A stretch of DNA of 52,630 nt from NCBI GenBank assembly GCA_937893945.1, contig CALCTA010000087.1, positions 1 to 52,630 on the forward strand, in the 5' to 3' direction. A program made the position numbers and the translations under genes. The notes below the pieces were generated by a model. The model made no database searches. It was given only the letters and a program-made list of their open reading frames with translations, and was not told where the DNA came from. Shown here in pieces: positions 1 through 52,630 of this stretch (its first letter is position 1; each line of letters starts with the position of its first letter). This stretch comes from an uncultured Clostridia bacterium (GTDB lineage Bacteria > Bacillota > Clostridia > Oscillospirales > CAG-272).

Positions 1-2
1 GC

Positions 3-659
3 TGCGCCGAGGGCACGACCCCCGAGGTCTGCCCCACCTGCCGCGGTACGGGCAATGTGCAGGTGCGCCGTCAGACCCCCATGGGCGTGTTTGCCACCAC
101 CTCCCCTTGTACCAAGTGCGGCGGCACGGGTAAAATTATCCATCAGCCCTGCTCCGATTGCCGCGGTACCGGAAGTGTGCGGAAACGCAAGACCATCAAG
201 GCCAGCATTCCTGCCGGTATTGATAACGGCCAGACCATTTCCATCCGCGGTCAGGGCCATGCAGGCAAGAACGGCGGTCCCGCAGGTGACGTTTTCGTTA
301 TGGTAAGTGTTCGCAGAAGCAATACCTTCAAGAGAGAAGGCTACAACCTTTTCTGCGAGGTGCCTATCTCTATTTCAGAAGCGACTCTTGGCGCAGAGAT
401 AGAGATACCCACCCTTGAAGGAAACGAGAAGTTCACTATTCCCGAGGGAACGCAGACGGGTACAAGCTTCACTCTGCGCGGAAAGGGCGTTCCTATGGTC
501 AACTCAACCCGTCGCGGAGATCTTGTATTCCGTGTTGTTGTTGAAACACCTAAGGGACTTAACGAAAAGCAGAAAGAGCTTCTCCGCGAGTTTGCCAAGG
601 CGTGCGGCGAAAGCAATTACGCTAAGAAAAAGAGCTTTTTGAAGAAGGATAAAAAGTAA
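3..659 (+). CDS. dnaJ: Molecular chaperone DnaJ, C-terminal part (5' end outside the window)
   Basis: Frame 3 is open from the window edge. The translation shows three CxxCxGxG zinc-finger repeats (CPTCRGTG, CTKCGGTG, CSDCRGTG) followed by DnaJ C-terminal domains. Stop TAA at 657-659. The start at 57 in the ORF track is internal. Confidence 0.93.
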   Translation, partial: CAEGTTPEVCPTCRGTGNVQVRRQTPMGVFATTSPCTKCGGTGKIIHQPCSDCRGTGSVRKRKTIKASIPAGIDNGQTISIRGQGHAGKNGGPAGDVFVMVSVRRSNTFKREGYNLFCEVPISISEATLGAEIEIPTLEGNEKFTIPEGTQTGTSFTLRGKGVPMVNSTRRGDLVFRVVVETPKGLNEKQKELLREFAKACGESNYAKKKSFLKKDKK

Positions 660-660
660 T

Positions 661-1626
661 ATGACAGAAAACATTGATGAAGATTACCTCTGCGGCGACT
701 TTGGCGAGGTGACGGAATGGTTGCAGATAAAGGTTACCGTTCCTACCGAAAGACTTGACGATTTGGTGGCGCTTATGAGTGTAATAGATAGCAATCTGCT
801 TATCGACGATCTCAGCGACATTGATCTTAAGACCTGCTACGGAGACCTTATAGACGAAAAGATACTCAACGCCGATAAATCGCACGCGTCGGTATCCTAT
901 TTCGTTCCCAAGGACGCGAATATTGCCGACGATATGGCGTTTTTACGCGAAAGACTTGCCGAGAGCCGATTTGATGACGTGAAAACCGAGGTCATCGGAC
1001 TTTGTGAAGAGGATTGGGCTAATTCATGGAAGGAATTTTATAAACCCTTCAAGATCGGCAAGATCGTAATAGTTCCCGCTTGGGAGAAATATGAGGCTGA
1101 GGACGGAGAGATAATAGTGACTATGGATCCGGGTATGGCGTTCGGAACGGGAACTCACGAGACTACAAGACTTGTCATAAAGCTTCTTGAAAAATACGTA
1201 AAGGACGGAGCTCGAGTCGCTGACGTCGGATGCGGAAGCGGAATTCTTGCTATCTGCGCGTCAAAGCTTGGCGCAGGCGAGTGTAAAGCATATGATATTG
1301 ATCCCGTTGCGGTAAAGGTAGCAAACGAGAACATAAAGGATAGCGGTCTTTCTAACGTTACCTGTGAGGTCTCCGACCTTCTTAAGCAGGTAGATAGAAG
1401 CGGCGGTACTTACGACGTTATCTGTGCTAATATAGTTGCGGATATTATCATAAGAATGATGCCTGACGTAGGCGCACTTATGGATGAAAATTCGGTAATT
1501 CTCGCATCGGGAATCATAGTTGAGCGAAGCGATGACGTAATATCGGGCTTCCTACAGCATGGCTTTAAGATAGTAGAACGTATCGACGAAAACGGTTGGT
1601 GCGCACTTGCTGTTATGAAGAAATAA
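661..1626 (+). CDS. prmA: Ribosomal protein L11 methyltransferase
   Basis: 321 aa. PrmA hallmark MDPGMAFGTGTHETT and SAM-binding VADVGCGSGILAI. Classical dnaJ-prmA synteny. Confidence 0.92.
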   Translation: MTENIDEDYLCGDFGEVTEWLQIKVTVPTERLDDLVALMSVIDSNLLIDDLSDIDLKTCYGDLIDEKILNADKSHASVSYFVPKDANIADDMAFLRERLAESRFDDVKTEVIGLCEEDWANSWKEFYKPFKIGKIVIVPAWEKYEAEDGEIIVTMDPGMAFGTGTHETTRLVIKLLEKYVKDGARVADVGCGSGILAICASKLGAGECKAYDIDPVAVKVANENIKDSGLSNVTCEVSDLLKQVDRSGGTYDVICANIVADIIIRMMPDVGALMDENSVILASGIIVERSDDVISGFLQHGFKIVERIDENGWCALAVMKK

Positions 1627-1649
1627 AAAGGGGCAGAAGCCCCTTTTTT
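1626..1649. terminator. Bidirectional intrinsic terminator between prmA (+) and the DUF11 gene (-)
   Basis: AAAAAGGGGC-AGAA-GCCCCTTTTTT: a GC-rich hairpin flanked by an A-run and a T-run, sitting between convergent stop codons. Confidence 0.8.
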
Positions 1650-1652
1650 ATT

Positions 1653-2516
1653 TTATATCTGTCCTGTTATGACGTATTCTACCATACCGGGAGTAACGCT
1701 TACTATACCCGTAGCGACATCACGAGTAAAGGTAGCCGCGGGAACGCTTACGGGTGTTCCTGTGCCTACGGGAGTTGTGAGAGTACCGCCAACGTAGGAA
1801 TACTCATTGCCACCAAGCAGAACGCCATCCTTTGATACGGTTATACTGTCAGGCGCAGGATTAAAGTTATCTGTCAGAACTACGTTCTCTGCAGGAATAT
1901 TGCCGTAATTGTAGATGCGAATGGTGTAGGTTACAGTGTCTCCGCATACTACTGGATTGGGAGCCATCTGCTTGAATACGCTTACGTTAGCCGCGGATTC
2001 AGCAGTTACGGTAGCGCTTGCGCTTCCGTCGGCACAGTCTGAATCACTTGTGAGAGTGGCTGTGTTAACAATAGCCGAGTTAAGATCAAGAGGTGCGAAC
2101 TCATTGACCGATGCTCTGTAAACTATATTGGCAGTAGCACCCGCGGGCAGAGAGGGGAAGCTGAATATAAGACTGCCGGGCGTAGTATCATTGACTGTAA
2201 GCTGCGAGCTTACGTCCTGACCGTCTATAAGCAGAAGCGCGGGAGCGGTATATGCGAGAGGAGTCAGCTCCATAGTTCCAAAGGTGAAGCTGCCAAGATC
2301 GTCGGTAATGCTTACGTTTGCAATAGCAGAAGCAGAGGTGTTGGTTATGCTGAGGATATAGGTTATCACAGAATCCTCACCGTAGGTGTCTCCAAGCGTG
2401 GTCTTGGTGAAGCTTACCGCAGACTCAAGACCTATCTCAGCAAGATTTGACACCTTAGTTTCGGTAACGCCACCCGAGGTGTAGCTGACGGTGGCGAAAT
2501 TTTCTATCGTTGCCAT
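1653..2516 (-). CDS. Protein with two DUF11 / conserved-repeat (TIGR01451-like) domains and no recognisable signal peptide
   Basis: 287 aa, Thr/Ser/Val-rich beta-type composition. Two segments have the typical DUF11 signature (ITYILSITNTSASAIANVSITDDLG and DTVTYTIRIYNYGNIPAENVVLTDNFNP). The N-terminus MATIENFATVSYTSGG has no hydrophobic leader. RBS AGGAGA precedes the ATG. Confidence 0.7.
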   Translation of the reverse strand: MATIENFATVSYTSGGVTETKVSNLAEIGLESAVSFTKTTLGDTYGEDSVITYILSITNTSASAIANVSITDDLGSFTFGTMELTPLAYTAPALLLIDGQDVSSQLTVNDTTPGSLIFSFPSLPAGATANIVYRASVNEFAPLDLNSAIVNTATLTSDSDCADGSASATVTAESAANVSVFKQMAPNPVVCGDTVTYTIRIYNYGNIPAENVVLTDNFNPAPDSITVSKDGVLLGGNEYSYVGGTLTTPVGTGTPVSVPAATFTRDVATGIVSVTPGMVEYVITGQI

Positions 2517-2538
2517 AATATTCTCCTGTTAAAAATTA

Positions 2539-2570
2539 AGGCACTCAAGGTTTTACGTCCTTGAGTGCCT
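2539..2570 (-). terminator. Hairpin downstream of addA (12-bp perfect stem, 8-nt loop)
   Basis: AGGCACTCAAGG (2539-2550) pairs perfectly with CCTTGAGTGCCT (2559-2570). On the minus strand it is followed by TAATTTTTAA. It lies 46 nt after the addA stop and 23 nt before the DUF11 start codon. Confidence 0.6.
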
Positions 2571-2615
2571 CGTTATTATAATATGTTGTAGAGAAGAAAT
2601 TCGACAACGCTTTGT

Positions 2616-5600
2616 TTAAAATTGGGGCGTTATCTCAAAAAGCCTTGCGGCGTGAGTGGAATAGACAGAAACACGAGAGCACTTTCTTCCAAAGAGAAGC
2701 TCAACTGCCTTCGCATAGTAGGTCAGCTGCAGGCCGTGAGCCTCGTTCATACGCTTTGCGGCAAGTGTCTCGTTTGCAAGCTCGGCTTTGCTCAGTCTGT
2801 CGGTCTTGTAATCAAAGAGCGACACACTTCCGTCCTCATCGATGAGGATAAGGTCGATAACCCCCTGAACCGCAAGCTTATCGTCCTCCATCATAGAGAG
2901 AAGCTCCTCGTCAGAGGTAAAGCCCTTGGCAGAAAGCTCAACGTTAAATCTCTGCTCGCGAATAACAGATCTCGCTGATAGAATAAGGTCAATAAGCTCG
3001 CTTCTCATAAAGGCGTCAAGCTCGTTCTTATATATCAGCTCAGAAGCACCTTCGGGCAGGAATTTTTTCTCAAGGAGACGGGAAAGCTCCTCGTCAGTCC
3101 CGTTTCTATGCGCATTCTCAAAGTCGCAGAACTGCAAGAAAAGATGAGTTGCCGTTCCTCGCTCAGCACCGCTTACGCGAGTAGGCGCGCCCTCGGTAAA
3201 GAACGCGGGGATCTCTGCCTTTTCTATAGTCTCGTCATAGAGGGTAGCAGAGCTATCATTCTCATCAAGAACGTCGGGATAAAGGCGAGATACAGAAAGC
3301 TTAGAGGGCACTCGGCAAAGAGGGGCGTACTTGTATTTAAAGGCAAATTCCTTTTTCAAACGTTCCGTAAGCTCGGCATCAGCCTCAGCCGATACCTTTT
3401 CTTCCTTGACAGACGCCTTTTCGTCGCAAAGAGGGATATCGTTATAGGGAATTATCTCAAGATCGTACGAAGAATTATCCTTACCGTTCATGGCGAGGAA
3501 TACCCAATCAAGATAGGACGAGCATTTCTGCATGATGGTATATCTGTCGGGGAACGAGGCGTTTGCTCTTGCGCTTGCAAAAAATCCGTCAAGATTTGCG
3601 CCCGAGGAAGCCGTAAGATAAAGTCTTTCTCTCGCTCTCGTAAGCGCAACGTAAAGCACTCGCATCTCTTCTTCCATCTGTTTGTTTGACGTCCTTGCAA
3701 GGATCGCCTCGCGCATCGGAGTGTTTATGCGCGCAAGACCGCCTTGCTCGGATATCTTAAGAGCTATTCCAGAAGGGTATTCAAATACAAGACTTTCTCG
3801 GCTATCCTTAGAGCGAACTGACGCCTTGGTATTGACTATAAAGCAAACGGGGAACTCAAGTCCCTTTGATTTATGAATAGTCATCAGCGAAACTCTATCA
3901 GAGGATACGCCCTTAGGATCGCTCGGGAGCTTTCCTCCGTCCTCGATCAGTGAATTAAGATATTCAATAAACTGATACAATCCCTTAAAGCTTCCGTTTT
4001 CAAATTTTCTCGCGTATTCATAGAGCATAAGGAGATTACCGCCCTCGCCCTTGCTGTTTGTCTGAGAAACTAAGCCTGAAGCGATAAAGCGCTCGGACTC
4101 AAAGAGCATACGGATAAATCTATCAACCGATAGAGCTGCCGCGTCCTTTTGCCAAGTGTCAAGCGTGCTGATAAAATCGCGGCACTTGCTCGCAAGCGGC
4201 TCTGCGCCTTCAGCGGCATAGTCCTTGAGAGCACCAAAGAGTGATGCACCGTCGTCTGTAAAGTGGCGTATTCTGATAAGCTCGTCCATATCAAAACTGA
4301 AGATAGGAGAGCGCAGCGCGCCCGCAAGATAAATATCTCTTTCGGGATTGTCAATAGCGTTGAGGATACACAGCATCATCAGTACGTCGGGATCCTCAAA
4401 ATATCTCTCACCGTCAGACTCAGAGCAGAGAATTCCTCGCTTCTCGAGAGCGGCATGGATGATCGGAGAAAAGCTCTTTGCCCTGAACAGTACAGCTATG
4501 TCGCCGGGGCAGATCGGCTCTCCGTTTGCCTTCCTCTCGTTTTTTATCAGTCTTGCTATCTCAGAAGCTATGTATTCGGATTCACGCTCGGCACCTTTAA
4601 GATCGTCGTTATCATCATCCTCGTCGTTCTCCGAGGGGGTTATTATAGCTATCTTGACCTTAGGAGACTGGTATTCCTCGTAAGGAAGCGGCTTTGAAAA
4701 TCCAAGGTCATCATTCTTTGTATATCCGATAGTGTCCGCACAGGCAGAAAATATGACAGAGCAGACGTCGTTAGTGAATTTGATAACGTTAGAGTCGCAT
4801 CTGAAGTTATCCGACATAAATATCGTTGCATTATCCGAAATCTCAGCCTCACTTGATTCAATGGACGGAAAAGCACGTCTGTATTCGGCGAAAAGCCTCG
4901 GCTCTGCGCCACGGAATCCGTAGATGCTCTGCTTGATATCACCAACCATAAATCTGTTGTCGGGACGTGAAATAGAGCGGAAAATCAGGTCCTGAAGCAT
5001 ATCAACGTCCTGATATTCGTCAATATATATGTCGGTATATTGCTCTGCGTATTTTCTCGCCACGTCAGTAGGAGTGCCGTCCTCGGATACAAGCAGTTTC
5101 ATAGTAGCTCTCGAAACGTCATCAAAGGTAACTAAGGAAAGGCGGTTCTTTTCCTCGGTGATCTTCTCTTCAAACATCGAAAGAAGCTCATAGAGAATAA
5201 AAAGATTTTTGGCGGTATCCTTCATCGCTCTCCGGATGCTTTCAAGAGGCTTAGAAAAGCTCTTCTCACGAAGCGAGGTCAACTTTTTAGTGAAGACCGA
5301 ACGCATATTTTTGTAGCCGACAGAGGTCTCACTGGCATTTGCTGCTGAAAGCTTGCCAAGAGGAATAGCAGAATAGTTTTCAAGCAATGCTTTCGTTTCG
5401 GAATATCCGTTGTTTTGGTCGAGTACAGCGACGCGAAGCCTGTCGCAGTAGTCAAGGTCGTAGGCGAACGAAGCGCCGTACGCCTTTTCCATAGGCGCAT
5501 CTGTCTGCATATATTCCATAGCAGACTTAAAAACGAGATAATAATGCTCGAACATATCCGACGCGTTATTTCTTTGTATCTCGCCGTAAGAGGTGGCAAA

Positions 5601-6218
5601 GAAATCAAGCGAAGCTTGGTCTTCGGTACGCATAGCACAGTCCTTTACGTATCCGATACCCTCAGGCAATGATGAAAGATCAGAATGAAGCTTCAGGAAT
5701 ACCTCGTGCACGTTTCTGACCGAGCGGACAGAGCTGAAGCATTCAATAAATGCGGGGAAGTCGGGCTCTTTACTGTAAAGAGCGTCTATGCACTCGCACA
5801 TTATTCTTTTTGAAAGAATATCATACTCAGATTCGTCAACTATTCTGAATCCTGCGGAAAGCCCGAGCGTAGAAAAATTAGCGCGGACTATATCGAGATA
5901 AAATGAGTCAATAGTGCATATCTTGGCGCTTCCTATCTTCATAAGCTGAGAAGCAAGATGCTTGCTTGAGGGATCCTTGGCAAGCGCATCTCCAAGTGCC
6001 GAGAATATCCTTGTCTTGAGCTCAGCGGCGGCGGATCGCGTAAAGGTAACGATAAGCATTTTGGATATGTCGGCAGGATCAGAGACGTCGGTAATGCGCC
6101 GTATTATTCTTTCGGTGAGAGTAGCGGTCTTGCCCGAGCCTGCGGCGGCACTGACGAGAAGAGTCTTACCGCGTGTGTTCATGGCTTTTAGTTGGGCATC
6201 AGTCCATTTTCTTTCCAT
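2616..6218 (-). CDS. addA: ATP-dependent helicase/nuclease AddA
   Basis: 1200 aa. UvrD-type Walker A (AAAGSGKTATL). C-terminal RecB-family nuclease motif (IDLILIDEDGSVSLFDYKTD). AGGAGG RBS. Lies directly downstream of addB. Confidence 0.93.
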   Translation of the reverse strand: MERKWTDAQLKAMNTRGKTLLVSAAAGSGKTATLTERIIRRITDVSDPADISKMLIVTFTRSAAAELKTRIFSALGDALAKDPSSKHLASQLMKIGSAKICTIDSFYLDIVRANFSTLGLSAGFRIVDESEYDILSKRIMCECIDALYSKEPDFPAFIECFSSVRSVRNVHEVFLKLHSDLSSLPEGIGYVKDCAMRTEDQASLDFFATSYGEIQRNNASDMFEHYYLVFKSAMEYMQTDAPMEKAYGASFAYDLDYCDRLRVAVLDQNNGYSETKALLENYSAIPLGKLSAANASETSVGYKNMRSVFTKKLTSLREKSFSKPLESIRRAMKDTAKNLFILYELLSMFEEKITEEKNRLSLVTFDDVSRATMKLLVSEDGTPTDVARKYAEQYTDIYIDEYQDVDMLQDLIFRSISRPDNRFMVGDIKQSIYGFRGAEPRLFAEYRRAFPSIESSEAEISDNATIFMSDNFRCDSNVIKFTNDVCSVIFSACADTIGYTKNDDLGFSKPLPYEEYQSPKVKIAIITPSENDEDDDNDDLKGAERESEYIASEIARLIKNERKANGEPICPGDIAVLFRAKSFSPIIHAALEKRGILCSESDGERYFEDPDVLMMLCILNAIDNPERDIYLAGALRSPIFSFDMDELIRIRHFTDDGASLFGALKDYAAEGAEPLASKCRDFISTLDTWQKDAAALSVDRFIRMLFESERFIASGLVSQTNSKGEGGNLLMLYEYARKFENGSFKGLYQFIEYLNSLIEDGGKLPSDPKGVSSDRVSLMTIHKSKGLEFPVCFIVNTKASVRSKDSRESLVFEYPSGIALKISEQGGLARINTPMREAILARTSNKQMEEEMRVLYVALTRARERLYLTASSGANLDGFFASARANASFPDRYTIMQKCSSYLDWVFLAMNGKDNSSYDLEIIPYNDIPLCDEKASVKEEKVSAEADAELTERLKKEFAFKYKYAPLCRVPSKLSVSRLYPDVLDENDSSATLYDETIEKAEIPAFFTEGAPTRVSGAERGTATHLFLQFCDFENAHRNGTDEELSRLLEKKFLPEGASELIYKNELDAFMRSELIDLILSARSVIREQRFNVELSAKGFTSDEELLSMMEDDKLAVQGVIDLILIDEDGSVSLFDYKTDRLSKAELANETLAAKRMNEAHGLQLTYYAKAVELLFGRKCSRVSVYSTHAARLFEITPQF

Positions 6219-6230
6219 TTGCTCTCCTCC

Positions 6231-9200
6231 TTAAAAATCTTCGCCGTCGCCACGGTCTGTTCTTCGGCATATCGGTCGAGCCTGACAGTAATCACAGGGA
6301 AGTGATCTCTTGTGCTTCAAGGGTGTAGCATCAGCATTGCCCGCGCGAAGCTCGGAGGCTATCTTGCGAATTACAGCTTCAAGCTTGTCGTAGGTCTCGG
6401 CAAATTTCTCGCCGCTTGCGGCGGCAGAGCCCTCGTAAAGACCACTCTTGGCATTCTTTTTTATTCCAGCAAGGAATTTTGCGTCAAGCTCGCTGTTCAT
6501 AGCCACAAGCACGTCCTCATCGCTAAGCAACAATCCCGAGCGTTCAAGCTTTGAAGCCGCCTTGCTTATTATTTTTGCGGCGTCGCTGTAATCATCAGCT
6601 TCAACTACGGGAATATTTGCGGAGAGATATACTACGCCCGCAGGGAGCGTATCTCCACCGTCCTCAACACCAAGTGATCGCTTGAAATCAGCAGAATTAG
6701 TGCGGCAAAGTGTAAACAGATACAAAAGCATCTGCGTGTTTATCCCTTTGTCAATGTCCGCGAGATTGAAGTTTTTCGTTCCCGTCTTGTAATCCACTAC
6801 GCGTACGTAAACGTCAGCGCCCTTCTTATAGATATCAACACGGTCAATAATACCCGAGAAGGATATAGTTGAATTATCCTCAAGCTTGAATACGAGCGGA
6901 GAGGGAGCGCCGCCTATACCGTTTGCCTTAAGCTCAAAAAAGGCGGGGCGGAAGCTGCTCTTTGAGAATTCCTCAACGATATTTCCGACGAGCAGTAGTG
7001 AGAGAGTGCGCAAGCGTCTGTAAAGATGCGCCATTCGCTTGGAGTCAATAAGATGCGGCGGCGAGATACGGTTTACGTACTCGGAGATAGCCTTATCGGT
7101 CATCTCTATCAAAGTCTCCTCATCGGGCATTGGGGCGCTTGGGTCGTTGGGGATAGCGTTTTTCAAAAGTGTCTCAAGAACGAAATGTACAAAGGTTCCT
7201 ATGTCGTTTAAATTAAACTCTGCGTTTACCTTTTCTCTTAGCTTGAGAACGTAAGAGCAGTAATAGCTGAACGGACAGCGCGCGTATTTTTCAAAAGAGG
7301 ATGCCGAAAAATGAATGTTCGCGCCGAGCGCATCACCTACGCTGCTTGATGATACTCTACATTCCTGTGCTTTAGCTGATGAAGAAAGTGAGGAAGAGAT
7401 GTTCGGCACGTAGTCCTCAAGGGCACACGCGAGAGAGGCTCTTTTAGATTCGTCCTCTATAGCACGCCAAAAGCCCACTGCATTCTTGGGCGCAGGGACA
7501 AGATAGTCAAAATCGTCGCTTCTGTATGTATGCGCTATCTTATCGCCAAACAAAGCCTTAACTCTGTTAAAAGCGAGCGAGCTGAATCTTTCGGCGCCAT
7601 TTATCTCTGCGGTGTGAGTGAAAAGGAACAGCTTGTCAGAGGGAACAGAAAAGGCACGCTGAACGAACATAAGCTCATCAGACGAGCGAGAATCAACGTC
7701 GCCCGAAAGCTCAATGTCAAGATCAGCAAGAATAGCGCGATCTCCCTCTGAGAAAACGCCGTTATCGTTTACAGCGGCAGGAAATTCACCCTCGCAAAGC
7801 CCCATTATCAAGGCATATCTGACGCCTGAGGCACGGAAGGTAGATGCGGAACCTATAGCAACCTCGTCAATAGAGGTGGGTATGCTTCCTATATCGGTCT
7901 TGTCGAATATAGTTTTAAGTATAAGCGTAAGCTCCTCGCAGTCTGCCTCCTCGTCTCCTATCGCCTCAGCGACGCTTGCGAGAGTAGAAAGCATGACACC
8001 GTATATTCTTGAAAGCTCACGCGCTTGCTTTATATCTCCACGCTCTGCCGCCTTTTTTGAAAGCTCGGCAAGCTTGTCCTCAAGAGATACATCAAGCATA
8101 TATTTGTAGAGCGCACGACAAGCATCCGCAACATTTTCCGCGGCATCAAGCAGAACGAAAAGTTTGAGTAGCGGCGCGGTGAGTGCTTCTCTTACGCGAT
8201 TTGCTGCTTCAAGAATATTCATAGCTCGAGGAGAGAGCTTGTCTGTAAATCCGTCGGGATTCATAGTCCACTCACCAAGCAGAAATTGCTCGCCGTGTAT
8301 GCCCCAGGTGTTTACGTATTCTTCAAACAGGTCTGCATCTGTAGCGTCTATGCCGCAGAGACCTGTTTTAAGATAGGAAATAACGTCTCCTGTACGCCAA
8401 TTATAGCGCTTTATTCGGAGAGCGGAAAGTATAAATTTGACCGAAGGCATTGAGCAAAGGTCGCTCTTTTCAGAGAAGAAAAAGGGAATACCGCTCTTCT
8501 CTAAGGCAGGCTCTATAATTCCACGGTATTTTTCGGCGTCTCGCATAATTATAGCTATCTCGCGGCAACGCGCGCCGTTTTTGAGTAGCTTGAGAATATG
8601 TGCCGCCATAGCCTCTGCTTCAGCATAAGGATTGGGACATACCTCACAGATAATGCTTTCCGAAGGATCGGGAGGGGTGGAATTCTTTTCGTTTTTCTCC
8701 ATTCTCCAGAGATTTTTGGAGAGATATGCGAGAGCTTCAGAAGAGGCTCTCATATTTGCCGCAAGCAAAGTCTCCTTAGCGCCACCATATCTGTCGGCAG
8801 AGCGTCTGAGCTTCTGAAGTGAGCGCGATATGCTTTCTTCGCTAATCTCACGCTCTCCGAGAGAAGCCAAGGGAAGCGTAATAGTAGTATTGTCGGCACT
8901 ACCGAATATAAGCTCGATTATCTGATGCTCTACTGCAGTAAATGAAGTAAAGGAATCAATATATACGTTAGCACCCTCGAAGAAAGAATGTTCTTTAAGT
9001 ATATCGCGAAGTCTTGACAGATCATCAGAGGAATCACTGTACTTTTCTGAAACAAAATTGTCAAAGCAGGAATATATAAGCGAGAGATCCGAGAGCCTTC
9101 GCGCAAGCGCAGAGTCAGAGGGAAGCTTCTTTGATGCGTTTTCAAGCGCGGATGAGTTAACCCCCGCCGCCTTCAGCTCGCCAAGAGCCGAAAGCATCAG

Positions 9201-9548
9201 ATCAGTCAAGGCAGGATCGGAGTCATTCTTATATTCCACAAGTAAAGGAGAAAGATCACGCAGAGTTTTCCACATAAGAAGCGAACGCATGGGCTTTGTG
9301 AGATAGGAATAAGAAAGTCCGCCGTAGGCTCTGCAAACTCTGTTGTAAAGTCTTGAGAAGCCCAAAATTTCAAGCCTTAGCTGAGCATTATTAGGCAGAG
9401 TCGAAAGAGACAAGCGCTCAAAGCTCAACGCTTCCTGATCGGGAACTATAAGAAAGCATTTTTTACCCTTTTCGGTATCATCAGCTATTTTTTGCATGAT
9501 ACGAGCGGTCTTTCCGCTTCCGTAAGCTCCGTAAATAAATTCTATCAT
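6231..9548 (-). CDS. addB: ATP-dependent helicase/deoxyribonuclease AddB
   Basis: 1105 aa. N-terminal GAYGSGKT. C-terminal nuclease motif (VVDYKTG). Cysteines typical of the AddB Fe-S staple (CPFSYYC ... CDYCQARPIC). Confidence 0.92.
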   Translation of the reverse strand: MIEFIYGAYGSGKTARIMQKIADDTEKGKKCFLIVPDQEALSFERLSLSTLPNNAQLRLEILGFSRLYNRVCRAYGGLSYSYLTKPMRSLLMWKTLRDLSPLLVEYKNDSDPALTDLMLSALGELKAAGVNSSALENASKKLPSDSALARRLSDLSLIYSCFDNFVSEKYSDSSDDLSRLRDILKEHSFFEGANVYIDSFTSFTAVEHQIIELIFGSADNTTITLPLASLGEREISEESISRSLQKLRRSADRYGGAKETLLAANMRASSEALAYLSKNLWRMEKNEKNSTPPDPSESIICEVCPNPYAEAEAMAAHILKLLKNGARCREIAIIMRDAEKYRGIIEPALEKSGIPFFFSEKSDLCSMPSVKFILSALRIKRYNWRTGDVISYLKTGLCGIDATDADLFEEYVNTWGIHGEQFLLGEWTMNPDGFTDKLSPRAMNILEAANRVREALTAPLLKLFVLLDAAENVADACRALYKYMLDVSLEDKLAELSKKAAERGDIKQARELSRIYGVMLSTLASVAEAIGDEEADCEELTLILKTIFDKTDIGSIPTSIDEVAIGSASTFRASGVRYALIMGLCEGEFPAAVNDNGVFSEGDRAILADLDIELSGDVDSRSSDELMFVQRAFSVPSDKLFLFTHTAEINGAERFSSLAFNRVKALFGDKIAHTYRSDDFDYLVPAPKNAVGFWRAIEDESKRASLACALEDYVPNISSSLSSSAKAQECRVSSSSVGDALGANIHFSASSFEKYARCPFSYYCSYVLKLREKVNAEFNLNDIGTFVHFVLETLLKNAIPNDPSAPMPDEETLIEMTDKAISEYVNRISPPHLIDSKRMAHLYRRLRTLSLLLVGNIVEEFSKSSFRPAFFELKANGIGGAPSPLVFKLEDNSTISFSGIIDRVDIYKKGADVYVRVVDYKTGTKNFNLADIDKGINTQMLLYLFTLCRTNSADFKRSLGVEDGGDTLPAGVVYLSANIPVVEADDYSDAAKIISKAASKLERSGLLLSDEDVLVAMNSELDAKFLAGIKKNAKSGLYEGSAAASGEKFAETYDKLEAVIRKIASELRAGNADATPLKHKRSLPCDYCQARPICRRTDRGDGEDF

Positions 9549-9564
9549 TATGACCTCTGAAAAA

Positions 9565-10341
9565 TCAATAAATTTCGGTTATTCTGCTCGCGTCTCTCAA
9601 TAACACGCGGTTCTTAAAGCGGTAGTAGAAATGCTTTCTGACAATAATGATATTATCGCCGTCCTTACGCGTGGTGAAATAATATCTTCTCTTTTTAGAA
9701 ATACCGCGAGAGAAAAACAGCCCCGGGGAAACTATAACACAAAGTGAGTTTGGCTGTTTTGCTATATCCTTTACCATACCCGCAAAGTAGCTCTCGTCAT
9801 CAAACGCGCTTCTTTTTGCAGGGAAAAATACCGTTACGTTCTTTCCCTTGACTAACGGCCGTGTCCTTTGGGTAGCCTTGCGAGCGCCAAGGAAGGTAAG
9901 CATAAATCCTATGCCCGAAAACAGAAAAACGAAGGGCAGAGCAATAATAAAGGCGGAAGTTGAAATAATAAATACAGCACCCGATTGGATGAGTGAAATG
10001 ATAAAAATGAGTATCCTTATGGTAGTGGAAACGAAGGTGAAACGGCGCACCGCATCAATGATGCCTGCGTATATCCAAAATACTGAGGCGTTCTTTACAG
10101 AGTGGCGAATATAGGAAAAATATTTTTTCTGCGAGAATGCGCCCTCGTCCTTAGCCTGTCGCAAAAATGCGGCTTCTACCTTATTTCTTCTGTGTAAAAG
10201 CTGCCGCGTAGAGCGCTTTTCCCGTTGCAGCTCATTCTTGAGAAAGGCTATCTCGCGATGAAGGCGCATATTTTCGTCGGTAAGCTCGCGTATTCTGTCG
10301 CGGCTCTCACGTTTTGCGATTTTTGCTTTTTTCCTCGACAT
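9565..10341 (-). CDS. Hypothetical membrane protein: basic coiled-coil N-terminus, about 3 TM helices, unknown C-terminal domain
   Basis: 258 aa. Residues 1-60 are Arg/Lys/Glu-rich and heptad-like (RIRELTDENMRLHREIAFLKNELQREKR). Hydrophobic stretches span about residues 85-165. I recognise no family. Its stop is 16 nt upstream of the addB start on the same strand. GGAGGA RBS. Confidence 0.6.
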   Translation of the reverse strand: MSRKKAKIAKRESRDRIRELTDENMRLHREIAFLKNELQREKRSTRQLLHRRNKVEAAFLRQAKDEGAFSQKKYFSYIRHSVKNASVFWIYAGIIDAVRRFTFVSTTIRILIFIISLIQSGAVFIISTSAFIIALPFVFLFSGIGFMLTFLGARKATQRTRPLVKGKNVTVFFPAKRSAFDDESYFAGMVKDIAKQPNSLCVIVSPGLFFSRGISKKRRYYFTTRKDGDNIIIVRKHFYYRFKNRVLLRDASRITEIY

Positions 10342-10572
10342 AGCTTCCTCCTTGTATAATATCCTAAATTATATTATAACAGAATTTTTAGCCAAAAACA
10401 AGGTTTTAACGCATTAAATTTACATTTTAAATTTAAAAATTACAACGTTCCATAAAAAACCAAGTAAATTCAGTTTATGTTAGAAAATTCGTCATAAAAT
10501 CTTCACAAATAAAGGGTATAATTAATTTGCAAAAGCTTACTTTGCATAAAATTAATATGAAAGGAAACTTTT

Positions 10573-12075
10573 ATGAAGGATTTGGATAAGGATTTCGGAT
10601 TGGAAGGCAATGATCTTTCCGATAATCACGAAAACAAATGCTCCGAGCACAAGGTAATTGATAATGTTCAGGATACTAAAGACGGCGAAGAAGGCATACA
10701 AGCGCGTAAAGAAATCCCTGAAGAAAAGAGCAAAATATTATTCGAGGACCAGAAGGATCTGGCGTCGCAAGAGGAAGGAGCTTATAAAGAAGGGCAAGAT
10801 CCTCAGAAGGAAGGTCAAGGAACTCAAGAAGAAGGGCAAGGAAATAAAGAAAAAGTTGAAAACGATACGGAAAAGTCTCAGTCTGACGTAAATAAGTATT
10901 GTTCTTCCTGCTACACACCTCCTTATTACGTTCCGAACTTTACTGTAAATAGCGATGAGCCCTCGGCACCCGAGAGCAAGGTAAGACGCTCGGACGCGAA
11001 AGGATCATGGAAGATGCTCCTCGTTCTTTCGGCAGTTCTCGTCTGTGTATTTGCCGCATTTCTTCTCGGAGCGCTCTCAAGTGCTTTGTTACCTATAGGC
11101 AATACCGAAGATACCCCTGCCGATCTCGGTGGCGAGGTAATTGAAATAGTTCAGAATACCCCTCAGTTGAACATAACCGAGACGACCGACGGTGAGGCGC
11201 TTTCCTTACCCGAGGTAGTTCAGAAGGTTGGAAACAGCGTTGTTGAAATAAGCACCTCCAGCGTAGTTACAGATAGATTTTTCGGTCAGTACGTTACTAG
11301 TGGCGCGGGAAGCGGTGTCCTTATAACGCAAAGCAATATAGCGGGATATCTGGTAACTAATCATCACGTTATTGAGGGCGCGGAAAAGGTAACCGTAAGG
11401 CTCACCAATAAGGAGGAGTACGAGGCAGAGGTCATAAACAGCACCGCAACGCTTGACCTTGCTATTCTGAGAATAGAAAAAAAGGCTGATGAGAGCTTTA
11501 CAACGGCAAGCATAGGAGATAGCTCTAAGCTGATAGTAGGACAGAAGATAGTAGCTATCGGTAATCCGCTTGGCTCGCTTGGAGGAACGGTTACCGACGG
11601 TATAGTCAGCGCGCTTGACAGAAACGTCAGTATTGACGGAATTTCTATGACACTTCTTCAGCACAACGCGGCTATCAACCCCGGAAACTCAGGCGGCGCA
11701 TTGTTTGATATGGCAGGCAACCTTGTTGGAATTGTCAACGCAAAGAAATTTAATACAGGAATAGAGGGACTTGGATTTGCGATACCGGTAAATATCGCGT
11801 TTGAGTATTTTAAGGGAGTGATGAACTCTTCTTCTATAGGAGCAACCGTTGATTACGGCTATAATTCTCAGCACATATACGGTGTCTATGTGGTTTCTGT
11901 AACGGAAAACAGCGAGTTTAAGCTGAACGACCGTATTGTAAAAATAAACGATACCGATATAAATACCCTTAACGACTATTATGCGACCGTTGACGAGCTT
12001 AAGGTGGGGGATACGGTCAAAGTAACGATAGTACGAAGAAATATTGAAGTCGTGCTGAATATAACCTTACAATAA
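10573..12075 (+). CDS. htrA: HtrA/DegP-family (S1C) membrane-anchored serine protease with C-terminal PDZ
   Basis: 500 aa. Catalytic triad contexts TNHHV (His), DLAILRI (Asp) and GNSGGALF (Ser). One TM helix (LLVLSAVLVCVFAAFLLGAL). A low-complexity acidic/Gln-rich N-terminal tail. Confidence 0.88.
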   Translation: MKDLDKDFGLEGNDLSDNHENKCSEHKVIDNVQDTKDGEEGIQARKEIPEEKSKILFEDQKDLASQEEGAYKEGQDPQKEGQGTQEEGQGNKEKVENDTEKSQSDVNKYCSSCYTPPYYVPNFTVNSDEPSAPESKVRRSDAKGSWKMLLVLSAVLVCVFAAFLLGALSSALLPIGNTEDTPADLGGEVIEIVQNTPQLNITETTDGEALSLPEVVQKVGNSVVEISTSSVVTDRFFGQYVTSGAGSGVLITQSNIAGYLVTNHHVIEGAEKVTVRLTNKEEYEAEVINSTATLDLAILRIEKKADESFTTASIGDSSKLIVGQKIVAIGNPLGSLGGTVTDGIVSALDRNVSIDGISMTLLQHNAAINPGNSGGALFDMAGNLVGIVNAKKFNTGIEGLGFAIPVNIAFEYFKGVMNSSSIGATVDYGYNSQHIYGVYVVSVTENSEFKLNDRIVKINDTDINTLNDYYATVDELKVGDTVKVTIVRRNIEVVLNITLQ

Positions 12076-12099
12076 AATTTCATCTTACGAGGAGAAAAA

Positions 12100-12789
12100 A
12101 TGTATCACATACTTGTTGTTGATGACGAACCGAGAATTCGTTCAATAATAAAAAAATACGCAGAATTTGAGGGCTATACCGTAACCGAGGCGGCAGACGG
12201 TATGGAGGCAGTTCACTTTTGCAGAAGCGCTGAGTTTGACATAATCATTATGGATATCATGATGCCCGAGCTTGACGGTTTTTCGGCTTGCCGCGAGATA
12301 AGAAAAATATCTCAGACTCCTATTATTATGCTCTCTGCGCGAGGCGAGGAGTACGATAAGATAAACGGCTTTGAGCTTGGCATAGACGACTACGTCGTCA
12401 AACCGTTCTCGCCCAAAGAGCTTATGCTTCGCATTGACGCGGTCATGAAGCGCACAAAGAGAGCTGCTGACGGCGGCGTTAAAAAGGAAAATGTCATCGT
12501 TACTCTTGACGATGGCGGACTTCGCGCCGACATTACTGCTCGTCTGGTGTTTATTGACGGAGAAAGAGTCGAGATGTCGCCTAAGGAATACGATCTTTTC
12601 TTCTATATGCTGCAGAACAGAAATATAGCTATCTCCCGTGAGAAATTCATAAGCGACGTATGGGGCTACGATTTCTTTGGCGACGTTCGTACCCTTGACA
12701 CGCATATCAAGCTTCTCAGAAAGAGTCTCGGAAGATATGCTAACCTTATCGTTACTCTCAGAGGAGTAGGATATCGCTTTGAGGGCTGA
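12100..12789 (+). CDS. OmpR-family response regulator
   Basis: 229 aa. Receiver motifs VVDDEP, DIMMPELDG (phospho-Asp) and KPF. Winged-helix C-terminus ending LRGVGYRF. Confidence 0.9.
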   Translation: MYHILVVDDEPRIRSIIKKYAEFEGYTVTEAADGMEAVHFCRSAEFDIIIMDIMMPELDGFSACREIRKISQTPIIMLSARGEEYDKINGFELGIDDYVVKPFSPKELMLRIDAVMKRTKRAADGGVKKENVIVTLDDGGLRADITARLVFIDGERVEMSPKEYDLFFYMLQNRNIAISREKFISDVWGYDFFGDVRTLDTHIKLLRKSLGRYANLIVTLRGVGYRFEG

Positions 12790-12819
12790 TAAAAAATAGA
12801 GCTTTTAAGGAGGAGGACA

Positions 12820-14373
12820 ATGGACGTCAACGAAATAAAGACACCGAAAAAGCGCAGACGCGTCGGCATCAAGTGGAAGATGTTTATGATCCTTTTCCTG
12901 TTTGTATTTGCGTTTGCATTTTGCATCTGGATCTTTGAGGTCCAGATGCTGCACTATTTCTATCAGGTAGCTAAATTCAATGAGCTTGACAACGTTTCGG
13001 AGAGCCTTGCGATCTCTTTGGGAGACGACGCTGAAACTATGAGGGTAGCAGACGATTACGCCACTGAGTATTACAGCGATATATGGGTTTACAGAATTGA
13101 AGGCGGAAATTTTGCCAACGCCTCTAAAATAGCCTTTGAAGAAGGAATGAAGGACTCGCTTGGATATTTCATAGAACCTAATTTTGGCAATATGTATGCT
13201 TCTGCTAAGGAAAACAGAGGAAGATATATAGCGCTCGTGCCTATGAATAATTTCAAGGATTCATATTTTCACTTTGAGGTAATAAAGGACAATATGGGCG
13301 AGCCGCGCTCATACCCATTTGTTATAGGCAATATGAGAAAGCTCAACACCGTATTTACAGAGATATTCGAGCAAGACGGTGTTGAATACGTAATATTTCA
13401 ACGGACAAACATAACCCCCCTAGGCGTAATGATAAGCACTCTTGAAAATCAAGTAGTATTTATAGGCACAATTTTGATAATCTTTACGCTGATACTCGCG
13501 GCTATAATGTCAAAGCTTATCACAAAGCCGCTTGAGCAGGTTACAGAAGCTGCCAAGAGCCTTGCGGTAGGAAAATACAACACAGAGTTTAAGGGGCACG
13601 GATACCGTGAAATAGACGAGCTTTCTGATACTCTGAACTATGCCGCAAACGAGCTTTCCAAGAATGATCGCTTGCAAAAGGAGCTTCTCTCTAACATTTC
13701 TCACGACCTTCGTACACCGCTTACTATGATAAAGGGGTATAGTGAGGTAATGCGCGATATTCCCGAAGAAAATACACCCGAGAACGTGCAGGTCATTATA
13801 GACGAGACCACTCGACTTACAGATCTCGTAAACGACATTCTCGATCTTTCAAAGATACAGTCAGGCGCGAGACTTGCTGAAATGCGTGAGTTCTGTCTTA
13901 CCGAGGTTGTCAGGGATACGATGTTCAGATATGAGAAACTGACTATGCAGGACGGATATAAGATAGAGTTCAAGGCTGAGGCCGATGCTTACGTAATAGC
14001 CGACAGCACTATGATACTTCAGGTGGTATATAATCTTATCAATAACGCTATAAACTATACGGGAGAGGATAAGTACGTATCTGTCGTGCAGAGCGTCCAA
14101 AAGGATTCGGTTCGCATCAGCGTTACCGATACGGGAGAGGGAATCTCCGAGGAGGAAATACCGCTTATCTGGGAGAGATACTATAAGATAGACAAGGTCC
14201 ACAAGCGCGCAACTGTCGGTACGGGACTAGGACTTTCTATAGTCAAGGAAATACTGGAGATACACAACGCCACCTACGGAGTTTCAAGCACGCTTGGCAA
14301 GGGTTCTACCTTCTGGTTTGAGCTCAAGACCTCGGACAGTCAGGAATATAAGGCAGAGGTCGTAGATATTTGA
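12820..14373 (+). CDS. Sensor histidine kinase (2 TM, extracytoplasmic domain, HAMP, HisKA, HATPase_c)
   Basis: 517 aa. H-box SHDLRTPLT, N-box NLINNAINYT, G1 DTGEGI, G2 GTGLGLSIV. AGGAGG RBS. Confidence 0.9.
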   Translation: MDVNEIKTPKKRRRVGIKWKMFMILFLFVFAFAFCIWIFEVQMLHYFYQVAKFNELDNVSESLAISLGDDAETMRVADDYATEYYSDIWVYRIEGGNFANASKIAFEEGMKDSLGYFIEPNFGNMYASAKENRGRYIALVPMNNFKDSYFHFEVIKDNMGEPRSYPFVIGNMRKLNTVFTEIFEQDGVEYVIFQRTNITPLGVMISTLENQVVFIGTILIIFTLILAAIMSKLITKPLEQVTEAAKSLAVGKYNTEFKGHGYREIDELSDTLNYAANELSKNDRLQKELLSNISHDLRTPLTMIKGYSEVMRDIPEENTPENVQVIIDETTRLTDLVNDILDLSKIQSGARLAEMREFCLTEVVRDTMFRYEKLTMQDGYKIEFKAEADAYVIADSTMILQVVYNLINNAINYTGEDKYVSVVQSVQKDSVRISVTDTGEGISEEEIPLIWERYYKIDKVHKRATVGTGLGLSIVKEILEIHNATYGVSSTLGKGSTFWFELKTSDSQEYKAEVVDI

Positions 14374-14389
14374 TTAGGCAGGAAAGAAT

Positions 14390-15241
14390 ATGTTGACTTT
14401 TAAGAATAAAACAGTTGAAGAATCACTCGTATGTCCGATATGCAAAAGCCGTATGGAGATAATTTACGAGAACAGCGGCAGGCTTCAGTGTAAAGGGCCG
14501 AGAACACACTCCTACGACTTTGCGTCGGGCGGGTACGTAAATCTCGGAGCGCCCGTACAGAGCGGCGGTGGAGATTCAAAGCAAGCAGTAAGGGCGAGAA
14601 GCGATTTTCTCAACACGGGTTACTACGAGCCTATAGCAAATAAGCTTTGTGCCTTACTGTCGGAATATCTTTCTACAGATTCACTCGTGGTGGATGCAGG
14701 CTGCGGTGAGGGATATTATTCCGAGCGCATAGCGGCAGACGGATATTCTCTTGCGGGCTTTGATCTTTCTAAATTTGCGGCGGATGCCGCCGCCAAGAGA
14801 GCTAAAGCGCAGGGAAGAGCCAATGCACTTTTCGGTGTTGCAAGCGTTTTTTCGCTCCCACTCGCTGATTTTTCTACTGATGCGATAGTAAACATTTTTG
14901 CTCCGTGCGCGGAAAAAGAATACGCCCGTGTGCTTAAGGACGGTGCCTTGCTTTTCGTTGTAGCCGCAGGCCCTGACCATTTGCTCGGACTGAAAAAAGC
15001 GATATACAGTGAGATACACAGAAACGACGTCAGAGCGGATATGCCGACAGAGATGAAGCTGATACGTAGCGAGCGGCTTTCCTATACCATCACAGTTAAC
15101 GGCAACGAGAGCATTAAGAATTTATTTGCGATGACACCGTACTATTGGAAGACATCGCAAAGCGACGTTCAGAAGCTTGAGGCGCTTGAAAGCTTGGAGA
15201 CCGAAATAGATATCAACTTTGAAGTTTATCAGAAAATATGA
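14390..15241 (+). CDS. RlmA/RrmA-family 23S rRNA (guanine-N1)-methyltransferase-like protein
   Basis: 283 aa. N-terminal Cys4-type zinc ribbon (CPICKS ... C) followed by a class I SAM motif (VVDAGCGEGYY). This architecture is typical of RlmA(I/II). Confidence 0.7.
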   Translation: MLTFKNKTVEESLVCPICKSRMEIIYENSGRLQCKGPRTHSYDFASGGYVNLGAPVQSGGGDSKQAVRARSDFLNTGYYEPIANKLCALLSEYLSTDSLVVDAGCGEGYYSERIAADGYSLAGFDLSKFAADAAAKRAKAQGRANALFGVASVFSLPLADFSTDAIVNIFAPCAEKEYARVLKDGALLFVVAAGPDHLLGLKKAIYSEIHRNDVRADMPTEMKLIRSERLSYTITVNGNESIKNLFAMTPYYWKTSQSDVQKLEALESLETEIDINFEVYQKI

Positions 15242-15251
15242 GGACATTGAA

Positions 15252-15998
15252 ATGAAAAATCCCGAAATTTCTCTTATAATCCCTATGTATAACGAAAGCA
15301 GTATCATAAAGGATACCGCCAACACTCTCCACGAATATATGAGCAAGACTTTTGAAAGCTACGAGATCCTTTTCTCTGACGACGGATCTAAGGACGGCTG
15401 TGGAGATATAGTAAGAGCTATGGAGCTTCCGGGCGTTCGTGTAGTGGGCTACGAGCAGAATCACGGTAAGGGCTGCGCTGTAAGAACTGCTATGCTTGAG
15501 GCTTGCGGAGATATAGTTATGTTTACCGATGCTGACCTCGCGTACGGCACGGAGGTTATAAAAAGAGCGTACGACGAGCTTAGGTCAAGGCCCGAGGCGT
15601 CAATGCTTATCGGATCGAGAAATCTATCCAAGGACGGATATGAGGGATATACAGCACTCAGAAAGCTGATGTCGAAGGTCTATATCAGAATACTCGGACT
15701 GATCGGAGGTTTTAAACTTTCTGACTCTCAGTGCGGCTGTAAGGCATTCAGAGGAGATGCGGCAAAGGCTATATTCACTCTTTGTAAGGTTGACGGATTT
15801 GCTTTTGACTTTGAGAGCATTATGTGGGCGCAAAAGCTTGAGTATAAGATAGCAGAGATGCCTGTAAAGATAATAAATCACAGAGAATCTACAGTACATA
15901 TTTTAAGAGACAGCGTCAGAATGCTCAGAGACCTGCTCAGAATAAGAAAAAGTGTAAACAAAGAGTTCAAATCTATGAGTAAAATAACGAGGGAATAA
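15252..15998 (+). CDS. Family 2 glycosyltransferase (polyprenyl-phosphate sugar transferase-like)
   Basis: ISLIIPMYNES, DDGSKDG and TDADL (DxD) motifs. I chose the ATG at 15252, which has a GAGG RBS 7 nt upstream. The track start at 15219 overlaps the previous gene. Confidence 0.8.
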   Translation: MKNPEISLIIPMYNESSIIKDTANTLHEYMSKTFESYEILFSDDGSKDGCGDIVRAMELPGVRVVGYEQNHGKGCAVRTAMLEACGDIVMFTDADLAYGTEVIKRAYDELRSRPEASMLIGSRNLSKDGYEGYTALRKLMSKVYIRILGLIGGFKLSDSQCGCKAFRGDAAKAIFTLCKVDGFAFDFESIMWAQKLEYKIAEMPVKIINHRESTVHILRDSVRMLRDLLRIRKSVNKEFKSMSKITRE

Positions 15999-15999
15999 T

Positions 16000-16536
16000 A
16001 TGGAATTTTCAAGATTACTTGAGGAGCGCAGAAGCATAAGAGCTTACGCAAAGGGAACGGAAATTAGCCGTGAGGAGATAGAGCAGATGATATACGCCGC
16101 TCAGCAAGCGCCCTCGTGGAAAAATTCTCAGACGGGTAGATATTACGTTGTACTCTCAAAGGATATGGCAGAGGCCCTCAGAATTACATGCCTACCTGAT
16201 TTTAACCGCGACAGAACCGAGCATGCCGCTTATATAGTAACTACCTTTAAGAGAGGATTTGTGGGATTTACCTCTGACGGAAAGCCTACCGACTCTCTTG
16301 GAGACGGATGGGGAGCTTACGACCTTGGTTTGCAGAACGAAAATCTTCTGCTTAAAGCAAGAGAGCTCGGTTATGATACACTCATAATGGGACTTCGTGA
16401 TGAAGCGAGAATAAGAGAGATGCTTTCTATTCCGCAGGATGAGATAATGGTAGCGGTTATCGCTATCGGAAAGCGAGTATCAGATCCTATCAAGCCTGCA
16501 AGAAAACCTGTAGATGAAATAGTAAAATTCTTTTAA
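16000..16536 (+). CDS. Nitroreductase-family protein
   Basis: 178 aa. N-terminal RRSIRAY motif and overall nitroreductase-fold pattern. Confidence 0.75.
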   Translation: MEFSRLLEERRSIRAYAKGTEISREEIEQMIYAAQQAPSWKNSQTGRYYVVLSKDMAEALRITCLPDFNRDRTEHAAYIVTTFKRGFVGFTSDGKPTDSLGDGWGAYDLGLQNENLLLKARELGYDTLIMGLRDEARIREMLSIPQDEIMVAVIAIGKRVSDPIKPARKPVDEIVKFF

Positions 16537-16542
16537 ACGCAG

Positions 16543-16572
16543 AAAAACACCGATCATTGATCGGTGTTTTTT
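16543..16572. terminator. Bidirectional intrinsic terminator
   Basis: AAAAACACCGATC-ATT-GATCGGTGTTTTTT lies between the convergent nitroreductase and DUF1846 genes. Confidence 0.8.
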
Positions 16573-16582
16573 GTGTATTTGA

Positions 16583-18064
16583 TCACTTGTGATAAAGCTT
16601 TTTTGTAGCATAAACAGGTTCGCAGGTAAGATTAAGTCCAAGCTTGCGATATACGTTGCTATCCACTCCAGAGGGAATAACGGTTATGTGCGCCTGACAG
16701 CCCTTAAGCTTGGGAAGCTGCTCCATTGCCTTTGCCGCAAGCTCACTCGTGGTCGCGGAAATAGAAAGCGCTATGAGTATCTCGTCGGCATGGAGTCTCG
16801 GGTTGTGATTGCCAAGGTTGTCTATCTTAAGTCTCTGTATCGGCTCAATTACCTCGAGAGGAAGGAGCAGATAGTCCTCGTCAATATCTCCAAGCTTTTT
16901 AAGAGCGTTAAGCAGTGCCGCCGCAGAGGGCCCCATAAGCTTAGAGGTCTTACCCGTAACTATGCTTCCGTCGGGAAGCTCTATCGCCAGAGCCGGCTCA
17001 CCGGTTCTTTCGGCTTTTTCAAGCGCAGGCGCAACTACCTTGCGATAGCTTGTGTCAATGTCGACCTGCTTCATAATAAGCTCTGCCTTATATACCTCGT
17101 CTGCATCCGCGTTGCCATTTCTCTTTCGGCAGAGTGTGTCGTAGTAGCGACGGATTATCTCCATTTTGGAGGCATCACAGACTACTTTGTCGTCGGTAAT
17201 GCAATATCCCGCCATATTTACGCCCATATCCGTAGGAGACTTGTAAGGACATTCGCCGTATATCTTCTCAAAAATATCCTTGAGAACGGGATATATCTCA
17301 ATATCTCTGTTATAGTTGACTGCAAGAGTACCTGTGCTTTCCAAGTGGAACGGGTCGATCATATTTACGTCGTGAAGATCAATGGTCGCCGCCTCGTAAG
17401 CCATATTAACGGGGTGCTTAAGAGGAATATTCCAGATAGGGAAGGTCTCAAACTTAGCGTATCCTGCCTTTATTCCGCGCTTGTGGTCGTGATAGAGCTG
17501 AGAGAGACAGGTAGCCATCTTGCCGCTTCCCGGACCGGGAGCAGTGATAACGACGAGAGAGTGGGTAGTTTCAATATATTCGTTTCTTCCGTAGCCGTCA
17601 TCACTGACGATCTTCTGAAGATTTGAGGGATAGCCTTCAATGGGATAATGACGATATACCTTTATTCCTAAGTTCGCAAGACGCTTGATAAAGAGGTCAA
17701 CTGAGGGCTGATTCATATACTGTGTGATAACTACACCACCGACGAGCAGACCTATCTCGTTGAATGCATCTATCATTCTGAGGGTATCCATATCGTAGGA
17801 GATACCAAGGTCGCCTCTGATTTTATTCTGCTCAATAGAAGCCGCCGAAACGACTACGATGACCTCAGCGTCATCCTTCATCTTGAGTAGCATTTTTATC
17901 TTACTGTCAGGACGAAATCCGGGAAGAACCCTTGATGCGTGATAGTCGTCAAAGAGCTTACCGCCAAACTCAAGGTAAAGCTTGCCGCCAAAGCTTGAAA
18001 TACGCTCCTGTATCCTCTCGGACTGGAGCTCTATATATTTGTCATTATCAAAACCGATATTCAT
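16583..18064 (-). CDS. UPF0371 / DUF1846 family protein (function unknown)
   Basis: N-terminus MNIGFDNDKYIELQSERIQERI and a length of about 490 aa match my recollection of the conserved Firmicutes UPF0371 family. I chose the ATG at 18064, preceded by a GTGAGG RBS. The track start at 18076 is a GTG inside that RBS. Confidence 0.7.
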   Translation of the reverse strand: MNIGFDNDKYIELQSERIQERISSFGGKLYLEFGGKLFDDYHASRVLPGFRPDSKIKMLLKMKDDAEVIVVVSAASIEQNKIRGDLGISYDMDTLRMIDAFNEIGLLVGGVVITQYMNQPSVDLFIKRLANLGIKVYRHYPIEGYPSNLQKIVSDDGYGRNEYIETTHSLVVITAPGPGSGKMATCLSQLYHDHKRGIKAGYAKFETFPIWNIPLKHPVNMAYEAATIDLHDVNMIDPFHLESTGTLAVNYNRDIEIYPVLKDIFEKIYGECPYKSPTDMGVNMAGYCITDDKVVCDASKMEIIRRYYDTLCRKRNGNADADEVYKAELIMKQVDIDTSYRKVVAPALEKAERTGEPALAIELPDGSIVTGKTSKLMGPSAAALLNALKKLGDIDEDYLLLPLEVIEPIQRLKIDNLGNHNPRLHADEILIALSISATTSELAAKAMEQLPKLKGCQAHITVIPSGVDSNVYRKLGLNLTCEPVYATKKLYHK

Positions 18065-18098
18065 TACAGACCTCACGAATAAAATAAACTACCTTAAT

Positions 18099-18127
18099 AT
18101 TGTAATACAAAACCAAGATTTTTTCAA
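18099..18127 (-). promoter_or_regulatory. Sigma-70-type promoter for the DUF1846 gene
   Basis: Minus strand reads TTGAAA-17 nt-TACAAT (-35 at 18122-18127, -10 at 18099-18104), about 35 nt upstream of the start codon. Confidence 0.55.
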
Positions 18128-18153
18128 TATGTTTTTTATAAAAAAAGCAAAAT

Positions 18154-19068
18154 TTAATTTAGTCCATCGATGTATCTGCACGCCGCGAGAGCCGCAACGG
18201 CGCCGTCAGCGGCGGCGGTCGTAACCTGGCGAATTCTCTTGGTTCTGCAGTCTCCCGCGACAAACACGCCGGCGGTATCGGTAAGACAATCCTCACCTGC
18301 GATGATATATCCGTAATTGTCAAGCGCCGTAAGCGAAGCAAAAGCCTGATTTTCGGGCTGCTGACCGATAGCTACGAACATACCGTCAAGCTCAAGTGTT
18401 GAGATCTCGTCGGTAGCCGTGTTTTTGAGAGAGATAGCGCGAAGCTCGCCGTCCTCGGAAGAAAGAGAGGTAACGACTGTATCGAATATCATCTTTACGT
18501 TGCTCTTTCGCTCGAGTATCTGCAAAAGCTTTTTCTCGCCCGTCATAAAGGAAAGATTTTGCACGATAACTACCTCAGAGCAGAGATCAGAAAGCATTAC
18601 CGCCTCTTGAAGCGCGGTGTTTCCTCCGCCAATAACCGCAACCTTTTTACCCGCGAAGAACGATCCGTCGCAGACAGCGCAGAAGGAGATTCCCGAACCG
18701 ATAAGCTCCTCCTCGCCCTCAAGGCCGAGATGACGGTGCTTAGAACCGGTAGCGATTATTACAGACTTGCCCTCAAAATCTCCGTACTCAGTCGAAACTA
18801 CCTTGTAGTCGCCCATATCGGTTATCTTTTCAGCCGCCGCAAGCTCTATCTCTGCACCGTGAGCCATTACCTGCTCAAGCATCTTTTCAGCGAAAGCGCT
18901 TCCGCTTATCTCCATGACGGAGGGATAATTTTCAAGCTTGGGAGAATAGGTTATCTGTCCACCAAAGTTTTCTTTCTCAAGAAGCAGAACGCTCTTGTCG
19001 GCGCGAAGCGCGTAAAGAGCGGCAGTCATTCCCGCAGGACCTGCTCCAATAATAATAATATCCTTCAT
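18154..19068 (-). CDS. trxB: Low-Mr thioredoxin reductase homologue (FAD, CxxC) lacking the NADPH HRRxxxR motif
   Basis: GAGPAG FAD motif, redox CAVCDG and GGGNTALQEA. The position of the canonical HRRDxxR is occupied by QNLSFMTG (nt 18538-18561). I chose the ATG at 19068 (MKDIIIIGAG) with a GAAAGG RBS. The track start at 19083 is a TTG without an RBS. Confidence 0.85.
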   Translation of the reverse strand: MKDIIIIGAGPAGMTAALYALRADKSVLLLEKENFGGQITYSPKLENYPSVMEISGSAFAEKMLEQVMAHGAEIELAAAEKITDMGDYKVVSTEYGDFEGKSVIIATGSKHRHLGLEGEEELIGSGISFCAVCDGSFFAGKKVAVIGGGNTALQEAVMLSDLCSEVVIVQNLSFMTGEKKLLQILERKSNVKMIFDTVVTSLSSEDGELRAISLKNTATDEISTLELDGMFVAIGQQPENQAFASLTALDNYGYIIAGEDCLTDTAGVFVAGDCRTKRIRQVTTAAADGAVAALAACRYIDGLN

Positions 19069-19111
19069 AAATAGCCTTTCCAAAACTTACAGTCTTTAAA
19101 CAAAATCAAGT

Positions 19112-19141
19112 GGTGGGCACAGCTTATACGCAATGCCCACC
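19112..19141 (-). terminator. Hairpin downstream of nrdD
   Basis: GGTGGGCA (19112-19119) pairs with TGCCCACC (19134-19141). On the minus strand it is followed by a T-rich tract (ACTTGATTTTGTTT). Confidence 0.55.
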
Positions 19142-19165
19142 CGGGATCAAAAATCGTTTTTATGA

Positions 19166-21550
19166 TTACTTTCCGTAGTTTTCAGCAAACTTGCGAACGT
19201 TAGAGACGTTAACTATCTTGTCAAACTTGTCTCCGTTGAGAATAACGAGCGTGGGGGCAGCGGTTACGCCATACTGCTTAGCACGGTCGGGCTCCTTGTC
19301 CGCATAGACCTTCTCGTAAGCTACGCCTGCTTCAGTAAGGAACTTTTCAGCCATCTTGCAGTTGGGGCAGGTGGTGGTAGCGAAGAGGAGGATCTTAGCG
19401 CTGACAGGGGCTGCGGCGCAGCAGCACTCGCTAAAGATATCCTCTTTTTCAAAGTTGCCGAACTTGCGCTTTGACATAGAGTCAGCGATGTTGTAGAGCT
19501 TACGGTTCTTATATTCCTCAGCCTTACCGTCGTTCCAAGCCTGAACGGGACGGTAGTATCCTGTAATACGGCTATATACCTCAGTCTTTTCTCCACAGAA
19601 GGGGCAGGAGAACTTCTCGCCCGCGATATATCCGTGTGCCTTACATACAGAGTATGTGGGAGAGAGCGAATAGTAGGGAAGCTTGTAGTTCTCAGCAATC
19701 TTTCTTACGAGATTTGCCGCAGACTTCCAGTCGGGAAGCTTCTCGCCCATATAAGCGTGGAAAACAGTACCCGAGGTGTAGAGAGTCTGAAGCTCGTCCT
19801 GAATATCAAGAGCATCAAAGATGTCGGAGGTATATCCAACGGGAAGATGCGAAGAATTGGTGTAGTAAGGAGTGTTGCCCTTTTCGGAAGCTGTAATGAT
19901 GTCAGGGAAGCGCTTGAGGTCGTGCTTTGCAAGACGGTAAGAGGTAGACTCTGCGGGAGTAGCCTCAAGGTTGTAGAGGTCTCCGTACTTCTCCTGATAA
20001 TCGGAGAGACGGTTTCTCATATGGTTGAGGACGTCCTTAGTAAACTGCTGTGCTTCCACTTCGGTAAGGCTCTTGCGGAGCCACTTTGCGTTAAGGCAAG
20101 CCTCGTTCATACCTACAAGACCAATGGTAGAGAAGTGATTCTCAAATGTTCCGAGGTATCTCTTGGTGTAGGGATAAAGTCCCTCGTCGAGAAGCTTTGT
20201 AATAACTGTTCTCTTGATCTTGAGAGAACGTGCGGCTATATCCATCTTGTGATCGAGACGTGCATAGAAATCAGCTTCGTTTTCAGCAAGATATGCAATT
20301 CTCGGCATATTGATGGTTACAACGCCGATAGAACCCGTGCTCTCACCGCTTCCGAAGAAGCCGCCCGACTTCTTGCGAAGCTCACGGAGGTCAAGACGCA
20401 GACGGCAGCACATGCTTCGTACGTCGCTGGGCTCCATATCGCTGTTGATATAGTTAGAGAAGTAAGGAGTACCGTACTTTGAGGTCATCTCAAAGAGAAG
20501 GCGGTTGTTTTCGGTCTCGGACCAATCAAAATCCTTGGTGATGGAGTAGGTGGGGATAGGATACTGGAAGCCTCTTCCGTTAGCGTCGCCTTCGATCATA
20601 GTCTCGATGAACGCCTTATTTACCATATCCATTTCCTTCTTACAATCCTTGTACTTGAAGTCCATTTCCTTACCGCCTACGATAGCGTTAAGCTCCGCGA
20701 GGTCAGCGGGAACTGTCCAGTCAAGAGTGATGTTGGAGAAGGGAGCCTGAGTACCCCAACGGGAAGGAGTATTTACACCGAAGATAAAGGACTCGATGCA
20801 CTTTTTGACCTGATCGTAGGAGAGGTTATCTACCTTAACGAAAGGAGCAAGGTAGGTATCGAAGGACGAGAACGCCTGAGCTCCTGCCCATTCGTTCTGC
20901 ATGATTCCAAGGAAGTTTACCATCTGATTGCAAAGTGTTGCAAGATGGCTTGCGGGAGCGGACGTGATCTTGCCCGTAACACCGCCTAAGCCCTCCTGAA
21001 TAAGCTGCTTGAGCGACCAACCTGCGCAGTAACCTGTGAGCATAGAGAGGTCGTGCAGATGGATGTCTGCGTTTCTGTGAGCGTTTGCGATCTCCTCGTC
21101 GTATATCTCGGAGAGCCAGTAGTTCGCCGTGATAGCACCCGAGTTGCTGAGTATAAGACCGCCTACAGAGTAGGTAACAGTCGAGTTTTCTTTAACTCTC
21201 CAGTCAATATTCTTAACGTAGCTGTCCACGATATCCTTGTAGTCAAGAATAGTGGATTTCATATTACGGAGCTTTTCTCTCTGCTTACGGTAGAGGATAT
21301 AAGCCTTTGCTACATCTGCGTATCCCGCCTGAACGAGAACAGACTCAACGCTGTCCTGAATGTCCTCAACGGAAATAAGACCTTCCTTGATCTTAGGCTC
21401 AAACTCTGCTGTAACCTTTAATGCAAGAAGATCGATAACTGTAGGGTGATAATTTTTTTCTTGTGCTTCAAACGCCATCTTGATGGCTTCGCTGATCTTG
21501 GAAATATCAAAATCTATGACTTTTCCGTCTCTTTTTAAAACCTGATACAT
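19166..21550 (-). CDS. nrdD: Anaerobic (class III) ribonucleoside-triphosphate reductase with a fused C-terminal thioredoxin/glutaredoxin-fold domain
   Basis: 794 aa. N-terminal ATP-cone (MYQVLKRDGKVIDFDISKISEAIKMAF). Zn ribbon CKAHGY..CPFCG. Glycyl-radical motif SRITGYYRPV. An extra 76-aa tail follows, KILLFATTTCPNCKMAEKFL...APTLVI (CPxC plus cis-Pro context). AGGAGG RBS. Confidence 0.93.
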   Translation of the reverse strand: MYQVLKRDGKVIDFDISKISEAIKMAFEAQEKNYHPTVIDLLALKVTAEFEPKIKEGLISVEDIQDSVESVLVQAGYADVAKAYILYRKQREKLRNMKSTILDYKDIVDSYVKNIDWRVKENSTVTYSVGGLILSNSGAITANYWLSEIYDEEIANAHRNADIHLHDLSMLTGYCAGWSLKQLIQEGLGGVTGKITSAPASHLATLCNQMVNFLGIMQNEWAGAQAFSSFDTYLAPFVKVDNLSYDQVKKCIESFIFGVNTPSRWGTQAPFSNITLDWTVPADLAELNAIVGGKEMDFKYKDCKKEMDMVNKAFIETMIEGDANGRGFQYPIPTYSITKDFDWSETENNRLLFEMTSKYGTPYFSNYINSDMEPSDVRSMCCRLRLDLRELRKKSGGFFGSGESTGSIGVVTINMPRIAYLAENEADFYARLDHKMDIAARSLKIKRTVITKLLDEGLYPYTKRYLGTFENHFSTIGLVGMNEACLNAKWLRKSLTEVEAQQFTKDVLNHMRNRLSDYQEKYGDLYNLEATPAESTSYRLAKHDLKRFPDIITASEKGNTPYYTNSSHLPVGYTSDIFDALDIQDELQTLYTSGTVFHAYMGEKLPDWKSAANLVRKIAENYKLPYYSLSPTYSVCKAHGYIAGEKFSCPFCGEKTEVYSRITGYYRPVQAWNDGKAEEYKNRKLYNIADSMSKRKFGNFEKEDIFSECCCAAAPVSAKILLFATTTCPNCKMAEKFLTEAGVAYEKVYADKEPDRAKQYGVTAAPTLVILNGDKFDKIVNVSNVRKFAENYGK

Positions 21551-21599
21551 TTTTCCTCCTTAAAGATCGTCATTAGAATAAAATTGTTTTACAAATAAC

Positions 21600-21628
21600 A
21601 GTATACAATAAAAAGCGAAAAATGTCAA
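21600..21628 (-). promoter_or_regulatory. Sigma-70-type promoter for nrdD
   Basis: Minus strand reads TTGACA-17 nt-TATACT (-35 at 21623-21628, -10 at 21600-21605). Confidence 0.65.
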
Positions 21629-21638
21629 TTGTGAGAAA

Positions 21639-21654
21639 TCACAATATATTGATT
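21639..21654. promoter_or_regulatory. NrdR box (proximal)
   Basis: TCACAATATATTGATT matches the core of the 16-bp NrdR palindrome consensus acaCwAtATaTwGtgt. It sits 10 nt upstream of the nrdD -35 element. Confidence 0.7.
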
Positions 21655-21670
21655 TGTTTTTTGTTTAATA

Positions 21671-21686
21671 ACACTATATATTGTGT
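21671..21686. promoter_or_regulatory. NrdR box (distal)
   Basis: ACACTATATATTGTGT matches the NrdR consensus at every position. It starts 32 bp from the proximal box, the usual spacing for tandem boxes. Confidence 0.85.
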
Positions 21687-21700
21687 TAAAGCGTTAAAAT

Positions 21701-22396
21701 TTACACACCCCGTAGTATCGCTTGAGGGAGTATCTCTCGCACAGCCTCGTGAAGTTCAAGCATCTCCGCGTCCTCATAAGCGGTGTATCCCGAGGCGAGA
21801 ACATCACCTGAATCAACGTATTTCTGCAAGAAATATCTCTTGGCGTTCTTGAGCTTATTTGCGATAGATATAAGATCCTCTCGATCGTGAAGCTCACGGA
21901 CAACAGTCGTGCGGAATTCGTAATCGGGTGCTTTCTTCATTATTATATCGATGCTTCTGTCAACGACCGAAACGTCAAAGCTATCTCCAAGACCTACCGT
22001 TATGCCGTACTTTTCGTCAGAATTCTTGACGTCCATTGCCACGTAGTCAAGCAAGCCCTTGTCAAGCAACGACTCAAGTCTTTCGGGAAACGCGCCGTTA
22101 GTATCAAGCTTTACAAGAAGACCGTAGCTCCTTATTTTGACGATAAGCTCTTCAATGTCCGGATTAAGCAGAGGCTCTCCGCCCGTTATGCAAACGCCGT
22201 CAAGAAGTCCCCCGCGCTTGTCAAAATAGGAGAAAAGCGCGCTCAAAGGTATTTCCTCGACCTCGCCCGCGCGAAGCACAAGCGAAGCATTATGGCAGAA
22301 TGGGCAGCGAAAATTACAGCCTGCGGTAAATATAGTGCAGGCAAGCTTTTCGGGATAATCAAGCAAAGTGGTTTTTTGCAAGCCTTTGATAGTCAT
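21701..22396 (-). CDS. nrdG: Anaerobic ribonucleotide reductase activating protein (radical SAM)
   Basis: 231 aa. CNFRCPFCHN radical-SAM cluster motif near the N-terminus. Adjacent to nrdD. AAGGAG RBS. Confidence 0.9.
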   Translation of the reverse strand: MTIKGLQKTTLLDYPEKLACTIFTAGCNFRCPFCHNASLVLRAGEVEEIPLSALFSYFDKRGGLLDGVCITGGEPLLNPDIEELIVKIRSYGLLVKLDTNGAFPERLESLLDKGLLDYVAMDVKNSDEKYGITVGLGDSFDVSVVDRSIDIIMKKAPDYEFRTTVVRELHDREDLISIANKLKNAKRYFLQKYVDSGDVLASGYTAYEDAEMLELHEAVREILPQAILRGV

Positions 22397-22439
22397 AAAG
22401 GTCTCCTTATGTGAGAAAAATTAAAATTAAAAATTACTA

Positions 22440-22468
22440 TTGATTTTTCCTTTGATATGTGTTAAAAT
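22440..22468 (+). promoter_or_regulatory. Sigma-70-type promoter with extended -10 for the XRE regulator gene
   Basis: TTGATT (22440-22445)-17 nt-TAAAAT (22463-22468), with TG at 22460-22461 giving TGnTAAAAT. Confidence 0.65.
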
Positions 22469-22474
22469 ATCAAA
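22451..22474. promoter_or_regulatory. Inverted repeat TTTGATAT-N8-ATATCAAA overlapping the promoter (candidate operator)
   Basis: Perfect 8-bp arms at 22451-22458 and 22467-22474. The repeat spans the spacer and -10 of the promoter above, within the nrdG / XRE divergent intergenic region. Confidence 0.5.
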
Positions 22475-22519
22475 TGTAAATACAATTTACCTTATAATAA
22501 AGAAAACAGACGGTGAAAA

Positions 22520-23410
22520 ATGACTATTGGTGAAAAGATAAAAAAGCTTCGTACAGATAAGCTCATGTCTCAAAGTGAGCTTGCCGGCAGCGAGATAACG
22601 AGAAATATGCTCAGTCAGATAGAGCACGGAAGCGCACTTCCTTCGCTAAGCACGATCAGATACATAGCCGCTCGTCTTAACGTCTCTCCCGGATTTTTAC
22701 TCGCCGAGGACGAGGATGAAATGCTGTATCTTAAGCAGAGCGAGATAAACAACATAAAAAAAGCCTTTACGGCGAAGAATTTTTATCTCTGTAGAGAGAT
22801 GTGTGAAAACTGTAGCTGGAGCGACGACGAGCTTATGCTGATATCGGCAGAAAGCAGTCTTGCGGTAGGTGCTGAGGAGTTCTGCAAGGGAAATCTGCAC
22901 ACCTCCGCCGAGATACTCGACGAGGCACTGCGATACCGTGAGAACACCATATACAATACAGATGTTATTCTGTTTAAGGCAAGAGCTTACTTTTTGTATA
23001 TGGGACTTATATCTCCCATGCTCGTATCAAACGTTATAGAGGATATTGAAAAAGAGGATATAATAATGTTCACCGACAGCTTCTCGGTTTACTGCGATAT
23101 GATCAATGATGCAGAGGAGCGCGGTTGGGACGGCGTCTCTCATCTTTCGGAACGTCTCGGATTGCTTCCCGAGGAAAGCTCGTTTTCATTGCACGTAAAC
23201 GCGAGAATACTGATGGAGCACGGAGATTATAAAGAGGCGCACAGACTACTCTATAAGCTTCTTTGCGGCGAGGACTACGGTATGCCCGAGCCCATGCTTT
23301 ATTTTGTTTTCTGCGACCTCGAGACATGCTGCAAGGAGATCGACGACTTCAAAGGCGCTTACGAATATTCGGGAAACAAGATGGCACTTCTGCAAAAGCT
23401 GCTTGCTTGA
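22520..23410 (+). CDS. XRE-family HTH transcriptional regulator with a ~230-aa helical (TPR-like) C-terminal domain
   Basis: N-terminus IGEKIKKLRTDKLMSQSELAGSEITRNMLSQIEHGSALPSLSTIRYIAARLNVSPGFLL is a canonical HTH_XRE. The remainder is predicted helical, with an RNPP/TPR-like architecture. Confidence 0.8.
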   Translation: MTIGEKIKKLRTDKLMSQSELAGSEITRNMLSQIEHGSALPSLSTIRYIAARLNVSPGFLLAEDEDEMLYLKQSEINNIKKAFTAKNFYLCREMCENCSWSDDELMLISAESSLAVGAEEFCKGNLHTSAEILDEALRYRENTIYNTDVILFKARAYFLYMGLISPMLVSNVIEDIEKEDIIMFTDSFSVYCDMINDAEERGWDGVSHLSERLGLLPEESSFSLHVNARILMEHGDYKEAHRLLYKLLCGEDYGMPEPMLYFVFCDLETCCKEIDDFKGAYEYSGNKMALLQKLLA

Positions 23411-24247
23411 TCAATTATTATCGGACGGGGAGAGATCTCCGTCCTTTTTCTTTAAGCGCTCAAAGAAAAGGTTTATAATAAAGAGAGCCACGAGATACGC
23501 AACCGCGCCGTAAATAAAGTCAGAGAGATAATAAACTACCATTATCATGACCTCACCGAAGGATTCGGGAGCGCCGACAAAAACGTCGTTTATTATGCGC
23601 GTGCCTACCTTGATGACGGTGATCAATATACCCATTTTTATTGCCGAGCGCTGCAGAGGATTGTACCAATCAATAAATTTGGAAAAGGGAAGAACACTTC
23701 CGATCTGCTCGGCTTTGGCTCTTGCCTTGTCGCGCTTGGAGCTTCTGAGAGCCTCAATAGATGAAAGATAATGGCTTGAGTCGGTAGTAGCAAAGATATA
23801 TACCGCAAGAAGCTGAAGCAGATATAAAACGAAATATACCGAGAGATATATTACGTCTATAATTATCTGCTGACTGTTTCCGAGCGAGCCGTAAATAACT
23901 ACGTTCATAAGTATCTTTACGGGGATAACAAGGAGATACGTAGCCGCATAGAAAACCGCTATAAATCCCGAACGCTTTTTGTCAAGCAAAAGCGACGAAA
24001 AGATAATAAGAGCATACGCCGAGGAAAATGCGAACAGGTCAAAGAAATCCTGAATGTATTTTATCACTACCGTAAGCAATGAGCCTGAATAAAGCGTGTT
24101 CGCCTCAAGCGTTGCGTAAATTGGAATTATTACTAAATTATTCAGAATAAGCGGAAGCAAGAAAAAGAGTGCCATAAACAGCCACAGCATCTTGCTTACA
24201 CGTTTTTTGTTGTTCAGCTCTGTCTGACAGGCAATAAGCTCGGTCAT
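23411..24247 (-). CDS. Hypothetical polytopic membrane protein (about 6 TM)
   Basis: 278 aa, very hydrophobic (Leu/Ile/Tyr/Phe-rich), with a central charged loop (SSKRDKARAKAEQ). AGGGGG RBS. I recognise no family. Confidence 0.6.
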   Translation of the reverse strand: MTELIACQTELNNKKRVSKMLWLFMALFFLLPLILNNLVIIPIYATLEANTLYSGSLLTVVIKYIQDFFDLFAFSSAYALIIFSSLLLDKKRSGFIAVFYAATYLLVIPVKILMNVVIYGSLGNSQQIIIDVIYLSVYFVLYLLQLLAVYIFATTDSSHYLSSIEALRSSKRDKARAKAEQIGSVLPFSKFIDWYNPLQRSAIKMGILITVIKVGTRIINDVFVGAPESFGEVMIMVVYYLSDFIYGAVAYLVALFIINLFFERLKKKDGDLSPSDNN

Positions 24248-24456
24248 ATAGTCCCCCTAAAGATATATTTAGAACATTATATCACAAAACTTATGAAAAG
24301 TGTATAGGTATTTGTAAATTATTTTTTATTAAGAAAATTTGTTTAAGAAAATGTAAATTAATTTTTTTATTGAAGAAAATATCAAAATAACTGTTTACAA
24401 AATGAAAAAAATGTAGTAAAATATATGCAGTATGTATATAAAGGGGTAATTTGCTT

Positions 24457-25176
24457 ATGTGTAACGCTTCACAGCCAAAGTACAAGAGAATTCTCCTCAA
24501 GCTCTCCGGCGAGGCTCTCGCAAGAGACAAGGAAGGAATTCTTGATTTCGATTTTATCACCTCAGTGGCAGAAGTCCTGAAAAAATGCGTTGACGCAGGG
24601 ATACAGGTCGGTGTTATAGTAGGTGCGGGAAACATATGGAGAGGTAGGCAGGGTGGCTCTATGGACAGAGTCCGTGCCGACCAGATGGGAATGCTCGCCA
24701 CCACTATAAACGCTCTCGCGCTTGAGGAGACCTTCAAGCAGTGCGGACTTTCTGCTGTCGCTATGACAGCCGTTGAAATGAATGCCTTTGCAGAGCAGTA
24801 CACTCCCAGAGCTGCCGTTGCGGCGCTTGAGGAGGGAAAGGTCGTTATCTTCGGATGCGGTCTTGGTTCACCCTTCTTCTCGACCGATACAGCAGGCGCG
24901 CTCCGTGCGGCTGAAATAGGTGCTGACGCGTTGCTTCTGGCTAAGAACATAGACGGTATCTACACGGCTGATCCCAAGATAGATCCGACTGCCGTACGCT
25001 ACGATGATATTTCCTACAACGATATTCTCAGTAAGGAGCTTAAGGCTCTCGATCTTACTGCAGCTGCATTCTGTATGGATAACAACATCTGCGCTTATGC
25101 CTTTGAGCTTAAGGATCCGATGAACATATACCGTGTTGCTATGGGCGAAAAGATAGGCACTGAGCTTCACAGATAA
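24457..25176 (+). CDS. pyrH: UMP kinase
   Basis: KRILLKLSGEAL and GAGNIWRG motifs. I chose the ATG at 24457 over the TTG at 24451; the choice is uncertain by 2 codons. Confidence 0.92.
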   Translation: MCNASQPKYKRILLKLSGEALARDKEGILDFDFITSVAEVLKKCVDAGIQVGVIVGAGNIWRGRQGGSMDRVRADQMGMLATTINALALEETFKQCGLSAVAMTAVEMNAFAEQYTPRAAVAALEEGKVVIFGCGLGSPFFSTDTAGALRAAEIGADALLLAKNIDGIYTADPKIDPTAVRYDDISYNDILSKELKALDLTAAAFCMDNNICAYAFELKDPMNIYRVAMGEKIGTELHR

Positions 25177-25231
25177 TTCGTTCCCGAATAAATTTAAATT
25201 AACGAAATATAATACTATACGGAGGTTTATT

Positions 25232-25786
25232 ATGAAACTCAATACAAAGGATTTTGAGACAAAAATGCAGAAATCCGTAGCTTCCTATCAGGAGAGCCTT
25301 ACGGTCATTCGCGCAGGTCAGGCTAATACCGCTATACTCGCTAAGGTAAGCTTTGAATACTGGGGCGCGCCCACACTCATCAGCTCCATGGCTGACGTGC
25401 GCGTTGCAGATACCAAGACAGTTACTATCACCCCCTATGATGCTTCCACGCTTAAGGCTATGGAAAAGGCTATTCTCGCGTCTGACATAGGAATCACCCC
25501 CACCAATGACGGTAAGGTTATCCGTCTCGTATTCCCCCAGCCTACAGAAGAGCGCCGTAAGGAGCTTGTAAAGCAGGTTCAGAAGATGGGCGAGGAGGCT
25601 AAGGTAGCTATCCGTAACATAAGAAGAGACGCTAACGATCTTTGCAAGAAGATGAAGAAGGACGGCGAGATGACCGAGGACGAGCAGAAGGCATCCGAAA
25701 AGTCTGTTCAGGATCTCACCGATAAGTACATTAAGGACATAGATGGCGTTACTGCCAAGAAGGAAAAGGAGATCATGCAGATCTGA
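25232..25786 (+). CDS. frr: Ribosome recycling factor
   Basis: 184 aa. Typical Frr sequence (VRAGQANTAIL, ITPTNDGKVIRL, EERRKELVK). pyrH-frr synteny. Confidence 0.93.
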   Translation: MKLNTKDFETKMQKSVASYQESLTVIRAGQANTAILAKVSFEYWGAPTLISSMADVRVADTKTVTITPYDASTLKAMEKAILASDIGITPTNDGKVIRLVFPQPTEERRKELVKQVQKMGEEAKVAIRNIRRDANDLCKKMKKDGEMTEDEQKASEKSVQDLTDKYIKDIDGVTAKKEKEIMQI

Positions 25787-25796
25787 CATCAGTGTT

Positions 25797-25825
25797 CAGG
25801 GCGGGTGGAATGCCCGTCCTGTTTT
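25797..25825 (+). terminator. Intrinsic terminator / attenuator after frr
   Basis: CAGGGCGGG-TGGAAT-GCCCGTCCTG stem with one mismatch, followed by TTTT. Confidence 0.65.
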
Positions 25826-25859
25826 CTGTTAAATATGCTATTGTGATAGGAATTTAGAT

Positions 25860-26576
25860 ATGGCTCTTGTTAAAGACAGTGCTCCGAAAAACGATTGCCC
25901 GATAAAGCACGTGGCTTTTATTATGGACGGCAACGGAAGATGGGCTAAAAAAAGAGGAATGCCGAGAGAATTCGGACACAAAAAAGGCGCGGAGACCTTC
26001 AAAAAAATAATGGAATATTGCGGCGAGCTGGGCGTCATGTCGGCAACCTTTTACGTCTTTTCCACAGAGAATTGGAAGCGCTCGGAAAAAGAGGTAAGCG
26101 CTCTTATGCGACTGCTTGACGAGTATCTTGACGACTGCTATATCCAGCTGAAAAGGAAAGAGCGCGACGTTCGCTTTGTATTTCTCGGAGATAAATCTCC
26201 TTTCACTCCTTCGTTGAGGGAGAAGATGGAGAGGATAGAAGAGGACAGTAAAAATAATTCGAGAATAGTAAACCTCGCAATAAATTACGGCGGAAGAAGC
26301 GAGCTTGTCAATGCTTTCCGTACTCTTATCAAAGAGGGAAAGACAGATATCTGTGAGGAAGATATTACGCGCGCGCTTTATACAAAGGACTCCCCCGAAC
26401 TTGATATGGTAATAAGAACGGGCGGAGATATCCGCATATCCAATTTCCTGCTTTGGCAAACGGCTTATGCCGAATTATATTTCACCGACAAGCTCTGGCC
26501 GGATTTTGACACTGACGACCTTGATGCCGCTATTGAGGTATTCAAGAGCAGGCAGAGAAGATTTGGCGGAGTGTGA
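25860..26576 (+). CDS. uppS: Undecaprenyl diphosphate synthase
   Basis: HVAFIMDGNGRWA and RTGG..RISNFLLWQ motifs. Confidence 0.93.
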   Translation: MALVKDSAPKNDCPIKHVAFIMDGNGRWAKKRGMPREFGHKKGAETFKKIMEYCGELGVMSATFYVFSTENWKRSEKEVSALMRLLDEYLDDCYIQLKRKERDVRFVFLGDKSPFTPSLREKMERIEEDSKNNSRIVNLAINYGGRSELVNAFRTLIKEGKTDICEEDITRALYTKDSPELDMVIRTGGDIRISNFLLWQTAYAELYFTDKLWPDFDTDDLDAAIEVFKSRQRRFGGV

Positions 26577-26589
26577 AAGGATCGATACG

Positions 26590-27429
26590 ATGTTAAAGAG
26601 AATTATTACTTCAATAGTCGCCTTGTGCGTTCTCATTCCTATAATGTGGTTTTCTGACACATGGGCGCTTCCGATAGCTATTTCAATAGTTACGGTCATG
26701 TGCCTTTTTGAGATGTTCAGATGCATGGGACTGCACAAAAATCTTGCAATATCATTGCCTGCATACGCTGTGGGAATAGCTCTTCCCATACTGCAGAGAG
26801 CTATTGACGACGCTTTGACTGTTGTTTCAATTGCGGCGATAGCGGCTATGATATATAGCGTCTATCTTTTCGCTCTCGTAATATGGTCTCACGGAAAGCT
26901 TACATACAAGGATATGTGCGCATCCGCGTTCACTACTCTTTATATTATTCTCGCAATGAATATGATAGGATTTATCAGAGATTTCGGAGATAACGGAATG
27001 CTCTTATTTATCCTCATATTCCTTGGCGCTTGGATAACAGATATTTTTGCCTACTTTACGGGATTTTTCTTTGGAAAGCACAAGCTTATTGAGGACGTCA
27101 GCCCCAAAAAGACTATAGAGGGCAGTATTGGCGGAACGATCTTCTGCGCACTTTCATATCTCGTGCTCGGTCTTGTTGCCGATGCCTTTTTGAATTGTAA
27201 CGCAAACCTCATATTCCTCACGGTAAGCGGCGTTTTCATATCATTTATCGCACAGGTTGGCGATCTGATCATGTCTGTTATAAAGAGACATTACGGCATC
27301 AAGGATTACGGAAAGCTTTTCCCGGGACACGGCGGTATGCTTGACCGCTTCGACTCTATTCTCGCGGTATCTTTAGGAGTTGGCGCTATGTGCCTTCTGT
27401 CCTTGGTAACAAATATACCTCTTCTTTAA
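26590..27429 (+). CDS. cdsA: Phosphatidate cytidylyltransferase
   Basis: CdsA signature SVIKRHYGIKDYGKLFPGHGGMLDRFDS. I chose the ATG at 26590 (MLKRIITS...), which follows the uppS stop. The track start at 26467 overlaps uppS. Confidence 0.9.
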   Translation: MLKRIITSIVALCVLIPIMWFSDTWALPIAISIVTVMCLFEMFRCMGLHKNLAISLPAYAVGIALPILQRAIDDALTVVSIAAIAAMIYSVYLFALVIWSHGKLTYKDMCASAFTTLYIILAMNMIGFIRDFGDNGMLLFILIFLGAWITDIFAYFTGFFFGKHKLIEDVSPKKTIEGSIGGTIFCALSYLVLGLVADAFLNCNANLIFLTVSGVFISFIAQVGDLIMSVIKRHYGIKDYGKLFPGHGGMLDRFDSILAVSLGVGAMCLLSLVTNIPLL

Positions 27430-27442
27430 TAGTGGAGAATTT

Positions 27443-28612
27443 ATGAACCTTTTTGAAAACAGAAAGCCCGTAATATCTGTCCTTGGCTCTACCGGATCGG
27501 TAGGCGAGCAGGCGCTTGACGTAGCCTTGAAATTCGGACTGAAGGTCAATTCCGTAAGCGCAAACACCAATGCCAAGCGCGTTGAGGAGCAGGCACGTCA
27601 ATTTTCGCTTTCTTCGGTAGCTATGGCTGACGAGACCGCCGCCCGAGATCTTCGCGTGCGCCTTGCAGACACTAGCGTAAAGGTATATTCGGGAGATAGC
27701 GGCATCTGTGAGATGATAGCCGCGGAAAAGAATGATACAGTAGTAAACTCAATAATCGGCAGAGCGGGACTTTTGCCCACACTTGCCGTTATAGATTCAG
27801 GCGCCCGTCTGGCACTTGCCAATAAGGAATCTCTCGTTGTAGCGGGAGAGATCGTTATGGCGAGAGCCAAGGAAAAGGGTGTTGAGATACTTCCGGTCGA
27901 TAGTGAGCATTCGGCTATATTCCAATGCTTAAAATCCGGAAGGCAACAGGAGATAAAGAGGATATTGCTTACGGCATCAGGCGGACCTTTCTTTGGCTAT
28001 ACGTCTGAGCAGCTTAAAAATATCACCCTTGAGGATGCCCTCGCGCATCCTACCTGGAAGATGGGCGCAAAGATAACCATTGACTCTGCAACCTTGATGA
28101 ATAAGGGCTTTGAGGTCATAGAAGCGGCGCATCTTTTCGGCGTAGGAGCTGACAGGATACAGGTGGTGGTACATCGCGAAAGTATAATACACTCGATGGT
28201 CGAATATATTGATAATAGCGTTATCGCGCAGATGTCTGTTCCGGATATGCGCCTGTGCATTCAGTACGCCGTATCCTATCCTGAAAGAGAGATGGCAACT
28301 ATTTCCGAGCTTGACTTGTTTAAGGTTGCAACTCTCAGCTTCAAAGAGCCTGATGCAAAGACCTTTGCTCTCCTTGCTTGCGCCATAGACTGCGCAAATA
28401 AGGGTGGAGCATTGCCTGCGGTGCTGAATGCCGCAAACGAGGTCGCGGTAGGTGCTTTCCTTGATAGAAGGATACAGTTCTACCGAATAACCGAAGCGGT
28501 TACGGAGACGGTGGAAAAAATGCAGTGCGCAAGAGATGCGCACGACCTTAGTTCTATACTTGAGCTTGACCTTGAAGCGCGCAGAATTACTGCAGACGTT
28601 CTTAAATTATGA
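27443..28612 (+). CDS. dxr: 1-deoxy-D-xylulose 5-phosphate reductoisomerase
   Basis: VLGSTGSVG NADPH motif, LANKESLV and DSEHSAIFQC. Confidence 0.93.
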   Translation: MNLFENRKPVISVLGSTGSVGEQALDVALKFGLKVNSVSANTNAKRVEEQARQFSLSSVAMADETAARDLRVRLADTSVKVYSGDSGICEMIAAEKNDTVVNSIIGRAGLLPTLAVIDSGARLALANKESLVVAGEIVMARAKEKGVEILPVDSEHSAIFQCLKSGRQQEIKRILLTASGGPFFGYTSEQLKNITLEDALAHPTWKMGAKITIDSATLMNKGFEVIEAAHLFGVGADRIQVVVHRESIIHSMVEYIDNSVIAQMSVPDMRLCIQYAVSYPEREMATISELDLFKVATLSFKEPDAKTFALLACAIDCANKGGALPAVLNAANEVAVGAFLDRRIQFYRITEAVTETVEKMQCARDAHDLSSILELDLEARRITADVLKL

Positions 28613-28638
28613 TTTTACCCGAAAGGAACGGTTTATAA

Positions 28639-29685
28639 ATGAGTGGCGTTTTAACGGTTGCTTTTTACCTTTTGGTAATGGTATTCGTCTTTGGCATTTT
28701 GATATTTATCCACGAGCTCGGACACTTTCTTACGGCAAGAGCCTGCGGAGTGAGGATCAAGGAATTTGCTGTCGGTATGGGTCCTACGGTGTTCTCGTGG
28801 AATTCAAAGAAATACGACACTAAATACGGACTGCGAGCTCTCCCCATAGGCGGATTTGTAAGTATGGAAGGAGAGGACGAAGCATCTGATGACGAGAGTG
28901 CTTTCTGCAACAAAAAAGTATGGCAGAGAATGCTTATAACCATAGCGGGACCCGCTATGAACCTCATTCTCGGATTTATCCTGATGATGTCGCTCGTGCT
29001 TATCCAAGGACCTATAGGCTCTACTACGGTTGCCGAATTCAAAGAGGGCGCACTCTCAAACGCTCAGCTTGAGGTAGGAGACGTAATTGTAGAGGTTGAC
29101 GGAACGAGGGTATATAGCGGTAATGAGGTCCTGTACGAGATAAGCAATAAGGGCTACGAGCCTATCGACATTCTTGTTAAGCGAAACGGAGAGAAGCTTT
29201 TGCTTTCTGACGTGGTCTTTCCCACAAGTGAAGAGGACGGTATAACTTTCGGAACGCTTGATTTCAAGGTCCTCGCCGAAGAAAGAAGCTTTGGCAATCT
29301 CATAAAGCAGTCCTTCACACGCTCGGTCTCTACCGTCAAAATGGTGATAGATTCGCTTGTCGGACTTGTCAGCGGCAGATTCGGTCTTGACGCTGTCTCA
29401 GGACCTATCGGCGTCGCCGAGGTAGTAGGGGAGGCGGCAAAGACCAACGTAGATACCTTCCTTTATATAGTCGCGATACTGACAATAAATCTCGGCGTAT
29501 TCAATCTTATTCCTTTTCCCGCGCTTGACGGCGGTAGATTTTTATTCCTTATAATAGAGGGAATAAGAAGAAAGCCGATAAACAAGAACGTTGAAGCCTA
29601 TATAAACTTCGGCGGAATAATAATACTATTCGCTTTTATGATATTCGTGTCCTTCAAGGACGTTATGAAGCTGATATTTAAATAA
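28639..29685 (+). CDS. rseP: RIP (site-2) zinc metalloprotease RseP/YluC family
   Basis: HELGHF zinc motif in TM1, a central PDZ-like region, and NLIPFPALDGG. Confidence 0.9.
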   Translation: MSGVLTVAFYLLVMVFVFGILIFIHELGHFLTARACGVRIKEFAVGMGPTVFSWNSKKYDTKYGLRALPIGGFVSMEGEDEASDDESAFCNKKVWQRMLITIAGPAMNLILGFILMMSLVLIQGPIGSTTVAEFKEGALSNAQLEVGDVIVEVDGTRVYSGNEVLYEISNKGYEPIDILVKRNGEKLLLSDVVFPTSEEDGITFGTLDFKVLAEERSFGNLIKQSFTRSVSTVKMVIDSLVGLVSGRFGLDAVSGPIGVAEVVGEAAKTNVDTFLYIVAILTINLGVFNLIPFPALDGGRFLFLIIEGIRRKPINKNVEAYINFGGIIILFAFMIFVSFKDVMKLIFK

Positions 29686-29687
29686 GA

Positions 29688-30764
29688 ATGATATATAACG
29701 AAGTAAGAAGAAAAACAAAGAGAATAAATATAGGAAAGATAGCAATAGGTGATTCATCGCCTATTGCTATTCAATCAATGACTAATACCGATACTCACGA
29801 TAAGCGCGCAACGCTTGAGCAGATACTTTCCTTGCAAAGAGAGGGATGCGATATTGTGAGAATAACCGTTCCCGATCTTGAGGCGGTCAGCACCATTCCT
29901 TTTCTTAAGGAGAACGGTGTAGATATCCCGGTTGTAGCGGATATCCATTTTGATCACAGGATAGCTGTCGCTTGCGCTGAGGCAGGAGTCGATAAGATAC
30001 GTATAAACCCCGGTAACATCGGCTCGGATGACAGAGTGCTTGCGGTAGTACGTGCGTGTCGCGCTGCGGGAATTCCGATAAGAATAGGCGTAAATAGCGG
30101 CTCGCTTGAGAAAGAGATACTCGCAAAGCACGGATCTCCCACGCCCGAGGCACTTGCCGAGAGCGCGCTTTATCACGCCTCCCTCCTTGAAAAATACGAT
30201 TTTGACGATATTGTAATATCTATAAAGGCATCAAATCCTTACAATATGATACTTGCTAACCGCATCCTAGCGGAGAGGTGTGATTATCCCTTGCACCTTG
30301 GAGTTACCGAGGCAGGCAGTAAGGAGATAGGCTCTATAAAAAGCGCTGTAGGCATAGGCGCTTTGCTCTGCGACGGAATCGGAGATACCGTAAGAGTGTC
30401 TCTTACCGACAGACCCGAGGAGGAGATAGCTGCGGCAAAGAGCATATTTAAGGCTATCGGCATCAGCGGTCAGTGCGGAATGGATATCGTAAGCTGTCCT
30501 ACCTGTGGGAGAACTAAGATAGACCTTATATCTCTCGTGGCGCAGTTTGAAAAGCGCGCTAAAGAGGAGAAAATAACAGACAAGCCTCTGAAGGTAGCAA
30601 TTATGGGATGCGTCGTAAACGGTCCCGGAGAGGCTCGCGAGGCGGACATAGGCATAGCAGGCGGAAAAGGCGAGGCTGTGCTTATCAAAAAGGGAGTTAT
30701 AATTGAAAAAATTCCCGAGGGCGACGTAGTTGAGCGCCTTATCAGAGAAATAAAGAGTTTATAA
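29688..30764 (+). CDS. ispG: 4-hydroxy-3-methylbut-2-en-1-yl diphosphate synthase
   Basis: 358 aa. IAIQSMTNT, RINPGNIG and CPTCGR Fe-S motifs. Confidence 0.92.
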   Translation: MIYNEVRRKTKRINIGKIAIGDSSPIAIQSMTNTDTHDKRATLEQILSLQREGCDIVRITVPDLEAVSTIPFLKENGVDIPVVADIHFDHRIAVACAEAGVDKIRINPGNIGSDDRVLAVVRACRAAGIPIRIGVNSGSLEKEILAKHGSPTPEALAESALYHASLLEKYDFDDIVISIKASNPYNMILANRILAERCDYPLHLGVTEAGSKEIGSIKSAVGIGALLCDGIGDTVRVSLTDRPEEEIAAAKSIFKAIGISGQCGMDIVSCPTCGRTKIDLISLVAQFEKRAKEEKITDKPLKVAIMGCVVNGPGEAREADIGIAGGKGEAVLIKKGVIIEKIPEGDVVERLIREIKSL

Positions 30765-30782
30765 AGAAAAGGGGGAAGAAAA

Positions 30783-33700
30783 ATGGCAAAAACACTAAAA
30801 GAATATTTCAGTAAATATCTTCCCACGCCCGAACAGTCGATAATTCTTGAGAATGCTGTAGCAACGCGTTCCAAGATAGACAAAGAAAACCGAATAATAG
30901 AGGTTCACGCAGACCTTCAGTATATAGTTCCGAAGAAAAAGCTCTATGAGCTTGAGGGAGCTATATCAAACGCATATACGCTCAGCTTTTGCAAGATACT
31001 GCCGCACTACCCGAGCGTTCTTTTTGAATATTCTTATATTCCTGAAATACTTATCGAGGCAGAGCGCATCGGTGCTGTCGCAAAAGGCTTCTTTGAAAGC
31101 TATACTTACACACTGAGCGAAAACATCCTGAACATTAAAATTCCTTTTTCGGTAAGCGGAATAGGACTTCTTCAGAACGCCAACACACCGAATATTATTG
31201 AAAATATAATATTCAGCGAGTTCGGAATACGTATCAAGGCGGAGATAGAAAAGGACGAGGGCGCGGTCCTCGATGCCATGTCAGACGACTACAACCGCCG
31301 TCTTGAGCTTGCGGACAAGCAGCTGGCAGAGGCGGAGCAAAGATATCGAGAAGCGGCTCAAAGAGACCGTACCGACAACAAAGCTGACAATACTCCCGAG
31401 AACCCTTCGTTGCCTAGAATTTCCTCTGTTTTCGGAGACGGAAGCGTAGAGCAGGGCAATGACGGAACGCTCCGCATTGGCGCATCTGTATTTGATATTT
31501 CAGCGCCTCAGTTCGTGATAGGCGTTCCGTTTGCGATATCCCCAATGCCAATAGCAAGCATAAACAGACCGATAAGAAACGTTATTATTATCGGTGAGGT
31601 CTTTTCATATACGAGCGAGGCTAATCGTGCGGGCGATAAATTCAACGTTTCCTTTGGCGTTTTTGACGGTAACTCGTCTATATTCGTCAAGAGATATTCA
31701 CTTGCTCCCGAGGATGAAAAGGAGCTTTCGGGCATTATAAAGCCGGGTATCGCGGTCGCTATCAAGGGATACACCAAGGGCGAGCGAAACGACGAGAGCG
31801 AGCTTTATATGAATTACAGCGACGTAGCGCTCATAAGCAAGAAGAAGCGCGAGGATAATGCGCCCAAGAAGCGCGTTGAGCTCCATCTGCACACAAATAT
31901 GTCGGCTATGGACGCGCTGATTCCGCCTGACGTCGCGGTAAAGACCGCGCAGAGATGGGGACATCCCGCGGTAGCAATAACAGACCACGGTAACGTTCAA
32001 GGCTTTCCCGAGGCTATGAAGGCGGCTGACAAGTGCGATATGAAGGTCATTTACGGAATGGAAGCCTATTTCGTAAACGATACCGCAAGCGCGGTTTACG
32101 GCTCGTACGACGGCGATTTTTCAAATGAATTTATAGTATTTGATATAGAGACCACGGGACTTTCGGCGCAGACCTGCAAGATAATCGAGATCGGTGCTGT
32201 AAAAATACGCGAGGGCGAGGTGCTTGAAAAATACAACACCTTCGTAAACCCCGAGACCCCTATTCCCGAGGAAATAGTCAAGCTTACGTCGATAACTGAT
32301 GAAATGGTTGCCGATGCCAGAACGATAGACGAGGTGCTTCCCGAATTTCTCGCTTTCGTCGGAGACAGACTGCTTATCGCTCACAACTCCGAGTTTGACG
32401 TAGGATTTATCCGCACTGCCGCAAAATTACTTGATATTCCTTTTACAAACGCTTCTCTCGATACCGTGGGACTTTCGAGATTTCTCAACAAGGAGCTTAA
32501 ATCCCACAAGCTCGACGTTCTCGTAAAGCACTACAAGCTCGGTGAGTTCAATCATCACAGAGCCTGCGACGACGCCGAGATGCTTGCGAACATATTCTTC
32601 AAGATGAGAGAGCAGCTCACCTCTCTCGATATAAAGAATTTCACCGAGCTTAGCCACGAGTTCAGCGCAAATGCAAACCCACTTAATCTCAGACCCTATC
32701 ATCAAATCATTCTTGCAAAGAATCAGACGGGACTTAAAAACCTATATAAGCTGATCTCTTCAAGCTACCTTAACTATTACCGCAGGCAGCCTCGTATTCC
32801 CAAAACAGAGCTTGTAAAGCACCGAGAGGGACTCATAATCGGCTCTGCGTGTGAGGCGGGAGAGCTTTTCAGAGCCGTGCTTGAGAACAAGCCTGAAAAG
32901 GAAATAGAGGAGATAGTATCCTTTTACGATTATCTTGAAATACAACCTATCTGCAACAACAGATTTCTTATCGCTGAGGGAACTGTAGCTGATGATGAAG
33001 GACTCAGAGAGCTTAACAGAAAGATAGTCGCTCTCGGAGAAAAGTACAATAAGCCTGTAGTAGCGACCTGCGACGCTCATTTCCTTAACAAAGAGGATGA
33101 GATCTGCCGTAAGATACTCCTTGCGGGAATGAAATTCAAGGATTATGACAGAGATATAAACCTTTATTTCAGGACTACCGAGGAGATGCTTGAGGAATTC
33201 TCCTATCTCGGAGAAGAAAAGGCTTATGAGGTTGTAGTTGAAAATACTAACCTCATAAACGATATGATTGAAAGCGTCCGCCCTATCCCCAAAGGCTCTT
33301 ATACACCGCACATGGACGGAGCAGAGGAGGAGCTTCAGGAGAAATGCTGGACACGCGCTAAGGCGATGTACGGCGATCCGCTTCCCGATATAGTCAAGCA
33401 GCGTCTTGAAAAGGAGCTTACATCTATCATAAAGAACGGATTCGCCGTTCTTTATATGATCGCTCAGCGACTTGTGTGGTATAGCGAAAGCCAGGGATAT
33501 CTCGTTGGCTCACGAGGATCGGTAGGCTCGTCATTCGTTGCTACGATGGCGGGAATTTCCGAGGTAAATCCGCTTCCCGCACACTATTACTGTCCTAAGT
33601 GTCAGTATTCCGAGTTCTTCACAGACGGAAGCGTGGGATCAGGCTTCGACCTTCCCGATAAGAACTGTCCGCACTGTAATACAAAGCTCAATGCCGACGG

Positions 33701-35171
33701 ACATGATATTCCTTTTGAAACATTCCTTGGCTTCTACGGAGATAAATCCCCCGATATCGACCTTAACTTCTCGGGAGACGTTCAGGGCAAGGTGCATAAG
33801 TACACCGAGGAACTGTTTGGAGCGGAAAACGTCTTCAGAGCCGGAACGCTCGGCACGCTTGCAGACAAGACCGCTTTCGGCTTTGTATCTAAGTACTTTG
33901 AGGGCAAGGGCGTCAGTATCAGCAAGGCGGAAATGGAGCGCATCATAGGCACTTGCGTGGGCGTAAAGAGGACCACAGGTCAGCCCCCGGGCGGTATCAT
34001 AGTCGTTCCGAGAGAATACGAGGTGTATGATTTTACACCCGTTCAGCATCCCGCGGATGACCCGAACTCAGACATAATTACCACTCACTTTGCGTTCTCG
34101 TATCTCCACGATACTATTTTGAAGCTCGACGAGCTTGGACACGATATTCCTACCAAGTATAAGTGGCTTGAGGAATTTTCAAATACGAGCGTAATGGATG
34201 TGCCTATGAATGACCGTGAGGTCTATGAGCTATTCCATTCAACAAAGCCTCTCGGTATCTCGTCCGAGGACATAGATGCGCCTATCGGTACCTTTGGTCT
34301 GCCCGAGTTCGGTACTCATTTTCTCCAGCAGGTGCTTGTTGACGCAAAGCCCAATAACTTTGCGGACCTCTTGCAGATATCGGGACTTACTCACGGAACG
34401 GGAGTTTGGCTCGGTAACGCCGACGAGCTTATCAAGAACGGAATATGCGATATTTCAAAGGTTATCGGATGTCGAGATAACATAATGAACGACCTTATCC
34501 GTTACGGTGTTGAGAATGCTCTCTCCTTTAAAATAATGGAGTCGGTACGTAAGGGCAAGGGTCTGACACCCGAATGGGAATCCGCTATGCGTGAGCATAA
34601 CGTTCCCGAATGGTATATCGACTCTTGCAAAAAGATAAAGTACATGTTCCCGAAGGCACACGCCGCCGCTTACGTTATGTCGGCAATACGTCTTGGCTGG
34701 TATAAGGTACATATCCCGATCGCTTTCTATTGCGCTATGTTCACGGTGGCGCCCGGTGGATTTGACGCGGAGATAGTCGGCAGAGGAAGATCCAACGTAA
34801 TGGCTACTATCAAGGATATTGAAAAGCGCGGTAAGGAAGCGTCTCCCAAGGAGATAGCCTCTATTCCCTCGCTTCAGCTTGCCAACGAGTGTATGGCGAG
34901 AGGTATCAAATTCCTGCCGATAGATATTGAAAAATCTCATTCCTATGCCTTCAAGCCCGAAAACGGCGCTATCCGTATGCCTTTCTCGGCTCTTGCGGGA
35001 CTTGGCGAGAATGCCGCGGCGAATATCGTAAAGGCAAGGGAAGAGGAGAAATTCTTCTCGGTAGAGGATCTTCAGACACGCGCAAAGCTTACCAAGAGCG
35101 TTATCGAGGTGCTTCGCAAGAATCACGCGCTCGATAACCTCAGCGAGACTGACCAGCTCTCACTTTTCTAA
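30783..35171 (+). CDS. polC: DNA polymerase III PolC-type (Gram-positive replicase)
   Basis: 1462 aa. PHP motif HLHTNMS, inserted 3'-5' exonuclease (VFDIETTGL, HRACDDA) and polymerase core PDIDLNF. Confidence 0.95.
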   Translation: MAKTLKEYFSKYLPTPEQSIILENAVATRSKIDKENRIIEVHADLQYIVPKKKLYELEGAISNAYTLSFCKILPHYPSVLFEYSYIPEILIEAERIGAVAKGFFESYTYTLSENILNIKIPFSVSGIGLLQNANTPNIIENIIFSEFGIRIKAEIEKDEGAVLDAMSDDYNRRLELADKQLAEAEQRYREAAQRDRTDNKADNTPENPSLPRISSVFGDGSVEQGNDGTLRIGASVFDISAPQFVIGVPFAISPMPIASINRPIRNVIIIGEVFSYTSEANRAGDKFNVSFGVFDGNSSIFVKRYSLAPEDEKELSGIIKPGIAVAIKGYTKGERNDESELYMNYSDVALISKKKREDNAPKKRVELHLHTNMSAMDALIPPDVAVKTAQRWGHPAVAITDHGNVQGFPEAMKAADKCDMKVIYGMEAYFVNDTASAVYGSYDGDFSNEFIVFDIETTGLSAQTCKIIEIGAVKIREGEVLEKYNTFVNPETPIPEEIVKLTSITDEMVADARTIDEVLPEFLAFVGDRLLIAHNSEFDVGFIRTAAKLLDIPFTNASLDTVGLSRFLNKELKSHKLDVLVKHYKLGEFNHHRACDDAEMLANIFFKMREQLTSLDIKNFTELSHEFSANANPLNLRPYHQIILAKNQTGLKNLYKLISSSYLNYYRRQPRIPKTELVKHREGLIIGSACEAGELFRAVLENKPEKEIEEIVSFYDYLEIQPICNNRFLIAEGTVADDEGLRELNRKIVALGEKYNKPVVATCDAHFLNKEDEICRKILLAGMKFKDYDRDINLYFRTTEEMLEEFSYLGEEKAYEVVVENTNLINDMIESVRPIPKGSYTPHMDGAEEELQEKCWTRAKAMYGDPLPDIVKQRLEKELTSIIKNGFAVLYMIAQRLVWYSESQGYLVGSRGSVGSSFVATMAGISEVNPLPAHYYCPKCQYSEFFTDGSVGSGFDLPDKNCPHCNTKLNADGHDIPFETFLGFYGDKSPDIDLNFSGDVQGKVHKYTEELFGAENVFRAGTLGTLADKTAFGFVSKYFEGKGVSISKAEMERIIGTCVGVKRTTGQPPGGIIVVPREYEVYDFTPVQHPADDPNSDIITTHFAFSYLHDTILKLDELGHDIPTKYKWLEEFSNTSVMDVPMNDREVYELFHSTKPLGISSEDIDAPIGTFGLPEFGTHFLQQVLVDAKPNNFADLLQISGLTHGTGVWLGNADELIKNGICDISKVIGCRDNIMNDLIRYGVENALSFKIMESVRKGKGLTPEWESAMREHNVPEWYIDSCKKIKYMFPKAHAAAYVMSAIRLGWYKVHIPIAFYCAMFTVAPGGFDAEIVGRGRSNVMATIKDIEKRGKEASPKEIASIPSLQLANECMARGIKFLPIDIEKSHSYAFKPENGAIRMPFSALAGLGENAAANIVKAREEEKFFSVEDLQTRAKLTKSVIEVLRKNHALDNLSETDQLSLF

Positions 35172-35180
35172 AAATGCATA

Positions 35181-35212
35181 AGCTCCCTTTCTCAAAAAAG
35201 AGAAGGGGAGCT
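35181..35212. terminator. Bidirectional intrinsic terminator between polC and the ZIP gene
   Basis: AGCTCCCTTTCTC-AAAAAA-GAGAAGGGGAGCT: a 13-bp stem with one G-U pair, between convergent stops. Confidence 0.75.
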
Positions 35213-35216
35213 TTCT

Positions 35217-35996
35217 TTATCCGAAAATAACGTCAAGTATCATCATTATTGAAAATCCAAGTGCGAAAAATACCGCTCCCGATTCGCCGCGCCCGCTGAC
35301 GAAAGGCATCAGCTCCTTGACCACGGCGTATATCATTGCGCCTGCCGCAAATCCGAGAAGAAAGGGAAGAATGGGTAAGATTACCGATACAGCAAGCAGA
35401 GTGAGAGCCGCTCCAATAGGCTCGACTATCCCCGAGGCTACTCCGTACCAGAACGCTTTGCCTTTTTTCATACCTTCCGCGCGAAGTGGCATTGATATTA
35501 TCGCACCCTCCGGGAAGTTTTGTATAGCTATTCCGATCGAGAGCGCCAAAGCGCCCCCAAGTGCCTCTCCCGAGGGAGCTGCGATAAGTGCCGCATATAC
35601 AACACCGACGGCCATACCCTCAGGAAGATTGTGTAGAGTAACAGAGGTAAAAAGCATACTGCTCTCACCAAAGCTCCGTTTTGCCTTTTTCAGAAGCTCA
35701 CCCTCGTTTACTCTTGACAAAAGAGAGGACGTAAGAACAAGAAAAAGAATGCCGAACCATACACCGAGCGTTGCGGGAAGAAAGGCAAATCTACCTAAGG
35801 AGACAGAGCTTTCGTATTCCATTGCGGGTATAAGCAAGCTCCATACCGATGCCGCTACCATCACTCCCGCGGCTATTCCCGAAATAGCTCTTCTGAAACC
35901 GTCGTCAAGCTCACGCCGCATAAAGAAAACGCAGGCAGATCCAAGCATAGTACCGAAAAGCGGTATCAGACACCCTAAAATAATTTCAAAAAACAT
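35217..35996 (-). CDS. zupT: ZIP-family divalent metal transporter (ZupT-like)
   Basis: 259 aa, about 8 TM. Signature HNLPEG (TLHNLPEGMAVG) and a second QNFPEG motif. GAGG RBS. Confidence 0.85.
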   Translation of the reverse strand: MFFEIILGCLIPLFGTMLGSACVFFMRRELDDGFRRAISGIAAGVMVAASVWSLLIPAMEYESSVSLGRFAFLPATLGVWFGILFLVLTSSLLSRVNEGELLKKAKRSFGESSMLFTSVTLHNLPEGMAVGVVYAALIAAPSGEALGGALALSIGIAIQNFPEGAIISMPLRAEGMKKGKAFWYGVASGIVEPIGAALTLLAVSVILPILPFLLGFAAGAMIYAVVKELMPFVSGRGESGAVFFALGFSIMMILDVIFG

Positions 35997-36089
35997 AGCT
36001 TACCTCACATAGCAAAAACCAAGATGTGCCTATTACTTATTTTATGTAAGAACCGGACTATTGTTCTGACTAAAAAAACATTATGAATT

Positions 36090-36107
36090 TTTAACAAAAT
36101 TGTTAAA
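36090..36107. promoter_or_regulatory. Perfect palindrome TTTAACAA-AA-TTGTTAAA (candidate operator)
   Basis: 8-bp arms with a 2-nt centre. It lies 16 nt upstream of the -35 of the LRR/SPFH operon promoter and about 95 nt upstream of the divergent ZIP start codon. Confidence 0.4.
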
Positions 36108-36123
36108 CAAGAAAGCAAAGTGA

Positions 36124-36152
36124 TTGACAAATTGCTATCTTTATGATAAAAT
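36124..36152 (+). promoter_or_regulatory. Near-consensus sigma-70 promoter with extended -10 for the LRR/SPFH/ATPase operon
   Basis: TTGACA (36124-36129)-17 nt-TAAAAT (36147-36152), preceded by TGa. This places the transcription start after the track ATG at 36143, which argues for the 36203 start codon. Confidence 0.7.
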
Positions 36153-36202
36153 GGTATTGCTATAACTTTATCAAAATTCAGATAGAGTTGTCAGGAGGTA
36201 AT

Positions 36203-37144
36203 ATGAGATCAAAAAAACTTACTTTGATTGTTTTGGCGTGCATCCTTGCCTTAAGCGCTCTTACAGGCTGCTCGTCATCCTTTGACGATACTCAGTACGC
36301 GGTAATATCCCAAAGCAACGTAAGCGCTGATGGATTTATCTACAGTGTTTACGAAAATAATACCGCAGTCATCACAGGTATAAACACAGCCGACACCGAA
36401 ATGACCATTCCGGATACAGTCGGAAACTATAAGGTAGTCGAGATAGGCGCAGATGCCTTTTCGGGCAACGAGATCACAAAGCTCGTTACTATTGGCAGTA
36501 ACGTAGAGAAGATCGGTGCGAATGCGTTTTCTGACTGTGCAGCGCTCGTTCGCGTTGATATGACCGAGAACGTAAAGAAGATCAGCTCGGGCGCTTTTTA
36601 TAACTGCGAAAATCTTTGCGAGGTGAAGGGCGCGACGGGTGTCATAGTTATCGAGGAGGTAGCGTTCTACGCTTGCGCTTCGCTCGCTCGCTTTGACCTT
36701 CCCGAAACGCTTAAGACCATAGGCAACGAAGCCTTTGGCGCTTGTGAATCCTTGGTAGAGGTAAAGCTGCCTGAGAAGATCGAATCGGTAGGACTTGGCG
36801 CATTCTCCTATTGCTCCTCGCTCTCAAGACTTGATCTTGGCGGTCTTACCGAGGTTCCTGAAAAGGCATTTCTCAGATGCACCTCTCTCGGAAAGGTAGT
36901 TATCGGTGAAAACGTAACCTCAATAGGTGTTCAGGCATTCAGAGGCTGCGACGTTCTTAAATACGTTTACATAGACAAAAATGTAAAGACCGTCGGCGCA
37001 TCGGCTCTCTCCACCTGTCCTCTTCTTGAGATAAGCTATTCGGGATCAGAGGCAAATTGGAAGAAGATAAACTTTGCCGAGGGCAACGAAGGTCTGGAGA
37101 CCGTTAAGATAACCTATAAGCAGAAGCTTGATAAGGCTAAGTAA
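36203..37144 (+). CDS. Lipoprotein with BspA-type leucine-rich repeats (LRR_5-like)
   Basis: Signal peptide with lipobox (MRSKKLTLIVLACILALSALTG|C). Repeats of the pattern I..IG..AF..C..L..V.. (for example VEKIGANAFSDCAALVRVDM, VKKISSGAFYNCENLCEV). AGGAGG RBS before 36203. Confidence 0.8.
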   Translation: MRSKKLTLIVLACILALSALTGCSSSFDDTQYAVISQSNVSADGFIYSVYENNTAVITGINTADTEMTIPDTVGNYKVVEIGADAFSGNEITKLVTIGSNVEKIGANAFSDCAALVRVDMTENVKKISSGAFYNCENLCEVKGATGVIVIEEVAFYACASLARFDLPETLKTIGNEAFGACESLVEVKLPEKIESVGLGAFSYCSSLSRLDLGGLTEVPEKAFLRCTSLGKVVIGENVTSIGVQAFRGCDVLKYVYIDKNVKTVGASALSTCPLLEISYSGSEANWKKINFAEGNEGLETVKITYKQKLDKAK

Positions 37145-37157
37145 GGAGGGAAGCAAT

Positions 37158-38183
37158 ATGAAGAAAAATCCTGCTATTAAATTTATATCTCTCCTGCTCA
37201 TCGCTATCTTCGTTCTCGGCACAGCCGTTTCCTGTACGGATAAAACAAAGAACGAGCCTTACGTAGTTCCCGAAAGAGTCAACTCCGACTCAACAATATA
37301 CACATCCGGGTATTATGAGTATTATCTCTACGAGGATGGCACCGCCGTTATACTCACCTATAAGGGCGAGGAGCTTGACGTAAACGTTCCTAACGAATTT
37401 GACGGTCATAAGGTAGTCGAGATCGCTCCTGCGGCATTCCAATACAACAGAGTTATCCAGAACGTAACGCTCGGTGATGATCTTGAGGTCATCGGAGAGG
37501 GTGCGTTCTACAGCTGTCGAGCGCTCAAGAGCATAAAGATCGGCCCTAAGGTAAGAAGCATCGGCCCCGGTACATTTGACGATACCGCCTACAACGAAAC
37601 TTTGACTGATGAGTTCGTAATAGTTGGCGACTCTCTGCTTCTCAAATATTGCGGAACAGATACGTCGGTAACTATCCCTGATAACGTAAAGCATATCGGC
37701 CCTGCATTCAATTCCAACGAAACTATCGTTGACGTTACTATGGGAGACAACGTGGTAACAGTAGGAAGCGGAGCGTTCGTCTTCAGCACGGTCAGACGCG
37801 TTACTATAGGAAATAACGTAGTTCTTATTGATACTTACGCATTCCAGGGCTGCGAGAAGCTCAGATACGTAAATATTCCCGACTCTGTAAAAAGAATTTC
37901 TTATTACGCTTTCTACGGCTGCACGAGCCTTAAGAATATCTCGCTCGGTAAGGGCGTGGAGACGATAGACGATTATGCCTTCTATCAGTGCTCTCAGATG
38001 AATTATATAAATCTCCCCAAAACGCTCAAGAAGATAGGAGACTTCGCATTCAAGGATTGCTATAAGCTCCTGTACGTATATTATGAGGGATCTGAGGCAG
38101 ATTACGAGGCACTCGGAATAACGGGAACTAACCATATCATTTCGGACGCGAAAAAGTTTTACAACTACAATTACGAGGGATAA
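37158..38183 (+). CDS. Lipoprotein with BspA-type leucine-rich repeats (paralogue of the preceding gene)
   Basis: Signal peptide MKKNPAIKFISLLLIAIFVLGTAVS|C, a slightly atypical lipobox. Same LRR_5-like periodicity (LEVIGEGAFYSCRALKSIKI, VKRISYYAFYGCTSLKNISL, LKKIGDFAFKDCYKLLYVYY). AAGGAGGG RBS. Confidence 0.8.
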   Translation: MKKNPAIKFISLLLIAIFVLGTAVSCTDKTKNEPYVVPERVNSDSTIYTSGYYEYYLYEDGTAVILTYKGEELDVNVPNEFDGHKVVEIAPAAFQYNRVIQNVTLGDDLEVIGEGAFYSCRALKSIKIGPKVRSIGPGTFDDTAYNETLTDEFVIVGDSLLLKYCGTDTSVTIPDNVKHIGPAFNSNETIVDVTMGDNVVTVGSGAFVFSTVRRVTIGNNVVLIDTYAFQGCEKLRYVNIPDSVKRISYYAFYGCTSLKNISLGKGVETIDDYAFYQCSQMNYINLPKTLKKIGDFAFKDCYKLLYVYYEGSEADYEALGITGTNHIISDAKKFYNYNYEG

Positions 38184-38186
38184 ATA

Positions 38187-39992
38187 ATGGAACCTAAACG
38201 CAAATTCGGCGGCGTTTTGCCGATAATTCTGTCAAGCGCGTTTATGGTGGCTATTTCGGTGCTGATGTTTATACTTTACAGCACTTCAAAATATCTGCCG
38301 TATCTTCTTGTCGCTTTGGCAGTAACTCTGTTCATCGGCGTAAATCTGCTCCTTTCATTACTTGGCATGCAGATACCGATGACAAAGCCTTGCAAAAAAC
38401 CTTGCGAGCAGGTCTCGGAAGGTGAGGATAGCGAAAACGCTAAAAAAAGCAAAAAGAAGCTTAAAGGACTTCTCAGTACTCTTGCATATGCGCTTAAAAT
38501 GGCGGCTTACGGCGTAGTATTCGCGTATAACAAGATATACAGAATACTTCAGCTCGTGCTTTTTGGCGGACTCTTTGTTTTTCTTGAAATATACTTTGGA
38601 ATGATGCTCAAGAGAATAACCTCTGTTTACGTTATCTCTCTCTGGCAGCCTGTCTTATTCATAGTCTTGCTCGTCCTTGCCGTAATCCTTGACAAATGGT
38701 GTAAGCATTTTGAGGACGCGAGCGAGCGCAGCAGAGCATTGCTCGGTAATCTCAGAGTATTTTTCTATCTTACAAAGCTGATCCTCATTCTCGTTTCGGT
38801 ATCAAGCGCTATAAAGCTCCTTAACTTCGGTGAGATACAGAAGTACATCGCGTATATAATCACGGCTATATATTACTACGCCTCCGCGATGATACTTGTT
38901 TCGGTTGCGGTCAACGTTATCCGCAGAGAGCTTTCCACACGTCCTAAGATAACTATTCCGTTGCCGTTCGCAAGCGGCGACACCAAGGAATTCGGAGTTA
39001 TATCTTTCCTTGAAAAAAACACGGGTATCACGATGCGTGGACTATGGAGCATGCGCCTTATCAAGAACGTCGTACCTTATTCGGTTATAGTAGTAATTTT
39101 GCTGTTTTGGATATCTACGGGAATAGTTCAGGTAGAATCCTACCAGGAAGGCGCGGTATATCGCTTAGGCAAGCTTACAGATGATACGCTCGAGCCCGGA
39201 ATTCATATGACGCTTCCGTATCCGATAGATAAAGTAGAGCTTTATGACACTGAAACTGTCAATAAGATGACTATAGGATACGCCGCAAAGGAAGATACAG
39301 ACAATTTATGGACGGGTACACACGGAACTAACGAGCATAAGCTTTTGCTTGGTAACGGAAACGAGCTGGTCTCGCTTAACTTAAGACTTGAATACAGGAT
39401 AAGCGATCTTCAAAAGTACCTTCGCACATCCTCGAATCCCGCTTCTATCCTTGAATCTCAGGCATATGCGCTTATAACCGACAGAATCATATCCACCAAT
39501 CTTGAAACGCTTCTTTCGGTTGACAGAGATGCCTTTACCGAAAGCTATACAAACGAGCTTAAGGCGAGATTTGCTGAATACGACGTGGGACTTGAGATAG
39601 TCAGCGTGGTGCTTGAAAGCATTCACCCGCCGCTTGATATCGCTGCTATATACCAAAAGGTAATAAGCGCGGAAATAGAGGCAGAGGAAATGATAACCCG
39701 CGCACAGTCTAAGGCAAACGTAAAGATAACAGCAGCCGAGGCAGAGAAGGAAGCGAGCATAAACGCGGCTAACGCTGAGTATTATCGCAAGAAAGCAACC
39801 GCGGTTGCTGACGTAGCTGAATTCAATGCAAGCGTAGAGGCGGCAAACGGTAACCCCGATGCTTATCATTACTATAAGTATCTTAACGCTATGGCGCAGG
39901 CTTACGGAAAAGCAAAGCTTGTTATAGTCGGAGAGGGCGTTGACAGCTCCAAGATATTCTTTGGAAATCTTGGCAACGTCGTTTTAAATTAA
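38187..39992 (+). CDS. Polytopic membrane domain (about 8 TM) fused to an HflK-like SPFH/Band-7 domain
   Basis: 601 aa. Residues 1-320 are hydrophobic, with a charged loop KPCKKPCEQVSEGEDSENAKKSKKK. The rest is SPFH core (EGAVYRLGKL...EPGIHMTLPYPIDKVELYD) plus an Ala/Glu-rich coiled-coil C-terminus ending YYKYLNAMAQAY..KLVIV. Confidence 0.75.
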   Translation: MEPKRKFGGVLPIILSSAFMVAISVLMFILYSTSKYLPYLLVALAVTLFIGVNLLLSLLGMQIPMTKPCKKPCEQVSEGEDSENAKKSKKKLKGLLSTLAYALKMAAYGVVFAYNKIYRILQLVLFGGLFVFLEIYFGMMLKRITSVYVISLWQPVLFIVLLVLAVILDKWCKHFEDASERSRALLGNLRVFFYLTKLILILVSVSSAIKLLNFGEIQKYIAYIITAIYYYASAMILVSVAVNVIRRELSTRPKITIPLPFASGDTKEFGVISFLEKNTGITMRGLWSMRLIKNVVPYSVIVVILLFWISTGIVQVESYQEGAVYRLGKLTDDTLEPGIHMTLPYPIDKVELYDTETVNKMTIGYAAKEDTDNLWTGTHGTNEHKLLLGNGNELVSLNLRLEYRISDLQKYLRTSSNPASILESQAYALITDRIISTNLETLLSVDRDAFTESYTNELKARFAEYDVGLEIVSVVLESIHPPLDIAAIYQKVISAEIEAEEMITRAQSKANVKITAAEAEKEASINAANAEYYRKKATAVADVAEFNASVEAANGNPDAYHYYKYLNAMAQAYGKAKLVIVGEGVDSSKIFFGNLGNVVLN

Positions 39993-40004
39993 GAGGACGA
40001 AAAA

Positions 40005-41120
40005 ATGAAAAAAGAAAAAATAACCGATATAAATGAAAACACAACCGCTATAAAGGCAAAGAAAAAAGAGAAGAAGAGTGAGGGAAGCGTATCCTTTCTT
40101 ATTCTCAAGATAGCTATTGCGCTTATAGTTGCTCTTGTCGTAGTGTATTTTGGATTTACCTGCGAGGTAAGAGAAAGTAACGCCGCTATTATTCTTCGCT
40201 TCGGCGCGCCCAGAGCGGAAATAACCGAGGCAGGACTTTACTTCAAGCTTCCTTGGCCGTTTGAGACTGTAGTTACTTACGATAACCGAGTTCAGTATCT
40301 CGAATCCAACAATCACGAAACTACCACTATGGATAAGAAGAATATTATCCTTCAGTCCTATGCGGTATGGCAGATCAAGGATCCTCTCGTTTATCACAAT
40401 TCTGTAGGAAACACCGGAACGGTTGATTCTTATATTAAAGACCAGATCAAGAACGCTACTAATAGCGTAATGGGTACTTATAATCTTTCGGATCTTATAT
40501 CGTCTGAAAACGAAGATCTTAAGACGGAAGAGATACAGCAGAAGATTTTTGAGCTTGTAAAGGCTACCTGCGAAGCAAATTACGGTATCTCTATAGTTGA
40601 CGTAAGCATTCTTCGTATATCCTATCCCGACGCTAACCTTCAGGCTATTTTTGCTAATATCAGCGCAGAGCGTCAAGGCGTTATTGACAAGATAATCGCA
40701 GACGCCGAGGCTAAGGTAAGCGACATAACCTCGTCCGCAGACGCTGAGGCAGAGAAGATAAAGGGAGAGGGAATAACCAAGGCGGCTGAGATCAGAGCTC
40801 AGGCTGAAAAAGAGGTTGCGAACATATACGCTAACGCGCAGACAGCAAATATAGAGCTCTATAAGTTCTTGAAGGAGCTGGATACTATCGTTAACTCTGT
40901 AAACGACGGAACAGTTCTCGTTGTAGATTCGGAGTCTTATCCCTTTAATATTCTTCTTGAATACGGCTCGTCGGTAGATAATAGCTCTGACGATAAGGTC
41001 GTAGAGGATCTTACTTACATTCTCGCTACGTTGAGAGCTGAAGGAAAGAGCAAGGAGGCAGAGGATCTCGTTAACGCGATCAATGCACTTATCATTTCCT
41101 ACAGTAAAGGAGAGTCCTGA
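40005..41120 (+). CDS. HflC-like SPFH/Band-7 membrane protein
   Basis: 371 aa. One N-terminal TM helix. SPFH core (ESNAAIILRFGAP...AGLYFKLPWPFETVVTYD). Coiled coil and ELYKFLKELDTI C-terminal motif typical of HflC-type proteins. Confidence 0.75.
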   Translation: MKKEKITDINENTTAIKAKKKEKKSEGSVSFLILKIAIALIVALVVVYFGFTCEVRESNAAIILRFGAPRAEITEAGLYFKLPWPFETVVTYDNRVQYLESNNHETTTMDKKNIILQSYAVWQIKDPLVYHNSVGNTGTVDSYIKDQIKNATNSVMGTYNLSDLISSENEDLKTEEIQQKIFELVKATCEANYGISIVDVSILRISYPDANLQAIFANISAERQGVIDKIIADAEAKVSDITSSADAEAEKIKGEGITKAAEIRAQAEKEVANIYANAQTANIELYKFLKELDTIVNSVNDGTVLVVDSESYPFNILLEYGSSVDNSSDDKVVEDLTYILATLRAEGKSKEAEDLVNAINALIISYSKGES

Positions 41121-42061
41121 TGAAAAAGAAGAACGCAATATTTGAAGACGTACTATCCACGGTAACGAAATATTTTATAGTTCTCGTGGTGGTTGTAGTT
41201 CTTTTTATATGCTTCTCAGGTGTCCGCTTCGTAAAGAGCGGAGAGGTTGCTATAGTGCTCAGATTTGGAAAGCTCGTAGGAGACACGCGAGATGAGCAGA
41301 TACACGAGCCGGGCATTCTCTTTGCTTTCCCGTATATAATAGACGAGGTGGTTACCGTCCCCACGGAGACGGTAATGGAAAGAACCGTTACAACACATTA
41401 TACAGAGGGTAATATGACCACCCTTCGCAATAACGGCTACGTTATTACAGGAGACAGTAATATTGCCGTTATGAAGGTGTCTGTAAAATATACTATTTCC
41501 GACCCTGTGGCATATGCATTGAACGTAAACAGCATTGAAAGTATTATAGACGCATCGGTCAGCAACGCCATGCTTGAAAAGGCGGCTTGCACAAAATTTG
41601 ACGATATTCTCACAACGGGAAAAGAGGAATATAGCACTTCTGTCAGAAGTATGGCTCAGAGCAATCTGAACAACTATAATGCAGGTATTACTCTTAACAC
41701 GGTAGAGCTTACTGCCGTCGCCGCTCCCGAGGAAGTAAGAAGTATTTACGAGCAGGTAAATACCGCTTCTGTAGAGGCGGAAAAAATGCTTAAGGAAGCA
41801 AATCAGTACCGCGATAACCTGCTTATCAAGGCTCAGGCAGAGGCTAATTCTACAGTCTCTGCGGCAAGCAGCGCAAAATCTCAGGCGGTATCATCCGCAA
41901 ACGCCGATCTTGCAAGCTTCTGGGGAATGCTCGAGGAATACGAGGCTAACCCCGAGGTAGTTACAACAAGAGTGTATAGCGAGAAGTTCTCGACTGCTAT
42001 CTCAAAAATAGGTAAGATCTACGTCGTCAAGGATGGAGATAATACTATTATAATAAACTAA
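41120..42061 (+). CDS. HflK-like SPFH/Band-7 membrane protein
   Basis: 313 aa. One N-terminal TM helix. SPFH core (SGEVAIVLRFGKL...EPGILFAFPYIIDEVVTV) and an Ala/Ser-rich coiled coil. Its start overlaps the previous stop (TGATGA). Confidence 0.75.
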   Translation: MKKKNAIFEDVLSTVTKYFIVLVVVVVLFICFSGVRFVKSGEVAIVLRFGKLVGDTRDEQIHEPGILFAFPYIIDEVVTVPTETVMERTVTTHYTEGNMTTLRNNGYVITGDSNIAVMKVSVKYTISDPVAYALNVNSIESIIDASVSNAMLEKAACTKFDDILTTGKEEYSTSVRSMAQSNLNNYNAGITLNTVELTAVAAPEEVRSIYEQVNTASVEAEKMLKEANQYRDNLLIKAQAEANSTVSAASSAKSQAVSSANADLASFWGMLEEYEANPEVVTTRVYSEKFSTAISKIGKIYVVKDGDNTIIIN

Positions 42062-42070
42062 GGAGGCTGT

Positions 42071-43969
42071 ATGGAAAACTTAGATAACATAGCAAAAAGC
42101 AGCCTCGAAGCTCTGTCAAAGGACAATCTTACTGTAAAGGGCAAAAAGAAGCTCAGACGAGAGATCATCAGCGGCGCAATAGCGCTTTCCTGCCTTGCTG
42201 TAGGTCTTATTTACAGTTGGGTATTTCCCGGCAAGACAGTCGTTCCCGCGCTTCTTTATACGGTTGGCTTTCTGATAGAGGGCATTCCTGTATTCTGGGC
42301 GGCTCTCAAAGGCATCTTCTCCAAGAACCTTTCAAACGCCATGGAAATGCTCGTGGCTATCGCTATATTCGCCTGCTATTTTTCAGGCGACCTCATTCTT
42401 GCGGTTCTTATACCGCTTATACTCAACATCGCGCATCTTCTTGAGGAAAGAAGCATTATGGGCGGACGAGACGTTATTGACGGTCTTCGCCGCATGCAGC
42501 AGAACACCGCTATTCTTTTAGACGGTGAGGAAGAGAAGGTGGTTGACGCGAGATCTCTTAAGATAGGTCAGAAAATACTTATCAAGCCCGGTGTGGGTAT
42601 TCCGATCGACGGAATCGTACTCAGCGGAGAGACAAATATAGACCAGAAATCGCTTACCGGTGAGCCTCAGCCTGCGCATGTGCAGACGGGCGACAACGTG
42701 TATGCGGGAACAGTCAATATTGACGGTAGAATAGTCGTTGAAGTAAAAAAGGAATTCGTTGATACCTCCTTTTCAAACATTCTCGCACTTCTTGAAAAAT
42801 CCGAAAGCATTTCTGTCCCTGAATCGCGTATCATCGACCGCTTTATGAAATACTACATACCTCTTATTCTTGCTATTGCCGCGGCTGTTGCTCTTATCAC
42901 GTCTGATATCAACAAGGCTATAGCTATACTCGTGGTTTCTTGTCCTTGCGGACAGATGCTCGTAAGCTCCGCGCCTATGATAGCAGCTCTCTCGGCAGCA
43001 ACCAAGAGAGGTATCCTCATAAAGAACTCTAAGTTTATCGAAGAGCTTACCGAGATAGATGCCGTAGTCTTTGATAAGACGGGTACAGTTACCGTCGGCG
43101 ACCTATCCTTAACAGAAATATGCCCCGCAGAGAACGCAAGCGAGGATGAACTTCTTGTGGCGGCTGCTACAGTTGCGAGTGCTTCAACTCACCCCATTTC
43201 AAGAGCCTTGATGAACTCTGTTTCTGAGCTTGCATACGAAAAGGATTACTCAGTTAAGGAGCTTTCAGGCAAGGGAATGGAGGGTATCTCACCCGACAAA
43301 AAGCATACTATCCTCTTTGGCAATGCCGATTGGCTGCGCTCTCTCGGATTTGAGGTCGAAGAGCCTGAAGGACTTGCGGGCTCTGTAAGCTTTGTAGTAT
43401 CCGACGGCAAGGTGCTTGGATGTCTTTCCTTTAACGATACCGTCAGAGAAGAAGCCAAGGCAGGCATCGACACACTTCGTACAATGGGAATCGAAAAAGC
43501 CGTTATGCTCACAGGAGACAGAAGAGAAGCCGCAGAGCGAATTTGTGCTCAGGTGGGAATAGATACCCTTGAGGCTCAGCTTCTCCCCGAGGATAAGCTT
43601 GCGTCCCTCAAGAAGCTAAAGGAAAATAATTACGTGCTTGCAGTAGGCGACGGTATTAACGATGCTCTCGCGCTCAAGGAAGCTCACGTTGGTATCGCAA
43701 TGGGTGCGATGGGCTCGGATCTTGCAATAGAATCCGCGGATATCGCGCTTATGAATAACAACCTTATGAACATTCCTTTTGCAATTAAGCTTGCAAGAAA
43801 AACGAGGAATATCGTTTATCAAAACCTTGCACTTTCTATAGGTATCAGCGCCCTGATGATAGGACTTTCCGCGTTTGGCGTTATCAGCGCACTCGCAGGC
43901 TCTGTTCTCCACAACCTCGGAGCTTTCGTAGTCCTCATTAACAGCTCGCGAATTCTCAAAACAGAGTAA
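42071..43969 (+). CDS. P1B-type (heavy-metal) P-type ATPase without an N-terminal metal-binding domain
   Basis: 632 aa. TGEP (SLTGEPQP), transmembrane CPC (VSCPCGQ), DKTGT, GDGINDA. No CxxC/HMA or His-rich N-terminus. The last TM carries HNLGAFVVLINSSR. Confidence 0.85.
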   Translation: MENLDNIAKSSLEALSKDNLTVKGKKKLRREIISGAIALSCLAVGLIYSWVFPGKTVVPALLYTVGFLIEGIPVFWAALKGIFSKNLSNAMEMLVAIAIFACYFSGDLILAVLIPLILNIAHLLEERSIMGGRDVIDGLRRMQQNTAILLDGEEEKVVDARSLKIGQKILIKPGVGIPIDGIVLSGETNIDQKSLTGEPQPAHVQTGDNVYAGTVNIDGRIVVEVKKEFVDTSFSNILALLEKSESISVPESRIIDRFMKYYIPLILAIAAAVALITSDINKAIAILVVSCPCGQMLVSSAPMIAALSAATKRGILIKNSKFIEELTEIDAVVFDKTGTVTVGDLSLTEICPAENASEDELLVAAATVASASTHPISRALMNSVSELAYEKDYSVKELSGKGMEGISPDKKHTILFGNADWLRSLGFEVEEPEGLAGSVSFVVSDGKVLGCLSFNDTVREEAKAGIDTLRTMGIEKAVMLTGDRREAAERICAQVGIDTLEAQLLPEDKLASLKKLKENNYVLAVGDGINDALALKEAHVGIAMGAMGSDLAIESADIALMNNNLMNIPFAIKLARKTRNIVYQNLALSIGISALMIGLSAFGVISALAGSVLHNLGAFVVLINSSRILKTE

Positions 43970-43990
43970 AGCACTTATAAACGTAAAAAA

Positions 43991-44011
43991 AGCCCCGACA
44001 AAGTCGGGGCT
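43991..44011. terminator. Bidirectional intrinsic terminator
   Basis: AGCCCCGAC-AAA-GTCGGGGCT flanked by an A-run and a T-rich tract, between the ATPase and purC stops. Confidence 0.8.
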
Positions 44012-44029
44012 TTCAGTATTTTTATACAA

Positions 44030-44713
44030 TTATCTGTTAAGGATAAGCTTTGTAAGCTCAACGGGAGAAACGATAACGCCGTCCTTGTAAACACGCATGT
44101 TACCCGAAGCGATCTCGTCGATGAGAATTACTTCGCCGTTGTTGTAGCCGAACTCAAACTTGATATCCCAAAGATCAAGACCGATGGACTTAAGATCGTC
44201 AGCAACAATCTTTGTGATCTTAAGAGTCTGTGCCTTCATGCTCTCAAAGAGCTCGGGGGACATAACGCCAAGAGCCGCAAGACCTTCGCTTGTTACGAGC
44301 GGATCGCCCTTTTCGTCATTCTTGAAGGTACACTCAACGTAGCCGCCCTCAAGAACGGTTCCGTCTGCGATATATTCACCGTATCTGCGGATGAAACTTC
44401 CTGTAGCAACTAAACGGCAGATTACTTCAAGACCATGTCCGAATACTTTTCCCGGAAGAACTTCCATGGTAGCCTCTTCAACGTTTGCGCTTACGTAGTG
44501 AGTCTTTACGCCAGCTTGCTTAAGAAGCTCAAAGTAGTAGATAGAGGTCTTGAGATTTTCCTTTCCTATACCGTCTATCTTGAGTCCTACTGTATTCTCG
44601 CCGGGATCAAAAACTCCGTCCTTACCCGTGCAATCATCCTTGAACTTCAAAAGAACGTTGCCGTTTTCGAGAGAATATACATCTTTTGTTTTACCTTCGT
44701 AGATCTTTTTCAT
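44030..44713 (-). CDS. purC: Phosphoribosylaminoimidazole-succinocarboxamide (SAICAR) synthase
   Basis: 227 aa. [14 protein letters not shown]-terminus and overall PurC pattern. Confidence 0.9.
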
Positions 44714-44848
44714 AAAAATACTCCTACTTTATAAAAATTTAAGAACACAGTTATTTTAACATAAAAAATTGATTTTGTATATAATTTTCAAAAAAAAAAT
44801 TCAAAAAACAGAAATTTTTTTACAGAGATCAATTTTTCTACTTTTGAC

Positions 44849-44877
44849 TTGACATATTTTGTTTAATATGCTATATT
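44849..44877 (+). promoter_or_regulatory. Sigma-70-type promoter with extended -10 for alr
   Basis: TTGACA (44849-44854)-17 nt-TATATT (44872-44877), preceded by TGc. Confidence 0.6.
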
Positions 44878-44913
44878 TTTAAGTGTAAATAGCTTTATTC
44901 GGAGCAGAAAGAA

Positions 44914-46071
44914 GTGAGCGATATCAGAAATTTAAAAAGCAGAACGTGGGCTGAGGTTGACCTTGACTGCGTTGAATATAATTACAGGGCGCAAGCCGAA
45001 ATGTATAAAGGAAAGGCAAGGATCTGTTGCGTTGTTAAGGCGAATGCCTACGGGCACGGAGCCGACGTGATTTCAAGAATACTTGAGGATCTGGGCGCTG
45101 ACTTTTTTGCGGTCGCTGATATAGATGAAGCGATCCGTCTCAGAGATGCTGGGATAAAATCTTCTATACTGATCCTCGGCTACACGCCTCCCGAAAACGC
45201 TAAACTACTTGCGGAAAAAGAAATCTCTCAGTGCGTATATTCTTATGAATACGCTAAGCAGCTTGCACACGAGGCAACTCTCGCGGGCGTTCGTATTCGT
45301 GTGCATTTTAAGATAGATACGGGCATGGGAAGAATAGGATTTGTTTTCCGTCATTCCAAAGACGAATCGCTTTCCGAGCTTCTCAAGGCGTGCGCACTTG
45401 AGCCCTTTATTCATGAAGGAATATTCACTCATTTTCCCTCATCCGATCTCCTCGACAGCGGAGAAGAGTTCACAAAACAGCAATTTGACCGCTTCTGCGA
45501 GGTTGTTGAACAGCTTGAACAAAACCTATATACCTTTGAAATAAAGCATTGTTCAAATAGTGCGGCAGCTCTTTACGATCCGCAATATGCGCTTGACATG
45601 GTGCGCATCGGATTGCTTTTGTTTGGTGCGCTACCGTCGGCAGAACGAGCAAGTGAATTTACACCCAAGCAAACCATGACGCTTAAAACCGTCATATCAA
45701 ACGTTAAAACAGTAAAGGCGGGTGATTCTATAGGCTATGGATGCGAGTATATCGCAAAGAGCGATATGAAGATAGCGACTGTATCTATAGGATATGCTGA
45801 CGGTTTTCTGCGCACAAGCTATCCTAATGGCATTAAGCTTACGGTAGGCGGTAAGGAGTGTGCCTTGGTAGGAAGGGTTTGTATGGATCAGTCTATGATA
45901 GACGTAACAGACGTTGAGAACGTCGGTATCGGAGACGAGGTCATCGTATTTGGAAATGGTGGCTGTAACAGTCTGTTTGATTTTGCCCTGAAGAGCGGAA
46001 CGGTTCCTCACGAGGCGCTTTGCCTTGTAGGAGCAAGAGTGCCAAGAGTATATGTACGGAGCAATAGCTGA
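44914..46071 (+). CDS. alr: Alanine racemase
   Basis: 385 aa. PLP-lysine motif VVKANAYGHG. TWAEVDL near the N-terminus. GTG start with a GGAG RBS 9 nt upstream. Confidence 0.9.
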   Translation: MSDIRNLKSRTWAEVDLDCVEYNYRAQAEMYKGKARICCVVKANAYGHGADVISRILEDLGADFFAVADIDEAIRLRDAGIKSSILILGYTPPENAKLLAEKEISQCVYSYEYAKQLAHEATLAGVRIRVHFKIDTGMGRIGFVFRHSKDESLSELLKACALEPFIHEGIFTHFPSSDLLDSGEEFTKQQFDRFCEVVEQLEQNLYTFEIKHCSNSAAALYDPQYALDMVRIGLLLFGALPSAERASEFTPKQTMTLKTVISNVKTVKAGDSIGYGCEYIAKSDMKIATVSIGYADGFLRTSYPNGIKLTVGGKECALVGRVCMDQSMIDVTDVENVGIGDEVIVFGNGGCNSLFDFALKSGTVPHEALCLVGARVPRVYVRSNS

Positions 46072-46144
46072 ATATTTGTGTAAAAGCACGAATAATAAGT
46101 CGCTTATTTTGTAAAAATTTTATCTTTAATAGGCGTTTTTTATG

Positions 46145-46173
46145 TTGACTTTTAATAGGCAGTATGGTATAAT
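46145..46173 (+). promoter_or_regulatory. Consensus sigma-70 promoter with extended -10 for the pur operon leader
   Basis: TTGACT (46145-46150)-17 nt-TATAAT (46168-46173), preceded by TGg. Confidence 0.7.
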
Positions 46174-46203
46174 TATTTTGTTGGATTTATATCCTTTTTA
46201 AGA

Positions 46204-46276
46204 CTTTTTGTAACCGGCGGATTTAGTGGAAAAAACCACAGTGGGAGCAAGAAGTAATATGCCGACCGCCTGGGCA
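46204..46276 (+). promoter_or_regulatory. ZTP riboswitch aptamer (pfl motif)
   Basis: P1 pairs CTTTTTG (46204-46210) with CAAGAAG (46248-46254). The conserved core ACCGGCGGA-(GTGG-loop-CCAC)-GTGGGAGC is followed by a short linker and the second sub-domain ATGCCGACCGCCTGGGCA. GGCGG and CCGCC can form the pseudoknot. It closely resembles known ZTP aptamers as I recall them. Confidence 0.85.
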
Positions 46277-46317
46277 GACCTGTCTTGCTAAAGAGGGATA
46301 GGACTGCCCATTTTTTT
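46272..46317 (+). terminator. Riboswitch expression platform: intrinsic terminator overlapping the aptamer 3' end
   Basis: GGGCAGACCT (46272-46281) pairs with AGGACTGCCC (46300-46309) with one mismatch, followed by TTTTTTT. The 5' arm reuses the GGGCA of the aptamer, so ligand binding should prevent termination (ON switch). Confidence 0.8.
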
Positions 46318-46334
46318 AAATTTTGGAGGGAAGT

Positions 46335-46829
46335 ATGAAAAAAGTTGGAATCATTATGGGAAGCGATAGCGATCTCCCTGTAGTAAGCAAGGCTATCGAC
46401 ACGCTTAAGGAGTATGGCGTACCCTTCGAGGTGCATATCTACTCGGCTCACAGAACACCCGTAGAGGCAAAGGAGTTCTCATCATCTGCGCGTCAGAATG
46501 GCTTTGGCGCTATCATTGCGGCTGCGGGAATGGCAGCGCATCTTGCAGGTGCTATTGCGGCTAATACAACTCTGCCTGTTATCGGAATACCCGTACAATC
46601 TAAAAATTTAGGCGGCATGGACGCTCTTTTGTCAACGGTACAGATGCCCTCAGGTATCCCTGTAGCAACCGTTGCAATTGATGGCGCGACCAATGCCGCT
46701 TTATTAGCTATACAGATACTTGCGGTTGAGGACGCAGAGCTTGCAAAGAAGCTTGACGACGCGCGCAATGCAGGCGCTGAAAAGGTACTCAAGAAGAACG
46801 CGGACATCGCCGCTACCTATAATCTGTAA
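46335..46829 (+). CDS. purE: N5-carboxyaminoimidazole ribonucleotide mutase (class I PurE by the SAHRTP motif)
   Basis: [16 protein letters not shown] and YSAHRTP motifs. I chose the ATG at 46335 with a GGAGGG RBS. The track start at 46323 is a TTG. Confidence 0.9.
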
Positions 46830-46868
46830 TCGGAAATTTAGCAAACAAGTAACCACGGGAGGAAAGCT

Positions 46869-48293
46869 ATGGGTGGATTTTTTGGAGTCGTAAGCTCACA
46901 CGACGCCATCTCAGACGTATTCTTTGGAACCGATTATCACTCTCACCTTGGACCAAGGCGCGGAGGTATGGCGTCTTATGACGCCGAGATCGGATTTCAA
47001 AGAGACATTCACAATATTGAAAACTCACCTTTCAGAACTAAATTTGATCACATCTTTGAGGAGATGAAGGGTAATTCGGCGATAGGCTGTATAAGCGACA
47101 GTGATCCGCAGCCTCTGCTGATGCGCTCAAGCATGGGAGTATATGCTATAAGCTTTGTCGGACGTATAAACAACGCCGAGGAGCTTATTGAAAAATATCT
47201 TCTTGAAAACGGCGGACATTTCAACGCTATGACAGGCGGAAAGATAAACTCTGTTGAGCTTGTATCCGCGCTAATAAGCTATAAGGGCGACTTCTGTGAG
47301 GGTATCAAGTTCGCGCAGGAAAATATTGACGGTTCAATGTCTCTCCTTATTCTCAAGGAGGGAGGAAATCTAATAGCCGCAAGAGATAAAATGGGTAGGT
47401 TGCCTGTCATCGTCGGCAAGAGCAATTACGGACACAGCGTTTCCTTTGAGTCCTTCGCTTTTGAAAAGCTTGATTACAAAAAGGAATATGAGTTAGGCCC
47501 GGGAGAGATAGTAGAGCTTACGCCAAACGAAATAATTCAGCTCTCACCGCCCGGTGAAGAGATGAAGATATGCTCGTTCCTCTGGAGCTATTACGGATAT
47601 TCAAACTCCACCTACGAGGGAGTTAATGTTGAGCTTATGAGGTATAAGAACGGCGAAATACTTGCTCAGAATGATAAAGCTTCGGGCGCGGCTCAGGATA
47701 TCGACTATGTTTGCGGAGTTCCCGATTCAGGCACACCGCACGCTATCGGATATTCAAACGAGAGCAACGTGCATTTTGCCCGTCCGTTTATCAAATACAC
47801 TCCCACCTGGCCCAGAAGCTTCACCTCTGCAAAGCAGAAGGACAGAAACAAGATAGCAAAGATGAAGCAGATACCCGTAAACGAGCTTATCAAGGGAAAG
47901 AAGCTCCTTTTCGTAGATGATTCTATCGTAAGAGGAACACAGCTTCGCGAAACGGTAGAATTCCTTTATGAGAACGGAGCGGAGTCGGTGCATATGCGCT
48001 CAGCTTGTCCGCCTATCATGTACGGCTGTAAGTATCTTAACTTCTCGCGCAACACCGACGACCTTGAGCTTATAGCAAGGCGCACCATTATGGAGCTTGA
48101 GGGAGCTGAGGGCTTTAATTACATTGACGAATACAGCGACGCTTCTACCGAAAGAGGACAAAAGCTTCGCAAGAGAATAGCAAAGAAATTCAAATTTGAT
48201 TCACTTGAGTTCCAATCTCTTGAAGGAATCATCAAGGCAATAGGCATAGACCCTTGCAAGCTCTGTACTTATTGCTGGAACGGCAAGGGCTGA
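46869..48293 (+). CDS. purF: Amidophosphoribosyltransferase homologue lacking the N-terminal catalytic cysteine
   Basis: 474 aa. PRPP-binding loop [13 protein letters not shown]. An Ntn-amidotransferase-like N-domain, but the N-terminus is MGGFFGVV instead of MCG(I/V). C-terminal Cys cluster CKLCTYC. Located in the purF position of the operon. Confidence 0.75.
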
Positions 48294-48333
48294 TCAAAGT
48301 ATCAAAAGTTTATTTAGGAAAGGAATATTGAAA

Positions 48334-49377
48334 ATGTCAAACAGTTACAGTGAAAGCTACAAGGCGGCAGGCGTTGATATAACCGCAGGCTATGCGGCAG
48401 TTGAGCTTATGAAAAAGCATATAGCACGTACAAAGAACGAGGGTTGCCTTGACGATGTGGGCGGCTTTGGCGGTTGCTTTGGTCTTAACCTTGCGGGAAT
48501 GGAAGAGCCCGTTCTTGTTTCGGGTACAGACGGAGTCGGAACTAAGCTTCGTTTCGCTATGCTTCTCGATAAGCACGACACCATCGGCATAGACGCAGTC
48601 GCTATGTGCGTCAACGATATCATCTGCTGTGGAGCAAGACCGCTCTTTTTCCTTGACTATATTGCTTGTGGAAAGAACTACCCCGAAAAGATAGCGGCTA
48701 TCGTAGCAGGCGTTGCTGAGGGCTGCGTGCGTTCTGGCTCTGCGCTTATAGGCGGAGAGACTGCTGAGCATCCCGGCATGATGCCTGAGAACGATTACGA
48801 TCTCGCCGGCTTCAGCGTAGGTATCGTAGATAAGAAAAAGATCATAGACAACTCCAAGATGGCAGAAGGAGACGTAGTGATCGCTCTCGCTTCGAGCGGA
48901 GTTCACTCCAACGGCTTCTCACTCGTTCGCAAGGTGTTTGACGTTGAGAACAATACACACCTCACCGATCCCTGCGAGGAGCTTGGCGGAAAGAGTATAG
49001 CAGAAACACTTCTCACACCCACAAGAATTTACGTAAAGCCTGTTCTCGCGCTTCTTGAGAAGGTCAACGTAAAGGGAATAAGCCATATCACAGGCGGCGG
49101 CTTCTATGAGAATATCCCGAGATCCATTCCAGACGGACTTACCGCTAAAATAACCAGATCGGCAGTAAAGGTGCTTCCTATCTTTGACATGATCGCAAAG
49201 GTGGGCAACATTCCCGAGAGAGATATGTTCAACACCTTTAATATGGGTGTTGGAATGAGTATAGTAGTTCCCGCGGACGAGGTAGATACAGCTCTCGCGA
49301 TCCTCAGAGAAAACGGTGAGGACGCTTACGTTATCGGTGAGATAATCAAGGGCGATGACGGAGTGGTGTTCTGCTGA
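48334..49377 (+). CDS. purM: Phosphoribosylformylglycinamidine cyclo-ligase (AIR synthetase)
   Basis: YKAAGVDI and GTDGVGTKL motifs. I chose the ATG at 48334 over the TTG at 48328. Confidence 0.92.
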
Positions 49378-50018
49378 TGAAAAATAATATTACTAAGATC
49401 GCGGTTTTAGTTTCGGGTGGCGGAACTAATCTTCAGGCGCTTATAGATGCTGAGAAGAGAGGAGAGCTTGGCAACGGAAAGATAACTCTTGTGCTTTCCT
49501 CAAAGCCAGACGTTTACGCCTTGCAAAGAGCCGCCGACAACGGTATAGCTTCTAAAGTGCTTTCAAGAAAGGATTTTGAGGATATATCGGCATACTCACG
49601 CGCTCTTGCCGATGCGCTTACCGAGGCAGAAGCAGATCTCGTGGTGCTTGCAGGATTTCTGACTATAATAGACGAGCAGGTCTATGAGAGATTTCCCAAC
49701 AGGATCATCAACGTTCACCCCGCGCTTATCCCGTCCTTCTGCGGAAAGGGCTATTACGGACTTCGTGTTCACGAGGCGGCGCTCGAGAAGGGCGTTAAGG
49801 TCTCGGGCGCAACCGTACATATCGTAACACCTGAGTGCGATGCCGGACCTATAATATTGCAGAAGGCAGTCGAGGTAAAGCAGGACGACACCCCCGAAAC
49901 GCTCCAGCGCAGAATAATGGAGCAAGCCGAGTGGAAGATACTTCCCGAGGCGGTAAAGCTCTTCTGCGATGGCAGAATAACAGTTGAAAACAATAAAGTC
50001 TATATTAAAGGAGAATAA
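49377..50018 (+). CDS. purN: Phosphoribosylglycinamide formyltransferase
   Basis: IAVLVSGGGTNLQALID and INVHPALIPSFCG motifs. Its start overlaps the purM stop (TGATGA). Confidence 0.92.
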   Translation: MKNNITKIAVLVSGGGTNLQALIDAEKRGELGNGKITLVLSSKPDVYALQRAADNGIASKVLSRKDFEDISAYSRALADALTEAEADLVVLAGFLTIIDEQVYERFPNRIINVHPALIPSFCGKGYYGLRVHEAALEKGVKVSGATVHIVTPECDAGPIILQKAVEVKQDDTPETLQRRIMEQAEWKILPEAVKLFCDGRITVENNKVYIKGE

Positions 50019-50021
50019 AAA

Positions 50022-50738
50022 ATGAAGGTAACATCTATCGCAAACGAGCTTAATTCTCTCGCTTATCATGGCAGAGGAATTATAATTGGTAAGAGCGCTG
50101 ACTCTAAAAAGGCAGTTACCGCTTACTTCATCATGGGAAGAAGCGTAAACAGCCGCAACCGCGTTTTCATTGCTGAAGGCGACGCTATGCGCACAAAAGC
50201 TTACGACGAATCCAAGATGGTCGACCCTCACCTCATTATTTATTATCCCGTAAGAGTCCTCGGCAACAAAACTATCGTAACCAACGGCGATCAGACCGAT
50301 ACCATATACGACCTTATGGACAAGCAGATGACCTTTGAGCAGGCTCTTCGCACCAGAGAGTTTGAGGACGATAAGCCTAACTTCACCCCCAGAATTTCGG
50401 GAATCATCCGCCGTGAACGCGAGGGAATGAACTTTGCGCTTTCTATCCTCAAGAGCGCAGAGGGCGACGATAGCTCCTGCGAGAGATTTACCTACGCGTA
50501 CTCTAATCCCGTAGCAGGCAGAGCTAAGTTTATACACACCTACAACGGCGACGGTAATCCGCTTCCGTCCTTTGAGGGCGAGCCTAAGACGCTCGAGCTT
50601 CCCGACGTGGATATCGATACGCTCACCGACCTTATCTGGACCAATCTCAACGAGGATAACAAGGTTTCTCTCTTCGTAAGATACATAGATATCGAAACAG
50701 GCGAATCCGAAACAAGAATCGTAAACAAAAATCTTTAA
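50022..50738 (+). CDS. purO: Archaeal-type IMP cyclohydrolase (PurO family)
   Basis: 238 aa. Pattern GRGIIIGKS...YFIMGRSVNSRNR...TNGDQTD matches my recollection of the PurO/IMP_cyclohyd family. It lies directly upstream of an AICARFT-only purH. Confidence 0.7.
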   Translation: MKVTSIANELNSLAYHGRGIIIGKSADSKKAVTAYFIMGRSVNSRNRVFIAEGDAMRTKAYDESKMVDPHLIIYYPVRVLGNKTIVTNGDQTDTIYDLMDKQMTFEQALRTREFEDDKPNFTPRISGIIRREREGMNFALSILKSAEGDDSSCERFTYAYSNPVAGRAKFIHTYNGDGNPLPSFEGEPKTLELPDVDIDTLTDLIWTNLNEDNKVSLFVRYIDIETGESETRIVNKNL

Positions 50739-50750
50739 TAGAGGTGCGAA

Positions 50751-51935
50751 ATGAAAGAATTTGAACTTAAGTATGGCTGTAACCCCAATCAGAAGCCCGC
50801 TAAGATATATATGCAGGACGGCTCTGAGCTTCCTATCGAAATACTCTGCGGACGCCCCGGATATATCAACTTTCTTGACGCGTTTAACAGCTGGCAGCTC
50901 GTTAAAGAGCTCAAAGAGGCTCTCGGGCTTCCTGCCGTAACATCCTTTAAGCACGTCAGCCCCACCTCTGCGGCAGTAGGAATTCCGCTTTCAGATAAGC
51001 TTAAGAAGGCTTGCTTCGTTGACGATATTGAGGGTCTTGACGAGTCTCCCCTCGCTTGCGCTTATGCAAGAGCAAGAGGAACAGACAGAATGTGCTCTTT
51101 TGGCGACTGGGTAGCACTCTCTGACGTCTGCGACGTAACTACCGCGCTGATGATCAAGCGCGAGGTATCCGACGGTATCATTGCTCCCGGATACGAGCCT
51201 GAAGCTCTTGAGATACTCAAGACCAAGCGCAAGGGCAATTACAATATCGTAAAGATCGATCCTAACTACGTTCCCGCCTCTCAAGAATGTAAGCAGGTTT
51301 ACGGCATTACATTCGAGCAGGGAAGAAACAATTTTGAAATAAACAAGGAGCTTCTCTCAAATCTCGTAACTGCTAACAAGGATATGCCCGAAAGTGCGGT
51401 CCGTGATCTTATAGTCGCTCTTATCACACTTAAATACACGCAGTCGAACTCTGTTTGCTACGCGGTTGACGGACAGGCTATCGGTGTTGGCGCAGGTCAG
51501 CAGTCGAGAGTTCATTGCACCAGACTTGCGGGCGGTAAGGCAGACACTTGGTTCCTTCGTCAGCACGATAAGGTCCTTAACCTTCCTTTCAAGGACACCC
51601 TTGGCAGACCTGACCGTGATAACGTTATCGACGGCTACATCAATCAGAACGAAGAGGACGTTTGCGCAGATGGTAATTGGCAGAAGTACTTCACAGAGCA
51701 ACCCGAGCACTTCACAATGGAAGAGCAGAGAGCATATCTCGACACTATTGACGGCGTAGCTCTTGGCTCTGACGCCTTCTTCCCGTTCAGCGACAATATT
51801 GAGCGTGCGAAGAAATCGGGCGTTAAGTATATTGCTGAGCCCGGCGGATCTATCCGTGATGATCTTGTTATCGAGTGCTGCGACAGATACGGCATGGTAA
51901 TGGCGTTCACCGGAATGAGACTCTTCCACCATTGA
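50751..51935 (+). CDS. purH: AICAR formyltransferase (PurH C-terminal domain only, no MGS-like IMP cyclohydrolase domain)
   Basis: 394 aa. It starts with the AICARFT region (LKYGCNPNQ) and ends with the typical FTGMRLFHH. It is too short to hold the bifunctional PurH N-domain. Confidence 0.85.
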   Translation: MKEFELKYGCNPNQKPAKIYMQDGSELPIEILCGRPGYINFLDAFNSWQLVKELKEALGLPAVTSFKHVSPTSAAVGIPLSDKLKKACFVDDIEGLDESPLACAYARARGTDRMCSFGDWVALSDVCDVTTALMIKREVSDGIIAPGYEPEALEILKTKRKGNYNIVKIDPNYVPASQECKQVYGITFEQGRNNFEINKELLSNLVTANKDMPESAVRDLIVALITLKYTQSNSVCYAVDGQAIGVGAGQQSRVHCTRLAGGKADTWFLRQHDKVLNLPFKDTLGRPDRDNVIDGYINQNEEDVCADGNWQKYFTEQPEHFTMEEQRAYLDTIDGVALGSDAFFPFSDNIERAKKSGVKYIAEPGGSIRDDLVIECCDRYGMVMAFTGMRLFHH

Positions 51936-51954
51936 TTTTTTGGAGTATTTGACT

Positions 51955-52630
51955 ATGAAGATTTTAGTTGTTGGCGGTGGCGGAAGAGAACACGCCATCA
52001 TAAAAAAGATCAAGGAGAACCCTACAGTCGAGAAGATATACGCGCTCCCCGGAAACGGCGGCATCGCCGAGGACGCGGAATGTGTTGCTATAGGCGCTAA
52101 GGAAATAGACAAAATAGTTGACTTTGCCGTTTCCAATAATATCGACTACGCTATCGTAGCTCCCGACGATCCGCTCGTGCTTGGAGCTGTTGATAAGTTA
52201 AGCGAGGCAGGTATAGCTTGCTTCGGTCCTCGCGCAAACGCGGCTATTATTGAGGGAAGTAAGATATTCTCCAAGAATCTTATGAAGAAATACGGTATTC
52301 TTACCGCTGAATATGAGGTATTCGAGTCTCCCGAGGAGGCAGAAAAGTATCTTATGACCGCACCGCTTCCGACAGTTATAAAGGCTGACGGTCTTGCGCT
52401 CGGTAAAGGTGTTATAATAGCAAACACCCGCGAAGAAGCAAAAGATGCGGTTGTTTCTATGATGCAGGATAAGGTGTTTGGCAAGAGCGGTGACCATATC
52501 GTTATCGAAGAATTCCTCGAAGGTCCGGAAGTTTCCGTTCTGGCATTTACAGACGGCCACTGTGTTCGCCCTATGATTTCTTCCAAAGACCACAAACGTG
52601 CCTTTGACAATGATGAAGGTCTGAACACAG
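51955..52630 (+). CDS. purD: Phosphoribosylamine-glycine ligase (3' end outside the window)
   Basis: My own translation from the ATG at 51955 gives MKILVVGGGGREHAIIKKIKENPTVEKIYALPGNGG... The frame stays open to the window end. GGAG RBS. It is absent from the ORF track because no stop is reached. Confidence 0.9.
   Translation, partial: MKILVVGGGGREHAIIKKIKENPTVEKIYALPGNGGIAEDAECVAIGAKEIDKIVDFAVSNNIDYAIVAPDDPLVLGAVDKLSEAGIACFGPRANAAIIEGSKIFSKNLMKKYGILTAEYEVFESPEEAEKYLMTAPLPTVIKADGLALGKGVIIANTREEAKDAVVSMMQDKVFGKSGDHIVIEEFLEGPEVSVLAFTDGHCVRPMISSKDHKRAFDNDEGLNT

Follow-up and report, generated by a model that had tools for sequence, protein, structure and literature searches.

The window analysed here is a 52,630-nucleotide contig (CALCTA010000087.1) from an uncultured Clostridia bacterium. 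Six co-directional genes, g1 to g6, lie on its forward strand between a predicted promoter and a terminator hairpin (Table 1). The intergenic gaps are 13, 3, 12, −1 and 9 nt, the negative value reflecting a TGATG overlap of the g4 stop and the g5 start, and a Shine-Dalgarno sequence precedes every one of the six starts. HMM searches identified two LRR_5 proteins, three Band_7 (SPFH) proteins and one P1B ATPase. A sequence-only reading had proposed these ORF coordinates, layout, spacing and domain identities, all of which were recovered. It had also remarked on the absence of FtsH and NfeD, which holds more widely: a domain search found no match to either in the six block proteins or in 20 other scanned window genes, and neither ftsH nor hflX occurred among the window genes scanned.

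Table 1 Genes and regulatory features of the locus.
Feature	Position	Strand	Basis
Perfect 20-bp palindrome TTTTAACAAAATTGTTAAAC	36089..36108	.	Candidate operator, predicted from sequence
Sigma-70-type promoter	36124..36152	+	TTGACA-17 nt-(TG)-TAAAAT; 11/12 match with TG extension
g1, BspA-type LRR lipoprotein, 313 aa	36203..37144	+	LRR_5 1e-47; signal peptide and LTGC lipobox
g2, BspA-type LRR lipoprotein, 341 aa	37158..38183	+	LRR_5 5e-46; AVSC lipobox
g3, long HflK-like SPFH subunit, 601 aa	38187..39992	+	Band_7 1.4e-16; hflK 104.4 bits, below cut-off
g4, HflC-like SPFH subunit, 371 aa, one N-terminal TM helix	40005..41120	+	TIGR01932 hflC 147.1 bits
g5, short HflK-like SPFH subunit, 313 aa, one N-terminal TM helix	41120..42061	+	TIGR01933 hflK 154.5 bits
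g6, P1B-type ATPase, 632 aa	42071..43969	+	E1-E2_ATPase and Hydrolase; TIGR01525 (heavy-metal P1B) 495.6 bits
Bidirectional intrinsic terminator	43989..44013	.	11-12 bp stem, 7 G-C pairs

The promoter is the top-scoring forward-strand site 5′ of the operon. Of 78 related loci, 54 have an equivalent site ahead of the block, with an exact TTGACA and a −10 match; the spacer is 17 nt in nearly all of these, and most have the TG extension. Judged by its sequence, the clostridial block promoter appears to be a strong, constitutive one. Searches upstream of the clostridial blocks turned up no riboswitch, no box of the Zur or Fur type and no other operator that is conserved. The palindrome sits 15 nt upstream of the −35 hexamer, within the 206-bp spacer that separates the operon from a divergent ZIP gene, and is kept in the closest relative (L006) only. 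At the 3′ end, the hairpin was called on both strands and so is common to the operon and the convergent purC. Terminator-like sites within the block numbered 10, against 9.9 expected from shuffled sequence.

Conservation within Clostridia was assessed across 80 species-representative loci, with g3 identities of 39–89%. The order g3-g4-g5-g6 is kept in 74 of them, the remaining six being truncated by contig ends, and median gaps across the 74 loci are 9.5, −4 (g4-g5) and 11 nt. The sequence-only reading had made its proposal depend on such recurrence in related genomes; since every testable locus retains the block, its conservation lies far beyond chance. The genes 3′ of the block, by comparison, are diverse, with 36 families represented at 64 loci, and the flanks of one block (L003) are entirely different. 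g3 to g6 thus form a conserved, tightly coupled unit that contains no FtsH or NfeD gene.

The LRR genes behave differently. g1 and g2 are paralogues (28% identity, E = 5e-36), and LRR genes lie directly 5′ of g3 in most related clostridial loci, but 25 of the 80 do not have the pair, and nearly all of these have unrelated housekeeping genes upstream instead. At one pair-less locus, a fused double-length LRR lipoprotein occupies the same place. The LRR pair was absent from every proteobacterial and metagenome block examined. g1 and g2 are accessory genes outside the conserved core, and their earlier inclusion in the system proper is not sustained.

The assignment of two HflK-like proteins and one HflC-like protein agrees with the profile scores. 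g4 scores above the curated hflC cut-off (134.4) and g5 falls just below that of hflK (159.4). E. coli HflK/C is the nearest solved structure for both, and is also the top structural match of g3 (7vhq and 9cz2, E = 5e-13). In pairwise comparison, g5 scores 90 bits against E. coli HflK, while g4 scores 85 bits against E. coli HflC, 142–144 bits against the HflC of the proteobacterial blocks described below and 162–180 bits against that of the metagenome blocks. The long subunit, g3, is predicted to comprise, in this order, six N-terminal TM helices, a conserved juxtamembrane motif (LExNTGITMRxLWS), an anchor TM, and an extracytoplasmic SPFH domain and coiled coil. The 8-TM domain previously ascribed to it is accordingly revised to seven predicted TM helices, six plus the HflK-type anchor. 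The six-helix domain has no Pfam or PDB match. Homology to the protein encoded first in the proteobacterial blocks extends over residues 273–585 (hhalign probability 99.9, E = 2e-32), and a loop motif, LW(T/D/S)xxH, is present in 7/7 long subunits across phyla.

The ATPase g6 has eight TM helices by manual reading of the sequence, and its TGE, DKTGT, TGD and GDGIND catalytic motifs are intact; a domain search found no N-terminal metal-binding (HMA) domain. Two signatures are invariant among 73 orthologues: SCPCGQM, within TM4, and His614-Asn615, within the final TM. Among solved structures g6 is nearest to ZntA (4umv) and next nearest to the P1B-4 exporter sCoaT, and it passes the NCBIfam cut-offs of the heavy-metal and cadmium subfamily models. 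At the positions of ZntA K693 and D714, however, g6 carries Ser and Asn, replacements that are invariant across orthologues. The combination of CPC and His-Asn dominates the top profile matches of the ATPase search. His-Asn ATPases also exist without SPFH neighbours, with a CsoR-like repressor upstream in one case (L094) and a TPR protein in another (L090). With its motifs intact and CPC plus His-Asn in place of the Lys/Asp pair, g6 is an intact pump but not one of the ZntA type.

The same four-gene block was found on Burkholderia ubonensis plasmid pMSMB2035, the B. cenocepacia chromosome, K. aerogenes plasmid pYD-K10_1, a Rhizobium tumorigenes plasmid and two metagenome contigs (L092, L093). 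Best matches pair by position (K1-g3, C-g4, K2-g5, P-g6), and the proteobacterial genes are annotated as HflK, HflC, SPFH and cation-translocating P-type ATPase. Two of these blocks lie on conjugative plasmids and adjoin IS and Tn3 elements. None of the SPFH-linked blocks examined is directly adjoined by a MerR, ArsR or CsoR sensor gene, and the Klebsiella plasmid block has a TetR gene ~2 kb upstream. His-rich stretches occur as a cytoplasmic N-tail on the HflC-like subunit (Burkholderia, Rhizobium) and at the ATPase N-terminus (Klebsiella, Rhizobium); none is present in the clostridial block proteins. Together with the LW(T/D/S)xxH loop, these tails may be signs of the scaffold itself handling metal.

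The four-gene core also corresponds by composition to the P. aeruginosa PA2439-PA2435 locus, a comparison based on published gene descriptions and gene order and not on alignment. The block is therefore not an undescribed system, as had been suggested, given this match and its one-to-one homology and shared order in Alpha-, Beta- and Gammaproteobacteria. In P. aeruginosa, PA2439, PA2438 and PA2437 are PaFlo5, PaFlo6 and PaFlo7; they have been described as a single operon, and the same genomic context is seen again in a few species belonging to different classes. PA2435 is the P1B ATPase HmtA. A znuA mutant shows 5-14 fold more transcript from the locus (PMC4542158), Zur shifts the promoter of PA2439, which heads the hmtA locus (PMC8531726), the Zur regulon lists PA2437-39 (PMC9431628), and zinc depletion raises the proteins PA2435, PA2437, PA2438 and PA2439 (PMC11761036). 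In one study, hmtA mRNA showed no zinc repression. HmtA overexpression increases cellular Zn and Cu (PMC10393844, PMC11923076); the role of HmtA is debated, however, import being regarded as an unusual direction that needs confirmation. Triple deletion of PaFlo5-7 gave slight phenotypes only, in tests that did not extend to metals.

Given these results, we think it fairly probable that the operon represents, in Clostridia, a conserved module of four genes that couples an HflK/C-type scaffold to a metal pump and probably serves Zn/Cu supply. It is reasonable to infer a scaffold dedicated to the pump. Its one HflC-like and two HflK-like subunits would co-assemble into a membrane-anchored ring or cage, as in E. 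coli HflK/HflC. The SPFH and coiled-coil parts would face outward, and the six-helix domain of the long subunit, like the short tails at the N-termini, would lie in and under the membrane. The client of the scaffold, instead of or besides FtsH, would be the co-encoded pump, which the scaffold may stabilise, confine or regulate. By analogy with PA2439-PA2435, the unit would most likely provide the cell with transition metals (Zn, possibly Cu), and classical detoxification would be the less likely role. The two paralogous LRR lipoprotein genes would have been added to the module's 5′ end in one sub-lineage, their products perhaps acting as outer-face adaptors particular to these monoderm gut bacteria.

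The main competing view, which we regard as rather unlikely, is that of a metal-efflux or resistance module, in which g6 simply exports Zn, Cd, Co or a similar ion and the SPFH proteins protect or organise a membrane stressed by metal. Export is the rule among P1B ATPases, and the structural proximity of g6 to ZntA and sCoaT, the subfamily cut-offs it passes and the Zn/Cd-exporting label that annotation pipelines give its homologues are all in keeping with efflux. So too are the IS/Tn3 elements beside the two conjugative-plasmid blocks, as often with resistance islands, and the CsoR/RcnR-type metal repressor adjoining a related His-Asn ATPase, a typical efflux arrangement. Yet the Lys/Asp pair diagnostic of ZntA-type Zn/Cd/Pb sites is invariably replaced by Ser and Asn, and none of the SPFH-linked blocks examined has a MerR, ArsR or CsoR sensor gene directly beside it, the Klebsiella plasmid offering only its TetR gene ~2 kb upstream. 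Moreover, zinc starvation, not excess, induces the Pseudomonas locus of like composition, and metal accumulates in cells overexpressing HmtA.

We find it improbable that g4 and g5, together with g3, are simply the host's HflC and HflK acting on FtsH, with an ATPase that is merely co-transcribed, for instance to adjust zinc-dependent FtsH and metal balance together. The equivalog scores of g4 and g5, the E. coli HflK/C structural match and the annotation of PA2437-39 as FtsH modulators in Pseudomonas papers would fit such a role. Against this, ATPase adjacency is invariant in four bacterial classes while all surroundings change, the third, polytopic SPFH subunit is always there, and g4 is nearer to the block-type HflC than to that of E. 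coli. Furthermore, no ftsH or hflX lies among the scanned window genes, and P. aeruginosa keeps a separate canonical hflK-hflC operon besides PaFlo5-7. Equally doubtful is the assembly originally envisaged, a novel six-component complex in which an SPFH ring obligatorily organises the pump and two surface LRR lipoproteins. The single promoter and terminator, the 3 nt between g2 and g3, the usual position of the LRR genes and the fused LRR gene at one locus speak for it; the absence of the pair from 25 of the 80 clostridial loci and from all proteobacterial and metagenome blocks examined, and the described Pseudomonas counterpart of the core, speak against it. The gating of an ion pump and of surface LRR proteins, suggested earlier, is likewise not directly supported.

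The favoured scaffold–pump module can be set beside several known systems. It shares with the E. coli HflK/HflC-FtsH cage (7vhp, 7wi3, 9cz2) an HflK-type and HflC-type pair whose members are anchored N-terminally and point their SPFH domain and coiled coil outward, and E. coli HflK/HflC is its top structural and sequence match among solved structures. It differs in having a third subunit, which brings six additional TM helices, and in linkage to a P1B ATPase instead of hfq-hflX, with no ftsH nearby. SPFH-NfeD pairs (e.g. QmcA-YbbJ, 8z5g) likewise place an SPFH scaffold in an operon with a membrane partner, but here the partner is a pump and none of the six proteins has an NfeD domain. The pump itself has the P1B core and CPC motif of ZntA/CadA (P1B-2), with Ser and Asn for K693 and D714 and without an N-terminal HMA domain. 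P1B-4 pumps (sCoaT/PfeT-type) have an SPC motif and a His-Glu pair in the last TM; by our own reading of the register, the last-TM His of g6 occupies the position of that pair, although g6 has CPC and His-Asn instead.

The proteobacterial blocks match in order and in similar protein sizes, with position-wise identities to g3, g4, g5 and g6 of 24-25%, 29%, 24-28% and 34%, and share the CPC and His-Asn ATPase (Burkholderia, Klebsiella and Rhizobium) and the loop of the long subunit. They differ in their His-rich tails on the HflC-like subunit or ATPase, in lacking LRR genes, in residing in some cases on mobile plasmids, and in the polytopic N-terminus of the long subunit, which is not alignable between phyla. 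The module is already known, though mechanistically unexplored, from the zinc-starvation hmtA locus of Pseudomonas, where, as published, an HflK-family gene, an HflC gene and a third HflC/K-family gene precede a final P1B ATPase gene. Published accounts mention neither an FtsH or NfeD gene nor LRR lipoproteins at that locus, and they document Zur control, whereas no Zur-like site was found in the clostridial operon. The Pseudomonas locus additionally contains PA2436, which is small, and is flanked by PA2434, which is hypothetical; as its host is diderm, the SPFH parts there would face the periplasm.

The six genes, g1 to g6, form one operon: the gaps from g1 to g6 are 13, 3, 12, -1 and 9 nt, a Shine-Dalgarno sequence precedes every start, and terminator-like sites within the block are no commoner than in shuffled sequence. 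The genes, gaps, promoter, terminator and domains were described correctly in the sequence-only reading, save that g3 has seven predicted membrane helices (six plus an HflK-type anchor) and not eight. The products of g1 and g2 are paralogous (28% identity, E 5e-36) and, with LRR_5 repeats behind a lipoprotein signal peptide, are BspA-type LRR surface lipoproteins. In the window polC lies just upstream of the block. Elsewhere the scanned genes are common clostridial housekeeping ones (dnaJ, prmA, addAB, nrdDG, a two-component system and an HtrA-like protease), together with four ORFs of 196-278 aa that have no Pfam match at E 1e-5.

Features of the operon, its surroundings and related loci. Positions are in the window unless a locus is named; L081 is a clostridial locus, L086-L089 are proteobacterial blocks, L092 is a metagenome contig, and L090 and L094 are loci of related ATPases.
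Feature	Position	Strand	Description
Promoter TTGACA-17-(TG)TAAAAT	36124-36152	+	Top-scoring plus-strand site 5' of the block
g1	36203-37144	+	LRR_5 (1e-47); lipoprotein signal peptide; lipobox LTGC after hydrophobic N-terminus
g2	37158-38183	+	LRR_5 (5e-46); lipoprotein signal peptide; lipobox AVSC after hydrophobic N-terminus
g3	38187-39992	+	Pfam Band_7/SPFH; HflK-like
g3 six-helix N-domain	38187-39080	+	g3 residues 1-298
g3 LW(T/D/S)xxH loop	39291-39338	+	g3 residues 369-384
g4	40005-41120	+	Pfam Band_7/SPFH; HflC-like
g5	41120-42061	+	Pfam Band_7/SPFH; HflK-like
g6	42071-43969	+	Heavy-metal P1B ATPase; TIGR01525, 495.6 bits
G+C-rich hairpin	43989-44013		End of block; shared with convergent purC
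ZIP-family zinc transporter gene	35217-35996	-	Pfam Zip, 1.6e-16
Perfect 20-bp palindrome	36089-36108		TTTTAACAAAATTGTTAAAC
ZMP/ZTP riboswitch	46200-46282	+	RF01750, 62.6 bits; 5' of purE
ORFs without Pfam match	9565-10341; 23411-24247; 24291-24950; 25199-25789	-	
Single LRR lipoprotein gene	L081 6812-8755		647 aa; directly 5' of g3
HflC-like subunit with His-rich N-tail	L086 9198-10235; L088 5927-6964; L089 8494-9513		Burkholderia, Rhizobium
ATPase with His-rich N-tail	L087 11070-12986; L089 10552-12507		Klebsiella, Rhizobium
ATPase with CPC and His-Asn, no SPFH genes	L094 6699-8923; L090 2515-4458		
Two small genes 3' of ATPase	L092 6435-7664		
DUF4198 gene	L087 5642-6229		2.3e-14
Block of Burkholderia ubonensis pMSMB2035			HflK 631 aa, HflC 345 aa, SPFH/HflK 347 aa, cation-translocating P-type ATPase 649 aa
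Block of Klebsiella aerogenes pYD-K10_1			HflK 568 aa, HflC 334 aa, SPFH/HflK 359 aa, cation-translocating P-type ATPase 638 aa

Homologues of g3 number more than 500, every one of them from uncultured Clostridia of the gut or rumen, and they stay full length down to ~45% identity. Scanning one genome per GTDB species gave 117 relatives, the best 80 of which were annotated. In 74 of these 80 loci g3, g4, g5 and g6 are consecutive, on one strand and in the same order, and in the other six a contig end falls inside the block, so the conservation expected of a true unit was found. The g4/g5 overlap has a median of 4 nt. The gene 3' of the ATPase belongs to 36 different families among 64 loci, and in one relative, L003, the flanks differ altogether; the four-gene block is thus kept together amid changing surroundings. 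The LRR pair was taken at the outset to be integral to the assembly, a view that does not survive its absence from 25 of the 80 annotated loci. In nearly all of these g3 is preceded by unrelated housekeeping genes, which from their N-termini read as 1-phosphofructokinase-like, nucleotidyl-transferase-like or lgt-like. Since the LRR pair is missing from these 25 loci and a neighbouring ZIP gene is confined to 11, we regard the four genes as the core and the LRR genes as a lineage-specific addition. In L081, the pair is replaced by a single LRR lipoprotein, which resembles g1 and g2 fused into one.

The same block is found in other phyla. Plasmid records searched in translation with g3 yielded proteins annotated as HflK, the matches starting at a conserved segment just before the anchor helix. 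On pMSMB2035 and pYD-K10_1 the gene order is that of the window, and further blocks lie on a Burkholderia cenocepacia chromosome, a Rhizobium tumorigenes plasmid and two metagenome contigs (L092 and L093); L091 holds an incomplete copy. Position by position, the best matches pair the long HflK-like, HflC-like, short HflK-like and ATPase proteins with g3, g4, g5 and g6, respectively. The long subunits align by profile-profile comparison (hhalign) with a probability of 99.9 and E 2e-32 over g3 residues 273-585; in the same comparison their N-terminal polytopic parts did not align across phyla. Homologue searches seeded with the Burkholderia and Klebsiella ATPases stayed within Burkholderiaceae and Enterobacterales. 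The result is a fixed, translationally coupled four-gene unit spread over Clostridia and three proteobacterial classes.

Some proteobacterial versions carry His-rich N-terminal tails, on the HflC-like subunit in Burkholderia and Rhizobium (e.g., MSLFHSHAHDHAHHGHGHDHHAHHG) and on the ATPase in Klebsiella and Rhizobium; none was seen in the clostridial proteins. His-rich cytoplasmic tails on a scaffold subunit are otherwise hard to explain, which argues for a role of the scaffold in metal handling. Several neighbouring features were also recorded. One of the two small genes 3' of the ATPase in L092 encodes a membrane protein, perhaps another accessory, that contains the His-rich stretch HDLFHVFHPLH. 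On the Klebsiella plasmid a TetR regulator gene immediately precedes a DUF4198 gene that lies ~1 kb 5' of the block; the DUF4198 family includes periplasmic metal-binding components. In a 599-aa protein, P0293, the first ~195 residues resemble the C-terminal part of the short SPFH subunit, and an ATPase segment comes next; the two genes may have fused, or their junction may have been read through after a frameshift.

Judged by published composition and gene order, Pseudomonas aeruginosa has a counterpart. There, a zinc-starved znuA mutant shows 5-14 fold induction of PA2435 (HmtA, a 'P-type ATPase importer') and of PA2437, PA2438 and PA2439, assigned to the HflC family, HflC and the HflK family, respectively; a weak Zur site is noted (Pederick et al., PMC4542158). 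Zinc depletion raises the proteins PA2435, PA2437, PA2438 and PA2439 (PMC11761036), and a transcriptome study that gives PA14 locus tags places PA2437-39 in the Zur regulon (PMC9431628), although Ducret et al. did not see zinc repression of the hmtA mRNA. Because the PA14 locus tags match, PA2437-39 are the PaFlo5-7 proteins of a 2026 study (PMC9431628, PMC13086221). That study describes PaFlo5-7 as one operon, with a gene context shared by a few species from different classes, and found that a triple deletion has slight phenotypes only; the ATPase goes unmentioned (PMC13086221). Overexpression of HmtA raises cellular Zn and Cu (PMC10393844, PMC11923076), but reviewers regard its import direction as unusual and awaiting confirmation. 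An ATPase partner is absent from a survey of prokaryotic SPFH operons published in 2009, and in the literature found on the Pseudomonas locus the scaffold and pump are not treated as one assembly.

The scaffold subunits are HflK/HflC-like in fold. Against the curated NCBI hflC equivalog TIGR01932, g4 scores above the cut-off (147.1 versus 134.4), while against the hflK equivalog TIGR01933 g5 falls just below it (154.5 versus 159.4) and g3 further below (104.4 versus 159.4). A Foldseek search with the g3 model ranks the HflK/C entries 7vhq and 9cz2 first (E 5e-13). Both g4 and g5 are predicted to have one N-terminal hydrophobic helix after a Lys-rich tail, and the positive-inside rule predicts for g3 an N-terminus inside and an SPFH domain outside. 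An outward loop with the motif LW(T/D/S)xxH is present in all seven long subunits compared, from Clostridia to Proteobacteria (window, L086-L089, L092, L093), and absent from g4 and g5; it could be a partner- or metal-binding site. A juxtamembrane G(I/V)(T/D)(M/L/I)(R/G) motif occurs in five of the seven.

The six-helix N-domain of g3 matches no Pfam family, and neither of two AlphaFold models (pLDDT 68 and 73.5) gave a significant match in two PDB fold searches. Zinc transporters recurred as weak top matches (ZnT7, YiiP, ZnT1, ZnT3, SLC30A10; E ~1-10, TM-score ≤0.42). These cation-diffusion-facilitator (CDF) matches were nevertheless rejected as evidence, as no Asp or His is conserved inside the helices of the domain. 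A cytoplasmic loop (D/E)K(W/Y)xxH (residues 168-174) is conserved; PCKKPC, considered as a metal site in a g3 loop, was discarded for lack of conservation.

The ATPase g6 is an intact pump with an unusual site. Its catalytic motifs are complete, and among solved structures ZntA is nearest (289 bits) and the P1B-4 pump sCoaT next. Neither SCPCGQM in TM4 nor the last-helix pair His614-Asn615 varies among 73 clostridial orthologues, and CPC with His-Asn recurs in the Burkholderia, Klebsiella and Rhizobium block ATPases and in most top matches of a profile search over 1.84 billion representatives. The signature was rejected as a marker of SPFH linkage: it also occurs in two ATPases encoded without SPFH genes, preceded by a CsoR/RcnR-type repressor gene in L094 and by the gene of a TPR protein in L090. 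It therefore marks a wider P1B subgroup. The g6 family looks like a hybrid: its CPC is that of P1B-2, and its last-helix His-Asn stands where P1B-4 has His-Glu. Its substrate cannot be read from the sequence.

Upstream of the block, an exact TTGACA with a -10 match is present in 54 of 78 clostridial loci (within L001-L084), the spacer being nearly always 17 nt and the TG extension mostly present. A weak AT-rich TAT(A/G)TAT lies just 3' of the -10 element (information content 7.9 versus 5.0-5.6 in shuffles). Crude motif searches (palindromes, enriched k-mers, inverted repeats compared with control and shuffled regions, a Gibbs motif) brought out only the promoter and this element; 5' of the clostridial blocks they recognised neither a common palindrome nor a box of the Zur, Fur or ArsR kind. 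The perfect palindrome between the ZIP gene and the operon promoter is otherwise kept only in the closest relative, L006, and a different one, GTGA(C/T)TAAATCAC, adjoins the -35 element in L004, L009, L010 and L013. Rfam detected no leader riboswitch, its sole match being the ZMP/ZTP riboswitch before purE, which is unrelated to the operon. The ZIP gene is divergent and shares a 206-bp spacer with the operon. It was rejected as a module member, adjoining the block in the 11 closest loci only; its adjacency is probably synteny, though the zinc theme fits. An anti-phage defence role was likewise rejected, with no PADLOC match.

Taken together, the likeliest model is that the HflC-like and the two HflK-like subunits would form a mixed ring or cage on the outer side of the membrane, as E. 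coli HflK/C does, with the co-encoded pump as client. Contact would come from the long subunit, by its six-helix domain and its conserved juxtamembrane segment, or from cytoplasmic tails; in these monoderm bacteria the LRR lipoproteins would have their role on the outer face. By analogy with Pseudomonas, where zinc starvation induces both scaffold and pump, the unit would serve metal supply under scarcity. A bolder reading, less likely than not, makes the P1B metal pump, and not FtsH, the client of a dedicated ring or cage of three different HflK/HflC-type subunits, with the polytopic subunit and the conserved LW(T/D/S)xxH loop contacting or feeding the pump and two LRR lipoproteins docking outside in gut Clostridia. 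The main rival is a plain metal efflux or resistance module, which is favoured by how P1B pumps behave as a rule, by the plasmid and IS surroundings of blocks, and by the related ATPase linked to CsoR. The promoter of the clostridial blocks, strong and conserved, with neither a Zur-like operator nor a riboswitch found, also counts against a starvation role in Clostridia.

Structures of SPFH cages (HflK/C, stomatin, prohibitin, erlin, flotillin) are now available, yet for most bacterial SPFH proteins we know of no client or purpose. The module is a genetically fixed pairing, across distant phyla, of a three-subunit HflK/C-like scaffold with one membrane pump, and makes the scaffold's service to a client directly testable in the tractable Pseudomonas and Burkholderia. 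The central question is whether a metal pump can be the client of an HflK/C-type cage. If so, bacterial SPFH cages would gain a new class of client, and a metal-acquisition microdomain would be conserved from Clostridia to Proteobacteria. The module may also explain why HmtA does not behave like other P1B ATPases and why the zinc-starvation regulon includes PA2437-39; with the pump studied apart from its scaffold, part of the system may have been missed. For gut Clostridia that have never been cultured, the operon points to a possible metal-supply device with surface lipoproteins.

Among known systems, the HflK/HflC pair that modulates FtsH shares with g3, g4 and g5 the Band_7/SPFH domain, the coiled coil and an HflK/C-like fold. 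That pair usually stands alone or behind hfq-hflX, whereas here a third SPFH gene and a P1B ATPase gene always adjoin it, and no ftsH was found in the block or the other window genes scanned. SPFH-NfeD operons differ in their NfeD-domain partner, which none of g1-g6 matches. With the P1B-2 pumps ZntA and CadA, g6 has CPC in TM4 in common, but the Lys in TM5 and Asp in TM6 (K693 and D714 of ZntA) align with Ser and Asn. It also has no HMA match, its N-terminus running straight into the first TM helix, whereas an N-terminal HMA/CxxC domain is usual, though not universal, in P1B-2 exporters. P1B-4 pumps have SPC in TM4 and His-Glu (HEGxT) in the last TM helix, where g6 has CPC and His-Asn.

The closest match is the hmtA-locus type of module, whose order of long HflK-like, HflC-like and short SPFH proteins and a P1B ATPase recurs in the window, in 74 clostridial loci and in the Burkholderia, Klebsiella, Rhizobium and metagenome blocks; for P. 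aeruginosa PA2435-PA2439 the correspondence is set by published composition and order only. Zur control is known for the Pseudomonas locus; in the clostridial blocks crude motif searches give only the strong promoter and weak AT-rich element. A dedicated SPFH-pump unit, as first supposed, is thus plausible, but with counterparts in other phyla and in the Pseudomonas literature it is not new: the operon is the clostridial, LRR-bearing version of a known, mechanistically unexplored module.
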